Origin: Escherichia coli
GTDB taxonomy: Bacteria; Pseudomonadota; Gammaproteobacteria; Enterobacterales; Enterobacteriaceae
Reading direction: 5' to 3' (one strand)
NCBI RefSeq assembly: GCF_003790525.1
Contig: NZ_CP033635.1
Length of the DNA: 64,000 bases
Positions within the stretch are counted from its first letter, which is position 1; each line of letters starts with the position of its first letter. The notes below the pieces were generated by a model. That model was not told where the DNA came from. It saw nothing but the letters and a program-made list of their open reading frames with translations, and ran no database searches. Made by a program: the position numbers and the translations under genes. This document shows positions 1 through 64,000 of the stretch, piece by piece.

Positions 1-685
1 AGACGTTGAAAGCGATAAGCCAGATAGTTTTGTCTTTCAGCACCGAGGTCATACTGGTGTTTTTCGATGCTCCGTCTTCTTTTTTCACCTCAACGGACGG
101 TGCCTCTTCTTTGTCATTCAGAACAAAGAAAATGATAATGCCTACGGCAATCACAATAAGGGAATAGAACCAGATGCCTGCTTTAAAACCCAATAAGCCA
201 CTGCCAAACCAGGTAAATACTGCCAACGCAGAAAATGCCACCACGGTATCGACAATGCCACGCCCTGTTTCGAAGAAGCCAAACAACCGACCTTGTTGTT
301 CGCTATTGCCCAATCGACTTACCGACTTGAGCAAGACCGGCCAGTTCATCATGTCGCAAGTAACGCCAAATAGCGCCCAGACAAAGAGGATGCCCCAATA
401 CCCCGGCATTGTCGTCAAATAAACACCCAGTAATCCTGTCGCAATGAGTGAGAATGACATGGTGTATCTGCGCGGTAGTTTATCGGCAAAATAAATAGAC
501 AGAAAAAAGCCCACTGTCGTGACAAATGAGTTTACCGACATAGCATTACCAATTTGACCATTGGTCAAATGGAAATATTCCTGCATCGGGATATAAAACG
601 CATCTTTCAGCGACGGTAATTTATAAATTGTACCGCCACACAGTGTTAATAGACTAAATAACGCCCATTTCTTTTTCGTGAGCAT
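1..685 (-). CDS. yihN: MFS-type transporter, N-terminal part; gene continues past window start
   Basis: Manual minus-strand translation from ATG (complement of 683-685) gives MLTKKKWALFSLLTLCGGTIYKLPSLKDAFYIPMQEYFHL..., hydrophobic, open to position 1. Lies next to yihM/yihL as in E. coli. Confidence 0.7.
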   Translation of the reverse strand, partial: MLTKKKWALFSLLTLCGGTIYKLPSLKDAFYIPMQEYFHLTNGQIGNAMSVNSFVTTVGFFLSIYFADKLPRRYTMSFSLIATGLLGVYLTTMPGYWGILFVWALFGVTCDMMNWPVLLKSVSRLGNSEQQGRLFGFFETGRGIVDTVVAFSALAVFTWFGSGLLGFKAGIWFYSLIVIAVGIIIFFVLNDKEEAPSVEVKKEDGASKNTSMTSVLKDKTIWLIAFNV

Positions 686-786
686 AACATCCCCTAAGCG
701 ATTTTTAAAATCACTGTTTTAAAGGCAATAAGATACCGACCATTCATATGGAATGGTTTTATTAACAGCGTATGAGTTAAAACTTA

Positions 787-1767
787 TTAGTGGTTCAGAA
801 GATGGTTTGCCTCTTGTTTGATTTGTTGTAGTACGTTACGCACATGATTTATCTGATTAATTGCATCTTCTTTTTCTTTACGTAACCGCGCATCCAGTAA
901 ATGATTTTCTGGCAATGGTGTTTCACTCATCTGGCGATAAGGGATCCACGGATTATCATCTTCGTCTTCAAAGCGGAACGCCGGCGCATAGTAATCAACC
1001 TCTTCTTCCAGGCCATATGCCGTCACCTGCGGCTCATCATCACCCAGGCAGATAAGGTGCGTTAATAACGCTTTGAACGGCATATCACCCTGACCTGAAA
1101 TACAGGCTTTATGACCCAGGCCACCCTCTTCTTTAACGATCAAGGCATCTTTGATATGGACCTGGGTAATATGCGGTGCCATCGTTTTTAAAGCGTCGAT
1201 GGGATGCTCATTTGCATTGATCATGTTCGCAAAATCAAACAGTAAGGAAAGAGATTCCATCTCACTTTCTTTGACCAGCGACACCAGCTCATGGCTTTTT
1301 AAATCTTCATGCTGTTCGATCGTAAAAGTCAGGCCGCTGTCCTGATACGTTTCTCGTACATAGGCAATGTCGTTAGCGATAATCGATAATACATCGCGCA
1401 AATTACCTTCATAACGCGGATAAAAACGTACGGAGGATGCCCCAGTTTTCAACGCGATGGCGACGGCTTCGTCAATAGATTTTTTATCTGAGGCGCTGGT
1501 TTCAATATGAATATCAAGGTTCAGACGGCGGGCTTTATCCCCAAAGGCAGAGAGTTCTTTATCGTCCATATTACCAAGAGAAAAACGCTCTCCATCCAGA
1601 ACATGGATTTTGACGCCACGTAGATTATTTTCACTTGCGATATCAAGTAAATCAGCAGGCAACACTCTTTCCAGTCGCATATTTAAATGAAAGGCATAAG
1701 CATGTAAATAAAGAGGAAGAGTGTCGACACGTTGTAGAATCTTTCTTGCGTTATTTATTGTCACCAT
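787..1767 (-). CDS. yihM: Putative sugar-phosphate isomerase/epimerase
   Basis: 326-aa ORF in track; position between yihN and yihL matches K-12 order; assignment from memory of YihM. Confidence 0.75.
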   Translation of the reverse strand: MVTINNARKILQRVDTLPLYLHAYAFHLNMRLERVLPADLLDIASENNLRGVKIHVLDGERFSLGNMDDKELSAFGDKARRLNLDIHIETSASDKKSIDEAVAIALKTGASSVRFYPRYEGNLRDVLSIIANDIAYVRETYQDSGLTFTIEQHEDLKSHELVSLVKESEMESLSLLFDFANMINANEHPIDALKTMAPHITQVHIKDALIVKEEGGLGHKACISGQGDMPFKALLTHLICLGDDEPQVTAYGLEEEVDYYAPAFRFEDEDDNPWIPYRQMSETPLPENHLLDARLRKEKEDAINQINHVRNVLQQIKQEANHLLNH

Positions 1768-1774
1768 AAAACAC

Positions 1775-2485
1775 CTACAGATTAATGATGAGGTCTACGG
1801 CCTCAAATCGCCAATATTCAATATCTATCTGGACAATATTGCCCTGCTGGTCGGCGCGATGCTTTTCAATTAAGATCGCTGGCATACCCGCAGAACCGCC
1901 AAGATACTTGCTGATATCGCCCGGCATTCTGACGGGTTTGAAAATCAATTTTTTTACTACCGTCTCTTTTTGGTAGCACTTTTCCCAGACTGCAGAAAAT
2001 GAGTGGTTTTCAAGTTGTTCAATAAAACCCGGGGCAACTTCAGGATTAATATATGTTTCGTGATAGAAAACTTTATGTCCTTCCAGCGCCCCCCAGCCGG
2101 TGATGCGATAGAGTTCAGTTGATGGTGTCACTGCAATCAGTGGCGCGAGCGTCTCGGGAATATCGCTGGTACGGTTTTTCTCGGTAAACCCCCAGGAAGG
2201 CTCTCGTCCTTGCTCAATTGCGGCCCGCTGAAAGCTCGCTGACAGCTCCGGACTGTAATTAAATCGCGGCTGGGTCACGAACCACCCCTTACGATCCTTA
2301 CGGAAGATTTTGGATTCTGCCTCGAGGTTCAACAACGCCTGGCGCAGCGTCATACGTTTAATGCCCAGCAGTTCTCCCAGCTCTCTTTCTGAAGGGAGTT
2401 TTCCACCCGGCGTGGTGATGCCATCTTTCAACCACCGATCCAGTTTCTCTTTTGCATTTTCTACGGTGGATTGATTCTCCGCCAT
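1775..2485 (-). CDS. yihL: GntR-family transcriptional regulator
   Basis: 236-aa ORF; N-terminal HTH-like region (ELGELLGIKRMTLRQAL); position next to typA. Confidence 0.75.
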   Translation of the reverse strand: MAENQSTVENAKEKLDRWLKDGITTPGGKLPSERELGELLGIKRMTLRQALLNLEAESKIFRKDRKGWFVTQPRFNYSPELSASFQRAAIEQGREPSWGFTEKNRTSDIPETLAPLIAVTPSTELYRITGWGALEGHKVFYHETYINPEVAPGFIEQLENHSFSAVWEKCYQKETVVKKLIFKPVRMPGDISKYLGGSAGMPAILIEKHRADQQGNIVQIDIEYWRFEAVDLIINL

Positions 2486-2651
2486 TGTTTAATCCTTTTG
2501 GTTTAAACCAGATGAAGCATCTTACGCTTACGCCAAAAAAGAAAGCAATTAACGGTGTATGACTTTGCAGATAATTGTGACAAAGCTCTCTATTGACGTA
2601 ATCACAGACTTATAAGGGAGATACTCGCATTGGTGTGCGCTCACGACAGGT

Positions 2652-2684
2652 AAAAAAAAACCTGCCAGCGATGGCAGGTTTTTT
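2652..2684. terminator. Bidirectional rho-independent terminator downstream of typA
   Basis: Hairpin cctgccagcgatggcagg flanked by an A-run (2652-2660) and a T-run (2679-2684). Confidence 0.7.
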
Positions 2685-2701
2685 ATAACTAAAAAACGAA
2701 A

Positions 2702-4525
2702 TTAATCGTCTTTCGGTGCGCGGTTGGCGCGACGACGATCGTTTTCCGTCAGGTGACGTTTACGAATACGGATAGAGGTCGGAGTCACTTCTACCAGTTC
2801 GTCATCATCGATGAACTCCAGAGCTTGTTCCAGAGTCATGCGGATAGGCGGAACCAGAACAACGGCTTCGTCAGTACCGGAAGCACGCATGTTGGTCAGT
2901 TTCTTACCGGTCAGGCAGTTTACAGTCAGGTCGTTAGAGCGGCTATGAATACCGATAATCTGACCTTCGTAAACTTCTGCACCGTGACCGAGGAACAGCT
3001 TACCGCGATCTTGCAGACCGAACAGCGCGAACGCGACCGCTTTACCCTGACCGTTAGAGATCAGTACGCCGTTCTGACGCTGACCCACTTCACCCGGACG
3101 TACGTCGTCGTAGTGGCTGAAGGTGGAGTACAGCAGACCAGTACCGGAAGTCATGGTCATGAACTCAGAACGGAAGCCAATCAGACCACGGCTTGGGATC
3201 ACGTAGTCGAGACGTACGCGGCCTTTACCGTCTGGATTCATGTTTTTCAGGTCGCCTTTACGTTCGCCCAGCGCCTGCATTACAGAACCCTGATGCTGTT
3301 CTTCAACGTCCAGAGTCACGTTTTCATACGGCTCTTGTTTACGACCGTCGATTTCACGGAAGATAACTTTCGGACGGGATACCGCCAGTTCGAAACCTTC
3401 ACGACGCATGTTTTCGATCAGAACAGACAGGTGCAGTTCGCCACGACCAGAAACGCGGAACGCATCGGCGTCTTCGGTTTCTTCTACGCGCAGCGCAACG
3501 TTGTGTACCAGTTCTTTGTTCAGACGATCCAGGATCTGACGAGACGTTACGAACTTACCTTCTTTACCGCAGAACGGCGAGGTGTTAACGCAGAAGAACA
3601 TAGAAACGGTCGGCTCATCAACGGAGAGTGCCGGCAGCGCTTCAACGTTTTGCGTGTCGCAAACGGTGTCAGAAATGTTCAGTTCGCCAAGGCCCGTGAT
3701 CGCAACGATATCGCCAGCTTCCGCCAGATCGGTTTCGATACGTTCCAGACCGAGGTGGCCCAGCACTTTACCGACTTTCGCGTTGCGGGTTTTGCCTTCG
3801 CTATCGATGATAGTGACCTGCTGGTTCGGCTTCACTTTACCGCGCTTGATGCGGCCAATGCCGATAACGCCAACATAGCTGTTGTAATCGAGCTGAGAAA
3901 TCTGCATCTGGAACGGACCGTCAAGGTCAACGTCCGGCGCAGGAACGTGGTCAACAATCGCCTGGTACAGCGGGGTCATGTCTTCCGCCATATCTTCGTG
4001 GTCCAGACCCGCGATACCGTTCAGCGCAGAAGCGTAAACGATCGGGAAGTCCAGCTGCTCGTCGGTCGCGTCGAGGTTAACGAACAGATCGAATACCTGA
4101 TCCACAACCCAATCAGGACGCGCGCCAGGGCGGTCAACTTTGTTGATAACAACAATCGGCTTCAGGCCGTAAGCAAACGCTTTTTTGGTTACGAAGCGCG
4201 TTTGCGGCATCGGGCCGTCAAATGCGTCAACCACCAGCAGCACTGAATCTACCATGGACATTACACGTTCAACTTCACCACCGAAGTCGGCGTGCCCCGG
4301 GGTATCAACGATGTTGATACGGTAATCATTCCATTTGATAGCGGTGTTTTTCGCGAGGATGGTAATCCCACGCTCTTTCTCCAAATCGTTGGAGTCCATC
4401 ACGCGCTCTTGGGTTTCGGCACGAGAGTCGAACGTACCGGATTGTTGGAGCAGCTTGTCTACCAGGGTGGTTTTACCATGGTCTACGTGCGCGATGATGG
4501 CGATATTACGCAATTTTTCGATCAC
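2702..4525 (-). CDS. typA: Ribosome-associated translational GTPase BipA/TypA
   Basis: 607-aa ORF beginning [26 protein letters not shown] (G1 motif AHVDHGKTT); length and sequence match TypA. Confidence 0.95.
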
Positions 4526-4677
4526 AACTTTGCCTCAGGCATTAGAAATAGCGCGTTATTGTACACGGATTAATCGCACTACAAAACAGGATCACAAACA
4601 TCCTCCGCAAACAAGTATTGCAGAGTCCCTTTGTGATCGCTTTCACGGAGCATAAAAAGGGTTATCCAAAGGTCATT

Positions 4678-4758
4678 GCACCAATATGGTGCTTAATGTT
4701 TCCATTGAAGCACTATATTGGTGCAACATTCACATCATGGTGCAGCCCTTTTGCACGA
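4678..4758 (+). promoter_or_regulatory. NtrC (NRI) enhancer sites upstream of glnA
   Basis: Dyads of type TGCACC-N-GGTGCA: tgcaccaatatggtgct (4678-4694), gcactatattggtgca (4710-4725), tggtgcagcccttttgcacga (4738-4758). Confidence 0.7.
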
Positions 4759-4797
4759 TGTTAAGCATGATAACGCCTTTTAGGGGCAATTTAAAAG

Positions 4798-4814
4798 TTG
4801 GCACAGTTTTCGCT
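4798..4814 (+). promoter_or_regulatory. Sigma-54 promoter glnAp2
   Basis: ttggcacagttttcgct: -24 GG / -12 GC spacing typical of sigma-54, about 85 nt upstream of the glnA ATG. Confidence 0.75.
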
Positions 4815-4897
4815 TTATCTTTTTTACGGCGACACGGCCAAAATAATTGCAGATTTCGTTACCACGACGACCATGACCAATCCAGGAGAGTTAAAGT

Positions 4898-6307
4898 ATG
4901 TCCGCTGAACACGTACTGACGATGCTGAACGAGCACGAAGTGAAGTTTGTTGATTTGCGCTTCACCGATACCAAAGGTAAAGAACAGCACGTCACTATCC
5001 CTGCTCATCAGGTGAATGCCGAATTCTTCGAAGAAGGCAAAATGTTTGACGGCTCCTCGATTGGCGGCTGGAAAGGCATTAATGAATCCGATATGGTGCT
5101 GATGCCAGACGCATCCACCGCAGTGATTGACCCGTTCTTCGCCGATTCTACCCTGATTATCCGTTGCGACATCCTTGAACCTGGCACCCTGCAAGGCTAT
5201 GACCGTGACCCGCGCTCTATTGCGAAGCGCGCCGAAGATTACCTGCGTTCTACTGGCATTGCCGACACCGTACTGTTCGGGCCAGAACCTGAATTCTTCC
5301 TGTTCGATGACATCCGTTTCGGATCGTCTATCTCCGGTTCCCACGTTGCTATCGACGATATCGAAGGTGCATGGAACTCCTCCACCCAATACGAAGGTGG
5401 TAACAAAGGTCACCGTCCGGCAGTGAAAGGCGGTTACTTCCCGGTTCCGCCGGTAGACTCTGCTCAGGATATTCGTTCTGAAATGTGTCTGGTGATGGAA
5501 CAGATGGGTCTGGTGGTTGAAGCCCATCACCACGAAGTAGCGACTGCTGGTCAGAACGAAGTGGCTACCCGCTTCAATACCATGACCAAAAAAGCTGACG
5601 AAATTCAGATCTACAAATATGTTGTGCACAACGTAGCGCACCGCTTCGGTAAAACTGCGACCTTTATGCCAAAACCGATGTTCGGTGATAACGGTTCCGG
5701 TATGCACTGCCACATGTCGCTGTCTAAAAACGGCGTCAACCTGTTCGCAGGCGACAAATACGCAGGTCTGTCTGAGCAGGCGCTGTACTATATTGGCGGC
5801 GTAATCAAACACGCGAAAGCGATTAATGCCCTGGCAAACCCGACCACCAACTCTTACAAGCGTCTGGTCCCGGGCTACGAAGCACCGGTAATGCTGGCTT
5901 ACTCTGCGCGTAACCGTTCTGCGTCTATCCGTATTCCGGTGGTTTCTTCTCCGAAAGCACGTCGTATCGAAGTACGTTTCCCGGACCCGGCGGCTAACCC
6001 GTACCTGTGTTTTGCTGCCCTGCTGATGGCCGGTCTTGACGGTATCAAGAACAAGATCCATCCGGGCGAAGCCATGGACAAAAACCTGTATGACCTGCCG
6101 CCGGAAGAAGCGAAAGAGATCCCACAGGTTGCTGGTTCTCTGGAAGAAGCACTGAACGAACTGGATCTGGACCGCGAGTTCCTGAAAGCCGGTGGCGTGT
6201 TCACTGATGAAGCGATCGATGCGTACATCGCTCTGCGTCGCGAAGAAGATGACCGTGTGCGTATGACTCCGCATCCGGTAGAGTTTGAGCTGTACTACAG
6301 CGTCTAA
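4898..6307 (+). CDS. glnA: Glutamine synthetase
   Basis: 469-aa [38 protein letters not shown]...; canonical GlnA. Confidence 0.97.
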
Positions 6308-6367
6308 TAGTTGAAGTTGTACTACCCGGCGCAACAACGCTGGGATTTAGTTGCCGTGGAAACTTTC

Positions 6368-6393
6368 AGCCCATCTCTGCATGGGCTTTTTTC
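6368..6393 (+). terminator. glnA rho-independent terminator
   Basis: Hairpin agcccatctctgcatgggct followed by TTTTTT. Confidence 0.7.
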
Positions 6394-6442
6394 TCCGTCA
6401 ATTCTCTGATGCTTCGCGCTTTTTATCCGTAAAAAGCTATAA

Positions 6443-6459
6443 TGCACTAAAATGGTGCA
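6443..6459 (+). promoter_or_regulatory. NtrC site overlapping the glnL promoter
   Basis: tgcactaaaatggtgca dyad about 25 nt upstream of the glnL start. Confidence 0.65.
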
Positions 6460-6480
6460 ACCTGTTCAGGAGACTGCTTT

Positions 6481-7530
6481 ATGGCAACAGGCACGCAGCC
6501 CGATGCTGGGCAGATCCTCAACTCGCTGATTAACAGTATTTTGTTAATTGATGACAATCTGGCGATCCATTACGCCAACCCCGCCGCGCAACAACTGCTC
6601 GCCCAAAGCTCCCGCAAATTGTTTGGTACGCCGTTACCGGAACTGTTGAGCTACTTCTCATTAAATATCGAGCTGATGCAAGAAAGTCTGGAGGCGGGGC
6701 AAGGCTTTACCGATAACGAAGTGACGCTGGTCATCGACGGGCGCTCGCATATCCTTTCTGTGACGGCTCAGCGTATGCCGGACGGCATGATCCTGCTGGA
6801 GATGGCACCGATGGATAACCAGCGCCGCTTAAGTCAGGAACAGCTACAGCACGCCCAGCAGGTTGCTGCCCGTGATTTAGTGCGCGGCCTGGCACATGAG
6901 ATTAAAAATCCGCTTGGCGGTTTACGTGGCGCGGCGCAGCTGCTCAGCAAAGCATTACCTGACCCGTCACTACTCGAATATACCAAAGTGATTATCGAAC
7001 AGGCGGACCGGCTGCGAAATCTGGTCGACCGTCTGTTGGGGCCGCAGCTGCCCGGTACGCGTATTACCGAAAGTATTCACAAAGTGGCTGAACGCGTGGT
7101 GACGCTGGTGTCGATGGAACTGCCGAGCAACGTGCGGTTGATTCGGGATTACGACCCCAGCCTGCCGGAACTGGCGCACGACCCGGATCAAATTGAACAG
7201 GTCTTGCTGAATATTGTGCGCAATGCGCTACAGGCGCTGGGGCCGGAGGGTGGTGAAATCATTCTGCGTACCCGCACCGCGTTTCAACTGACCTTACACG
7301 GCGAGCGTTATCGGCTGGCGGCGCGAATTGATGTGGAAGATAACGGGCCAGGTATTCCGCCTCATTTGCAGGATACGCTGTTTTACCCGATGGTCAGCGG
7401 CCGCGAAGGTGGCACCGGGCTTGGCTTATCCATCGCCCGTAATTTGATTGATCAGCATTCAGGCAAAATTGAATTTACCAGTTGGCCAGGTCATACCGAG
7501 TTCTCGGTTTACCTGCCTATCAGGAAATAA
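6481..7530 (+). CDS. glnL: Nitrogen-regulation sensor histidine kinase NtrB (NRII)
   Basis: 349-aa ORF with H-box ([12 protein letters not shown]) and ATPase motifs; directly follows glnA. Confidence 0.95.
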
Positions 7531-7541
7531 AGGTGACGTTT

Positions 7542-8951
7542 ATGCAACGAGGGATAGTCTGGGTAGTCGATGACGATAGTTCCATCCGTTGGGTGCTTGA
7601 ACGTGCGCTCGCTGGAGCGGGTTTAACCTGTACGACATTTGAGAACGGCGCGGAAGTACTGGAGGCGCTGGCGAGCAAAACGCCGGATGTGCTGCTTTCA
7701 GATATCCGTATGCCGGGAATGGACGGGCTGGCGCTGCTCAAGCAGATTAAACAGCGCCATCCGATGCTTCCGGTCATCATTATGACCGCACATTCCGATC
7801 TGGATGCTGCCGTCAGCGCCTATCAACAAGGGGCGTTTGATTATCTGCCCAAACCGTTTGATATCGACGAAGCCGTCGCGCTGGTTGAGCGCGCCATCAG
7901 TCATTACCAGGAACAGCAGCAGCCGCGTAATGTTCAGCTTAACGGCCCAACGACCGATATCATCGGCGAAGCGCCAGCCATGCAGGACGTGTTCCGTATT
8001 ATCGGTCGGCTTTCGCGTTCTTCTATTAGCGTGCTGATTAACGGCGAATCCGGCACCGGTAAAGAACTGGTCGCTCATGCCCTGCATCGCCACAGTCCGC
8101 GAGCCAAAGCGCCATTTATCGCGCTGAATATGGCTGCTATCCCGAAGGATTTGATCGAATCAGAACTGTTTGGTCACGAGAAAGGCGCATTTACCGGCGC
8201 GAATACCATTCGTCAGGGGCGTTTTGAACAGGCTGATGGCGGTACATTATTCCTCGATGAAATTGGCGATATGCCGCTGGATGTGCAGACGCGTTTGCTG
8301 CGCGTGCTGGCAGACGGTCAGTTTTATCGCGTTGGCGGCTATGCGCCGGTGAAAGTGGATGTGCGGATTATCGCTGCCACTCACCAGAATCTTGAACAGC
8401 GGGTGCAGGAAGGTAAGTTCCGTGAGGATCTGTTCCACCGCCTGAACGTTATCCGCGTTCATCTGCCGCCATTGCGTGAGCGTCGGGAAGATATTCCCCG
8501 TCTGGCACGCCATTTTTTACAGGTTGCCGCGCGCGAACTGGGCGTAGAAGCGAAGTTGCTGCATCCGGAAACCGAAGCCGCGCTGACGCGCCTGGCGTGG
8601 CCAGGCAACGTGCGCCAGCTGGAAAACACCTGTCGCTGGCTAACGGTGATGGCCGCCGGGCAGGAAGTGTTGATTCAGGATTTGCCCGGTGAACTGTTTG
8701 AATCAACGGTTGCGGAGAGTACTTCGCAAATGCAACCGGACAGTTGGGCGACACTTTTAGCGCAGTGGGCAGACAGAGCGCTGCGTTCCGGTCATCAAAA
8801 CCTGCTTTCCGAAGCGCAGCCTGAGCTGGAGCGGACGTTACTGACGACCGCGTTGCGACATACGCAGGGGCATAAACAGGAAGCGGCGCGGCTACTCGGC
8901 TGGGGCCGCAACACCCTGACGCGTAAGTTAAAAGAGCTAGGGATGGAGTGA
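7542..8951 (+). CDS. glnG: Sigma-54-dependent response regulator NtrC (NRI)
   Basis: Start taken at ATG 7542 ([14 protein letters not shown]); receiver domain, AAA+ GESGTGKE and GAFTGA motifs present. The track ORF starts further upstream at 7482, inside glnL. Confidence 0.95.
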
Positions 8952-9062
8952 TTCACGGCTTGTGAGTAAAGATTGATTATTGAGCGCAAATTGCTGGTAT
9001 TTTGCGCTTTACTGTTCCGATAAGTTCAGTATGATCTTGCCCGGAAAACGGGGAGAGTCATT

Positions 9063-9173
9063 ATGCTGGAATCAATAATTAATCTGGTATCGAGTGGCGC
9101 AGTTGACAGCCACACACCACAAACTGCCGTTGCTGCCGTGCTGTGTGCCGCGATGATTGGGCTGTTTAGTTGA
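9063..9173 (+). CDS. yshB: Small protein (36 aa)
   Basis: ATG at 9063 preceded by gggga; translates MLESIINLVSSGAVDSHTPQTAVAAVLCAAMIGLFS; matches my memory of the small ORF between glnG and hemN. Confidence 0.5.
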   Translation: MLESIINLVSSGAVDSHTPQTAVAAVLCAAMIGLFS

Positions 9174-9205
9174 GTTTCAGATTGCTGATGAAGTGCTCTT
9201 TGTTC

Positions 9206-9295
9206 ATGCCGGATGCGGCGTGAACGCCTTATCCGGCCTGCAAAAGCAATATTTTCAACAGGTTTTGTAGGCCTGATAAGCGTAGCGCATCAGGC
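9206..9295. repeat. REP (repetitive extragenic palindrome) pair
   Basis: gccggatgcggcgtgaacgccttatccggcc and aggcctgataagcgtagcgcatcaggca, typical REP consensus. Confidence 0.8.
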
Positions 9296-9362
9296 AATCT
9301 TGTTCTCAGCACATTGATGGCGCTTTCGTTTTCTACTTTGTAAACGAAGCGCCATTCACTAT

Positions 9363-10736
9363 TTAAATCACCCGTGAGAACTGCTGCATCCGCGCTTTCT
9401 GGCGCAGATAGGTATCAAAGCACATGCAAATGTTGCGGATCAGCAAGCGACCTTTCGCCGTCACCTGAATCCCCTTCTCATCCACATCCACCAGCCCATC
9501 TTTTGCTAACGGGGCGAGCAGCTTGAGATCTTCCGCAAAGTAATCAGCGAAGTGCAAATCCCACTGTTGCTCAATGGGAGCGTAATCCAGACGGAAGTTG
9601 CAGATGAGCGACTTAATCACATCGCGGCGAATACAGTCATCACGCGTTAGCGCAATACCACGCCACAGCGCGTTGCCTTGTTCATCCACTTGCTGATAGT
9701 AGTGCTTCAACTCTTTCTGGTTCTGCGCGTAGCAGTCGCCAATCATACTGATGGCGGAAACGCCCATCCCCAGCAGATCGGTATCGCCCTGAGTGGTGTA
9801 GCCCTGGAAGTTACGATGCAGCACGCCTTCACGCTGGGCCACCGCCAGCTCGTCATCCGGGCGGGCAAAGTGATCCATCCCGATAAACTGATAGCCCGAT
9901 TGCGTCAGGAAGGCAATGGTTTCCTGCAGGATATCGAGTTTTTGCTGCGGACTCGGCAGGTCAGCATCTTTGATTTTGCGCTGAGCAGCAAAAATGGTCG
10001 GCAAATGCGCGTAGTTAAAGACGCTCAGACGATCGGGGTTCAGCTCCGCCACACGTTTCAGGGTAAAGGCAAAACTTTCCGGCGTCTGTTTCGGCAGACC
10101 GTAAATCAGGTCGATGTTGGTGGAGGTAAAGCCAATCTCACGCGCATGGTTAAGCAGTGCAAAGATGAACTCTTCATCCTGCTCGCGGTTAACCAGACGC
10201 TGTACTTCTTTGTTGAAGTCCTGCACGCCCATGCTCAGGCGATTAAAGTCCTCGGCGCGTAAATGATCGAGTACATCCAGTTCGATTTCGCGCGGATCGA
10301 CTTCGATCGAAATCTCCGCATCGGCATTGAACTGGAAGTTTTCGCGCAGCAGCTTCATCAGACGGCTGATTTGCGCTTTGTTCAGATACGTCGGCGTACC
10401 ACCGCCCCAGTGCAGCTGGCTCACCTTGCGCCCGGCAAAAAGCGGTGCACGATGGACGATTTCTTGCTCCAGCGCGTCCAGATACTGATCGGCCTTGTGC
10501 TGCTGGCGAGTAACTATCTTATTGCAACCGCAGAAGTAACAAAGCTTATGGCAGAACGGAATATGTACGTAGAGAGATAATGGACGCTCAGGATAGCGCG
10601 CCACGGCTTGTAAAAACGCCTGTTCGCCGAAGTCTTCTGAAAACTCCAGCGCGGTCGGGTACGAGGTGTATCGTGGCCCGGAATAGTTATATTTCTGGAT
10701 CAGGGCCAGATCCCAGTCGATTTGCTGTACAGACAT
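9363..10736 (-). CDS. hemN: Oxygen-independent coproporphyrinogen III oxidase (radical SAM)
   Basis: ORF ...MSVQQIDWDLALIQKYNYSGPRYTSYPTALEF... with CxxxCxxC (CHKLCYFCGC); start taken at the second Met. Confidence 0.93.
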   Translation of the reverse strand: MSVQQIDWDLALIQKYNYSGPRYTSYPTALEFSEDFGEQAFLQAVARYPERPLSLYVHIPFCHKLCYFCGCNKIVTRQQHKADQYLDALEQEIVHRAPLFAGRKVSQLHWGGGTPTYLNKAQISRLMKLLRENFQFNADAEISIEVDPREIELDVLDHLRAEDFNRLSMGVQDFNKEVQRLVNREQDEEFIFALLNHAREIGFTSTNIDLIYGLPKQTPESFAFTLKRVAELNPDRLSVFNYAHLPTIFAAQRKIKDADLPSPQQKLDILQETIAFLTQSGYQFIGMDHFARPDDELAVAQREGVLHRNFQGYTTQGDTDLLGMGVSAISMIGDCYAQNQKELKHYYQQVDEQGNALWRGIALTRDDCIRRDVIKSLICNFRLDYAPIEQQWDLHFADYFAEDLKLLAPLAKDGLVDVDEKGIQVTAKGRLLIRNICMCFDTYLRQKARMQQFSRVI

Positions 10737-10924
10737 GCTCACTCCTTCCGATGGCGTCTCTGGCGGCTACGGCGTACCGGCGGATGCCCGTTTCGGGTCA
10801 TCAGCCGGTTGCGCAGCCACTTTTGTCGCCGCGACAACCGCTGTAGTTTAACGAATAACCACACCAGATAACATATAACCGGAAGGGTTATCAGCAGAAC
10901 GGGAAGGCCCACGGCGGCAATCCG

Positions 10925-11434
10925 TTAGTTGCCCCGCAGCAGACGCATCATGTCTTCTTGCTTCTCGTCTTCTTCCTCTTCTTCGTCATCGTCATAAGAG
11001 AGGCCGAGTTTCTGCATCAACTCATCAATACGATCCAGTTTAGCATCCACCCAGGATTGCTCTTCGGCGCTCAGGGTTTCGCCTGCTTCCAGACGTTCCA
11101 GCAGCGCATCCAGACGCTCATCCGTTTCCAGTAATTCCAACTCCGCCTGCGGTGAAAGCATAGGTTTCTCACTCTTCGGTTTGTGCTGTTTGGTGACTTT
11201 TTCAGTCACGCCCAATGGAATAGGGGTTTTACTGCCAATACGTGGATCTTTTGGTGCGTTCTGGCCTTTGCTGCCTGACGAGGTGTTACCGCCCGCTGCG
11301 CGGCTGCCCGGCGCATGACCACGACGTTTTTTCTGACGCTTACGGTCACGAGCTTCCTGATCCAGCTCCTCGCGTGTTTTTCGACGCGCTTTTGCATGAC
11401 CTTTGCTGCGTGAGTTTGAAGATGATGGTTTCAT
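10925..11434 (-). CDS. yihI: Der GTPase-activating protein YihI
   Basis: Basic N-terminus and acidic C-terminus ([22 protein letters not shown]); start taken at [11 protein letters not shown]. Confidence 0.85.
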
Positions 11435-11502
11435 AATGGTTCGTCTTTTAGCCGTTTTATTCAGTATAGATTTGCGGCGGAATCTAACAGAAAGCAAGCA
11501 AA

Positions 11503-11745
11503 GAAAAAAGGCGACAGATTACTCTGTCGCCTTTTTTCCTGACTCATAACCCTTAACGGGTCTTACAATCCTTGCAGGCCGCCAACACACCCTGTTTTTC
11601 CATTAGCCGGAACAATCCGTGTTGATTCCATTTCCGTTTAATTACGTCTCCGGACGTTTGTCTTCCTGACAATCCTCTGTCTTCGCCTCCTGGCGCTCCT
11701 GACCCTCATCCTGAGTCATTGTTCCTGTTAGCGTCCTCGCTCTAT
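11503..11745 (-). ncRNA. csrC: CsrC sRNA (CsrA-sequestering)
   Basis: Minus-strand sequence carries many GGA motifs (caggatgagggtcaggagcgccaggaggcgaagacagaggattgtcaggaaga...) and ends in the hairpin ggcgacagagtaatctgtcgcc plus a T-run; sits between yihI and engB. Ends approximate. Confidence 0.7.
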
Positions 11746-12015
11746 GGGTGCTACTTTACGCCTTTGCTTTAAACAAACAATCAACCGCCATCAGTATTTG
11801 CACATTTTCAGAGTTTTATATAAAAGCAATTAACTGATTTATATAGCTTATTTGACATGCGTCGCAGAATTTTCTCTGCTATTTCGCATAAAGACTATCG
11901 GCAATGTCTCACAAAGCGTATGGCTTTTACTTACAACGCTCACGCCGAAAAATCCGCCTTTTATTATGGTTCAGGTATAATCGCCGCAAAGCTTTGACTG
12001 ACGGAGACGACCGCT

Positions 12016-28004: not shown

Positions 28005-29456
28005 TCATTCACGCCAGAAAGTCGGGGTAAAGAGCACCAGCAATGTAAAGACCTCGAGACGACCAAACAGCATGTTGGCAATCAGGATCCATTTAGCCAC
28101 CGGGTTCATACTGGTAAAGTTATCAGCAACCACACCAAGCCCTGGCCCCAGGTTATTCAATGTCGCAACAACCGAGGCAAAGGCAGAAAAGTCATCCACG
28201 CCCGTGGCGATAATCGCCAGCATACTGACAATAAACACCAATGCATAGGCGGAGAAAAATCCCCACACGGCTTCGAGGATACGTTCCGGCAGTGCGCGAT
28301 TCCCCAGCTTAATGCTATAGACGGCGTTCGGATGCACCAGTCGTTTCAGCTCACGGTTCCCCTGCTTAAACAGCAGCAGGATGCGGATCACTTTCAGGCC
28401 ACCGCCCGTTGACCCGGCACAACCGCCGATAAAAGCTGAACATAAGAGCAGTACCGGCAAAAAGAGCGGCCAGCGGGCAATGCTGTCAGTTGTAAACCCG
28501 GCGGTTGTCGCCATCGACACCACCTGGAAAAACGCCTGGTTAATTGTCATCAGCGCCGAACTGTAGACATTATGAAACCACAGTACGAGTGTACAAATAA
28601 CCACCAGTGAAAACTGTACGCCGATAAACATGCGAAATTCCGGATCGCGCCAATAAACCTTCAGACTACGCCCACTTAACAGTGAAAAGTGCAGACCGTA
28701 GTTACAGCCAGAGATCAGCAGGAAGATAGCAATGATAGTGTTAATAGTCGGGCTGTCGAAATAACCGATACTGGCATCATGTGTCGAGAAGCCGCCAATA
28801 GCGATAGTCGCAAAGCTATGGCCGATGGCATCAAAGGCATCCATTCCAGCAAACCACAACGCCAGCGCACAGGCGACGGTCAGCAAGACATAAATCAACC
28901 ACAGGGTTTTCGCCGTTTCCGCAATTCGCGGGCGCATTTTGTTATCTTTCAGCGGGCCGGGCATTTCTGCGCGATAGAGCTGCATCCCACCCACGCCGAG
29001 GATAGGCAGTATCGCAACCGCCAACACGATGATCCCCATCCCGCCAAACCATTGCAGCATCTGGCGATAAAAGAGGATGGCATGAGGGAGCGAATCCAGC
29101 CCCACCAGCGTAGTGGCTCCCGTGGTGGTCAGGCCAGAGAAAGATTCAAAAAACGCATCGGTAATCGTGAGGTTCGGGCTTTCCGAGAAGATAAAAGGGA
29201 GCGCACCGACACTACCCAGCACGGTCCAGAACAGCACCACTATCAGAAACCCCTCACGGGATTTCAGTTCGCCCTTCTCTTTGCGGTTCGGCCACCACAG
29301 CATAGAGCCAATGGCGAGGGCGACAAAAAAGGTCTGGGTAAAAGCGCGGCCCGCTCCATCCCGGTAGATGAGTGCTACCAGCCCAGGGATAATCATGGTC
29401 CCTGAAAATAAGATGACCAGTAGTCCAACGATTCGGGTAATGGCGCGAAAATGCAT
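28005..29456 (-). CDS. trkH: Trk-system potassium uptake protein
   Basis: 483-aa polytopic membrane protein MHFRAITRIVGLLVILFSGTMIIPG... Confidence 0.92.
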   Translation of the reverse strand: MHFRAITRIVGLLVILFSGTMIIPGLVALIYRDGAGRAFTQTFFVALAIGSMLWWPNRKEKGELKSREGFLIVVLFWTVLGSVGALPFIFSESPNLTITDAFFESFSGLTTTGATTLVGLDSLPHAILFYRQMLQWFGGMGIIVLAVAILPILGVGGMQLYRAEMPGPLKDNKMRPRIAETAKTLWLIYVLLTVACALALWFAGMDAFDAIGHSFATIAIGGFSTHDASIGYFDSPTINTIIAIFLLISGCNYGLHFSLLSGRSLKVYWRDPEFRMFIGVQFSLVVICTLVLWFHNVYSSALMTINQAFFQVVSMATTAGFTTDSIARWPLFLPVLLLCSAFIGGCAGSTGGGLKVIRILLLFKQGNRELKRLVHPNAVYSIKLGNRALPERILEAVWGFFSAYALVFIVSMLAIIATGVDDFSAFASVVATLNNLGPGLGVVADNFTSMNPVAKWILIANMLFGRLEVFTLLVLFTPTFWRE

Positions 29457-29494
29457 CTCTGCCGCTTCCTTAGTTCTGCAAAACGAAGTGGGGA

Positions 29495-30109
29495 TTATTC
29501 TTCAATCGCTAACAATTGCAATGAACCACGGCTAAAATCCGCCAGCTTTGCGGAAAATTCAGCCACTTTCGCCGCCGGAAGCGCCACCCGCAGCAGAACG
29601 AATGCCTGATAATCACTGTTGATAATTTTGCCGTCACACTGCCCCAGCAACGCTTCAATGCCGGTTAACTGACTATATTCACATTGCAAAGTATATTCGG
29701 TTAATGGCGTCTTGCGTTGGGTCGTTAGCTGGCGCAGCGCCTGATTCACGCCGCCGCCATACGCTTTCACTAACCCACTGGTGCCAAGCAATATGCCGCC
29801 GTAGTAGCGCACCACCACGGCGGTAATTTCCCCGACGCCGCTGCCCATCAGTTGGGCGAGCATCGGTTTACCTGCCGTTCCCGCCGGTTCCCCGTCGTCA
29901 GAGAAACCCAACTGTTGTGAATCATCCGGCGCACCCGCCACCCACGCCACGCAATGGTGGCGGGCATCGGGGTGTTCTGCCCGCACCGATTCAACAAACG
30001 CTTTCGCCGCCTCAACGCCATCGGTATGCGCCAACATCGTTATAAAGCGGCTCTTTTTGATCTCTTCAACAACCGTGACCGGTGCCGCAGGAATTATCCA
30101 GCTTTCCAT
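29495..30109 (-). CDS. yigZ: IMPACT-family protein YigZ
   Basis: About 204-aa [14 protein letters not shown]...; overlaps the pepQ stop. Confidence 0.85.
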   Translation of the reverse strand: MESWIIPAAPVTVVEEIKKSRFITMLAHTDGVEAAKAFVESVRAEHPDARHHCVAWVAGAPDDSQQLGFSDDGEPAGTAGKPMLAQLMGSGVGEITAVVVRYYGGILLGTSGLVKAYGGGVNQALRQLTTQRKTPLTEYTLQCEYSQLTGIEALLGQCDGKIINSDYQAFVLLRVALPAAKVAEFSAKLADFSRGSLQLLAIEE

Positions 30110-31440
30110 CACGCCAGTTTCAGATCCCGGGTCATGTTTTCCACGTTGTTTTCGTGGATCACCACGTTGTCTTCGATACGAATGCCGCCGAACGGTTTCA
30201 GTGCTTCAATTTTCTGCCAGTTGAAGTGTTTGCTGAACTGCCCTTCACGCCACGGCGCCAGCAGCGATTCGATGAAGTAGATACCCGGTTCGATGGTTAA
30301 CACCATGCCTGGCTGGAGAATACGGGTGCAGCGCAGGTACGGATATTTTGCCGGTGCCGCGAGGTGCGTACCGCTATCATCTTGCATAAAGCCAGCTACG
30401 TCATGCACCTGCAGGCCCAGCGGATGACCGATACCGTGCGGCATAAACGGTCCGGTGAGATCGTTTTCGACCATCGCTTCTTCACTCATATCGGTGATGA
30501 TTTGATGTTTACGCAGCAATTTGGCGATGCGCTGATGGAACTGGATGTGGTAATCCACATAGCTGACGCCAGCTTTCATGGTGGCGATCAGCGCAAGTTG
30601 TTCATCATTTACGTCTTTCACCAGCTGTGCGTAGTCGTTGTCGCTTTTTGCCGACCAGGTACGGGTCAGGTCAGCCGCATAGCCGTTATATTCGGCCCCG
30701 GCATCCAGCAGGAAGCTGCGCATCTCTTCCGGTGCCTGGTGGTCCAATTTGGTGTAATGCAGCACCGCAGCGTGTTCGTTAAGCGCCACAATGTTGCTGT
30801 AAGGTACGTCGGTATCACGATGACCGGTCGCGGTCAGATAGGCAATATTGATATCAAACTCGCTCATGCCAGAACGGAACGCTTCTTCTGCCGCGCGATG
30901 ACCGTTGACCGCCATTTTCTGCGCTTCACGCATACAGGCCAGTTCGTACTCGGTTTTGAAGGAGCGGTAGTAATGCAGGTAGTCGATCACCCCTTTCGGA
31001 TTGATGTTGCTGGCCTCAATACCCAGTTGCAGCGCACGTTCCGGCACCGGACCGATATAACCGATATTGCCGCGCGCAGCAGGCAGCAGGCTACCAATGC
31101 CATCGGCTTTCGGCAGCGCGATCACTTCCACATCTTCAGTCCAGAAGGAGTTCGGCAGCGGTTCGACGTTGTGCCAGTAATCAACCGGCAGATAAAACCA
31201 CAGTTTCGGCTTGTTCACGCCATCCACCAGCAGCCAGCAGTTTGGCACCTGAGTTACCGGCACCCACGCTTTGAATTGCGGGTTCACTTTAAACGGATAG
31301 GGATGATCGTCGAGAAAAACGTTGAACAGTTCGCCGGAGTGAATAAGTAACGCATCCAGCTTGAAGCGCGCCAGCGCATCGCGAGTCCGTTCCTGTAAGG
31401 TAGCTATATGATTTTTATAGAGCGAGGCCAGTGATTCCAT
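30109..31440 (-). CDS. pepQ: Xaa-Pro dipeptidase (prolidase)
   Basis: 443-aa ORF with M24 metallopeptidase motifs ([13 protein letters not shown]). Confidence 0.93.
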
Positions 31441-31629
31441 TTTTTACCCTTCTGTTTTTTTGACCTTAAGTCTCCGCATCTTAGCACATCGTTCATCCAG
31501 AGCGTGATTTCTGCCGAGCGTGATCAGATCGGCATTTCTTTAATCTTTTATTTGCATATTTTTAACACAAAATACACACTTCGATGCATCTGGTACGACC
31601 AGATCACCTTGCGGATTCAGGAGACTGAC

Positions 31630-33819
31630 ATGCTTTACAAAGGCGACACCCTGTACCTTGACTGGCTGGAAGATGGCATTGCCGAACTGGTATTTGATGC
31701 CCCAGGTTCAGTTAATAAACTCGACACTGCCACCGTCGCCAGCCTCGGCGAGGCCATCGGCGTGCTGGAACAGCAATCAGATCTAAAAGGGCTGCTGCTG
31801 CGTTCGAACAAAGCAGCCTTTATCGTCGGTGCTGATATCACCGAATTTTTGTCCCTGTTCCTCGTTCCTGAAGAACAGTTAAGTCAGTGGCTGCACTTTG
31901 CCAATAGCGTGTTTAATCGCCTGGAAGATCTGCCGGTGCCGACCATTGCTGCCGTCAACGGCTATGCGCTGGGCGGTGGCTGCGAATGCGTGCTGGCGAC
32001 CGATTATCGTCTGGCGACGCCGGATCTGCGCATCGGTCTGCCGGAAACCAAACTGGGCATCATGCCGGGCTTTGGCGGTTCTGTACGTATGCCACGTATG
32101 CTGGGCGCTGACAGTGCGCTGGAAATCATTGCCGCCGGTAAAGATGTCGGCGCGGATCAGGCGCTGAAAATCGGTCTGGTGGATGGTGTAGTCAAAGCAG
32201 AAAAACTGATTGAAGGGGCGATGGCGATTTTACGCCAGGCCATTAACGGCGACCTCGACTGGAAAGCGAAACGTCAGCCGAAGCTGGAACCGCTAAAACT
32301 GAGCGAGATTGAAGCCACCATGAGCTTCACCATCGCTAAAGGGATGGTCGCACAAACGGCGGGGAAACATTATCCGGCCCCCATCACCGCAGTAAAAACC
32401 ATTGAAGCTGCGGCCCGTTTTGGTCGTGAAGAAGCCCTAAACCTGGAAAACAAAAGTTTTGTCCCGCTGGCGCATACCAACGAAGCTCGCGCACTGGTCG
32501 GCATTTTCCTTAACGATCAATATGTAAAAGGCAAAGCGAAGAAACTCACCAAAGACGTTGAAACCCCGAAACAGGCCGCTGTGCTGGGCGCAGGCATTAT
32601 GGGTGGCGGCATCGCTTACCAGTCTGCGTGGAAAGGCGTACCGGTTGTCATGAAAGATATCAACGACAAGTCGTTAACCCTCGGCATGACCGAAGCCGCG
32701 AAACTGCTGAACAAGCAGCTTGAGCGCGGCAAGATCGATGGTCTGAAACTGGCTGGCGTGATCTCCACAATTCACCCAACGCTCGACTACGCCGGGTTTG
32801 ACCGCGTGGATGTTGTGGTAGAAGCGGTTGTTGAAAACCCGAAAGTGAAAAAAGCCGTACTGGCAGAAACCGAACAAAAAGTACGCCCGGATACCGTACT
32901 GGCGTCTAACACTTCAACCATTCCTATCAGCGAACTGGCCAACGCGCTGGAACGTCCGGAAAACTTCTGCGGGATGCACTTCTTTAACCCGGTCCACCGA
33001 ATGCCGTTAGTAGAAATTATTCGCGGCGAGAAAAGCTCCGACGAAACCATCGCGAAAGTCGTCGCCTGGGCGAGCAAGATGGGCAAAACGCCGATTGTGG
33101 TTAACGACTGCCCCGGCTTCTTCGTCAACCGTGTACTGTTCCCCTATTTCGCCGGTTTCAGCCAGTTGCTGCGCGACGGCGCGGATTTCCGCAAGATCGA
33201 CAAAGTGATGGAAAAACAGTTTGGCTGGCCGATGGGGCCGGCATATCTGCTGGACGTTGTGGGGATTGATACCGCGCATCACGCTCAGGCGGTGATGGCA
33301 GCAGGCTTCCCGCAGCGGATGCAGAAAGATTACCGCGATGCCATCGATGCGCTGTTTGATGCCAACCGTTTTGGTCAGAAGAACGGCCTCGGTTTCTGGC
33401 GTTATAAAGAAGACAGTAAAGGCAAGCCGAAGAAAGAAGAAGATGCCGTCGTTGACGACCTGCTGGCAGAAGTGAGCCAGCCGAAGCGCGATTTCAGCGA
33501 AGAAGAGATTATCGCCCGCATGATGATCCCGATGGTCAACGAAGTGGTGCGCTGTCTGGAAGAAGGCATTATCGCCACTCCAGCAGAAGCGGATATGGCG
33601 CTGGTCTACGGACTGGGGTTCCCTCCGTTCCACGGCGGCGCGTTCCGCTGGCTGGACACCCTCGGTAGCGCAAAATACCTCGATATGGCACAACAATATC
33701 AGCACCTCGGCCCGCTGTATGAAGTGCCGGAAGGTCTGCGTAATAAAGCGCGTCATAACGAACCGTACTATCCCCCGGTTGAGCCAGCCCGTCCGGTTGG
33801 CGACCTGAAAACGGCTTAA
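31630..33819 (+). CDS. fadB: Fatty-acid oxidation complex alpha subunit (enoyl-CoA hydratase / 3-hydroxyacyl-CoA dehydrogenase)
   Basis: Start at ATG 31630 ([20 protein letters not shown]...); 729 aa; the track ORF extends upstream to 31504. Confidence 0.95.
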
Positions 33820-34992
<1,173 letters not shown>

Positions 34993-34995
34993 CCA

Positions 34996-35112
34996 CTTGC
35001 CGGATGCGGCGTGAACGCCTTATCCGGTCTACCGATCCTGCACCAATATAGGCCTGATAAGACGCGCCAGCGTCGCATCAGGCATCGTGCACCGATTGCC
35101 GGATGCGACATA
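34996..35112. repeat. REP element cluster
   Basis: Repeated gccggatgcg..cgccttatccgg and ggcctgataagacgcg...catcaggca units. Confidence 0.8.
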
Positions 35113-35152
35113 GATCTAAATGCCACTGTATAAAGTTTTAGTTGCCGTTCTT

Positions 35153-35177
35153 CCCGCCTGTCAGGGGCGGGTTTTTT
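35153..35177 (+). terminator. Rho-independent terminator downstream of fadBA
   Basis: Hairpin cccgcctgtcaggggcggg followed by TTTTTT. Confidence 0.65.
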
Positions 35178-35182
35178 ATATC

Positions 35183-35884
35183 TCAGATAAATGCAAACGC
35201 ATCGCCAAACAGGCGATCTTCCCGCGCATTACGCTCGCTGCAAAACAGGTCACGGGCAATTTTCGCCATCTCAAAACGTCCGGCAATATAGATATCATGC
35301 TCTGCCAGCGTACCATGATCCTGCAATACCGCCGTTAACACGGTGCCAGTACGCCCACGCCAGCCCGCTTCCGGTTGTTCAACCACCGGCACCACTTGCA
35401 GACCAGGATGCTTCAACGAAAGCGCCTCAAGCTCGGAGAGATCATAAAGATGCTGCTCTTCACGCCCGCCCCAGTAAATGGTGATATCACGGTTTGGGTT
35501 ACGCGCCAGCGCCGTCAGCAAAATCGAGCGCGCATAAGAGAACCCGGTGCCACCCGCAATCAAAATCATCGGACGTTCTTCATCATCGCGCAGCCATGCC
35601 TCACCGTGCGGAATATCGACCACGATTTGATGATCTTTAAGAATGCGGTCCATGACTGCTTTCGCGTAAAGGTTGATTTCAGAAGCGCCAATATGCAGCT
35701 CGATGAACCCTTTTTCATCTGGCGTCGAAGCCATTGAGAACGGACGTTTGTCACGCTCATCCATCACTACCATCAAATACTGACCAGCACGAAAAGAAAA
35801 GGCCGCGTCTGGTACGATTCGGACACGGTATACGGTATCCGTGATAGCTTCTACCGAGGTCACTTTACAGCTTAAGGTTGTCAT
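35183..35884 (-). CDS. fre: NAD(P)H-flavin reductase
   Basis: Start taken at [21 protein letters not shown] (233 aa); ferredoxin-reductase-type FAD/NAD-binding fold. Confidence 0.9.
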
Positions 35885-35929
35885 GCGCTTTCTCTGTCGG
35901 ATCGATAAATAGGGCAAAACAAACGCGCA

Positions 35930-37423
35930 TCAGGCGCTTTTACCGTTGTTAAAAATAGCCAGTTCATCCCAGATGGCGTCAATATGCGCGACAACATCCG
36001 GATCTTTTTTGATGGGACGTCCCCATTCACGCTGGGTTTCCCCTGGCCATTTATTCGTGGCATCCAGCCCCATTTTTGAACCCAGCCCGGACACAGGCGA
36101 GGCAAAATCCAGATAATCAATAGGCGTATTTTCGACCAACACCGTGTCCCGCGCCGGGTCCATACGGGTGGTAATCGCCCAAATCACATCGTTCCAGTCG
36201 CGTGCGTTGACGTCATCATCGCAAACGATCACAAATTTAGTGTACATAAACTGGCGTAAGAACGACCAGACGCCCATCATGACGCGCTTCGCGTGTCCGG
36301 CGTACTGTTTTTTGATCGTCACTACCGCCAGGCGATAAGAGCAGCCTTCCGGCGGCAGGTAAAAATCGACAATTTCCGGGAACTGTTTTTGCAGAATCGG
36401 CACAAACACTTCGTTCAGTGCGACACCCAGCACCGCAGGTTCATCCGGCGGACGCCCGGTATAGGTGGAATGATAAATCGCATCTTCACGCTGGGTAATA
36501 TGCGTCACGGTAAATACCGGGAAACTATCGACTTCGTTATAGTAACCGGTGTGGTCGCCATACGGCCCTTCCGGCGCAGTTTCGCCTTGTTCGATATACC
36601 CTTCCAGCACAATCTCCGCACTGGCGGGCACTTCGAGATCATTGGAAATACACTTTACTACTTCGGTTTTGGTGCCGCGTAGCAATCCGGCAAACGCATA
36701 CTCTGAAAGCGTATCCGGAACGGGGGTGACTGCACCGAGAATCGTGGCGGGATCGGCACCCAGCGCCACAGAAACCGGGAAACGTTCGCCCGGATGCGCC
36801 ACACACCACTCCTGATAATCCAGCGCGCCGCCGCGATGCGACAGCCAGCGCATAATCAGTTTGTTTTTACCAATCAGCTGCTGGCGATAAATGCCCAGAT
36901 TCTGCCGCTCTTTATGCGGGCCGCGCGTCACGGTCAGCCCCCAGGTAATCAGCGGCGCGGCATCTTCCGGCCAGCAGGTCATAATGGGAATGCGATTGAG
37001 ATCGACGTCATCGCCAGAGACGATTTTTTGTTGGCAAGGCGCACCACGCAGCCGCTTTGTCGGCATGTTCAATACTTGCTTAAACTGCGGCAGTTTATCA
37101 AACAGGTCGCGGAAACCTTTTGGCGGCTCCGGCTCTTTCAGAAACGCCAATAATTTACCAACTTCACGCAGCGCCGAAACATCTTCCTGCCCCATGCCCA
37201 TCGCCACGCGCTTTGGCGTACCGAACAGGTTGCACAGCACCGGCATTGAGTAGCCTTTAGGGTTTTCGAACAACAGCGCAGGCCCACCGGCACGCAAAGT
37301 GCGGTCAGCAATTTCAGTGATTTCCAGATGCGGATCCACCGGGAGCGTGATACGTTTTAGCTCACCCTGCTGTTCAAGCAGCGTCAAGAAGTCGCGTAAA
37401 TCGTTATATTTCATGGCGTCCAT
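35930..37423 (-). CDS. ubiD: 4-hydroxy-3-polyprenylbenzoate decarboxylase
   Basis: 497-aa [28 protein letters not shown]... Confidence 0.95.
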
Positions 37424-37544
37424 TGTAGCCTCTTAATCTGCGCCCATTATACGGCGTTCATCTTTGCGATGCTGTAAATTTGTTAAATTAGCGTGAACTC
37501 TGACGGTATAACGCAAACCGGGGAATATAATTAACTTAGCGTAA

Positions 37545-38857
<1,313 letters not shown>

Positions 38858-38898
38858 CCTGTACTCCATATGACAACCGCCCTGACGGGCGGTTGAAT

Positions 38899-39675
38899 TT
38901 ATTCTTCAGTTTTTTCGCTTTCTGCTTCAGCGTCGTTTTCCTCTTCCCGGTTTCGACCCTTACCAACGTAAAAGCGAGAGAAGAAGACACCGATTTCAAA
39001 CAGGCAGTACATCGGGATCGCCAGCAGCGTTTGCGAGAAGACATCCGGCGGCGTCAGCAACATCCCGACAACGAATGCACCAACCAGCACATACGGGCGT
39101 TTTTTGCGTAAGTCTTCTGGCGAGGTAATCCCCATCCAGCACAGCAGCACAATTGCCACAGGCACTTCAAAGGAGACACCAAACGCCATAAACAACGCCA
39201 TAACGAAGCTTAAATAGCTGGCGATGTCGGTGGATACCTGTACCCCTTCCGGCGCGGTATTGGCAAGGAAGCCAAATGCCAGCGGAAAGACCACAAAGTA
39301 GGCGAACGCCATGCCGATATAAAAAAGCAGAGAGCTGGAAACCAGCAGCGGCACCACCAGGCGACGTTCATGCTTATACAGCGCTGGGGCGATAAACGCC
39401 CACACCTGATAGAGAATCACCGGCGCTGACAGAATCAGCGACACCATAAAGGTCAGCTTGATCGGCGTAAAGAACGGCGAGGCCACGTCGGTGGCGATCA
39501 TCGTTGAACCTTGCGGCAACTGCTTGATCAATGGCGCGGATACCAGGTGATAGATGTCATTGGCGAAATAGACCAGACACAGGAATATCACGATCACCGC
39601 GATAATGCAGTTCAGCAGACGCTTACGCAGCTCAATCAGATGCGTGATAAGCGGTTGAGTATCTTCTACAGACAT
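38899..39675 (-). CDS. tatC: Twin-arginine translocase subunit TatC
   Basis: 258-aa polytopic membrane protein [21 protein letters not shown]... Confidence 0.95.
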
Positions 39676-39677
39676 GT

Positions 39678-40193
39678 TTACGGTTTATCACTCGACGAAG
39701 GGGAAGGTGCAGCGGTTTTCGGTTCAGCGTCCGCAGCAGGTTTTACCACCGGCTCTGGCGTGGTTTCTGGCTTCTGTTCCGGCGAACTGGCCTGCGTTTG
39801 TGCAGCGGCAGGCGTTACGCCTTCATGCGCAGCTTCATTGTCTTTCACCACCGGGTTATGGATGGTGTGCGCTTCATCGCTCGCCTTTTCAGGATCGTTT
39901 GCAACGTAGGAACGCTTCATCGACTCCGCGGCCTGGCGTAATTCATCCATCGACGCTTTCAGTTCGGGTGTCAGGTTAGTGAGGCTCGCCTTTTCAACCT
40001 TTTTCAGACTGTCCTGAAACTCCTGGAGTTTTAACTCCTGGGTCAGTTCGTTCTGCACCGTTGTCGCCAGTGAACGCAACGCGCGAATCCAGCCCGCGAC
40101 CGTTTTTACCGCCACAGGCAGTCGTTGCGGCCCCAGAACGACGAGGCCGATGATGAATACCAATAGCAGTTCGCTAAAACCGATATCAAACAC
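39678..40193 (-). CDS. tatB: Twin-arginine translocase subunit TatB
   Basis: 171-aa [29 protein letters not shown]... Confidence 0.93.
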
Positions 40194-40196
40194 GGA

Positions 40197-40466
40197 TTAC
40201 ACCTGCTCTTTATCGTGGCGCTTCGCGTCTTGTGTTTTAGCCTGTTCCTGATTCGTATCCGCCTGCTTATCGGCGATAGTTTTCGCAGTAAAATCAGCAT
40301 CCTGACTGGTTTTATCCTGCTTTGGTTCATCATCGCTCATTGCTTTTTTAAAGCCTTTGATCGACGCACCAAGATCGGAACCGATGGAGCCGAGCTTTTT
40401 GGTGCCAAAAAGCAGTACAACGATGACGGCAATAATCAATAACTGCCAAATACTGATACCACCCAT
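40197..40466 (-). CDS. tatA: Twin-arginine translocase subunit TatA
   Basis: Start taken at [25 protein letters not shown] (89 aa). Confidence 0.93.
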
Positions 40467-40544
40467 ACATGTTCCTCTGTGGTAGATGATGATTAAACAA
40501 GGCCGCATTATACGTTACACAGCCCGCCTTGAGCGATGAAAAAA

Positions 40545-42787
<2,243 letters not shown>

Positions 42788-42800
42788 TTCCGGTCTCCTG

Positions 42801-43556
42801 TCAGAACTTATAACCACGATGCAACGCCACAACCCCTGCCGTCAGATTGTAGTAGTCGACACTTTCGAATCCGGCATCCTGCATCATGGCTTTCAGGGTA
42901 TCCTGATCGGGATGCATACGGATGGATTCTGCCAGATAACGGTAGCTGTCGGCGTCGTTCGCGACCAGTGAGCCAATACGCGGCAGCACATGGAAGGAGT
43001 ATGCATCATAGGCTTTGCTCAGCGGCTCGATAATTGGCTTCGAGAACTCAAGCACCAGCAGGCGGCCGCCGGGTTTCAGCACGCGATACATTGAACGCAG
43101 TGCTTTATCTTTGTCGGTGACGTTACGCAGACCAAACGAAATGGTGATGCAATCAAAGGTGTTATCCGGGAACGGCAGCGCCTCAGCGTTCGCTTGAACA
43201 TACTCAACGTTGCCAATCACACCGATATTACGCAGCTTCTCGCGTCCCATTTTGAGCATGGATTCATTGATATCAGCAAGGACCACTTTGCCAGTTTCTC
43301 CGACCAGGCGGGAGAATTTCGCTGTCAGGTCGCCGGTGCCACCAGCCAGATCCAGCACGGTCTGCCCACGGCGTACGCCGCTGCAATCAATCGTGAATCG
43401 CTTCCACAAACGATGAATACCGAATGACATCAAATCATTCATGACATCGTATTTTGATGCCACGGAATGGAAAACGTGAGCGACCATATCCGCTTTTTGT
43501 TCCTTCGCGACGGTCTGAAAACCAAAGTGCGTCGTTTCTTGTGACTTATCCACCAT
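42801..43556 (-). CDS. ubiE: Ubiquinone/menaquinone C-methyltransferase
   Basis: 251-aa ORF with SAM-binding motif [11 protein letters not shown]. Confidence 0.93.
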
Positions 43557-43650
43557 CTCAATGCCTGCTCATCAAAAAATTGTTCCAGAAGTGTAACAGA
43601 TTGGGCGTCGATGCCCTAGATTTCTACCCGGCTTAACTACCCCCAATGGG

Positions 43651-45078
43651 CTAGCGCGACTGCTGATTATATTCATCATCGCGTTGATAAGCTTCATCAT
43701 TCGGCTGCTCCGGAACCGACCGCAGTCGATACTCTTCATCCTGGCTCACCGCTTGTTCAGCCAAATCCGGATTAATCTCGCGTTTAATTTCTACCCCTAA
43801 ACCGCGAAACGCTTCTGCCTGCGCCAGCACATTTCCGCGACCTGAAGAGAGTTTTTTCATTGCCTGGCGGTAGTTATCCTGCGCTTTGTCGAGACTTTGA
43901 CCAATCGCTGACATGTCATCGACGAACAAACGCATCTTGTCGTACAGCTTGCTGGCACGATCGGCGATTTGCTGGGCGTTGCGGCTTTGATGCTCATAAC
44001 GCCACAGGTTGGCGATAGTGCGCAGCGCCACCAGCAGCGTAGTCGGGCTAACCAGCATGATATTGTTTTTCAACGCTTCGGTGATCAGCTCCGGCTGGCG
44101 GTCAAGCGCCAGTAAAAAAGCGGGTTCAACGGGAATAAACATCAGAACGTAATCCAGGGTTCGCAGCCCCGGCAGCTGTTGATAATCTTTGCGTCCCAGC
44201 AAACGGATATGGTTACGCACCGACGCGATATGTTCCTGTAGCGCGCTTTCGCGGGTGTAGTCATCTTCGGCGTTGAAATAGCGTTCATAGGCGACCAGCG
44301 TCATTTTGGCGTCGATCACCACATCTTTTCCCTGCGGCAACCGCACGATGACATCCGGCTGCATCCGCGAGCGGGCGTCATTTTCGATGCTGACCTGGGT
44401 TTCATATTCATACCCTTCACGCAGACCGGAAGCCTCCAGCACCCGCGTCAATACTACCTCGCCCCAGTTGCCCTGGGTTTTATTGTCGCCTTTCAGCGCA
44501 CGCGTCAGGTTGATCGCTTCCTGGGCCATCTGGGCGTTGAGTTGCTGGAGGTTGCGGATTTCGTGAGTCAGGGTATGACGTTCTTGGGCTTCTTTACCAA
44601 AGCTGTCCTGGACCTGACGGCGGAAACCGTCCAGTTGTTCACGTAGCGGCGACAACAGGCTGTTCAGGCTCTGACGGTTTTGCTCATCAACCCGGCGATT
44701 GCTGTGCTCAAAAATACGGTTGGCGAGGTTTTCAAACTGCTCACTGAGGCGCTGCTCGCTGTTAATCATCTGGCGAATTTTATCGTCAGCATGTTGCTGT
44801 GCAGCTTCCATCCGCGTGGTTACTTCACGCAGATCGGCCTCCAGAGAGGTGTTAATACTTTGCAGGCTGCGCACTTCGTTATTGAGTAACTCGCACTCAG
44901 CGCGCCAGTGCTCGCTTTGAGTAATTTGTTGTTTTGCCGCGCTTAACTCCGCGACCATCTCTTCACGTTCAGCTAATTGCTCGGCTTTTTGCTGCGCATG
45001 TTGATAACTGGCAAACAGCCAGCCAATTGCCACACCCACCAATGCAATAACTGCGTAAACCATGATTGAGAAATCCAC
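43651..45078 (-). CDS. rmuC: DNA recombination protein RmuC
   Basis: 475-aa ORF with N-terminal TM segment and long coiled-coil region. Confidence 0.9.
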   Translation of the reverse strand: MDFSIMVYAVIALVGVAIGWLFASYQHAQQKAEQLAEREEMVAELSAAKQQITQSEHWRAECELLNNEVRSLQSINTSLEADLREVTTRMEAAQQHADDKIRQMINSEQRLSEQFENLANRIFEHSNRRVDEQNRQSLNSLLSPLREQLDGFRRQVQDSFGKEAQERHTLTHEIRNLQQLNAQMAQEAINLTRALKGDNKTQGNWGEVVLTRVLEASGLREGYEYETQVSIENDARSRMQPDVIVRLPQGKDVVIDAKMTLVAYERYFNAEDDYTRESALQEHIASVRNHIRLLGRKDYQQLPGLRTLDYVLMFIPVEPAFLLALDRQPELITEALKNNIMLVSPTTLLVALRTIANLWRYEHQSRNAQQIADRASKLYDKMRLFVDDMSAIGQSLDKAQDNYRQAMKKLSSGRGNVLAQAEAFRGLGVEIKREINPDLAEQAVSQDEEYRLRSVPEQPNDEAYQRDDEYNQQSR

Positions 45079-45196
45079 AACGCCTCCTGACGCAACAACT
45101 TACCCGCACAAAATAGAATTGTGCTGTACAAACGTCCAGTTTGAAAGAAGTTTCCTGCGAGGCGCTACGCAAAACGATCGTTAATTTTCATTATTT

Positions 45197-45234
45197 TATC
45201 CCACAATATGAGATGGAGTTTATATTGTGGGATA
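45197..45234. promoter_or_regulatory. Perfect 13-bp inverted repeat, candidate operator in the rmuC / IclR-operon intergenic region
   Basis: tatcccacaatat (45197-45209) and atattgtgggata (45222-45234) are exact reverse complements separated by 12 bp, about 60 bp upstream of the IclR-family gene start. Confidence 0.5.
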
Positions 45235-45294
45235 TATCACCTTTTCCCCACGTCATTATGTGGAACACTTCAGCAATATCATCAGGAGAAACGT

Positions 45295-46062
45295 ATGGCA
45301 GAAACCTCTTCAACCACCGCAGGCGCACAAACGTTATTACGTGGACTGGCGGTTCTTAATGCTGTTTATAACGGCTGCCATGACCTAAAAAGTATCGGCG
45401 AGTTCACCGGCACGACCCGGAGCACAACCCATCGTTTAGTCACCGTTCTGGTGGAACAACGCTACCTGCGCCATGTCCCAACGCAGGGCTACCAACTGGG
45501 TGCCAAACTGATCGAATTCGGTGCCAGAGCACTGGAAAGCACCTCGCTGTACGAAATTGCCCAGCCCGTTTTGCAACGCCTTGCCCGTTACACCCTGGAC
45601 ACCGTGCATCTGGGGATCGTTGAAGGCGACGAAGTGCTGTATCTGGAGAAGATCAACAGTCAGCGCGGGCTGGAAATGCGCTCACGCCCAGGCCATCGCA
45701 TGCCACTGGCAATCACCGGCATCGGCAAAGCATTGATACTCAACCGAACAGAAGAAGAGTGGCGCACGCTGTTTAAGACCTGTGGTGATGAAACAAAACT
45801 GGGCGCATTTATTCAGAACATGCGTCGTTATGCCGCCAGTGGTTTTGCTTTTGATCTGGAAGAGAACGAGCCGACTATCCGTTGCGTTGCAGCGCCGGTT
45901 TACAACGCCCGGGATGAAATTGTGGCGGCTATTTCTGTCGCCAGTACCACCACGTATATGTCGCTGGCGCGTCTGGAAGAACTGGCACCTTACGTCAAAT
46001 CCTGTGCAGAAGAGATATCCGCTGAACTGGGCTGGGGTAAGCACGTCCGCAAAGATAAATAA
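45295..46062 (+). CDS. IclR-family transcriptional regulator
   Basis: ATG at 45295 with aggag RBS; N-terminal HTH region (LKSIGEFTGTTRSTTHRLVTVL) and C-terminal IclR effector-like domain. Not in the K-12 order as recalled. Confidence 0.8.
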   Translation: MAETSSTTAGAQTLLRGLAVLNAVYNGCHDLKSIGEFTGTTRSTTHRLVTVLVEQRYLRHVPTQGYQLGAKLIEFGARALESTSLYEIAQPVLQRLARYTLDTVHLGIVEGDEVLYLEKINSQRGLEMRSRPGHRMPLAITGIGKALILNRTEEEWRTLFKTCGDETKLGAFIQNMRRYAASGFAFDLEENEPTIRCVAAPVYNARDEIVAAISVASTTTYMSLARLEELAPYVKSCAEEISAELGWGKHVRKDK

Positions 46063-46085
46063 ACCATGATTAAAGGAAACGACTA

Positions 46086-47090
46086 ATGCCGGGAGCACCC
46101 TCATTTATTGCCCTGGACTGGGGAACGTCATCGCTTCGGGCATGGCGTTTTGGCGAATCACCAAATCCACAAGAAAAACGTGAATTCCCCTGGGGGATCA
46201 TGAAATTACCCTCCCAGGCAGCAACACGTGAGGACGCTTTCCACGATACGTTTTTACGTGTCTGCGGCGACTGGCTGGCACAAACCCCATGCCCGGTACT
46301 GGCTTGCGGCATGCTCGGCAGTGCGCAAGGGTGGCAACCAGCAGCTTATTTACCTTGCCCGGTCACTCTCGAGGGTCTGGCGAAGCAGTTGACGCCAGTT
46401 ATCCACCAGCAGCAGACAATGCTGCACATCATTCCTGGCGTGATTAAAGAAGGTGAAATGCCCGAAGTGATGCGTGGCGAAGAGACACAAATCTTCGGTG
46501 CTATCTCGATGGAACCGGCCCTGCAAAACGCGATCCATCAGGGTATGCCAGTGCTGATAGGCTTACCCGGCACACATGCGAAATGGGCAGTAGTTGAAAA
46601 CAACACCATTACCGATTTCCGAACCTTTATGACGGGCGAGTTATTTGATGTTTTATCCCGCCATTCGATTCTCGGTGCCACCATGCATCCTGGAGATGAA
46701 CCGCACTGGGATGCCTTCACCCACGGGCTGACAGCAGCACAAGAGCATCATCAGACCGGATTATTATCGACGCTGTTTTCGACCCGTTCGCGCCTGCTGA
46801 CCAGTAATCTTACGTCGTCCTCGCAGGGGGATTACCTTTCCGGATTACTGATAGGCCATGAATTATGCGGTCTGGCATCCAGTTTGCTACGTGATTTACC
46901 CGCCACAACACCGATCGCCTTAATCGGTAGCGCAAATCTGAACAGCCGCTATTCACAAGCATTCAGCCACGTTTTTCCCGACAGACAGATACACGCCATT
47001 CCTAATGCCACTGAACAGGGATTATGGCGAATCGCCCACGCTGCCGGGTTACTGTCCACCAACGCCAGGGAATGTACCCATGCCATTTAA
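46086..47090 (+). CDS. 2-dehydro-3-deoxygalactonokinase (DgoK)-family sugar-acid kinase
   Basis: 334-aa ORF with DgoK-family signatures IALDWGTSSLRAW, VMRGEETQIFG, PGTHAKW, FRTFMTGELF. Confidence 0.8.
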   Translation: MPGAPSFIALDWGTSSLRAWRFGESPNPQEKREFPWGIMKLPSQAATREDAFHDTFLRVCGDWLAQTPCPVLACGMLGSAQGWQPAAYLPCPVTLEGLAKQLTPVIHQQQTMLHIIPGVIKEGEMPEVMRGEETQIFGAISMEPALQNAIHQGMPVLIGLPGTHAKWAVVENNTITDFRTFMTGELFDVLSRHSILGATMHPGDEPHWDAFTHGLTAAQEHHQTGLLSTLFSTRSRLLTSNLTSSSQGDYLSGLLIGHELCGLASSLLRDLPATTPIALIGSANLNSRYSQAFSHVFPDRQIHAIPNATEQGLWRIAHAAGLLSTNARECTHAI

Positions 47091-47709
47091 GACGCTTTTG
47101 CAAAAAACCGGGTTAGTCGCCATTTTACGCGGCGTGAAACCGGATGAGATTGTCGCCATCGGTGAAAAACTGTACGCCGCCGGATTCCGCCTGATTGAGA
47201 TTCCTATGAACTCGCCGGAGGCGTTGCAAAGTATCAGTTTACTGCGCGACGCCCTGCCTAAGGATTGCCTGGTCGGAGCCGGAACTGTGCTTTCGGTAGA
47301 GCAGGTGGTTGCGGTTAAAGAGGCTGGGGGCCAGATTATCGTGATGCCGCATTGCGATACTGCGGTGATCCGTCGCGCCCGTGCGCTGGGTATGTATTGT
47401 GCGCCTGGCGTCGCCACGCCCACCGAAGCCTTTGCTGCCATTGAACATGGTGCTAATGCCATCAAGCTGTTCCCGGCTGAACAAATTACGCCAGAAGTTA
47501 CCAAAGCCTGGCGTGCGGTTATTCCACAATCCGTTCCGATGTTACCGGTTGGCGGTATCACACCGGAAACCATGGCGCGTTATCTGAGCCACGGCGCAAA
47601 CGGCTTTGGCCTCGGTTCTGCGCTATATCACCCCGGCATGACGCCAGAGCAAGTCTATGAAAATGCAGTACTGTTTATGAACGCATGGAACAATTTAAAT
47701 AGCAACTAA
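47080..47709 (+). CDS. KDPG/KDPGal-type class I aldolase (DgoA/Eda family)
   Basis: ATG at 47080 (MPFKTLLQKTGLVAILRGVKPDEI...); motifs AILRG, IEIPMNSP, GAGTVL, CAPGVATPTEAF, GGITPE resemble DgoA. Overlaps the kinase by 11 nt. Confidence 0.8.
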   Translation: MPFKTLLQKTGLVAILRGVKPDEIVAIGEKLYAAGFRLIEIPMNSPEALQSISLLRDALPKDCLVGAGTVLSVEQVVAVKEAGGQIIVMPHCDTAVIRRARALGMYCAPGVATPTEAFAAIEHGANAIKLFPAEQITPEVTKAWRAVIPQSVPMLPVGGITPETMARYLSHGANGFGLGSALYHPGMTPEQVYENAVLFMNAWNNLNSN

Positions 47710-47733
47710 CTGATAAATAAGGATATAAAAGCA

Positions 47734-48708
47734 ATGATAAAACATCTTACCTTACCGAAAAAAATGGCTGCAATGGTACTTCTTGCAGGCGCTGCCCTCA
47801 GCATTGCGCCTGTACAGGCAGCCTCCTACCCAACCAAACAGATCGAGTTAGTCGTTCCCTACGCTGCCGGAGGCGGTACGGATCTGGTTGCCCGTGCCTT
47901 TGCTGATGCCGCCAAAAACCATTTACCCGTCAGCATCGGGGTTATCAATAAACCTGGCGGAGGCGGTGCTATCGGCCTGAGTGAAATCGCCGCTGCCCGC
48001 CCTGGCGGTTACAAAATTGGTTTAGGCACGGTTGAACTGACCACCCTTCCCAGCCTCGGAATGGTGCGTTTTAAAACCAGCGATTTTAAACCCATTGCCC
48101 GTCTAAACGCGGATCCGGCTGCTATCACCGTCCGTTCTGATGCGCCGTGGAATAGCTATGAAGAATTTATGACTTACGCCAAAGCGAATCCCGGAAAAGT
48201 ACGCATTGGTAACTCAGGCACCGGAGCTATCTGGCATCTGGCGGCAGCTGCACTGGAAGACAAAACGGGTGCGAAGTTTTCTCATGTCCCGTATGACGGC
48301 GCAGCCCCTGCCATTACAGGCCTGTTAGGCGGGCATATTGAAGCGGTTTCCGTAAGCCCAGGAGAAGTTATCAACCATGTGAAAGGCGGCAAGCTGAAGA
48401 CACTGGTAGTGATGGCGGATGAGCGAATGAAAACCATGCCTGACGTCCCGACGTTAAAAGAGAAAGGCGTTGATCTCTCCATCGGCACCTGGCGCGGCCT
48501 GATTGTGTCGCAAAAAACGCCGCAGGATGTGGTGGATGTTCTGGCAAAGGCAGCAAAAGAGACGGCTGAAGAGCCTGCATTCCAGGATGCACTGCAAAAG
48601 TTGAATCTCAACTATGCATGGCTTGACGCTGCCAGCTTCCAGACCCAAATCAGCGAACAGGAAAAGTACTTTGACGAGTTGCTGACTCGCCTGGGCCTGA
48701 AAAAATAA
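47734..48708 (+). CDS. tctC: Tripartite tricarboxylate transporter periplasmic substrate-binding protein (TctC/Bug family)
   Basis: 324-aa ORF with signal peptide (MAAMVLLAGAALSIAPVQAAS) and Bug/TctC-like sequence; aggat RBS. Confidence 0.8.
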   Translation: MIKHLTLPKKMAAMVLLAGAALSIAPVQAASYPTKQIELVVPYAAGGGTDLVARAFADAAKNHLPVSIGVINKPGGGGAIGLSEIAAARPGGYKIGLGTVELTTLPSLGMVRFKTSDFKPIARLNADPAAITVRSDAPWNSYEEFMTYAKANPGKVRIGNSGTGAIWHLAAAALEDKTGAKFSHVPYDGAAPAITGLLGGHIEAVSVSPGEVINHVKGGKLKTLVVMADERMKTMPDVPTLKEKGVDLSIGTWRGLIVSQKTPQDVVDVLAKAAKETAEEPAFQDALQKLNLNYAWLDAASFQTQISEQEKYFDELLTRLGLKK

Positions 48709-48724
48709 ACCTGAGGTACGGTTG

Positions 48725-49231
48725 ATGAACACAAAACAGTCTGTTGCTCAACTCGCCGTACCGCACCGCAAGCGCCTTTCATCAACGATGGTGGTGGCGC
48801 TGTTACTTTGTGTGGTTGCTGGCGCGGTGATGATTAATGCCGCTGATTTTCCAGCAACTGCCATTGAAACGGATCCCGGTGCAAGTGCCTTCCCTACCTT
48901 CTATGCCTGTGCCCTGATTGTGCTCGCTGTCTTGCTGGTGATACGCGATCTTTTGCAGGCAAAACCAGCCTCTTGCGCCAACGCACAGGAAAAACCGGCA
49001 TTCAGGAAAACGGCAACAGGAATTGCGGCAACCGCGTTTTATATTGTGACGATGAGCTACTGCGGTTATCTCATTACTACTCCTGTTTTCCTCATCGTCA
49101 TTATGACGTTGATGGGCTACAGGCGATGGGTACTCACACCGGGTATTGCGCTGCTGTTAACGGCAATCCTCTGGTTGCTGTTTGTCGAAGCGTTACAGGT
49201 GCCATTGCCTGTCGGCACATTTTTCGAATAA
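48725..49231 (+). CDS. tctB: Tripartite tricarboxylate transporter small membrane subunit (TctB family)
   Basis: About 168 aa, four predicted hydrophobic segments; sits between TctC-like and TctA-like genes. Start at ATG 48725 (TTG 48722 is an alternative). Confidence 0.65.
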   Translation: MNTKQSVAQLAVPHRKRLSSTMVVALLLCVVAGAVMINAADFPATAIETDPGASAFPTFYACALIVLAVLLVIRDLLQAKPASCANAQEKPAFRKTATGIAATAFYIVTMSYCGYLITTPVFLIVIMTLMGYRRWVLTPGIALLLTAILWLLFVEALQVPLPVGTFFE

Positions 49232-49243
49232 CAGGGGCCAGCA

Positions 49244-50734
49244 ATGTTTGAAAGTGAACTTTTAACTCAGGGTTTTTCGACATTACTCAATAATCCTCAG
49301 GCGCTGCTGTTTGCCACTTTTGGGGTGATGCTGGGTATTGTGATTGGCGCTTTGCCTGGTCTGACAGCGACCATGGGTGTGGCGATTTTGCTGCCTTTCA
49401 CCTACGGCATGGAGCCTGTTTCTGGCTTGTTGATGATTTGCGGCGTCTTTTTTGGTGGCGTCTACGGTGGTTCTATCACCGCAATTTTGCTCAAAATTCC
49501 CGGAACGCCTGCCGCCGCAGCCACCGCTATTGATGGTTATGAGCTGACGAAACAGGGAAAAGCAGGGCTGGCATTGAGTGCCGCCACGTTCTCTTCCTTT
49601 AGTGGCGGAACGCTCAGCATTATCGTGCTGATGTTTCTCTCTCCGGTACTTGCCAGTTGGGCGCTGAAATTTAGTGCCTCGGAGTCCTTCGCCCTGGCAA
49701 CCTTCGGACTGAGCATTATTGCCAGTATTTCCGGTGAGTCACTGATTAAAGGGCTGATTGCCGGGGTTGGCGGATTGCTGATCGCAACGATAGGCCTTGA
49801 TCCAATGGGCGGTTTTCCACGGTTTACAGGTGGATTTGTGGAGCTGATGAATGTGCCATTTATCCCGGTGATGATTGGTTTATTTGCTGCTTCAGAAGCA
49901 TTCCGCTCTATGGAGCAAAACCAGCAAATTCGTCAGGGGGCGAAGGTGGCTATCGGCAGTCTGTTACTGCCCTGGCAAACACTACGCCGCATTGCATTAA
50001 CCATTTTGCGCTCATCAGGATTAGGGGTTTTTATCGGCATGATCCCCGGTGCGGGGGCGGATATTGCAGCTTTTGTTGCCTATAACGAAACTCGTCGTTT
50101 CAGTAAGACACCAGAAAACTTTGGTAAGGGTGAAATTAAAGCTGTGGCCTCCTGTGAGGCAGGCGCGAATGGCTGCACCGGTGGCGCATTGTTACCTATG
50201 CTGACGCTGGGGATCCCTGGCGATGCGGTAACCGCCATCATGCTGGGCGCGTTAACGTTACAGGGAATGCAACCAGGCCCGCTGATGTTTACCGACCACG
50301 GCGATATGGTTTATACACTGTTTGTCGGCATGATCTTCTGTTACTTCATGCTACTAGTTCTTGGACTGCTCTCTTTGAAAGTCATCGGTAATGTGGTGAA
50401 AATTCCCGGCAATATTCTCACACCGATGATCCTCGCACTTTGTGTGGTCGGGACTTATGCGTTGAACAATAGCCTGTTTGATGTTGGCATTATGCTGATT
50501 GCAGGCGTGGTGGGCTATTTCATGCAGAAAGGAGGATATCCGGCATCACCCGTAGTGCTGGCATTGATTATGGGGCCAATGGCGGAAAGTAATTTTCGCC
50601 GTGCGCTGTCGCTTTCTGGTGGGTCACTCGACTTTCTGTATACCCGACCGATAACTCTGGCATTGCTGACTCTGGCAGCCTTTACGCTACTGACGCCAAT
50701 AATCCGCAAAATAATGCGTTTACGGCGTCAATAA
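49244..50734 (+). CDS. tctA: Tripartite tricarboxylate transporter large permease (TctA family)
   Basis: 496-aa polytopic membrane protein with the duplicated TctA/DUF112-type glycine-rich architecture (e.g. GALPGLTATMG, GMIPGAGADIAAF). Confidence 0.8.
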   Translation: MFESELLTQGFSTLLNNPQALLFATFGVMLGIVIGALPGLTATMGVAILLPFTYGMEPVSGLLMICGVFFGGVYGGSITAILLKIPGTPAAAATAIDGYELTKQGKAGLALSAATFSSFSGGTLSIIVLMFLSPVLASWALKFSASESFALATFGLSIIASISGESLIKGLIAGVGGLLIATIGLDPMGGFPRFTGGFVELMNVPFIPVMIGLFAASEAFRSMEQNQQIRQGAKVAIGSLLLPWQTLRRIALTILRSSGLGVFIGMIPGAGADIAAFVAYNETRRFSKTPENFGKGEIKAVASCEAGANGCTGGALLPMLTLGIPGDAVTAIMLGALTLQGMQPGPLMFTDHGDMVYTLFVGMIFCYFMLLVLGLLSLKVIGNVVKIPGNILTPMILALCVVGTYALNNSLFDVGIMLIAGVVGYFMQKGGYPASPVVLALIMGPMAESNFRRALSLSGGSLDFLYTRPITLALLTLAAFTLLTPIIRKIMRLRRQ

Positions 50735-50742
50735 CTGATATC

Positions 50743-50769
50743 GCTCCCCGAAGTTGGGGAGCGTTTTTT
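50743..50769. terminator. Bidirectional terminator between convergent tctA and udp
   Basis: Hairpin gctccccgaagttggggagc followed by a T-run. Confidence 0.65.
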
Positions 50770-51532
50770 ATTTCAGCAGACGACGCGCCGCTTCCACCAC
50801 GATTTTCACCGCATGGCTTTCGGTTTGTTTCATCGTCTCAGCATTCGGGATCTCTTGCTGGGTGCGGTTAACGATAACCCCCGCTACCATACCGGCACGC
50901 AGGCCCTGACTTGCACACATGGTCAGCAGGGTTGCAGATTCCATTTCATAGTTCATTACGCCCATCGCCTGCCACTCTTCCATAGAACCTTTAAAGTGAC
51001 GAACTACGCGACCAGAGTAAGTATCGTAACGTTCCTGACCCGGGTAGAAGGTATCAGAAGAAGCCGTCACACCAACGTGAGTGGTGGCACCAATTGACTT
51101 CGCCGCTTCAACCAGCGCAGTCGTACATTCGAAATCAGCGACAGCCGGGAATTCCAGCGGTGCGAAGTGCAGGCTCGCACCATCCAGACGAACAGACGCC
51201 GTGGTAACCAGGACATCGCCAACATTAATATGCGGCTGAATAGCGCCTGTTGTGCCGATACGCAGGAAGGTGCGAATGCCCAGCTGTGCCAGCTCTTCAA
51301 CAGCAATAGAGGTAGACGGGCCGCCGATACCGGTAGAGCAGACGATAACAGGTTTACCATCCAGCTCTGCACGCCAGGTGGTGAATTCGCGATGAGATGC
51401 CAGCTTAACCGGCTTATCCATCAGCGCGGCGATCTTTTCCACACGATCCGGGTCGCCAGGGACGATGGCAAGCGTAGCCCCTTGTAAATCGTTTTTAGTG
51501 AGGCCGAGATGAAAAACATCAGACTTGGACAT
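50768..51532 (-). CDS. udp: Uridine phosphorylase
   Basis: Start taken at [31 protein letters not shown] (253 aa). Confidence 0.93.
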
Positions 51533-51654
51533 ATACAACTCCTCTGTGAATCGGTTTAGTCAGAAGAAGCAAAAAGACACTTTACCGAAGGGTTTAACAT
51601 TTTTTCGTGATACTCATCACCATGACGAAAATGCGTTGCATAAATTTACCCGCC

Positions 51655-51690
51655 AAAAGTGATGCAAATCACATAAATCACTCTTCATTC
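51655..51690. promoter_or_regulatory. CRP/CytR-type operator region of the udp promoter
   Basis: Minus-strand tgtgatttgcatcact resembles the CRP half-site consensus TGTGA-N6-TCACA; a second gtgat-containing repeat is adjacent. Confidence 0.5.
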
Positions 51691-51793
51691 TGCAGGACTG
51701 CATAAAAGATGAGCCGATTCAGGCAATGTGATTTGTTGCATGCTGACTATAGTTAACATTGCGCAACATTTTTATAAGGGTACGGAGAATACC

Positions 51794-52603
51794 ATGGCAA
51801 CAACACAACAATCTGGATTTGCACCTGCTGCATCGCCTCTCGCTTCGACCATCGTTCAGACTCCGGACGACGCGATTGTGGCGGGCTTCACCTCTATCCC
51901 TTCACAAGGGGATAACATGCCTGCTTACCATGCCAGACCAAGGCAAAGCGATGGCCCACTGCCAGTGGTCATTGTAGTGCAGGAAATTTTTGGCGTGCAT
52001 GAACATATCCGCGATATTTGTCGCCGTCTGGCGCTGGAGGGGTATCTGGCTATCGCACCTGAACTTTACTTCCGCGAAGGCGATCCGAATGATTTTGCCG
52101 ATATCCCTACGCTGCTTAGCGGTCTGGTAGCAAAAGTGCCTGACTCGCAGGTGCTGGCCGATCTCGATCATGTCGCCAGTTGGGCTTCCCGCAACGGCGG
52201 CGATGTTCATCGTTTAATGATCACCGGATTCTGCTGGGGTGGACGTATCACCTGGCTGTATGCCGCGCATAATCCACAACTGAAAGCAGCGGTGGCATGG
52301 TACGGCAAATTAACCGGCGATAAGACGCTGAATTCACCGAAACAACCTGTTGATATCGCAACCGATCTTAACGCGCCGGTTCTCGGCTTATATGGTGGTC
52401 AGGATAACAGCATTCCGCAAGAGAGTGTGGAAACGATGCGCCAGGCGCTGCGGGCAGCAAACGCGAAAGCAGAGATTATCGTGTACCCGGATGCAGGGCA
52501 TGCGTTCAACGCCGATTATCGTCCGAGCTATCATGCCGAGTCTGCGAAAGACGGCTGGCAGCGAATGTTGGAATGGTTTACACAGTATGGTGTTAAAAAG
52601 TAA
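51794..52603 (+). CDS. ysgA: Dienelactone-hydrolase-family protein
   Basis: Start taken at MATTQQSGFAPAASPLASTIVQT; alpha/beta hydrolase with CWGG nucleophile elbow. Confidence 0.85.
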   Translation: MATTQQSGFAPAASPLASTIVQTPDDAIVAGFTSIPSQGDNMPAYHARPRQSDGPLPVVIVVQEIFGVHEHIRDICRRLALEGYLAIAPELYFREGDPNDFADIPTLLSGLVAKVPDSQVLADLDHVASWASRNGGDVHRLMITGFCWGGRITWLYAAHNPQLKAAVAWYGKLTGDKTLNSPKQPVDIATDLNAPVLGLYGGQDNSIPQESVETMRQALRAANAKAEIIVYPDAGHAFNADYRPSYHAESAKDGWQRMLEWFTQYGVKK

Positions 52604-52669
52604 CGCCATAGTCGCTAAATCTGATGATTAAGCTCACACAATTTCAACGATTTTTTTAATCTCAAAACC

Positions 52670-52698
52670 ATACAGCATCAAAAAATTTGTTGCTGTAT
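52670..52698. promoter_or_regulatory. 8-bp perfect inverted repeat with A/T-rich 13-bp spacer, candidate regulator site upstream of the hydrolase operon
   Basis: atacagca-tcaaaaaatttgt-tgctgtat; a related copy gcaaaaatttcgttgctgt lies at 52747-52765. Confidence 0.45.
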
Positions 52699-52859
52699 GC
52701 CACTCTTTGACTCCCTTCACATTCGTCATCACACCACCTGCTGAATGCAAAAATTTCGTTGCTGTGCGGCAAACTTTTTTCCTGTTTTGTGCCGCTTTTC
52801 TCCTGAATACTCGTTCTCAGAACAACTGGATCGTTTAAACATCAGACAGGAGATTTACC

Positions 52860-53528
52860 ATGACGCAATCCATTTTTCAGGCTCAACCCTTTGAATTACC
52901 TTTTGATCCGCGCACAACTGCACTGGTCATGATCGACATGCAGCGTGACTTTGTCGAAGCAGGGGGCTTCGGTGAGGCACTGGGCAATGATGTTTCACTG
53001 GTACGCACGGCTATCGCACCATGTACAGAGGTGCTGGCAGCCGCACGTCAAAAAGGAATTATGGTTATTCATACTCGTGAAGGCCATCGTGCAGACTTAA
53101 GCGACTGCCCGCCAGCCAAACTGACGCGCGGCGGAAAAACCTTTATTGGTGAACCAGGACCGATGGGACGCATTCTGGTCAGAGGTGAAGCAGGTCATGA
53201 CATCATTCCTGAACTGTACCCGGTGGCAGGCGAACCGGTGATTGATAAGCCTGGCAAAGGCGCGTTTTATCAAACCGACTTACATCTGATTTTGCAAAAC
53301 CACGGTATCAAGACGCTGATAGTTTGTGGTGTTACAACCGAAGTTTGCGTAACCACCACCGTGCGCGAAGCAAATGATCGTGGCTATGAATGCATTATCC
53401 CGGAAGATTGTGTCGGCTCCTATTTCCCGGAATTCCAGAAATACGCCCTCGAGATGATCAAAGCACAAGGTGCCATTTTCGGTTGGGTTACTGATTCCAA
53501 AGCCATTATTGCAGGCCTGGAAGGCTAA
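52860..53528 (+). CDS. Isochorismatase-fold cysteine hydrolase (amidohydrolase; RutB/BiuH/CSHase-like)
   Basis: 222-aa ORF with aggag RBS; motifs ALVMIDMQRDF (Asp) and LIVCGVTTEVCV (catalytic Cys context) typical of this subfamily. Confidence 0.75.
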   Translation: MTQSIFQAQPFELPFDPRTTALVMIDMQRDFVEAGGFGEALGNDVSLVRTAIAPCTEVLAAARQKGIMVIHTREGHRADLSDCPPAKLTRGGKTFIGEPGPMGRILVRGEAGHDIIPELYPVAGEPVIDKPGKGAFYQTDLHLILQNHGIKTLIVCGVTTEVCVTTTVREANDRGYECIIPEDCVGSYFPEFQKYALEMIKAQGAIFGWVTDSKAIIAGLEG

Positions 53529-53533
53529 CACCG

Positions 53534-54394
53534 ATGGTACAGGTTACGCTTTGCGCATCGTCGTTGGGATATCTTTTCCCGCAGAATGAAACGCAAGATT
53601 TACGTCTACATAGCGCTTTTAAACATGCGGTAAATCTGTATTCAGACGCGGGAACATTCATCACTCTGTTGTGTGCGCAAACGTATCTGAATCTCCCTGA
53701 TGCAGCCAGAGTCTGGCTACCTGAATGTTGGGACTGGCGAAGAGAGATTGCCCATTCAGATCCCATTCAGTTAACCCCAGGCTTACTGCGGACACCTCGA
53801 TTTTGTGTGGCGCTCGAAAACGCAACGCTCTGGCAGTCGCCATTTGTGGGGGGAATGCTGACACTTGAGGCATTCCCTTTGGTTTTCCAGCACTACCCAA
53901 CGATGGCATCGCAACGGCTTTTATTTTGTCTGGAACATAACGTTCAAAGCACATTGCACCTGCCGGATAGTCTCACGCACCAGGGATTAGCGATTATGGA
54001 GCATCCAGATGCGCTGGAACGCCAGGTGCCACAACTGATCGGCTTTGGTAAAGGCTTAACGCCCGATGGAGATGACTATTTGTTGGGCTATCTGGCAGCA
54101 CTCTGGTTATGGCAACTCCCTGCACCACTTGCCGATCATCAATACCGGTTGCAGCAGGTAATTGATCAACATGCGCACAACACCACGGATATCAGTCGTC
54201 ATTATCTGGAGCGTGCGCTTCAGGGACATTTTTCAGAACCGATTTGCCAGTTACTCGCACAACTGGTTGGGAGTGCATCGGCAATGACAATCGCATCCTG
54301 TGCAGAACAGGTCATGCAATTTGGCGCAACGTCAGGAGTAGATTGCCTTGCAGGAATGCTGCATGGCTTTCGAACCCTGAACACCATAAATTGA
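53534..54394 (+). CDS. DUF2877-family protein (YahE/YlbF-like)
   Basis: 286-aa ORF starting 5 nt after the preceding stop; resembles YahE / AllH-type proteins that accompany FdrA-like genes (from memory). Confidence 0.6.
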   Translation: MVQVTLCASSLGYLFPQNETQDLRLHSAFKHAVNLYSDAGTFITLLCAQTYLNLPDAARVWLPECWDWRREIAHSDPIQLTPGLLRTPRFCVALENATLWQSPFVGGMLTLEAFPLVFQHYPTMASQRLLFCLEHNVQSTLHLPDSLTHQGLAIMEHPDALERQVPQLIGFGKGLTPDGDDYLLGYLAALWLWQLPAPLADHQYRLQQVIDQHAHNTTDISRHYLERALQGHFSEPICQLLAQLVGSASAMTIASCAEQVMQFGATSGVDCLAGMLHGFRTLNTIN

Positions 54395-54488
54395 TTTCAA
54401 CCTTTTCTCCCGTAGCCCGTTTATGGGGCTACACGGGGATGCTTTGCCCGAATTTTGCTATCGGGCGGAATGAAACAGGCGTAACAGC

Positions 54489-56048
54489 ATGAAAGTTAAA
54501 TATAAAGTTTTCAGTAATCTTTATCAGGACTCAGTTTCTCTGATGCAGATTTCCGCGCAAATCAGCAAGTTGCCCGGTATTCAACAGGCCTCGGTCGTCA
54601 TGGGAACACCCAATAATCTCGAGCAATTGAGCGATGCGGGTCTGGGTAACGAAATCAACGCCAGTCCCAATGATTTAGTGATTGCAGTCATGGGTGAAGA
54701 AGATATTTGCAATGAAGCACTGGTACTGGCCCAGCAACGTCTGACCAGCAAACCCGATGATGAAACGGATAGTGGCATTAAAACACCGGAAAAGGTCAGC
54801 CTGGAAATGGCACTGGAAGCCGAGCCCGAAGCCAACCTGGCACTCATTTCTGTACCGGGAGACTACGCCGCCGCCGAAGCAATTAAAGCGTTAAACCTCG
54901 GAATGAACGTGATGATGTTCAGCGATAACGTCAGTATCGTGCAGGAAAAATCCATCAAAACGCTTGCCCGAGAACGTCAGCGCATCGTAATGGGACCTGA
55001 CTGTGGAACCGCCATTGTTAACGGCATTCCGTTAGGCTTCGCTAATGTGGTGAAACGCGGAGCAATTGGTGTTATTGGCGCGTCAGGCACCGGGCTACAG
55101 GAAGTGACTTGCCGAATCGACCAGCTCGGAGCGGGTATTTCTCAGGCGTTGGGAACAGGCGGACATGATCTCAGTGAAGAGATTGGTGGAATATCGATGC
55201 TCTTCGCTTTAGATGCGCTGGCGCAAGACGATGAAACTCGCGTGATTGTGCTTATTTCAAAACCGCCTTCACCGATCGTTGCCCGGACTATTCTGGAGCG
55301 TGCCGAGGCTTGTGGAAAACCCGTGGTGGTGAATTTCCTCGGTGCGAATCCGCATGATCTGGCACGTCCCAATATCACCGCGGCCACCACACTTGCCAGC
55401 GCCGCAAATATCGCCGTGGCGTTACTGAATGATCAACCACTTCCGACTATCGAGACCGAAATTTCCTGCGACGATCTCACAATGTTACAAAACGCCTGCC
55501 AGCGCCTGCCAGCCCATCGCCAGGCGATACGCGGTGTTTTCGCCGGAGGAACCTTCTGCTACGAAGCGCAACTTATCTGCCAACAAAAGGGATTCAGCGC
55601 AGCCTCCAATACGCCAGTTGCGGGTAATCGTGCTCTGGCAAATATCTGGCAAAGCGAAGATCACACGTTGATCGATATGGGCGACGATGATTTCACCCGT
55701 GGCAAACCGCATCCAATGATCGACCCGACTCTGCGCAATCAACGTCTGCTCAACGAACTCAACGACTCACACACTGCCGTCGTGTTATTCGACCTGGTAC
55801 TTGGTTATGGCGCTTCCACGACGCCTGCCAGCGAATTACTGGACCAACTTTCACACATCGACATGAATAACGCACCGTTGCTGATTGCGCACGTTTGCGG
55901 AACGGAAGCTGATCCGCAAATACGCAGTCAGCAGATAAGCGCACTACAAAATGCAGGGGTCATCATCGCCAGCAGCAATGCACAGGCGGCGTTATGGGCC
56001 AGCACCGTTGCACAGACTCAGTTGCAGAAAAAGGGGCTAAACGCATGA
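54489..56048 (+). CDS. FdrA/YahF-like protein (succinyl-CoA-synthetase-alpha-like, CoA-binding fold)
   Basis: 519-aa ORF with Gly-rich nucleotide/CoA-binding-like segments (VIGASGTGLQEV, GTGGHD). Confidence 0.7.
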   Translation: MKVKYKVFSNLYQDSVSLMQISAQISKLPGIQQASVVMGTPNNLEQLSDAGLGNEINASPNDLVIAVMGEEDICNEALVLAQQRLTSKPDDETDSGIKTPEKVSLEMALEAEPEANLALISVPGDYAAAEAIKALNLGMNVMMFSDNVSIVQEKSIKTLARERQRIVMGPDCGTAIVNGIPLGFANVVKRGAIGVIGASGTGLQEVTCRIDQLGAGISQALGTGGHDLSEEIGGISMLFALDALAQDDETRVIVLISKPPSPIVARTILERAEACGKPVVVNFLGANPHDLARPNITAATTLASAANIAVALLNDQPLPTIETEISCDDLTMLQNACQRLPAHRQAIRGVFAGGTFCYEAQLICQQKGFSAASNTPVAGNRALANIWQSEDHTLIDMGDDDFTRGKPHPMIDPTLRNQRLLNELNDSHTAVVLFDLVLGYGASTTPASELLDQLSHIDMNNAPLLIAHVCGTEADPQIRSQQISALQNAGVIIASSNAQAALWASTVAQTQLQKKGLNA

Positions 56049-57469
56049 ATACCTTATTTAATCAGCCTTTGAAGGTTGTGAACGCGGGACTACACAGTTT
56101 TGCTGACAATATTCAACATGCCGGGGGAAGCGCAATTGCACTCAACTGGCAGCCACCAGCACAAGGCGATATTGACGCTGGATTGGATCTGGCATCGTTG
56201 CTACGTCATCCCCTGGTAGAAAATGCCAACCAAATCGCCATGACACGTTATCTCGAAGCACAGCCCGTGCTGGTGGATGTCATGCTCGCTAAAGAGGCCA
56301 TTCCAGAAATGGCTGAACAAAAACGTATTTTGCACTCTGGCCCGCCGATTGCCTGGGAAGAGATGTGTGGTCCGGTAAAAGGGGCGATTATTGGTGCCAT
56401 GCTGTACGAAGGTTGGGCCACCAGCCAGCAAGACGCTGAAAACCAAATAAACGCAGGCGAAATCGACCTTGCCCCTTGTCATCATTATCACGCGGTTGGC
56501 CCAATGGCAGGCATCATCAGCCCGTCGATGCCGTTATGGGTGGTAGAAAACAAAACCAACGGCCACCGTACTTTTAGCAATTTCAATGAAGGTCTGGGTA
56601 AGGTTCTCCGTTTTGGCGCCAATAACGATGAAGTTCTCAATCGTCTGGCCTGGATGCGCGATGAACTGGCGCCGGCAATGAAAGCAGCAATCGCACAACA
56701 CGGCGAGCTGGAACTCAAGCCATTAATGGCGCAGGCGCTGCATATGGGGGATGAAGTTCATAACCGCAATGCTGCCGCTACCGGTTTGCTGATTAAGCGC
56801 CTGCTCCCGGCATTGCTGGCCTGCTCTCTTCCACAGGAACATATCCAGCGCGTCGTGGCATTTATCACCGGTAACGATCACTTCTTCCTCAATCTTTCGA
56901 TGGCCGCCTGTAAAGCAATGATGGATGCCGCCGCCAATGTACCGTTCAGTTCAATGGTTACGGTGATGGCGCGTAACGGGGTGAATTTTGGTATTCGGCT
57001 TTCCGGTACTGGCGATCGCTGGTTCCAGGCTCCTGCCAATGCCGTTGAAGGTCTGTTCTTCCCCGGATTTGGCGTCGACGATGCCGCTGCTGACCTGGGT
57101 GATAGCGCAATTACTGAAACCGCAGGTGTGGGTGGCTTCGCGATGGCGTCGTCTCCGGCGATCGTCAAATTTGTGGGAGGCACCCCTGCCGATGCCACCA
57201 ATAACAGCCGTCGGATGCAAGCCGTCACCCTCGGCGGTAACCCCGCATTTACACTTCCAGCCCTCAATTTTGCCCCCACCGCAGCAGGGATTGATGCGCG
57301 TAAAGTGACCGATCGCGGCATTTTACCGGTCATCAATACGGGTATCGCCCACAAACAAGCGGGGGTCGGGCAAATTGGTGCCGGGATCACCACTGCGCCG
57401 ATGGCCTGTTTTGTCGCCGCTGTACGTGCACTGGCGGAGATCGTCGCAAAGGAGAACCATCATGGTTAA
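56045..57469 (+). CDS. DUF1116-family protein (YahG/YlbE-like)
   Basis: Start at ATG 56045 overlapping the FdrA-like stop (ATGA); aagggg RBS 8 nt upstream; 474 aa. Confidence 0.65.
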   Translation: MNTLFNQPLKVVNAGLHSFADNIQHAGGSAIALNWQPPAQGDIDAGLDLASLLRHPLVENANQIAMTRYLEAQPVLVDVMLAKEAIPEMAEQKRILHSGPPIAWEEMCGPVKGAIIGAMLYEGWATSQQDAENQINAGEIDLAPCHHYHAVGPMAGIISPSMPLWVVENKTNGHRTFSNFNEGLGKVLRFGANNDEVLNRLAWMRDELAPAMKAAIAQHGELELKPLMAQALHMGDEVHNRNAAATGLLIKRLLPALLACSLPQEHIQRVVAFITGNDHFFLNLSMAACKAMMDAAANVPFSSMVTVMARNGVNFGIRLSGTGDRWFQAPANAVEGLFFPGFGVDDAAADLGDSAITETAGVGGFAMASSPAIVKFVGGTPADATNNSRRMQAVTLGGNPAFTLPALNFAPTAAGIDARKVTDRGILPVINTGIAHKQAGVGQIGAGITTAPMACFVAAVRALAEIVAKENHHG

Positions 57470-58418
57470 GCCACTGGCTGTCGTCGCGGTTGGCGGCAAT
57501 GCGCTCATTCAGGACGAGCAACGCAATAGTATTCCCGATCAATATGTTGCAGTGATGGAAAGCGTGCAGCATATCGTTGATATGGTTGAAGCCGGATGGG
57601 ACCTGGTGCTAACCCACGGTAATGGCCCGCAGGTGGGCTTTATTCTGCGCCGCTCTGAACTCGCCAGTAACGAAGTTTCTCCGGTTCCACTTGATTACGC
57701 CGTGGGTGATACACAAGGTGCAATTGGCTACATGTTCCAGAAAGCACTGCATAACGAATTGGCTCGCCGTGGCATAAACAAACCGGTAATTGCCCTGGTG
57801 ACACAAACGCGAGTCAGCCCACATGACGATGCTTTCGCCAGCCCCAGTAAACCAATTGGCGCGTTTCTCGATGAAGCAACGGCCCAACAACGCCAACAAC
57901 AACTCGGCTGGACGCTGATGGAGGACGCCGGGCGTGGTTGGCGGCGTACAGTTCCCTCTCCTGCCCCACTGGAAGTTATTGAGCACGACACCATCGCTCA
58001 CCTGGTGCGCCAGGGATATCTGGTTATTGCCTGCGGCGGCGGCGGTATTCCGGTGGTGCGAGACGGACAACAACTGAAAGGTGTAGAAGCCGTGATCGAT
58101 AAAGATCTGGCCTCCGCGCTGCTCGCCAGTCAGTTAGGCGCAGATCTGCTGGTGATCCCCACCGGTGTAGAAAAAGTGGCGATTAACTTTGGTACACCAC
58201 AACAACAGTGGCTCGACGCTATCAGCGTTGCCGAAGCGCAAACGCTGTTGCGGGAAGGTCAGTTTGGTGTCGGCAGTATGCAACCCAAAGTGGAAGCCAT
58301 TGTTGATTTCATCAATGCCAGCCAGCAACAAGGCAAACAGGCCAGCGGCCTGATTACTTCACCGCAAACCATAAAAGCAGCCCTGGCGCATCAGAGCGGT
58401 ACATGGATAACCCTTTAA
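57462..58418 (+). CDS. Carbamate kinase
   Basis: Start at ATG 57462 (MVKPLAVVAVGGNALIQ...), aggag RBS; amino-acid-kinase-fold motifs (VLTHGNGPQVG, IACGGGGIPVV); 318 aa. Confidence 0.8.
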   Translation: MVKPLAVVAVGGNALIQDEQRNSIPDQYVAVMESVQHIVDMVEAGWDLVLTHGNGPQVGFILRRSELASNEVSPVPLDYAVGDTQGAIGYMFQKALHNELARRGINKPVIALVTQTRVSPHDDAFASPSKPIGAFLDEATAQQRQQQLGWTLMEDAGRGWRRTVPSPAPLEVIEHDTIAHLVRQGYLVIACGGGGIPVVRDGQQLKGVEAVIDKDLASALLASQLGADLLVIPTGVEKVAINFGTPQQQWLDAISVAEAQTLLREGQFGVGSMQPKVEAIVDFINASQQQGKQASGLITSPQTIKAALAHQSGTWITL

Positions 58419-58434
58419 TTCTCTGGAGAACACA

Positions 58435-58824
58435 ATGACTACAACGCTTTTAGCCGTTAACGGAACGCTGATGCGCGGCCTGGAACTCAACCCAAATATG
58501 CAAAAAGCGGGCGGTATTTTTGTCCGTGAAGACCGAACTGACGCCCATTACCGGTTGTGGAGTATTAATGATCGCCATCCGGGAATGATTCGCGTGAATG
58601 AAGGAGGAACACACGTCGACGTAGAAATTTGGCAATTACCGCTGGCCAGTTTTGCCGCTCTGTTAATGAGCGAACCCGCTGGGCTGGCAATTGGCAAAAT
58701 CAAACTTGCCGATGGTAGCGAAGTGCTGGGCGTACTGGCAGAAAACTGGCTGACCGAAGGCCAACGGGAAATTACAGAACTGGGTAGCTGGCGCAAATAC
58801 ACCGGGCATTTTCATACTGTGTAA
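58435..58824 (+). CDS. AIG2 / gamma-glutamylcyclotransferase-like small protein
   Basis: 129-aa ORF; N-terminal LLAVNGTLMRG resembles the GGCT/AIG2 fold; ggag RBS. Confidence 0.55.
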   Translation: MTTTLLAVNGTLMRGLELNPNMQKAGGIFVREDRTDAHYRLWSINDRHPGMIRVNEGGTHVDVEIWQLPLASFAALLMSEPAGLAIGKIKLADGSEVLGVLAENWLTEGQREITELGSWRKYTGHFHTV

Positions 58825-58849
58825 CGCGCATTTATAAAGGGAACATACT

Positions 58850-60073
58850 ATGCGTAAAAAAGAAGAGAATCTGAATACGGCATCAGGATTGCGTATTGCC
58901 ATGATTTTGCTGGGTATTGCCGTCACACCTGTGCTGTTGTCATCCTCAAGCCTCGGCAATCAACTTTCCAGCGGCAGTTTAATTAGCGTCGTATTGTTAG
59001 GCGGCGTCATTCTGACCTTACTTTCAGCCATCACCATTAGCGTGGGAGAAAAAGCCCGCCTACCAACGTATGGCATTGTGAAATATTCGTTTGGCGAAAA
59101 AGGGGCCATCGCCATTAACATTTTGATGGCGATAAGTCTGTTCGGCTGGATTGCCGTTACCGCCAATATGTTTGGTCATTCGGTACATGACTTACTGGCT
59201 CAACATGGACTGGAAGTTCCACTGGCACTGTTAGTGGCGGCTGGCTGTGTCATTTTTGTCGCCTCTACGGCATTTGGCTTTGCCGTTCTGGGAAAAATTG
59301 CCCAGGTTGCCGTGCCGGTTATCGCGCTGGTGCTGTGTTACATCCTCTATGTGGCAACCCATACCGAAGTGGCAGTACCAGCGGCGATTGTGGAGATGAA
59401 TACAGGTGTCGCCGTTTCCACCGTTGTTGGCACCATTATTGTGCTGGTTGCCACACTGCCTGATTTCGGTAGTTTTGTGCATAACCGCAAACATGCGCTG
59501 ATTGCCGCAGGCGTGACGTTTCTGGTTGCCTACCCTCTGCTCTACTGGGCGGGTGCAACGCCGAGCGCCATTAGTGGTCAGGGATCTTTACTGGGTGCGA
59601 TGGCGGTATTCGGTGCGGTTCTGCCTGCGGCGCTGTTGTTGATTTTCGCCTGCGTCACCGGTAACGCGGGCAATATGTTCCAGGGCACGCTGGTGGTTTC
59701 CACACTGCTTACCCGCTTTCCCAAATGGCAGATTACCGTGGCGCTGGGTATCCTTTCCGCCATCGTAGGCAGTATGGATATTATGGCGTGGTTTATTCCG
59801 TTTCTGCTGTTCCTGGGTATCGCCACGCCACCCGTTGCCGGAATTTATATCGCTGACTTTTTCTTTTATCGCCGTAATGGCTATCAAGAGTCAGTGTTAG
59901 CCCAGGAGTCACAGATTAAAGTGCTGACATTCGCAGCATGGATCATAGGCGCAGCGGTTGGCTTTATGACCGTAAAAGGCTTATTCACCCTGACGACGAT
60001 CCCTTCGGTAGACTCGATTCTGGTGGCATGTATCGCTTATGCGATTCTCAGTCGGGCAAGTCAACACCGCTAA
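58850..60073 (+). CDS. NCS1-family nucleobase:cation symporter (cytosine/hydantoin/allantoin permease-like)
   Basis: 407-aa ORF with about 12 hydrophobic segments; resembles CodB-type permeases. Confidence 0.7.
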   Translation: MRKKEENLNTASGLRIAMILLGIAVTPVLLSSSSLGNQLSSGSLISVVLLGGVILTLLSAITISVGEKARLPTYGIVKYSFGEKGAIAINILMAISLFGWIAVTANMFGHSVHDLLAQHGLEVPLALLVAAGCVIFVASTAFGFAVLGKIAQVAVPVIALVLCYILYVATHTEVAVPAAIVEMNTGVAVSTVVGTIIVLVATLPDFGSFVHNRKHALIAAGVTFLVAYPLLYWAGATPSAISGQGSLLGAMAVFGAVLPAALLLIFACVTGNAGNMFQGTLVVSTLLTRFPKWQITVALGILSAIVGSMDIMAWFIPFLLFLGIATPPVAGIYIADFFFYRRNGYQESVLAQESQIKVLTFAAWIIGAAVGFMTVKGLFTLTTIPSVDSILVACIAYAILSRASQHR

Positions 60074-60150
60074 TTCCTGGGTATACTCAGGCAATGATTA
60101 CGGCTGAATCTGGAGAGATTCAGCCACTTTACCACTGACCAGGAAGCCTT

Positions 60151-61047
60151 ATGTTCATCTCAGACGAAACGCTTCGTGTTATTCATCTGGTCGCCAGACA
60201 CCAGAGCATTACCACCGCAGCCGAGCAGTTAAATAAAGTCCCTTCCGCCATCAGTTACACCATCAAGAAAGCGGAAGAGAGCCTGGGCGTTGAACTGTTC
60301 ATTCGTAAGGGACGCTATATTGAATTATCGCCAGCGGGAAGTTACTTCATCGAACATAGCAAAACTATTCTTGGCGACCTGGAAGCATTAAAGCGCAACA
60401 CAGTGCTGATTCACGATGGTATTGAGCGTGAACTGACAATTGCGGTAAACAATATTATTCCTGGTGATTTGCTGGTGGCATTTATTCGAGATTTTGAACG
60501 GCAATTCACATCAACAACACTGACGGTAGATCTTGAGGTATACAACGGCTGCTGGGATGCGCTGTACAGTAAGCGTGCCGATCTGGTCTACGGTGCTCCT
60601 CATGCAGTGCCAAGCAGTGAAGGCATCATTAGCGAACCGGTCGGACAAATGGAATGGGATTTTGTCGTCAGCCCACTCCACCCACTGGCAGCGAAGCGGC
60701 ATCCATTAGAAAACAGTGAATTGCGTCATTATCCAGCGGTTTGTATCCGCGATACCTCCGTTAACTTCCCCCCGATGCAAGCCTGGTTGTTGGAAGGACA
60801 AAAACCCATTTTTGTTCCTGACTTCGCTACGGCAATCGCCTTAATAGAACAAAACGTCGGTATTGGTTATATTCCACATCATCTGGCATTGCCGTTATTG
60901 AACAGCGGTAAATTGCTTAAAAAGCCAATGCGCGAACATAAACACGCCACCAAGTTATTTCTTGCCGCTCGTTCCGATGGTATGGGCAAAGCCTGTCAGT
61001 GGTGCATAGAATATTTAAGAAATCCGCAATTAATTTTCTGTTCCTGA
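60151..61047 (+). CDS. LysR-family transcriptional regulator
   Basis: 298-aa ORF with N-terminal LysR HTH (LVARHQSITTAAEQLNKVPSAISYTIKKAEESLGVELFIR) and substrate-binding domain. Confidence 0.8.
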   Translation: MFISDETLRVIHLVARHQSITTAAEQLNKVPSAISYTIKKAEESLGVELFIRKGRYIELSPAGSYFIEHSKTILGDLEALKRNTVLIHDGIERELTIAVNNIIPGDLLVAFIRDFERQFTSTTLTVDLEVYNGCWDALYSKRADLVYGAPHAVPSSEGIISEPVGQMEWDFVVSPLHPLAAKRHPLENSELRHYPAVCIRDTSVNFPPMQAWLLEGQKPIFVPDFATAIALIEQNVGIGYIPHHLALPLLNSGKLLKKPMREHKHATKLFLAARSDGMGKACQWCIEYLRNPQLIFCS

Positions 61048-61079
61048 AGATCCACATCATACCTGGCATACATAGCAAA

Positions 61080-61105
61080 ATGGCTTCCGGTGTTGGAAGC
61101 CATTA
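61080..61105. terminator. Bidirectional terminator between the LysR gene and metE
   Basis: Hairpin aatggcttccggtgttggaagccatt. Confidence 0.6.
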
Positions 61106-61140
61106 TTGTGCTGCAATTTACAATGACTCGTTAATACTCA

Positions 61141-63402
61141 TCATCCCCGACGCAAATTCTGCGCCGCCTGCACCATGTTCGCCAGTGCCGCGCGGGTTTC
61201 TGGCCAGCCGCGCGTTTTCAGGCCACAGTCCGGGTTGACCCACAGACGCTCTGCCGGAATGCGTTTTGCCGCTTTCTTCAGCAAGGCTTCAATCCATTCC
61301 ACGCTCGGTACGTTTGGCGAGTGAATGTCATAGACGCCAGGACCGATTTCATTTGGATAATCAAACTCTTCGAACGACTCCAGCAACTCCATGTCGGAAC
61401 GCGAGGTTTCGATGGTGATGACGTCTGCGTCCAGCGCCGCAATCGAATCCATGATGTCGTTGAACTCGCAGTAACACATGTGAGTGTGGATTTGTGTGTC
61501 ATCTTTCGCCACAGCGGCGTTGATACGGAAAGCCTCCACGCCCCACTGGAGATAGGCATCCCAGTCGCTGCGACGCAGTGGTAAACCTTCGCGCAATGCC
61601 GGTTCGTCAATCTGAATGATGCCAATTCCAGCGGCTTCCAGGTCCGCGACTTCATCACGCAGCGCCAGCGCAATTTGTTTGGCGATGGTTTCACGGCTGA
61701 CATCTTCACGCGGGAACGACCAGCAGAGAATAGTCACCGGGCCGGTCAACATCCCTTTCACCGGTTTATCAGTCAGGGATTGCGCATATTTTGCCCACTC
61801 CACGGTAATCGGTGCCGGGCGGCTAACGTCACCAATAACAATCGGTGGCTTCACGCAGCGGGAACCGTAGCTCTGTACCCAACCGTTTTGCGTAAAGACA
61901 AAGCCATCCAGATGCTCGCCAAAGTATTCCACCATGTCATTACGCTCGGCCTCGCCATGTACCAGCACATCCAGTCCCAAACGTTCCTGCTCAACAATGG
62001 CCTGCTTGATATGTTCCGCAATGCCTGTGCGGTAGTTGTTGGCGTCGAGATTACCCTTTTTGAAATCCAGACGCAGGGTACGAATCTCCGTGGTTTGCGG
62101 GAAAGAACCAATCGTGGTGGTCGGCCATGCTGGGAGTTTAAAACGCGCACGCTGGGCTTCAGCACGCACTTCATAGACATTCGCACGCTGACTGTCCTGA
62201 GCGGTGATCGCCGCCAGACGCTTTTCTACTGCCGGATTATGTACACGAGTAGAGTGACGACGCGCCTGAATCGGAGCGCTCCACGCTGCCAGAGCTGCCG
62301 TATCACCACTGTTCAACGCATCGCGCAGCAATGCCAGTTCATGACATTTTTGCAGGGCGAAGGCAAACCAGCTTTTCACTTCTGCATCAAGACGTGTTTC
62401 CACACTCAGGTCAATGGGACTGTGCAGCAGTGAGCAGGAAGATGCCACCCACAAATCACGTTTGCCGACAATGTCCTTAATTTGCGCATATTTCTCGGTA
62501 AGATCGGCGCGCCAGACGTTACGACCATTGATAAGACCCGCAGACAGCAGCCAGTCAGAAGGCAGACGCTTGTGCAGTTCAGCAACGTCATCTTTACCAT
62601 GTACAAGATCGACATGCAGACCCTGAACAGGCAGCGCAGTAATCGTGTCGAGATTTGGTGTTACGCCTTCAAAATAGGTGGTCAGCAGCAGTTTCACCTG
62701 TCCCTGGAGCGCGTCGTAAGCGGGTTTGTATGCGTCCAGCCACGCCTGCGGCAGTTCCAGTACCAGCGCGGGTTCATCAATCTGTACCCACTCGATGCCG
62801 CGTTTCGCCAGTTCTGCCAGCACTTGCTGATAAACCGGCAGAATGTCGTTCAGCAGGCTCAGGCGATCAAACTGTTCACCTTTCACTTTACCCAGCCACA
62901 GGTAGGTAACTGGCCCCAGCAGCACAGGTTTCACCTTGTGGCCCAGCGCCAGCGCCTCGTCCACTTCCTCCAGCAGCTGCGTCCAGGTCAGTTTGAACTG
63001 TTGGCCTTTAACGAACTCCGGCACCATGTAGTGATAGTTGGTGTTAAACCATTTGGTCATTTCCGCTGCCGCCGCAGGTTCGCCAGTCGGTGCACGTCCA
63101 CGACCAATACGGAACAGGGTGTCGATATCTACCGAACCATCGTTGTTCTGGTGACGCGCCGGAACATTACCCAGCAGCAGACTGGTGGTCAGTACATGAT
63201 CGTACCAGGCAAAATCGCCCACCGGCAGCAGGTCGATACCCGCTTGCTTTTGTTGCTCCCAGTGACGAGCACGTAATTCACGCCCTACCGCCAGCAGTTC
63301 TTCACGCGTGGAGTTCCCCGCCCAATAACTCTCTTGCGCTTTTTTCAGCTCGCGACGCAGGCCAACGCGAGGGAAACCGAGGGTGTGATTAAGAATTGTC
63401 AT
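61141..63402 (-). CDS. metE: Cobalamin-independent methionine synthase
   Basis: 753-aa [33 protein letters not shown]... Confidence 0.96.
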
Positions 63403-63519
63403 TATATGCCCCTTATGGAATTTTTAGTATTTAGCCGTCCAGATGTTTACACATCCATAATTGGCGGTTACTGTATATTCCTCAAGCGCAAATTATTCAT
63501 GCCGAAGTGAAGGACTTTC
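63403..63519. promoter_or_regulatory. Divergent metE / metR promoter region
   Basis: Intergenic region between divergent metE and metR; MetR/MetJ control expected from known biology. Individual boxes not confidently resolved by eye. Confidence 0.5.
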
Positions 63520-64000
63520 ATGATCGAAGTAAAACACCTGAAAACGCTACAAGCGTTGCGGAACTGCGGCTCACTCGCAGCCGCTGCGGCGACGTTGCAT
63601 CAAACGCAATCCGCCCTGTCTCACCAGTTTAGCGATCTGGAACAACGCCTTGGCTTCCGGCTATTTGTGCGTAAAAGCCAGCCGCTTCGCTTTACACCGC
63701 AGGGAGAAATCCTGTTGCAACTGGCAAATCAGGTGCTGCCGCAAATTAGCCAGGCACTGCAAGCCTGCAATGAACCGCAGCAGACGCGCCTGCGCATTGC
63801 CATAGAGTGCCATAGCTGTATTCAGTGGCTGACGCCCGCATTAGAAAATTTCCATAAGAACTGGCCGCAGGTGGAGATGGATTTTAAATCGGGCGTAACG
63901 TTTGATCCGCAGCCTGCGTTGCAACAGGGCGAGCTGGATCTGGTGATGACGTCCGATATTCTGCCGCGCAGTGGCCTGCATTATTCGCCGATGTTCGACT
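63520..64000 (+). CDS. metR: LysR-family regulator MetR, N-terminal part; gene continues past window end
   Basis: ATG at 63520; [54 protein letters not shown]... (HTH); divergent from metE. Confidence 0.9.

What the first reader, a model, noticed from the sequence alone, without database searches (positions are those of the whole stretch)
54395..54488. Two short hairpins in the 94-bp gap between the DUF2877 and FdrA-like genes
gtagccc-gtttatg-gggctac and gcccga-attttgctat-cgggc lie in the only sizeable intergenic gap inside the operon, and the FdrA-like gene has a weak Shine-Dalgarno. They could act as an mRNA processing or stability element, or an attenuator setting expression of the distal genes.
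Basis: seen in the sequence. Interest (0 to 1): 0.25.

Follow-up and report, generated by a model that had tools for sequence, protein, structure and literature searches.

The report
Conserved two-hairpin RNA between operon genes
The two hairpins are real and are kept, through compensating base changes, in the same gene gap across more than ten bacterial genera, so they form a functional, previously uncatalogued structure in the messenger RNA, though what it does has not been tested.

Summary
HP1 lies at 54406-54439: a 7-bp inner stem at 54412-54432 plus a 5-bp outer stem. HP2 lies at 54443-54469 with 9 bp. The 66-nt core folds to exactly this structure (-31.7 kcal/mol, z = -4.0).

The window is an E. 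coli accessory island: cysteine hydrolase, AllH-like/DUF2877, the gap, then FdrA/AllF-like, AllG-like, carbamate kinase, AH_C and permease.

In 25 distinct orthologous gaps from Escherichia to Serratia and IncF/Klebsiella-type plasmids:
- The same layout recurs: HP1, a 10-nt linker, HP2, an A/C-rich spacer, AGG(U), ATG.
- 96.8% of cells are paired, against 36-48% in slid controls.
- 15 of 21 pairs changed on both sides.
- G.U pairs outnumber A.C mismatches 39 to 4, so the sense-strand RNA is the structured molecule.

It is not in Rfam and is not a REP element, terminator, promoter or small ORF. I found no conserved masking of the Shine-Dalgarno site.

Best reading (inferred, about 0.4): a processing and segmental-stability module. 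HP1 caps the upstream mRNA segment, HP2 caps the downstream one, and HP2 keeps the fdrA ribosome-binding site open. The main rival is an operator for an unknown trans-acting factor. I class it as a new member of a known kind, of moderate interest.

The parts
54392..54394 (+). TGA stop codon of the AllH-like (DUF2877) gene. The HP1 outer stem starts 12 nt downstream.
54406..54410 (+). HP1 outer helix, 5' strand (UCUCC).
   Evidence: A comparable 3-6 bp extension forms in roughly 16-18 of the 25 orthologues (read off).
54412..54432 (+). HP1 inner hairpin: a 7-bp stem (GUAGCCC/GGGCUAC) with a 7-nt loop. The structure is conserved but the sequence is not.
   Evidence: Helix 1 is 98.9% paired and 8 of its 9 pairs changed on both sides. 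Stem sequence identity to distant taxa is about 0.3.
54435..54439 (+). HP1 outer helix, 3' strand (GGGGA). It forms the first half of the 10-nt linker segment.
54440..54442 (+). Single-stranded linker UGC between the two hairpins. With the weak U.G base of HP2 it reads GC|UUU, the proposed endonuclease target.
   Evidence: Geometry. The cleavage itself is inferred and has not been shown.
54443..54469 (+). HP2: a 9-bp stem (UUUGCCCGA/UCGGGCGGA) with a 9-nt loop. The base UGCC/GGCR is conserved in sequence; the upper stem covaries.
   Evidence: P2 stem identity to E. coli is 0.56-0.94 while 4-fold sites are saturated.
54470..54476 (+). A-rich spacer (AUGAAAC) between HP2 and the Shine-Dalgarno site. 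An A/C-rich spacer is present in most orthologues.
   Evidence: Mean unpaired probability over positions -15 to -5, which takes in the 3' end of this spacer and the SD, is about 0.5.
54477..54479 (+). Shine-Dalgarno core AGG of the FdrA-like gene. Most orthologues have ACAGGUA here.
54489..54491 (+). ATG start of the FdrA/AllF-like gene. This start is supported by N-terminal alignment in all 40 orthologous loci.

Best explanation
The gap encodes a conserved cis-acting RNA structure within the polycistronic mRNA: two adjacent stem-loops.

HP1 sits just after the stop codon of the AllH-like gene. Only its shape is conserved. HP2 sits 20-26 nt before the FdrA-like start codon. Both its shape and its basal sequence UGCC/GGCR are conserved. 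The hairpins are separated by a fixed 10-nt segment, about half of which pairs back into the outer stem of HP1. This leaves 3-5 free nucleotides next to the weak U.G base of HP2.

Most likely mechanism (inferred):
- The module divides the transcript into two segments with different lifetimes.
- An endonuclease, most plausibly RNase E, cuts in or near the short linker (GC|UUU).
- Alternatively, 3'-to-5' decay simply stalls at HP1.
- HP1 then acts as a 3' cap protecting the cysteine-hydrolase and AllH segment.
- HP2 ends up within a few nucleotides of the new 5' end. There it can protect the AllF, AllG, carbamate kinase and permease segment.
- HP2 also soaks up upstream sequence, so the A/C-rich ribosome landing site and the modest AGG(U) Shine-Dalgarno site of fdrA stay open.

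Shown here: the structure, its conservation, its strand, its geometry and its restriction to this gene junction. Not shown: any cleavage, stability effect or expression effect.
For: - **Structure.** The 66-nt core has MFE equal to centroid equal to the two hairpins, z = -4.04. Orthologous cores give z from -0.9 to -4.3, and the tandem layout is the MFE in most of them.
- **Conservation at the junction.** Loci L002-L041 (40 loci) all have DUF2877 followed by FdrA. About 30 of them keep a gap of 77-146 nt. Ten further contigs show a gap at this junction (49-118 nt as called) in every case.
- **Covariation.** On 25 distinct sequences, 96.8% of 372 cells are paired, against 36-48% when partners are slid. 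15 of 21 pairs changed on both sides, and 0 of 500 shuffles reach the observed values. An unfitted MAFFT alignment of the six closest sequences gives 92.6% against at most 43.5%, with 7 doubly changed pairs.
- **RNA, sense strand.** There are 39 G.U cells against 4 A.C cells.
- **Selection.** Four-fold degenerate sites of fdrA are saturated at 0.27-0.41 identity. HP1 stem sequence is equally scrambled (about 0.3) yet stays paired. HP2 stem sequence keeps 0.56-0.94 identity.
- **Geometry.** The HP1-to-HP2 segment is 10 nt in 22 of 25 sequences. The three extra metagenome examples keep a stem ending 10 nt upstream as well, although that stem was not part of the search pattern. HP1 starts 13-21 nt after the stop codon in Enterobacteriaceae and Rahnella. 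The ribosome-binding region is predicted to be about half open on average, with no consistent masking.
- **From my own knowledge, not tested here.** 3' hairpins block exonucleases. 5' hairpins protect only when very few unpaired nucleotides precede them (ompA work of Emory, Bouvet and Belasco). RNase E prefers single-stranded U-rich sites next to structure.
Against: - No transcript data were available, so no processing site, differential abundance or half-life has been seen.
- The free linker is only 3-5 nt and G/C-rich at its 5' side, which makes it a poor RNase E site. A fit to the RN|WUU preference holds for the Escherichia, Buttiauxella and Edwardsiella group but not for Citrobacter, Rahnella or Serratia (sequences).
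- A generic stability hairpin would not need the sequence-conserved UGCC/GGCR base of HP2 or a fixed spacing. Both features fit recognition by a specific partner at least as well.
- The element is dispensable for the pathway. Orthologues with 32-60 nt gaps lack HP1. The K-12 paralogues yahE-yahF overlap with no gap.
- The 25-sequence alignment was fitted by hand to the structure, which inflates the percentage paired.
Confidence: 0.4

Rival explanations
1. A translational operator or sensor. The tandem hairpins, especially the sequence-conserved base of HP2 and the fixed spacing, are the binding site of a specific trans-acting partner. That partner could be a protein (possibly encoded in the operon), a small RNA pairing to the A-rich spacer and Shine-Dalgarno site, or a small-molecule ligand in a riboswitch-like arrangement. 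Binding would gate translation of fdrA and the genes translationally coupled to it.
For: - The linker is fixed at 10 nt in 22 of 25 sequences, and HP2 has a conserved UGCC/GGCR base.
- The element lies immediately upstream of the ribosome landing site.
- Downstream genes overlap by 4 and 8 nt, so control of fdrA translation could propagate.
- The element is restricted to this one gene junction, as expected for a pathway-specific regulator.
- No known RNA family matches.
Against: - Both loops vary freely in length and sequence.
- I saw no conserved loop-loop or loop-tail complementarity by inspection.
- There is no multi-helix junction.
- No conserved alternative fold masks the Shine-Dalgarno site or the AUG, so no expression platform is visible.
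- GGA motifs of the CsrA type occur in the linker of only about 16 of 25 sequences, and not in loops.
- No candidate partner has been identified.
Confidence: 0.25
2. A purely structural insulator with no cleavage. The hairpins fold the untranslated spacer so that it cannot pair with the fdrA ribosome-binding site. They also offer no long unstructured C-rich stretch for Rho. The result is independent, steady initiation at fdrA after ribosomes leave the upstream gene.
For: - HP1 and HP2 are predicted to form at mean pair probabilities of 0.77 and 0.73 in longer context, while the translation initiation region stays about half unpaired.
- Some short-gap orthologues keep just one GC-rich hairpin directly before ACAGGUA (L026, L071).
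- Only the shape of HP1 is conserved.
Against: - This does not explain why a 90-nt spacer is kept at all, when the paralogue yahE-yahF and several orthologues do without one.
- It does not explain the fixed 10-nt spacing or the conserved HP2 base sequence.
Confidence: 0.15
3. A transcriptional attenuator or partial intrinsic terminator that lowers read-through into the distal genes.
For: - The position between promoter-proximal and distal genes fits.
- In the Burkholderia sp. Leaf177 group, the second hairpin is followed by GCUUUUG.
Against: - In E. coli and all the Enterobacterales copies examined, neither hairpin is followed by a U tract.
- The terminator scan finds none in the gap on either strand.
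- No competing antiterminator fold is conserved.
Confidence: 0.04
4. A DNA-level element: a palindromic operator for the island's LysR regulator, or an internal promoter (sigma-70 or sigma-54) for fdrA.
For: - HP1 is a 7-bp inverted repeat with a 7-bp spacer.
- The linker plus the HP2 base contains GG...TTGC, which is reminiscent of the -24/-12 elements.
Against: - Stem sequences differ completely between genera while pairing is kept. G.U pairs (39) far outnumber A.C (4), which fits RNA rather than a protein-read DNA palindrome.
- There is no sigma-70-like site on the + strand in the gap.
- The GG-to-GC spacing is N9 rather than N10 in Escherichia, Buttiauxella and Edwardsiella (sequence).
- No sigma-54 activator is annotated in the island.
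Confidence: 0.04
5. Chance hairpins, or a small ORF or leader peptide in the gap.
For: - E. coli has short ORFs in the gap, for example ATG 54439 giving MLCPNFAIGRNETGVTA, whose TGA overlaps the fdrA ATG.
- The peptide fragment LPEF recurs in several species.
Against: - The ORFs are not conserved in start codon, frame or length.
- Indels are not multiples of three.
- The recurring peptide comes from the conserved GCUUUGCCCGAAUU read in one frame.
- Substitutions are compensatory in the stems rather than synonymous.
- The comparative data exclude chance.
Confidence: 0.03

Closest known systems
Intercistronic stem-loops that set segmental mRNA stability (for example the REP hairpins between malE and malF in E. 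coli, and the pufA-pufL hairpins in Rhodobacter). Cited from my own knowledge.
   Same: - It lies between two cistrons of one operon.
- The hairpins are stable and sit on the mRNA strand.
- One hairpin directly follows the upstream stop codon.
- The expected outcome is unequal expression of the two halves.
   Different: - It is not a dispersed repeat: there is one copy per genome, and it is unlike the REP copies in this window.
- It has two hairpins at a fixed spacing.
- The second stem base is sequence-conserved, and the element travels with this operon across genera.
- No stability effect has been measured.
5'-terminal stem-loop stabilisers (the ompA 5' UTR type). Cited from my own knowledge.
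   Same: HP2 would lie within a few nucleotides of the 5' end if the transcript is cut in the linker. It is followed by an unstructured ribosome-binding region.
   Different: Here the hairpin is internal to a polycistronic mRNA. A processed 5' end has not been demonstrated.
Guanidine-II (mini-ykkC) riboswitch, a tandem-hairpin riboswitch. Cited from my own knowledge, with Rfam searched here.
   Same: Two small hairpins in tandem just upstream of a Shine-Dalgarno site, in an operon of nitrogen-compound catabolism.
   Different: - The defining conserved ACGR loops are absent.
- The loops here are variable.
- There is no Rfam match even at E <= 10 or at E <= 1 in seven orthologues.
Protein-binding translational operators made of paired hairpins (for example the thrS operator and ribosomal-protein leaders). 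Cited from my own knowledge.
   Same: Hairpins at a fixed spacing next to the ribosome-binding site, with a sequence-conserved stem base.
   Different: No binding partner is known, no molecular mimicry is evident, and the loops are not conserved.

Membership tests
Any Rfam 15 family | A covariance-model match at or near the family's gathering score | tested here: not met
   There is no hit in the gap at E <= 10 in window 52000-57000. There is also none at E <= 1 in seven diverse orthologous loci.
REP/BIME repetitive extragenic palindromes | Many dispersed copies per genome sharing the REP consensus | tested here: not met
   The 94-nt query finds a median of one place per genome in 1559 genomes. 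True REP copies in the window (9207-9239 and 34998-35030) are unrelated.
Intrinsic terminator / attenuator | A GC-rich hairpin followed directly by a U tract, plus a competing antiterminator fold for an attenuator | tested here: not met
   There is no terminator-like site in the gap. The sequence after HP1 is ACGGGGAUGC and after HP2 is AUGAAAC. No conserved alternative fold was found.
Riboswitch (guanidine-II type or other) | Invariant nucleotides in loops or junctions that form a ligand pocket | tested here: not met
   Both loops vary in length (L1 4-29 nt, L2 3-13 nt) and in sequence. There are no ACGR loops.
Riboswitch (guanidine-II type or other) | An expression platform: a mutually exclusive fold that masks the Shine-Dalgarno site or forms a terminator | tested here: inconclusive
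   The E. coli 97-mer has an alternative fold that pairs AUGCUUUGCCC with the Shine-Dalgarno and AUG region. That fold is not conserved. Mean Shine-Dalgarno accessibility is about 0.5 and flank-to-initiation-region duplexes give z of about 0.
Riboswitch (guanidine-II type or other) | Ligand binding | not testable with these tools
   This needs in-line probing or ITC with candidate metabolites.
Intercistronic mRNA stability/processing elements (a functional class) | A stable hairpin or hairpins on the mRNA strand between cistrons, maintained by selection | tested here: met
Intercistronic mRNA stability/processing elements (a functional class) | Processed RNA ends at the element, or different half-lives or abundance of the flanking segments | not testable with these tools
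   No transcriptome data were accessible. No paper on this element was found.
Sigma-54 promoter | GG-N10-GC spacing of the -24 and -12 elements | tested here: not met
   In E. coli, Buttiauxella and Edwardsiella the spacing is GG-N9-GC (sequences). It fits only in Rahnella and Serratia.
Small ORF / leader peptide | An ORF with conserved start, frame and length | tested here: not met
CsrA binding sites | Two GGA motifs, typically in hairpin loops, with one overlapping the Shine-Dalgarno site | tested here: not met
   GGA occurs in the linker of about 16 of 25 sequences and never in the loops. The Shine-Dalgarno site is AGG(U/C) in most.

The most novel reading that the evidence does not exclude
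The tandem hairpin is an undescribed pathway-specific cis-regulatory RNA. It would be a riboswitch-like sensor or the operator of an operon-encoded protein, placed between cistrons. It would gate translation of the AllF-like, AllG-like and carbamate kinase half of an uncharacterised N-heterocycle catabolic operon. The operon is spread by horizontal transfer among Enterobacterales and on plasmids, with a possibly related form in Burkholderiaceae.
Probability: 0.15. Interest if true: 0.6.

Novelty: new member of a known kind. Interest (0 to 1): 0.35.

Why it matters
**Annotation.** If the element is functional, as the covariation strongly suggests, it is a conserved structured RNA motif that current annotation and Rfam miss.

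**Where it sits.** It lies in an accessory island carried by about 29% of complete E. coli genomes (1559 of 5426) and by conjugative IncF plasmids. The BEN2908 comparison paper lists the island as region GR29, shared with model intestinal and extraintestinal strains.

**Biology.** The element would show how the two halves of an oxamate-carbamoyltransferase-like catabolic operon are expressed at different levels without a second promoter.

**Practical use.** It offers a compact natural two-hairpin part for tuning expression within operons. It is also a simple test case for asking whether a fixed hairpin spacing reflects nuclease geometry or a binding partner.

**Limits.** It does not overturn anything known.

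Tried and rejected
- **Rfam at permissive thresholds.** Searched on the window and on seven orthologues; nothing in the gap.
- **tRNA/tmRNA-like fold.** None found.
- **Dispersed repeat or REP.** One copy per genome; unrelated to the REPs in the window.
- **Sigma-70 promoter or intrinsic terminator.** None on the + strand in the gap.
- **Sigma-54 promoter.** The spacing is off by one in the E. coli clade (by eye).
- **Small ORFs.** Not conserved.
- **N-terminal extension of FdrA from the UUG in CUUUGCC.** It is open in frame in about 40% of sequences, which is the chance expectation. E. coli has an in-frame UGA.
- **Long-range pairing of the pyrimidine-rich 5' flank with the Shine-Dalgarno site (translational coupling by unmasking).** Seen in the E. 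coli MFE, but the mean z is +0.13 across 25 sequences.
- **Pseudoknot, or loop-loop or loop-tail pairing.** Only sporadic 3-5-bp matches by eye. One example is Citrobacter On2M, with L1 CAGAU against L2 AUCUG. None is conserved.
- **SECIS-like reading of the UGA stop.** Other species use UAA, and read-through gives only 7 codons.
- **A second covariance model.** The narrow model R1, built from six sequences, scored distant members poorly and misaligned HP1 of the B. izardii group. I used a hand alignment padded with N instead.
- **Metagenome pattern scan.** It gave 42 hits, of which 39 lie inside long ORFs of GC-rich contigs and are chance matches.
- **Strain HH45.** Its apparent half-deletion of the gap is a poly-G run in the assembly.
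- **Literature.** No paper on an RNA element in this operon.

Full report
**Observation.**
- The gap runs from 54395 to 54488, between the TGA of the upstream gene (54392-54394) and the ATG at 54489.
- The first hairpin is as described: GUAGCCC/GGGCUAC, 54412-54432, with a 7-nt loop.
- It extends by a 5-bp outer helix (54406-54410 with 54435-54439) across a small internal loop.
- The second hairpin extends to 9 pairs (54443-54451 with 54461-54469), and its two basal pairs are U.G.
- The whole gap folds at -32.9 kcal/mol, z = -2.55.
- The 66-nt core gives the two hairpins as both MFE and centroid, at -31.7 kcal/mol, z = -4.04, with 0 of 200 shuffles as stable.
- The opposite strand folds about as well, so single-sequence folding does not identify the functional strand.

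**Context.**
- The window is E. coli. The 700 bases around the gap are 100% identical to SMS-3-5 and many other strains.
- The region is present in 1559 of 5426 complete genomes, with about 125 copies on plasmids.
- It lies in an accessory island inserted between ysgA/udp and metE.
- Gene order: cysteine hydrolase (isochorismatase family), DUF2877/AllH-like, the gap, FdrA/AllF-like, DUF1116/AllG-like, carbamate kinase, an allophanate-hydrolase C-terminal-domain protein, a cytosine/purine permease and a LysR regulator.
- AllF, AllG and AllH are the subunits of oxamic transcarbamylase in the K-12 allantoin pathway (PMC11326118).
- The island is region GR29 of the BEN2908 paper, which guessed at pyrimidine-nitrogen catabolism and mentions no RNA element (PMC12928451).
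- Junctions inside the operon are 5, 94, -4, -8, 16 and 25 nt, with 77 nt before the LysR gene.

**Comparative evidence.**
- One scan of representative genomes returned 40 loci (L002-L041) with the same DUF2877-to-FdrA order.
- About 30 of these keep a gap of 77-146 nt. The rest have 32-60 nt.
- Ten more contigs, reached through homologous DUF2877 proteins, also have a gap at this junction, of 49-118 nt as called.
- In 25 distinct Enterobacterales and plasmid sequences the gap has one architecture: HP1, then a 10-nt segment, then HP2, then an A/C-rich spacer, then ACAGG(U/C), then 5-9 nt, then ATG. The 10-nt segment holds in 22 of 25 sequences; the others have 11 or 12 nt.
- These sequences come from Escherichia, Citrobacter, Salmonella, Buttiauxella, Edwardsiella, Budvicia, Rahnella, Serratia, Chania, Limnobaculum and a Klebsiella/IncF-plasmid type.

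**Covariation counts.**
- I aligned the sequences by hand on these landmarks, padded with N so that MAFFT left the columns untouched, and counted pairs.
- 96.8% of 372 cells are standard pairs, against 36-48% when the 3' partners are slid by 1-3 columns.
- 15 of 21 pairs changed on both sides, and no shuffle out of 500 reaches any of the observed measures.
- Because that alignment was fitted to the structure, I repeated the count on an unfitted MAFFT alignment of the six closest sequences. This gave 92.6% paired against at most 43.5%, with 7 doubly changed pairs.
- A per-sequence null asks for a stem of at least 5 bp ending exactly 10 nt before HP2. It succeeds in 5-34% of dinucleotide shuffles. 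The real sequences have such a stem in at least eight lineages whose stem sequences are unrelated.

**Strand and selection.**
- G.U pairs outnumber A.C mismatches 39 to 4, so the structured molecule is the sense-strand RNA, that is, the mRNA.
- Four-fold degenerate sites in fdrA are saturated against E. coli at 0.27-0.41 identity.
- HP1 stem sequence is equally scrambled in distant taxa (about 0.3) yet stays 98.9% paired.
- HP2 stem sequence keeps 0.56-0.94 identity.
- HP1 is therefore conserved in shape only. HP2 is conserved in shape and in its basal sequence UGCC/GGCR.
- Caballeronia and Burkholderia orthologues have a hairpin with the same layout as HP1: outer helix, 2-nt bulge and inner helix. 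The rest of their gap differs, and I did not establish homology.

**Specificity.**
- The 94-nt sequence has no second copy in any E. coli genome at blastn sensitivity.
- A covariance model built from six sequences hits only this gap in the 64-kb window and the orthologous gaps elsewhere.
- That model finds nothing in the K-12 paralogous clusters. There yahE and yahF overlap by 11 nt, and fdrA follows a divergent promoter region.
- A metagenome scan used a pattern covering only the HP2 base and the ACAGGTA motif. It gave 42 hits.
- 39 of these lie inside long ORFs of unrelated GC-rich contigs and are chance matches.
- The other three all sit between a DUF2877 gene and an FdrA gene. Each has a stem ending 10 nt upstream of HP2, as in the main set, even though HP1 was not part of the pattern.

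**What it is not.** I excluded each of the following:
- A match to any Rfam family, even at permissive thresholds.
- A tRNA-like fold.
- A REP element; genuine REPs occur elsewhere in the window.
- A sigma-70 promoter on the + strand or an intrinsic terminator in the gap.
- A sigma-54 promoter; the GG-to-GC spacing is off by one in the E. coli clade (by eye).
- A conserved small ORF.
- Conserved masking of the Shine-Dalgarno site or start codon. Mean unpaired probability is about 0.5, and duplexes between the flank and the initiation region are no better than shuffles.
- Conserved loops, or loop-loop or loop-tail pairing (by eye).

**Mechanism.**
- Shown: a cis-acting RNA structure in the mRNA, under selection, tied to this one gene junction, with a fixed geometry.
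- Inferred: its role.
- The geometry fits a module that separates two mRNA segments. HP1 follows the stop codon by about a dozen nucleotides, where a 3' protective hairpin would sit.
- HP2 sits 20-26 nt before the ATG. It would lie within a few nucleotides of a 5' end created by a cut in the 3-5-nt free linker. That is the position in which 5' hairpins are known to protect (my own knowledge).
- HP2 also leaves the A/C-rich landing site and the modest Shine-Dalgarno site open.
- I put this at about 0.4.
- The fixed spacing and the conserved base sequence of HP2 fit a specific binding partner at least as well. I give an operator or sensor reading about 0.25, and a no-cleavage structural insulator about 0.15.
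- An attenuator, a DNA-level site, a small ORF and chance are each below 0.05.

**Novelty and caveats.**
- Intercistronic stem-loops that tune operon expression are a known kind. This particular conserved motif is not in Rfam or in the literature I could search. I class it as a new member of a known kind, of moderate interest.
- The main alignment is hand-fitted.
- The outer helix of HP1 slips in register between species, so I did not score it for covariation.
- Relatedness of the sequences inflates the shuffle statistics.
- The element is absent from short-gap orthologues, so the pathway does not require it.
- No expression data were examined.

Noticed in passing
L072:1-1957 (E. coli contig JAVAHE010000046). 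The same paralogue type occurs on Klebsiella, Citrobacter and Enterobacter plasmids (L032, L038).: In the plasmid-type paralogue, the AllH-FdrA-AllG cluster is preceded by an AtzD/TrzD-family ring amidohydrolase (cyanuric acid amidohydrolase or barbiturase) and a xanthine/uracil permease. This hints that these gene sets degrade an N-heterocycle rather than allantoin.
   Followed up: no
window 54439-54492: An E. coli-specific 17-codon ORF (MLCPNFAIGRNETGVTA) starts at the ATG in GGGGATGC. It ends with a TGA that overlaps the fdrA ATG (ATGA). It is present in the E69 allele but absent in other genera.
   Followed up: partly
L076 (plasmid pHS13-1-IncF, NZ_CP026494.1), locus 4760-12700: The whole island, LysR gene included, is also carried on conjugative IncF plasmids a few kb from bacteriocin immunity and HNH genes. 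About 125 plasmid copies occur among complete E. coli genomes. The plasmid allele of the gap differs from the window by a single base (AATGAAAC to AATGGAAC).
   Followed up: partly
L074:4926-7326 (E. coli K-12 yahE-yahF): The K-12 paralogous pair yahE (DUF2877) and yahF (FdrA-like) has the same gene order but overlaps by 11 nt, with no gap and no hairpins.
   Followed up: yes
L030:1813-1871 (- strand), Limnobaculum allomyrinae: An Rfam SECIS_3 match above its gathering score (82.9 against 63 bits) lies about 2 kb upstream of the operon. It presumably belongs to a selenoprotein gene.
   Followed up: no
window 56501-56576 (- strand): A weak fluoride-riboswitch-like match (20.2 bits, gathering score 34, E = 0.03) lies antisense within the span of the DUF1116 gene. 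It is probably noise.
   Followed up: no
window 9207-9239 and 34998-35030; also 9230-9296 and 12683-12749: These are classical REP/BIME-type palindromic repeats (TGCCGGATGCGGCGTGAACGCCTTATCCGG...). They are unrelated to the gap hairpins.
   Followed up: no
L077:1501-1620 (E. coli HH45, NZ_CP116411.1): After the first 40 nt of the gap, the record turns into a long poly-G run. The upstream genes are annotated as frameshifted, and metE follows 1.2 kb later. This is probably an assembly artefact or a degraded island.
   Followed up: partly
L026:4850-4900 and L071:3347-3395: Short-gap orthologues (49-51 nt) keep a single GC-rich hairpin (UCGGGC-UAC-GCCCGA type) directly before CAACAGGUA. This may be a minimal form of HP2.
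   Followed up: no

What the first reader, a model, noticed from the sequence alone, without database searches (positions are those of the whole stretch)
56045..57469. Overlapping start/stop codons link the FdrA-like, DUF1116 and carbamate kinase genes
The FdrA-like stop and DUF1116 start overlap as ATGA (56045-56048), and the DUF1116 gene overlaps the carbamate kinase start by 8 nt (57462-57469), each with a well-spaced Shine-Dalgarno. Such coupling is typical of subunits made in fixed stoichiometry, so the three products may act as one complex that channels carbamoyl phosphate.
Basis: partly seen in the sequence, partly recalled or inferred. Interest (0 to 1): 0.35.

Follow-up and report, generated by a model that had tools for sequence, protein, structure and literature searches.

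The report
Ordinary operon overlaps in carbamoyltransferase–kinase island
The two stop/start overlaps are real but are the commonest kind of junction in bacterial operons. They join the two core subunits of an AllFGH-type carbamoyltransferase to the carbamate kinase that uses its product, and nothing shows that the kinase belongs to the complex.

Summary
ATGA at 56045-56048 joins the fdrA-like stop to the DUF1116 start. The DUF1116 gene and the carbamate kinase gene share 8 nt (57462-57469). Both junctions have well-spaced Shine-Dalgarno sites, and RefSeq annotation and homologue N-termini agree on the starts.

The window is E. coli SMS-3-5. The genes lie in an 8-gene accessory island, present in 1559 of 5426 E. 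coli genomes and on 82 conjugative plasmids. It is a third E. coli paralogue of allFGHK and yahEFG-I.

- **FdrA-like (F) and DUF1116 (G) are one enzyme.** They are adjacent in all 76 loci with enough sequence. They are fused into one protein in some lineages. A roughly 45-residue module sits on either side of their boundary in different lineages. K-12 AllF and AllG co-purify.
- **The known third subunit is DUF2877, not the kinase.** Its gene lies upstream, 94 nt away.
- **The kinase looks like the next pathway enzyme.** The K-12 paralogue is active alone. A kinase gene is missing next to G in 30 of 80 loci, and an acetate-kinase-family gene takes its place in one clade.

Such overlaps are weak evidence of a complex: only about 30% of such E. 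coli pairs encode one. A side lead: the island's hydrolase has every triuret-hydrolase signature residue, so its substrate may not be oxalurate.

The parts
52860..53528 (+). Cysteine hydrolase of the isochorismatase family, TrtA (triuret hydrolase)-like. First gene of the island.
   Evidence: Pfam Isochorismatase. Best NCBIfam model is BiuH, 280 bits and below its cutoff, well above RutB at 112. Closest solved structures are 6XIX/6XJ4 (271 bits), then BiuH 6AZO/6XJM (about 235). All six TrtA-versus-BiuH discriminating residues are TrtA-type.
53534..54394 (+). DUF2877 / AllH-like protein. The likely third subunit of the carbamoyltransferase.
   Evidence: Pfam PF11392 AllH, 95 bits. 26-33% identical to YahE and AllH. 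An HMM finds a homologue in 44 of 80 loci, in 35 of them directly upstream of F.
54395..54488 (+). 94-nt spacer between the DUF2877 and fdrA-like genes, with two predicted hairpins. This junction is not overlapped.
   Evidence: Folding of 54392-54491 (the spacer plus a few flanking bases) gives MFE -34.2 kcal/mol, z = -2.5 against shuffles. No consensus terminator was called there.
54489..56048 (+). FdrA / AllF-like subunit (519 aa).
   Evidence: Pfam CoA_binding + Ligase_CoA. NCBIfam PRK06091, 496 bits against a cutoff of 433. 40% identical to AllF and 42% to YahF. Matches PDB 3DMY.
56033..56036 (+). Shine-Dalgarno-like GGGG, 8 nt before the DUF1116 start and inside the fdrA-like coding sequence.
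   Evidence: Read directly from the sequence.
56045..56048 (+). ATGA stop/start overlap between the fdrA-like and DUF1116 genes.
   Evidence: The same geometry holds in the plasmid allele at about 95% identity. The -4 overlap occurs in 21 of 71 homologous F->G junctions.
56045..57469 (+). DUF1116 / AllG-like subunit (474 aa, long form).
   Evidence: Pfam PF06545 AllG, 330 bits. 49% identical to AllG and 46% to YahG. Matches PDB 3CLQ over residues 57-465.
56069..56170 (+). Boundary module (G residues 9-42, predicted beta-alpha-beta). It lies at the N-terminus of G here and in YahG, at the C-terminus of K-12 AllF and in L082, as a free-standing 56-aa ORF in L083, and internally in F-G fusion proteins.
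   Evidence: NCBIfam FdrA model positions 508-544 match G residues 6-42. BLAST of the AllF C-terminus against the G N-terminus. tblastn and direct reading of L082 and L083. The 3DMY chain contains the module. Secondary structure.
57449..57454 (+). Shine-Dalgarno AAGGAG, 7 nt before the carbamate kinase start and inside the DUF1116 coding sequence.
   Evidence: Read directly from the sequence.
57462..57469 (+). 8-nt overlap ATGGTTAA between the DUF1116 stop (TAA 57467-69) and the carbamate kinase start (ATG 57462-64).
   Evidence: Homologous G->K junctions are -4 in 17 of 50 and -8 in 2 of 50.
57462..58418 (+). Carbamate kinase (318 aa).
   Evidence: NCBIfam TIGR00746 arcC equivalog, 364 bits against a cutoff of 358; PRK12352, 377 bits. 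48% identical to YahI and 38% to AllK.
58435..58824 (+). Stand-alone allophanate-hydrolase C-terminal domain protein (129 aa).
   Evidence: Pfam PF21986 AH_C, 142 bits. Found fused to carbamate kinase in a 458-aa protein family with 22 members.
58850..60073 (+). NCS1-family (cytosine permease-like) transporter.
   Evidence: Pfam PF02133. NCBIfam cytosine permease, 146 bits and below its cutoff.
60151..61047 (+). LysR-family regulator, the last gene of the island. Nearest models are PunR and AllS.

Best explanation
The two overlaps are ordinary compact-operon junctions inside a horizontally mobile, 8-gene nitrogen-catabolic island of E. coli. The gene order is: TrtA-like hydrolase, DUF2877/AllH-like, FdrA/AllF-like, DUF1116/AllG-like, carbamate kinase, stand-alone allophanate-hydrolase C-domain, NCS1 permease, LysR regulator.

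Shown:
- The genes and their starts.
- The island is a third E. coli paralogue of allFGHK and yahEFG-I.
- F and G are an obligate pair. They are always adjacent, sometimes fused, and a module migrates across their boundary.

Inferred from the K-12 paralogue: F+G, with the DUF2877 protein, form a heteromeric carbamoyltransferase. It cleaves an N-carbamoyl amide with phosphate to give carbamoyl phosphate. The kinase then converts carbamoyl phosphate + ADP to ATP + carbamate, which breaks down to NH3 + CO2.

Inferred from junction geometry: a ribosome terminating on fdrA can reinitiate at the ATGA, keeping G in step with F. The same can happen at the 8-nt G/kinase overlap. Each downstream start also has its own good Shine-Dalgarno site, so independent initiation is possible too. 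The ATGA at 56045 is one of at least three alternative places where lineages have split what is a single F-module-G polypeptide elsewhere. The kinase is the next pathway enzyme, an exchangeable downstream module, and not a demonstrated subunit.
For: - Sequence and annotation.
- Family assignments.
- Paralogy at 38-49% identity for F, G and K, and 26-33% for the DUF2877 protein.
- Biochemistry of the K-12 paralogue. AllFGH is oxamate carbamoyltransferase and AllG co-purifies with tagged AllF (PMC11326118). allFGHK is co-transcribed and AllK is active alone (PMC9843812).
- F-G adjacency in 76 of 76 usable loci, with 62 of 71 junctions at 25 nt or less.
- F-G fusions. Nine clusters of about 1015 aa, 44-63% identical to P0185, carry Ligase_CoA + AllG domains. 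One of them is identical on 11 contigs from several samples.
- Module in three or four configurations.
- Kinase is facultative or exchangeable. It is absent in 30 of 80 loci, and an acetate-kinase-family gene follows the fused F-G with a 4-nt overlap.
- Base rates for overlaps: and the window count.
Against: - No experiment exists on this island. Co-transcription, coupling, complex formation and substrate are all inferred from paralogues at 40-49% identity.
- The DUF2877 gene was not detected in about 23 loci that have upstream sequence, so its status as a universal subunit is uncertain. In K-12 it bound only weakly.
- Strong Shine-Dalgarno sites at both junctions mean coupling may contribute little.
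- The AlphaFold F+G pseudo-fusion was only moderately confident (pTM 0.62). Its F part superposed poorly on 3DMY.
- Genomic context (no allC, allD or allE; a TrtA-like hydrolase instead) argues that the substrate is not oxalurate. The exact reaction is therefore unknown.
Confidence: 0.8

Rival explanations
1. One reading: FdrA-like, DUF1116 and carbamate kinase assemble into one stoichiometric complex. Carbamoyl phosphate is handed directly from the transferase to the kinase, and the overlaps exist to fix that stoichiometry.
For: - Both junctions fall in the -8..+10 window, which is enriched 4.5-fold for complex subunits in E. coli.
- The kinase directly follows G in 50 of 80 loci, and 20 of those junctions overlap.
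- Carbamoyl phosphate is labile, and channelling between a carbamate kinase-like enzyme and ornithine carbamoyltransferase has been reported in Pyrococcus (my own recollection, not checked here).
Against: - AllK of K-12 purifies alone and is active, and AllFGH is active without it.
- The known third subunit is DUF2877.
- The kinase is absent from 30 of 80 loci and replaced by an acetate-kinase-family gene in the fusion clade.
- No reliable G-K or K-F fusion exists, whereas F-G and kinase::AH_C fusions are recurrent.
- The G+K pseudo-fusion gave pTM 0.55 despite a higher pLDDT than F+G.
- About 70% of such junctions in E. coli are not complexes.
Confidence: 0.12
2. The overlaps have no regulatory role. 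They are neutral by-products of start and stop codon drift in a compact operon, and each gene is initiated independently from its own Shine-Dalgarno site.
For: - The exact geometry is not conserved even among close orthologues. Serratia and Edwardsiella have -4/-4. Caballeronia and Burkholderia have +10 and +18 or +19. Budvicia has +11/-4.
- K-12 allF-allG is +9 and yahF-yahG is -1.
- Both downstream starts have good, well-spaced SD sites.
Against: - 87% of F->G junctions lie within 25 nt and 41% overlap, far tighter than typical operon spacing.
- Short overlaps were shown experimentally to give strict coupling in tested E. coli pairs (PMC10666635).
Confidence: 0.2
3. The true starts lie elsewhere (ATG 55994 for DUF1116, TTG 57375 for the kinase). 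The genes would then overlap by 55 and 95 nt, not 4 and 8.
For: Both are in-frame start codons after the upstream stop. A weak AGG lies 7 nt before 55994.
Against: - The N-termini of YahG, YahI and AllK and of about 70 orthologues align from the annotated starts.
- The extensions are not conserved.
- PGAP chose 56045 and 57462.
- The SD sites are much better at the annotated starts.
Confidence: 0.03

Closest known systems
E. coli K-12 allFGHK operon (fdrA-ylbE-ylbF-ybcF): oxamate carbamoyltransferase AllFGH plus catabolic carbamate kinase AllK
   Same: The same four protein families sit in one operon. F directly precedes G. A kinase is coupled by a 4-nt overlap to the preceding gene (ylbF/ybcF). 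The pathway logic is a carbamoyl-phosphate-yielding cleavage followed by ATP formation.
   Different: - Only 38-49% identity, and 33% over 110 residues for the DUF2877 protein.
- Gene order is F-G-H-K there and H-F-G-K here.
- allF/allG are separated by 9 nt.
- The boundary module is on AllF (555 aa) with a short AllG (419 aa). Here F is 519 aa and G is 474 aa.
- K-12 neighbours are allE, allC and allD (allantoin pathway). Here they are a TrtA-like hydrolase, AH_C and an NCS1 permease.
- The substrate here is untested.
E. coli K-12 yahE-yahF-yahG-(yahH)-yahI cluster (uncharacterised paralogue)
   Same: Same gene order H-F-G...K. Long-form G with the module at its N-terminus. The F/G stop and start overlap (TGATG, -1). 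42-48% identity for F, G and K, and 26% for the DUF2877 protein.
   Different: yahG and yahI are 421 nt apart, so there is no G/K coupling. The neighbours are YahD (ankyrin) and YahJ (amidohydrolase). There is no TrtA-like hydrolase or AH_C.
Translationally coupled overlapping gene pairs (termination-reinitiation at ATGA / TGATG)
   Same: Co-directional genes, overlaps of 4 and 8 nt within the -8..+10 window, and the SD inside the upstream coding sequence.
   Different: Coupling was not measured here. Both downstream genes have SD sites strong enough for independent initiation.
Triuret/biuret pathway TrtA-TrtB-BiuH-AtzF (Herbaspirillum; PMC7948467), and the biuH/trtA + allFGHK co-location noted in comammox Nitrospira and ammonia-oxidising archaea (PMC12625717)
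   Same: The first island gene has the TrtA catalytic and discriminating residues. An allophanate-hydrolase C-domain is present. TrtA-type hydrolases accompany F-G(-K) in many phyla.
   Different: No TrtB, BiuH or amidase domain of allophanate hydrolase is present. The AllFGH-like enzyme and carbamate kinase stand where those steps would be.
NDP-forming acyl-CoA synthetase / succinyl-CoA synthetase alpha superfamily
   Same: The F subunit has the CoA_binding + Ligase_CoA fold. Fold and sequence matches to SCS alpha, ACD and ATP-citrate lyase.
   Different: The characterised AllFGH reaction uses no CoA. The G subunit (3CLQ fold) has no counterpart among those enzymes' solved chains in this search.

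Membership tests
Overlapping, translationally coupled gene pair | Co-directional genes with stop/start overlap or a distance of -8..+10 nt | tested here: met
   -4 at 56045-56048 and -8 at 57462-57469.
Overlapping, translationally coupled gene pair | Start codon position supported independently of the ORF call | tested here: met
   Paralogue and orthologue N-termini align from these starts. PGAP agrees.
Overlapping, translationally coupled gene pair | Downstream translation depends on upstream translation | not testable with these tools
   Needs reporter fusions with premature stops, or ribosome profiling.
AllFGH-type oxamate carbamoyltransferase | FdrA/AllF-type subunit | tested here: met
   NCBIfam PRK06091, 496 bits against a cutoff of 433. 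Pfam PF02629 + PF00549.
AllFGH-type oxamate carbamoyltransferase | AllG (DUF1116) subunit encoded next to F | tested here: met
   PF06545, 330 bits. Adjacent, with a 4-nt overlap.
AllFGH-type oxamate carbamoyltransferase | AllH (DUF2877) subunit in the same operon | tested here: met
   PF11392, 95 bits, gene 53534-54394. Co-transcription was not tested.
AllFGH-type oxamate carbamoyltransferase | Physical F-G association | tested here: inconclusive
   Indirect support is strong: fusions, module migration and K-12 co-purification. The direct test by AlphaFold pseudo-fusion gave only pTM 0.62, with no PAE available.
AllFGH-type oxamate carbamoyltransferase | Genomic link to the allantoin/oxalurate pathway (allD, allC, allE) | tested here: not met
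   Neighbours are a TrtA-like hydrolase, AH_C, an NCS1 permease and LysR. The island is inserted between ysgA and metE.
AllFGH-type oxamate carbamoyltransferase | Oxalurate + Pi <-> oxamate + carbamoyl phosphate activity | not testable with these tools
   An enzyme assay is needed.
Carbamate kinase (ArcC/AllK) | Scores above the curated equivalog cutoff | tested here: met
   TIGR00746, 364.4 bits against 358.25. PRK12352, 376.7 against 266.
   Kinase is absent within 6 kb in 30 of 80 loci. An acetate-kinase-family gene takes that position in the fusion clade. Candidate G-K and K-F fusions were rejected as assembly artefacts.
Triuret hydrolase TrtA (first island gene) | Catalytic D/K/C triad plus the six positions that separate TrtA from BiuH (F35 N41 A134 E160 Y187 I205) | tested here: met
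   All are identical to TrtA 6XIX and differ from BiuH 6AZO (Y Y S D T V). Activity was not tested.

The most novel reading that the evidence does not exclude
The island is not an oxalurate system. It is an ATP-yielding route for triuret or related polyureas.
- The TrtA-like hydrolase makes carboxybiuret.
- The AllFGH-like enzyme cleaves carboxybiuret and/or allophanate with phosphate. Both are N-carbamoyl amides that resemble oxalurate. The product is carbamoyl phosphate.
- Carbamate kinase harvests ATP.
- The stand-alone AH_C domain handles the remaining N-carboxy product or acts as a scaffold.

This would replace TrtB, BiuH and AtzF. It would explain why TrtA-type hydrolases, AH_C and urea- or cytosine-type transporters travel with F-G-K across phyla.
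Probability: 0.3. Interest if true: 0.6.

Novelty: new member of a known kind. Interest (0 to 1): 0.3.

Why it matters
The overlaps themselves do not matter much. They are the default architecture of tight operons and predict a complex only about one time in three.

Three by-products have modest value.
- **The F|G boundary module.** It is mobile, and real F-G fusions exist. Together these identify which element probably docks the two core subunits of the recently discovered AllFGH carbamoyltransferase. Its quaternary structure is still unsolved.
- **The kinase is exchangeable.** Carbamate kinase or an acetate-kinase-family enzyme can follow F-G. This suggests a general design: the F-G enzyme makes an acyl or carbamoyl phosphate, and the next gene's kinase makes ATP from it.
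- **A testable island.** About 29% of complete E. coli genomes and 82 conjugative plasmids carry an uncharacterised third copy of this system, linked to a TrtA-type hydrolase. That points to a simple growth phenotype: triuret or biuret as nitrogen source.

Tried and rejected
- **Alternative start codons** (55994, 57375): rejected on homology.
- **Promoter and terminator scan of 52500-61200**: counts at or below shuffled expectation, and nothing at the junctions.
- **Rfam scan of 52400-61300**: only two sub-threshold hits. The fluoride aptamer hit is antisense inside DUF1116 (E = 0.05, 20 bits against a gathering score of 34). The other is Mu-gpT-DE (E = 0.76). Both are treated as chance.
- **Repeat search**: no flanking direct repeats define the island.
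- **AlphaFold2 pseudo-fusions with locus-paired alignments of 16-17 sequences**: F+G gave pTM 0.62 and G+linker+K gave 0.55. No PAE or coordinates were available, so this is weak evidence.
- **Foldseek of the F+G model against PDB**: found only the separate 3DMY and 3CLQ chains and SCS/ACD/ACLY alpha-type folds. No template covers both halves, and the F half fits 3DMY poorly (TM 0.54).
- **Candidate Rosetta stones for the kinase.** Both rejected contigs carry neighbouring genes broken into fragments.
  - P0197 (G-K, 775 aa) sits on a contig where fdrA itself is split into two genes.
  - P0170 (K-F, 840 aa) sits on a contig of the same kind, with no DUF1116 gene next to it.
  - P0219 and P0253 also span the G/K junction but are single, unexamined sequences.
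- **Caveat on the F-G fusions.** The first ones seen were singletons at 90% clustering, and representatives may be the longest cluster members. The claim therefore rests on the P0185 clade and on P0286 being found on 11 contigs.


Full report
**What is in the sequence.** The fdrA-like ORF (54489-56048) ends in TGA at 56046-56048. The DUF1116 ORF begins at ATG 56045, giving ATGA. The DUF1116 ORF ends in TAA at 57467-57469. The carbamate kinase ORF begins at ATG 57462, so 8 nt are shared. GGGG at 56033-36 lies 8 nt before the first start. AAGGAG at 57449-54 lies 7 nt before the second.

The region is 100% identical to E. coli SMS-3-5, and RefSeq annotates exactly these coordinates. Earlier in-frame starts exist (ATG 55994, TTG 57375). 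Three lines of evidence fit the annotated starts: the N-termini of YahG (MSQSLFSQPLNVINVG...) and of YahI/AllK, and those of about 70 orthologues.

**How unusual it is.** By hand count from the annotation, 6 of 37 same-strand neighbouring CDS pairs in this window overlap. Four of them are elsewhere in the window (dgoK/dgoA-like, ubiJ/ubiB, pepQ/yigZ, mobA/mobB). Real complexes in the same window (tatABC, fadBA) are separated by 2-9 nt.

A genome-wide study counted 820 E. coli pairs at -8..+10 nt. Of these, 30.4% encode heteromeric complexes, against 6.8% at >20 nt (PMC10666635). A short overlap therefore raises the odds of a complex about 4.5-fold, but about 70% of such pairs are not complexes.

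**What the genes are.** The window carries an 8-gene island between ysgA and metE:

| Coordinates | Product |
|---|---|
| 52860-53528 | cysteine hydrolase |
| 53534-54394 | DUF2877/AllH |
| 54489-56048 | FdrA/AllF-like (F) |
| 56045-57469 | DUF1116/AllG (G) |
| 57462-58418 | carbamate kinase (K) |
| 58435-58824 | stand-alone allophanate-hydrolase C-domain (AH_C) |
| 58850-60073 | NCS1 permease |
| 60151-61047 | LysR regulator |

The island is present in 1559 of 5426 complete E. coli genomes. It is also on 82 conjugative plasmids at about 95% identity, with the same junction geometry.

Its F, G and K proteins are 38-49% identical to both K-12 sets, allFGHK and yahEFG-I. The DUF2877 protein is 26-33% identical. 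The island is therefore a third paralogue. A 2026 comparative genomics paper lists the region as GR 29, without functional work.

**What is known about the family.**
- AllF+AllG+AllH of K-12 are the long-sought oxamate carbamoyltransferase, which converts oxalurate + Pi to carbamoyl phosphate + oxamate.
- Untagged AllG co-purifies with His-AllF, and AllH binds more weakly (PMC11326118).
- AllK is a catabolic carbamate kinase that was purified alone and is active.
- The four genes are co-transcribed (PMC9843812).

**Comparative test of the junctions.** I fetched 80 loci encoding DUF1116 homologues at 48-84% identity from many phyla.
- F lies directly upstream of G in 76 loci. The other four are cut by a contig end.
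- Of 71 measurable F->G junctions, 29 overlap (21 at -4) and 33 lie at 0-25 nt.
- A kinase follows G in 50 of 80 loci. Of those junctions, 20 overlap and 19 lie at 0-25 nt. The other 30 loci have no kinase gene within 6 kb.
- Exact geometry drifts among close relatives. Serratia and Edwardsiella have -4/-4. Caballeronia has +10/+19. K-12 allF/allG is +9 and yahF/yahG is -1.

**The F|G boundary is mobile.** The last roughly 45 residues of K-12 AllF (VINIGLRSFALELQS...VVHYQWSP...) are homologous to the first roughly 45 residues of the island G protein and of YahG.
- The NCBIfam FdrA model (positions 508-544) hits G residues 6-42.
- Direct BLAST confirms the match.
- A Bacillota locus (L082) has the AllF-type arrangement.
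- A Firmicutes locus (L083) encodes the module as a free-standing 56-codon ORF with its own GGAGG, between F and a short G.

An exhaustive search of 1.84 billion representative proteins with the F C-terminal part+G+K found proteins of about 1000 aa. They align in one stretch across the F|G junction and carry CoA_binding, Ligase_CoA and AllG domains.

These first hits were singletons at 90% clustering, so I checked one clade. Nine clusters of 1012-1019 aa are 44-63% identical to P0185 and share the architecture. One protein (P0286) is encoded identically on 11 contigs from several samples. The fusions are therefore real. The ATGA at 56045 is one of at least three alternative break points in what is a single polypeptide elsewhere. 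That is strong indirect evidence that F and G work as one enzyme.

**The kinase.** I found no comparable evidence for the kinase.
- The G-K and K-F 'fusions' in the same search sit on contigs with neighbouring genes broken into fragments. In one, fdrA itself is split in two. I rejected them.
- In the fused F-G clade the next gene, overlapping by 4 nt, is of the acetate kinase family. This suggests that a kinase taking the phosphorylated product is an exchangeable downstream step.
- A recurrent fusion does exist between carbamate kinase and the AH_C domain (458 aa, 22 members). It lies in an operon of hydrolase, F, G, K::AH_C and a urea-transporter-family gene, and the F->G, G->K::AH_C and K::AH_C->transporter junctions are all -4.
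- AlphaFold2 on locus-paired pseudo-fusions gave pTM 0.62 for F+G and 0.55 for G+linker+K. The second value is about what two independent bodies give. Without PAE, and with only 16-17 sequences, this is weak evidence.

**Verdict on the interpretation.** It is partly supported. F and G are subunits, which was already known for the paralogue. The third subunit is probably the DUF2877 protein. Its gene is not overlapped: it lies 94 nt upstream, across a spacer with two predicted hairpins. The kinase is best read as the next enzyme in the pathway. Channelling is not excluded.

**Side lead.** The island hydrolase is closest to the solved triuret hydrolase TrtA (6XIX, 271 bits), ahead of BiuH (about 235) and RutB (105). 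It carries all six residues that separate TrtA from BiuH. Of 34 hydrolases found next to F-G in other phyla, 28 are TrtA-type.

The island has no TrtB, no BiuH and no amidase domain of allophanate hydrolase. A 2025 paper noted trtA/biuH next to allFGHK in comammox Nitrospira that lack trtB, and read this as two separate pathways (PMC12625717). An alternative is that the AllFGH-like enzyme acts on carboxybiuret or allophanate, which are oxalurate analogues. This is untested, and I rate it at about 0.3.

**Scores.** The finding as stated is ordinary. The system is a new, uncharacterised member of a known kind. Interest is 0.3.

Noticed in passing
window 52860-53528; L004-L077: The island's cysteine hydrolase has every TrtA (triuret hydrolase) signature residue. 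TrtA-type hydrolases accompany F-G(-K) in Proteobacteria, Mycobacterium, Chloroflexi and Firmicutes: 28 of 34 are TrtA-type, 5 carry a Firmicutes variant (FNAHCFQI), and 1 is BiuH-type. The island has no BiuH, TrtB or AtzF amidase.
   Followed up: partly
window ~52846-61031: The whole 8-gene island is a discrete mobile unit. It is present in 1559 of 5426 complete E. coli genomes, inserted between ysgA and metE. It is also on 82 conjugative plasmids (78 Escherichia, 4 Klebsiella) at about 94.5-95% identity; the one plasmid examined (pEC5931-1) is IncF-type.
   Followed up: partly
L088 5199-6575 (P0281/P0155): Carbamate kinase is fused to the allophanate-hydrolase C-domain in a 458-aa protein family (22 members). 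The gene lies in an operon of hydrolase, F, G, K::AH_C and a urea-transporter-family gene. The F->G, G->K::AH_C and K::AH_C->transporter junctions are all 4-nt overlaps. This links the small protein at window 58435-58824 functionally to the kinase.
   Followed up: partly
L089-L091 5001-9259 (P0286): A clade of fused F-G proteins (about 1015 aa) is followed, with a 4-nt overlap, by an acetate-kinase-family gene and then an aldehyde:ferredoxin oxidoreductase, and is preceded by transketolase-like subunits. This family member probably makes an acyl phosphate other than carbamoyl phosphate.
   Followed up: no
L083 5993-6163: A free-standing 56-codon ORF with its own Shine-Dalgarno site encodes the F|G boundary module, between fdrA and a short-form DUF1116 gene. 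Such a small gene is easily missed by annotation.
   Followed up: yes
window 54395-54488: The DUF2877-fdrA spacer folds into two hairpins; folding 54392-54491 gives -34.2 kcal/mol, z = -2.5. This could set a lower DUF2877:F ratio or stabilise the mRNA. No consensus terminator was called there.
   Followed up: partly
window 52669-52699: A near-perfect 14-nt inverted repeat (CATACAGCATCAAA / TTTGTTGCTGTATG) lies in the 256-nt region upstream of the island's first gene. It is a candidate operator for the island's LysR regulator.
   Followed up: no
window 56501-56576 (- strand): A sub-threshold Rfam hit to the fluoride riboswitch aptamer (20 bits against a gathering score of 34, E = 0.05), antisense inside the DUF1116 gene. 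Most likely chance.
   Followed up: no
loci L012-L015, L033, L008, L034: Some loci with ample upstream sequence (Mycobacterium, two Caballeronia) show hydrolase-F-G-K with no detectable DUF2877 gene. Either the protein is too divergent to detect, or the third subunit is dispensable there.
   Followed up: no

What the first reader, a model, noticed from the sequence alone, without database searches (positions are those of the whole stretch)
58435..58824. Stand-alone AIG2/GGCT-like protein next to carbamate kinase
A 129-aa protein with an AIG2/gamma-glutamylcyclotransferase-like N-terminus (LLAVNGTLMRG) follows the carbamate kinase gene. In allophanate hydrolases a C-terminal domain of this fold processes N-carboxycarbamate. 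A free-standing copy beside a cysteine amidohydrolase and a carbamate kinase suggests an analogous role with an unstable carboxy or carbamoyl intermediate.
Basis: inference. Interest (0 to 1): 0.45.

Follow-up and report, generated by a model that had tools for sequence, protein, structure and literature searches.

The report
Free-standing allophanate-hydrolase C-domain protein c4763
This small E. coli protein has already been crystallised (c4763, PDB 5C5Z) and sits in a mobile eight-gene nitrogen-scavenging cassette, where it most likely helps break down triuret-like urea oligomers, although its reaction has never been measured.

Summary
The ORF is real: 58435-58824 (+), 129 aa, 16 nt after the carbamate kinase gene. 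It matches Pfam AH_C over its full length (E 1.6e-41). It is identical to PDB 5C5Z (c4763), whose authors, as cited by a later paper, already linked it to allophanate hydrolase and urea breakdown. RefSeq names it "allophanate hydrolase-related protein".

The analysis adds these points:
- The neighbouring cysteine hydrolase has every residue that separates triuret hydrolase (TrtA) from biuret hydrolase.
- The gene order hydrolase-AllH-AllF-AllG-carbamate kinase-AH_C-NCS1 permease recurs in most of 80 loci from several bacterial phyla. The cassette also lies on 82 conjugative plasmids.
- The constant partner of this protein is a TrtA/BiuH-type hydrolase, not the AllFGH-like enzyme or the kinase.
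- Green algae fuse this domain type to BiuH, and in Chlorokybus also to a TrtA-like domain.
- This subfamily lacks the His of true allophanate-hydrolase C-domains and has its own invariant Asn, His and Glu.

Best reading (about 0.45): it decarboxylates the unstable N-carboxy-ureide, carboxybiuret and/or allophanate, formed in an ATP-yielding pathway for a triuret-like compound. No amidase is present to make N-carboxycarbamate. The biochemistry is untested.

The parts
52860..53528 (+). TrtA-type isochorismatase-like cysteine hydrolase, a predicted triuret or acyl-urea amidohydrolase and the first gene of the cassette
   Evidence: Pfam Isochorismatase E 5.9e-48. NCBIfam BiuH model scores 279.8 bits, below its cutoff of 370. 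Best solved relatives are TrtA 6XIX/6XJ4 (266-271 bits), ahead of BiuH (233-238) and far ahead of RutB. All six TrtA-versus-BiuH discriminating residues are TrtA-type, and the D/K/C triad and Q202 are present (residue definitions from PMC7948467).
53534..54394 (+). AllH-like (DUF2877) subunit of an AllFGH-type carbamoyltransferase
   Evidence: Pfam PF11392 AllH E 4.3e-27. It is the least conserved cassette member, with median 40% identity across loci.
54489..56048 (+). AllF/FdrA-like subunit
   Evidence: NCBIfam PRK06091 FdrA scores 496.4 bits against a cutoff of 433. Pfam CoA_binding and Ligase_CoA domains are present.
56045..57469 (+). AllG-like (DUF1116) subunit; overlaps the allF-like stop by 4 nt
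   Evidence: Pfam PF06545 AllG E 8.6e-99.
57462..58418 (+). Carbamate kinase
   Evidence: NCBIfam TIGR00746 arcC scores 364.4 bits against a cutoff of 358.25, and PRK12352 scores 376.7. RefSeq names it arcC.
58425..58428 (+). Shine-Dalgarno-like GGAG, 6 nt upstream of the ATG
   Evidence: Read directly from the sequence.
58435..58824 (+). The finding: free-standing AH_C-family (GGCT-fold) protein, identical to c4763 / PDB 5C5Z
58850..60073 (+). NCS1-family permease (CodB-like), the presumed substrate importer
   Evidence: Pfam Transp_cyt_pur E 1.2e-14. The NCBIfam cytosine permease model scores 146 bits, below its cutoff of 326.
60151..61047 (+). LysR-type regulator (PunR/AllS-like)
   Evidence: Pfam HTH_1 and LysR_substrate domains. 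PunR scores 286.7 bits and AllS 214.3 bits, both below cutoff. A LysR homologue lies within the fetched flanks in 52 of 80 related loci.

Best explanation
The ORF encodes c4763, a free-standing member of a distinct subfamily of the allophanate-hydrolase C-terminal domain (AH_C, GGCT-like fold).

Proposed role. It is the catalytic partner of a TrtA/BiuH-type cysteine amidohydrolase. These hydrolases turn a terminal ureido amide R-NH-CO-NH2 into an unstable N-carboxy compound R-NH-COO-. TrtA makes carboxybiuret from triuret, and BiuH makes allophanate from biuret. The AH_C protein would remove that carboxyl group as CO2. In doing so it plays the part the fused C-domain is proposed to play for N-carboxycarbamate in allophanate hydrolase.

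Proposed pathway in the E. coli cassette:
1. The NCS1 permease imports a triuret-like polyureide.
2. The TrtA-type hydrolase deamidates it to carboxybiuret.
3. The AllFGH-like enzyme phosphorolyses a terminal carbamoyl group to carbamoyl phosphate, either from carboxybiuret (leaving allophanate) or from biuret (leaving urea).
4. Carbamate kinase converts carbamoyl phosphate to ATP, NH3 and CO2.
5. c4763 irreversibly decarboxylates the N-carboxy intermediate, carboxybiuret and/or allophanate. This speeds flux and pulls the unfavourable phosphorolysis forward.

Shown here: the family, the fold, operon membership, the TrtA-type signature of the hydrolase, conserved synteny, the fusions, and the subfamily-specific residues. 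Inferred: the substrate, the decarboxylase chemistry, the substrate of the AllFGH-like enzyme, and the order of steps.
For: - Family and fold: AH_C E 1.6e-41; identical to 5C5Z; homologous to allophanate-hydrolase C-domains; Foldseek K. lactis C-domain TM 0.70.
- Operon membership: gaps or overlaps of -11 to +25 nt from allF-like through the permease, 94 nt between allH-like and allF-like.
- Synteny: of 80 loci from one-genome-per-species contigs, 69 have a TrtA/BiuH-type hydrolase within 9 kb and 65 have AllF/G-like genes plus a carbamate kinase. The exact order Hyd-AllH-AllF-AllG-CK-AHC-NCS1 occurs in Enterobacterales, Burkholderiales, Vibrionales, Psychrobacter and Dyella. All four loci that show AllFG but no hydrolase are cut off upstream.
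- Hydrolase as the constant partner: eight loci (seven with two hydrolases, mostly Verrucomicrobia, and one truncated locus with a single BiuH-type hydrolase) have AH_C but no AllFGH or kinase. The one annotated in detail, L065, holds a TrtA-type hydrolase, a true BiuH (416.8 bits against a cutoff of 370), a Cupin_7 protein and AH_C, with no amidase. In Pseudovibrio and Palleronia, Hyd-AHC-NCS1 form one unit and AllHFG-CK a separate one.
- Fusions: AH_C-BiuH in Klebsormidium, in three Spirogloea gene models and in transcriptomes; AH_C-BiuH-TrtA-like in Chlorokybus; also BiuH-like-AH_C. The five fusion proteins whose sequences were read carry the c4763-type motif AVNGTLM.
- Hydrolase type: all six discriminating residues are TrtA-type (PMC7948467).
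- Instability of the product: carboxybiuret decays with a half-life of about 20 min, and other bacteria dedicate an enzyme (TrtB) to the step.
- Signs of an active site: invariant polar residues N9, R14, R40, H48, R53, E64, E80 and E103. Median identity across loci is 72%, equal to the carbamate kinase.
- An independent report: comammox contigs that carry trtA next to allFGHK lack trtB (PMC12625717).
Against: - No biochemical data exist for this subfamily.
- The catalytic role of the AH C-domain is itself disputed. [quoted passage not shown]
- Decarboxylating carboxybiuret or allophanate yields biuret or urea. Urease-negative E. coli cannot use urea, so half of the nitrogen would be lost.
- The hydrolase is only 58% identical to characterised TrtA and 53% to BiuH, so its substrate may not be triuret.
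- The subfamily lacks the His that is near-invariant in AH C-domains, so the chemistry may differ.
- Five loci show the protein with only urea-type or SsuA-type ABC transporters, or with gamma-glutamyltranspeptidase, and no hydrolase within 9 kb.
Confidence: 0.45

Rival explanations
1. Non-catalytic adaptor or scaffold. The protein binds the labile N-carboxy-ureide, or docks the hydrolase to the next enzyme. This would set the oligomeric state or channel the intermediate so that it is not lost by spontaneous decarboxylation to a dead-end product (biuret or urea) in urease-negative hosts.
For: AtzF without its C-domain kept full activity, assayed on biuret, but went from a larger oligomer to a dimer (PMC3944691). 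The domain is found fused to several unrelated partners: amidase, BiuH, carbamate kinase, Cupin_7 and DUF3810. That is typical of a module that mediates association. In E. coli, protecting carboxybiuret or allophanate from decarboxylation would conserve nitrogen and allow two rounds of phosphorolysis.
Against: The invariant residues are polar or charged and sit at positions that align with the GGCT-family substrate motif (NGTL against YGTL) and near its catalytic Glu. The protein persists in clusters that have no AllFGH-like enzyme to dock to. It also occurs next to transporters only.
Confidence: 0.2
2. One reading: it performs the same reaction proposed for the allophanate hydrolase C-domain, decarboxylation of N-carboxycarbamate to carbamate and CO2.
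For: Membership of Pfam AH_C and matches to the C-terminal part of the NCBIfam allophanate hydrolase models. The fold matches the K. lactis C-domain. A core of residues is shared with AH C-domains, including G10, Y39, R40, R53, E64, W66, E103, W119 and R120.
Against: No amidase-signature enzyme that could make N-carboxycarbamate from allophanate is present in the cassette or in the related loci whose neighbours were annotated. In contrast, the canonical trt clusters carry a full AtzF. The G-A-H His, found in 10 of 11 AH C-domains, is Leu in 25 of 25 subfamily members. Other positions also differ: K/R48 becomes H, I/V80 becomes E, and C102 becomes A/G.
Confidence: 0.12
3. GGCT-like C-N lyase chemistry rather than decarboxylation. 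One possibility is general-base-assisted cleavage of allophanate or carboxybiuret into carbamate plus cyanate, or another non-hydrolytic split, which would avoid forming urea. Another is a genuine gamma-glutamyl-amine cyclotransferase activity.
For: Unlike AH C-domains, this subfamily keeps a GGACT-like x-G-T-L motif (N9-G10-T11-L12 against Y7-G8-T9-L10). It also has an invariant Glu (E80) within two residues of the position of GGACT catalytic E82 (the E82Q mutant entry 3JUD is listed). One locus places the gene after a gamma-glutamyltranspeptidase and an M20 peptidase. Avoiding urea would make metabolic sense in E. coli.
Against: The alignment to GGACT is weak (hhalign probability 1.9%), and the Pfam GGACT score is below threshold. 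No precedent for such a reaction was found. The dominant genomic partners are ureide enzymes, not gamma-glutamyl enzymes.
Confidence: 0.08
4. It accelerates breakdown of carbamate, the carbamate kinase product, to NH3 and CO2.
For: The gene directly follows the carbamate kinase gene in most loci. A carbamate kinase-AH_C fusion protein exists (P0125).
Against: Carbamate decomposes rapidly without an enzyme (general chemical knowledge). The protein is retained in clusters without a carbamate kinase. The K-12 allFGHK operon is described as those four genes, with no AH_C gene (PMC11326118). A fusion between adjacent operon genes is weak evidence.
Confidence: 0.05

Closest known systems
C-terminal domain of allophanate hydrolase (K. 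lactis AH/DUR1,2, G. bethesdensis AH, AtzF); Pfam PF21986 AH_C
   Same: Same Pfam family (141.6 bits) and same GGCT-like fold (TM 0.70, rmsd 2.9 A). The conserved core is shared: G10, Y39, R40, R53, E64, W66, E103, W119 and R120. Both accompany an amidohydrolase whose product is an N-carboxy compound.
   Different: It is free-standing, or fused to cysteine hydrolases instead of an amidase-signature domain. The G-A-H motif is replaced by N-G-T-L, so the His is lost. It has subfamily-specific invariant N9, H48 and E80 where AH C-domains have V/C, K/R and I/V. No source of N-carboxycarbamate is present in the operon.
c4763 of uropathogenic E. coli CFT073 (PDB 5C5Z; Kim, Choi, Kim & Kim 2015, Acta Cryst F 71:1042)
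   Same: Identical sequence, 129 of 129 residues. A later paper cites that study as describing an allophanate hydrolase homologue with a role in urea breakdown.
   Different: Nothing differs at the protein level. That paper could not be read here. Its functional claim appears to rest on structural similarity, although the citing paper describes a 'functional analysis'.
TrtB carboxybiuret decarboxylase of the canonical triuret/cyanuric-acid-via-biuret pathway (Aukema 2020, as cited in PMC7948467)
   Same: The proposed function is the same: removing CO2 from the TrtA product. Both co-occur with trtA.
   Different: The two proteins are not homologous. In the canonical atzF-bmpA-nupBC-X-biuH-nupA-trtA cluster, the only candidate for trtB is a 334-aa CN_hydrolase-family protein. 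That assignment is by elimination and was not verified. The E. coli cassette has no such gene, no BiuH and no AtzF.
E. coli K-12 AllFGH oxamic transcarbamylase plus AllK carbamate kinase (PMC11326118, PMC9843812)
   Same: The same three subunit families plus a carbamate kinase in one operon. The logic is also the same: phosphorolysis of an N-carbamoyl compound to carbamoyl phosphate, then ATP formation.
   Different: The cassette genes are paralogues. In strain BEN2908 the cassette's counterparts are 40% identical to FdrA, 46% to YahG and 47% to YqeA (PMC12928451). The cassette is not next to the allantoin genes. It is coupled to a TrtA-type hydrolase, an NCS1 permease and AH_C, none of which belong to the allFGHK operon as described.
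GGACT / GGCT / AIG2-like gamma-glutamyl cyclotransferases (PF06094)
   Same: The fold matches (Foldseek E 2e-4 to 1e-2). An x-G-T-L motif lies at the same N-terminal position, and an invariant Glu lies near the catalytic Glu position.
   Different: The Pfam score is below threshold (20.0 against 22.8). The Tyr of the motif is Asn. The equivalence of the Glu is unresolved, with a 2-residue ambiguity in register. The genomic context concerns ureides, not gamma-glutamyl compounds.

Membership tests
Pfam PF21986 AH_C (allophanate hydrolase C-terminal domain) | Full-length match to the family HMM above the gathering score | tested here: met
   141.6 bits against a cutoff of 27, E 1.6e-41. Residues 5-123 cover profile positions 2-122 of 123.
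Pfam PF21986 AH_C (allophanate hydrolase C-terminal domain) | GGCT-like fold superposable on the K. lactis allophanate hydrolase C-domain | tested here: met
   The AF2 model (pLDDT 74) against 4ISS gives E 3e-9, TM 0.70 and rmsd 2.9 A. The identical sequence has a solved structure, 5C5Z.
Functional allophanate hydrolase (EC 3.5.1.54) | Amidase-signature N-domain, fused or encoded alongside, that deamidates allophanate to N-carboxycarbamate | tested here: not met
   No Amidase (PF01425) domain occurs among the eight cassette proteins or in the Verrucomicrobial, cyanobacterial, Chthoniobacter and Gemmatimonadota neighbourhoods that were scanned. The NCBIfam allophanate hydrolase models score 99-105 bits against cutoffs of 487-511.
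Functional allophanate hydrolase (EC 3.5.1.54) | Conserved His of the V-G-A-H-L-x-G motif in the C-domain | tested here: not met
   His is present in 10 of 11 AH C-domains. Leu occupies that position in 20 of 20 free-standing and 5 of 5 hydrolase-, kinase- or cupin-fused members of the c4763 type. That this His is catalytic in K. lactis AH is my recollection of Fan et al. 2013, which could not be read here.
GGACT/GGCT/AIG2-like cyclotransferases (PF06094) | Match to the family HMM above the gathering score | tested here: not met
   20.0 bits against a cutoff of 22.8, E 0.0011.
GGACT/GGCT/AIG2-like cyclotransferases (PF06094) | Y-G-S/T-L substrate-binding motif and catalytic Glu (E82 in human GGACT) | tested here: inconclusive
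   hhalign pairs N9-G10-T11-L12 with Y7-G8-T9-L10 and pairs E64 with E66. GGACT E82 falls on M78, two residues from the invariant E80, and an ungapped register would pair E80 with E82. The alignment probability is only 1.9%.
Canonical triuret/biuret pathway (TrtA-TrtB-BiuH-AtzF) | TrtA-type hydrolase: catalytic triad plus the six residues that distinguish TrtA from BiuH | tested here: met
   D, K, C and Q202 are present, and F35, N41, A134, E160, Y187 and I205 are all TrtA-type. Identity to TrtA 6XIX is 58% (definitions in PMC7948467). Activity was not tested.
Canonical triuret/biuret pathway (TrtA-TrtB-BiuH-AtzF) | BiuH, AtzF and TrtB encoded with TrtA | tested here: not met
   None of the three is in the cassette. 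They are present in the canonical plasmid clusters used for comparison, where TrtB is assigned only by elimination.
AllFGH-AllK oxalurate branch of allantoin catabolism | AllF, AllG and AllH families plus a carbamate kinase in one operon | tested here: met
   Pfam AllH and AllG, NCBIfam FdrA above cutoff, and arcC above cutoff.
AllFGH-AllK oxalurate branch of allantoin catabolism | Orthology to the K-12 enzymes and linkage to allECD | tested here: not met
   The cassette lies between ysgA and metE, away from the all regulon. In strain BEN2908 the cassette's counterparts are 40-47% identical to K-12 paralogues, and its AllG-like protein was matched to YahG (PMC12928451). Substrate specificity cannot be tested with these tools.

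The most novel reading that the evidence does not exclude
The cassette encodes an undescribed, ATP-yielding route for triuret-like polyureides. A TrtA-type hydrolase makes carboxybiuret. An AllFGH-type enzyme, so far known only for oxalurate, phosphorolyses carboxybiuret or biuret to carbamoyl phosphate. The c4763-type AH_C protein is a new class of N-carboxy-ureide decarboxylase that takes the place of the unrelated TrtB and of AtzF. Triuret is a peroxynitrite oxidation product of urate and has been detected in human urine. The cassette is mobile, chromosomal in about 29% of complete E. coli genomes and also plasmid-borne, including in avian pathogenic strains. It could therefore be a host-niche nitrogen and energy scavenging trait of extraintestinal E. 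coli.
Probability: 0.3. Interest if true: 0.7.

Novelty: already known. Interest (0 to 1): 0.35.

Why it matters
As stated, the finding repeats what is already on record: a solved structure (5C5Z), a Pfam family and a RefSeq name. What remains open is the reaction.

If the cassette-level reading is right, three things follow:
- An orphan structural-genomics protein would gain a function.
- The substrate range of the recently discovered AllFGH transcarbamylase family would extend beyond oxalurate.
- It would explain why a mobile cassette, described in the literature as part of a genomic island strongly associated with phylogroup B2 extraintestinal E. coli, pairs a triuret-type hydrolase with carbamate kinase. 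The cassette would harvest nitrogen and ATP from urate-oxidation products available in urine or inflamed tissue.

It would also bear on the dispute over whether the allophanate-hydrolase C-domain is catalytic. The free-standing protein is a cleaner system in which to test that.

Tried and rejected
Papers that could not be read:
- The c4763 structure paper (PMC4528939), Fan et al. 2013 (PMC3774409), Lin & St Maurice 2013 (PMC3568674) and Aukema et al. 2020 (PMC6952224) are not held.
- Statements about the catalytic His and about the identity of TrtB therefore rest on recollection or on elimination.

Literature searches:
- Searches for c4763, 5C5Z and the neighbouring locus tags found no functional study.
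- No paper in the library links triuret catabolism to E. coli.

Look-ups that failed:
- Genomic context could not be retrieved for three fusion proteins, P0136, P0132 and P0202. Their reality was instead supported by recurrence in several algal genomes.

Scans that gave nothing useful:
- The promoter/terminator scan found no more sites than shuffled sequence.
- The base-composition profile shows no anomaly that marks the island.

Ideas considered and rejected:
- The protein is not an obligate AllFGH subunit, because it persists without AllFGH.
- The pyrimidine (Rut-like) reading of PMC12928451 is unlikely. The hydrolase scores about 270 bits to TrtA but about 105 bits to RutB.
- The cassette is not the guanidine/urea-carboxylase route, because no carboxylase is present.

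Unresolved:
- The alignment to GGACT is too weak to settle whether E80 is equivalent to the catalytic Glu.
- No tool here gives residue-level structural superposition.
Full report
**Observation.**
The ORF exists exactly as described. It runs from 58435 to 58824 on the + strand and encodes 129 aa beginning MTTTLLAVNGTLMRG. GGAG lies 6 nt before the ATG. The carbamate kinase stop codon is 16 nt upstream, and the next gene starts 25 nt downstream. The protein matches Pfam AH_C (allophanate hydrolase C-terminal domain) over essentially its whole length, with 141.6 bits and E 1.6e-41. Its match to the general GGACT/AIG2 model is just below threshold, 20.0 bits against 22.8. NCBIfam allophanate-hydrolase models match only through their C-terminal 120 residues.

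**The protein is already known.**
The window is E. coli; the 8.4-kb stretch 52700-61100 is 100% identical to strain SMS-3-5. RefSeq names the protein "allophanate hydrolase-related protein". Its sequence is identical to PDB 5C5Z, "c4763, a uropathogenic E. coli-specific protein". A later paper cites the 2015 structure paper as describing c4763 as a homologue of allophanate hydrolase with a role in urea breakdown. I could not read the original. An AF2 model (pLDDT 74) finds 5C5Z first. It then finds the K. lactis allophanate hydrolase C-domain (E 3e-9, TM 0.70, rmsd 2.9 A), then GGCT and GGACT (E 2e-4 to 1e-2).

**Context in the window.**
Eight same-strand genes lie between ysgA and metE:
- a cysteine hydrolase (52860-53528)
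- an AllH-like gene (53534-54394)
- an AllF/FdrA-like gene (54489-56048)
- an AllG-like gene (56045-57469)
- a carbamate kinase (57462-58418)
- the AH_C protein (58435-58824)
- an NCS1 permease (58850-60073)
- a LysR regulator (60151-61047)

In K-12, metE and ysgA are adjacent, so this is an 8.3-kb insertion. It is present in 1559 of 5426 complete E. coli genomes. It also occurs at about 94.5% identity on 82 conjugative plasmids, several from poultry, including avian pathogenic strain IMT5155. In phylogroup B2 strains it is part of the 16-kb "tkt1" island GR 29 (PMC12928451).

AllFGH is the oxamic transcarbamylase discovered in 2024. It converts oxalurate and phosphate to oxamate and carbamoyl phosphate, and AllK is its carbamate kinase (PMC11326118; PMC9843812). 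In strain BEN2908 the cassette's counterparts are only 40-47% identical to the K-12 paralogues.

**Conservation across taxa.**
The top 120 homologues are all about 130-aa single-domain proteins, 66-98% identical. Four distant examples have exactly the same seven-gene order with unrelated flanks: Paraburkholderia, Photobacterium, Psychrobacter and Dyella. The Psychrobacter copies lie next to IS elements.

A scan of one genome per species found 449 relatives, and I mapped the 80 best loci:
- 69 have a TrtA/BiuH-type hydrolase within 9 kb.
- 65 have AllF/G-like genes, and 65 have a carbamate kinase.
- The four loci with AllFG-like genes but no hydrolase are all cut off upstream.
- Eight loci have a hydrolase but no AllFGH-like genes and no kinase. 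Seven of them, mostly from Verrucomicrobia, carry two hydrolases.

I annotated one of these, L065, in detail. It holds a TrtA-type hydrolase, a bona fide BiuH (416.8 bits against a cutoff of 370), a Cupin_7 protein whose ORF overlaps the AH_C ORF by 8 nt, and AH_C. It has no amidase. In Pseudovibrio and Palleronia, hydrolase-AH_C-permease form one unit and AllHFG-kinase a separate one.

Five loci show AH_C with no hydrolase nearby. Its neighbours there are a true UrtA-type urea ABC transporter, SsuA/"uca"-like ABC transporters, or gamma-glutamyltranspeptidase. The constant partner is therefore the hydrolase. The AllFGH-like enzyme with its kinase, and BiuH, look like alternative downstream modules.

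A 530-aa membrane protein with no known family supports the idea of a shared substrate. It replaces the NCS1 permease in Phytobacter, and the Verrucomicrobial cluster carries a 50% identical homologue.

**The hydrolase is TrtA-type.**
Its best solved relatives are triuret hydrolase TrtA (6XIX/6XJ4, 266-271 bits). Biuret hydrolases follow at 233-238 bits and RutB at about 105 bits. Tassoulas et al. defined six positions that separate TrtA from BiuH: F35, N41, A134, E160, Y187 and I205. Changing most of them to the BiuH residue reduced triuret activity. The E. coli protein has the TrtA residue at all six, plus the D/K/C triad and Q202. The second Verrucomicrobial hydrolase and the algal fused domains have the BiuH residue at all six. 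Overall identity is modest, 58% to TrtA and 53% to BiuH, so triuret is a prediction and not a demonstration. TrtA converts triuret to carboxybiuret, which decays to biuret with a half-life of about 20 min. Triuret arises from urate oxidation and has been detected in human urine.

**Fusions.**
An exhaustive search of 50%-identity cluster representatives found the c4763-type domain fused in several ways:
- to BiuH, in both orders (P0136 and P0132)
- to BiuH plus a TrtA-like domain (P0202)
- to carbamate kinase (P0125)
- to Cupin_7 (P0128)
- to DUF3810 (P0168 and P0161)

The AH_C-BiuH architecture recurs in Klebsormidium, in three Spirogloea gene models, in Chlorokybus and in transcriptomes, so it is not an assembly artefact. 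AH_C is thus joined to two unrelated kinds of amidohydrolase, the amidase-signature type in AtzF and the cysteine hydrolase type here. The products of all of them share the group R-NH-COO-.

**This is a distinct subfamily.**
I compared 20 free-standing and 5 fused c4763-type domains with 11 true allophanate-hydrolase C-domains.
- Shared core: G10, Y39, R40, R53, E64, W66, E103, W119 and R120.
- The c4763 type has invariant N9, T11, L12, H48 and E80.
- True AH domains have V/C, A, H, K/R and I/V at those positions, and Cys at position 102.

The His of the G-A-H motif is therefore missing. Among the 150 best representatives, 82 have the NGT[LM] motif and 44 the G[AL]H motif. Nine of the ten full-length allophanate hydrolases carry the G-A-H motif; the tenth has Phe in place of the His. 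A weak profile alignment to human GGACT pairs NGTL with YGTL and places catalytic E82 two residues from E80. This subfamily may therefore retain GGCT-like catalytic elements that AH C-domains have lost. That point is unresolved.

**Proposed mechanism.**
- Step 1 (inferred): the permease imports a triuret-like polyureide.
- Step 2 (predicted from the signature residues): the TrtA-type hydrolase makes carboxybiuret and NH3.
- Step 3 (inferred by analogy): carboxybiuret, H2N-CO-NH-CO-NH-COO-, is oxalurate, H2N-CO-NH-CO-COO-, with an NH inserted before the carboxylate. The AllFGH-like enzyme phosphorolyses the terminal carbamoyl group, giving carbamoyl phosphate plus allophanate. Alternatively it acts on biuret after decarboxylation, giving urea.
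- Step 4 (family-level assignment): carbamate kinase makes ATP.
- Step 5 (inferred): c4763 decarboxylates the N-carboxy-ureide.

Allophanate is the one candidate substrate that fits all three contexts: the BiuH fusions, the clusters with TrtA-type and BiuH hydrolases, and the AllFGH-type cassette. Carboxybiuret fits the modular arrangement hydrolase-AH_C-permease, and it fits the published note that comammox contigs with trtA next to allFGHK lack trtB. I cannot separate the two substrates. An irreversible decarboxylation would also pull the thermodynamically uphill phosphorolysis forward.

**Rivals.**
- A non-catalytic adaptor (0.2) is supported by AtzF467 retaining full activity, assayed on biuret.
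- A GGCT-like lyase reaction that avoids urea (0.08) is attractive for urease-negative E. coli but has no precedent.
- Carbamate breakdown (0.05) is unnecessary chemically and does not explain clusters without a kinase.

**Comparison with known systems and novelty.**
The canonical triuret cluster was seen here on Klebsiella and Pseudomonas plasmids as atzF-bmpA-nupBC-CN_hydrolase-biuH-nupA-trtA. It contains a full AtzF and, by elimination, TrtB as a nitrilase-superfamily protein unrelated to AH_C. The E. coli cassette shares only TrtA with it. The ORF itself is already known. The pathway reading is new as far as the searchable library shows, since no paper links triuret to E. coli catabolism. 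The one paper that discusses this island suggests pyrimidine use and does not list the AH_C gene among its predicted features.

**Verdict.**
Interest is moderate to low for the finding as written, and higher for the untested cassette-level hypothesis.

Noticed in passing
window 49244-50734 (+): A TctA-type tripartite tricarboxylate transporter permease lies beside udp, where K-12 has rmuC. This is a second strain-specific difference from K-12 close to the cassette.
   Followed up: no
L066:9398-10996 (Phytobacter) and L065:6225-7817 (Verrucomicrobia): A roughly 530-aa polytopic membrane protein has no Pfam family, and the L065 copy has no NCBIfam family either. The two copies are 50% identical between phyla. 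In Phytobacter it takes the place of the NCS1 permease after AH_C, and in Verrucomicrobia it sits between the TrtA-type and BiuH hydrolases. It may be an uncharacterised transporter for the same substrate.
   Followed up: partly
L065:8556-9008, and protein P0128: A ChrR-like Cupin_7 ORF overlaps the AH_C ORF by 8 nt in the Verrucomicrobial locus L065. The same pairing also exists as a single Cupin_7-AH_C fusion protein. Its role is unknown.
   Followed up: partly
window 52700-61100, against the plasmid collection: The whole cassette is carried at about 94.5% identity on 82 conjugative plasmids, 78 from E. coli and 4 from Klebsiella. Several come from poultry, including the avian pathogenic strain IMT5155. 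This lineage is distinct from the chromosomal copy.
   Followed up: partly
L088 (K. pneumoniae IncFII plasmid NZ_CP023489.1, 68096-86731): A canonical triuret/biuret cluster, atzF-bmpA-nupBC-CN_hydrolase-biuH-nupA-trtA-gntR, is bracketed by IS1 and IS26. It is the best match on plasmids of Klebsiella, Enterobacter and Citrobacter, several from clinical isolates. A second atzF lies next to an SsuA-type ABC transporter.
   Followed up: partly
window 58435-58824 (AF2 model against crystal structure 5C5Z): The model matches its own crystal structure only at TM 0.75 and rmsd 7.6 A, yet matches the K. lactis C-domain at rmsd 2.9 A. The last roughly 25 residues have low pLDDT, which may reflect a dimer-dependent or swapped C-terminal segment.
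   Followed up: no
protein P0202 (Chlorokybus, 644 aa): In the AH_C-BiuH-TrtA-like triple fusion, the TrtA-like domain has Asn at the catalytic Asp position and Gly at the catalytic Cys position. It may be an inactive domain or a gene-model error.
   Followed up: no
window 53534-54394 and its homologues in L002-L087: The AllH-like subunit is far less conserved than the rest of the cassette. Its median identity to the E. coli protein is 40%, against 66-83% for the other enzymes and the permease and 62% for the LysR regulator. It fell below the tblastn thresholds (E 1e-8 and 50% query coverage) in several otherwise complete loci.
   Followed up: no
proteins P0168, P0161, P0137 and P0145: Further architectures of the c4763-type domain exist: AH_C-DUF3810, a tandem double AH_C, and AH_C with a flavodoxin-like domain.
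   Followed up: no
L085 (Chthoniobacter) and L079/L081/L083 (cyanobacteria): In some loci no hydrolase was found within about 9 kb, or within the shorter stretch the contig allows. There the gene lies next to a true UrtA-type urea ABC transporter (499.6 bits against a cutoff of 492.75) or next to SsuA-type ABC transporters. One of these has a sub-threshold match to the urea-carboxylase-region binding protein. This hints at a role tied to urea or allophanate itself.
   Followed up: partly
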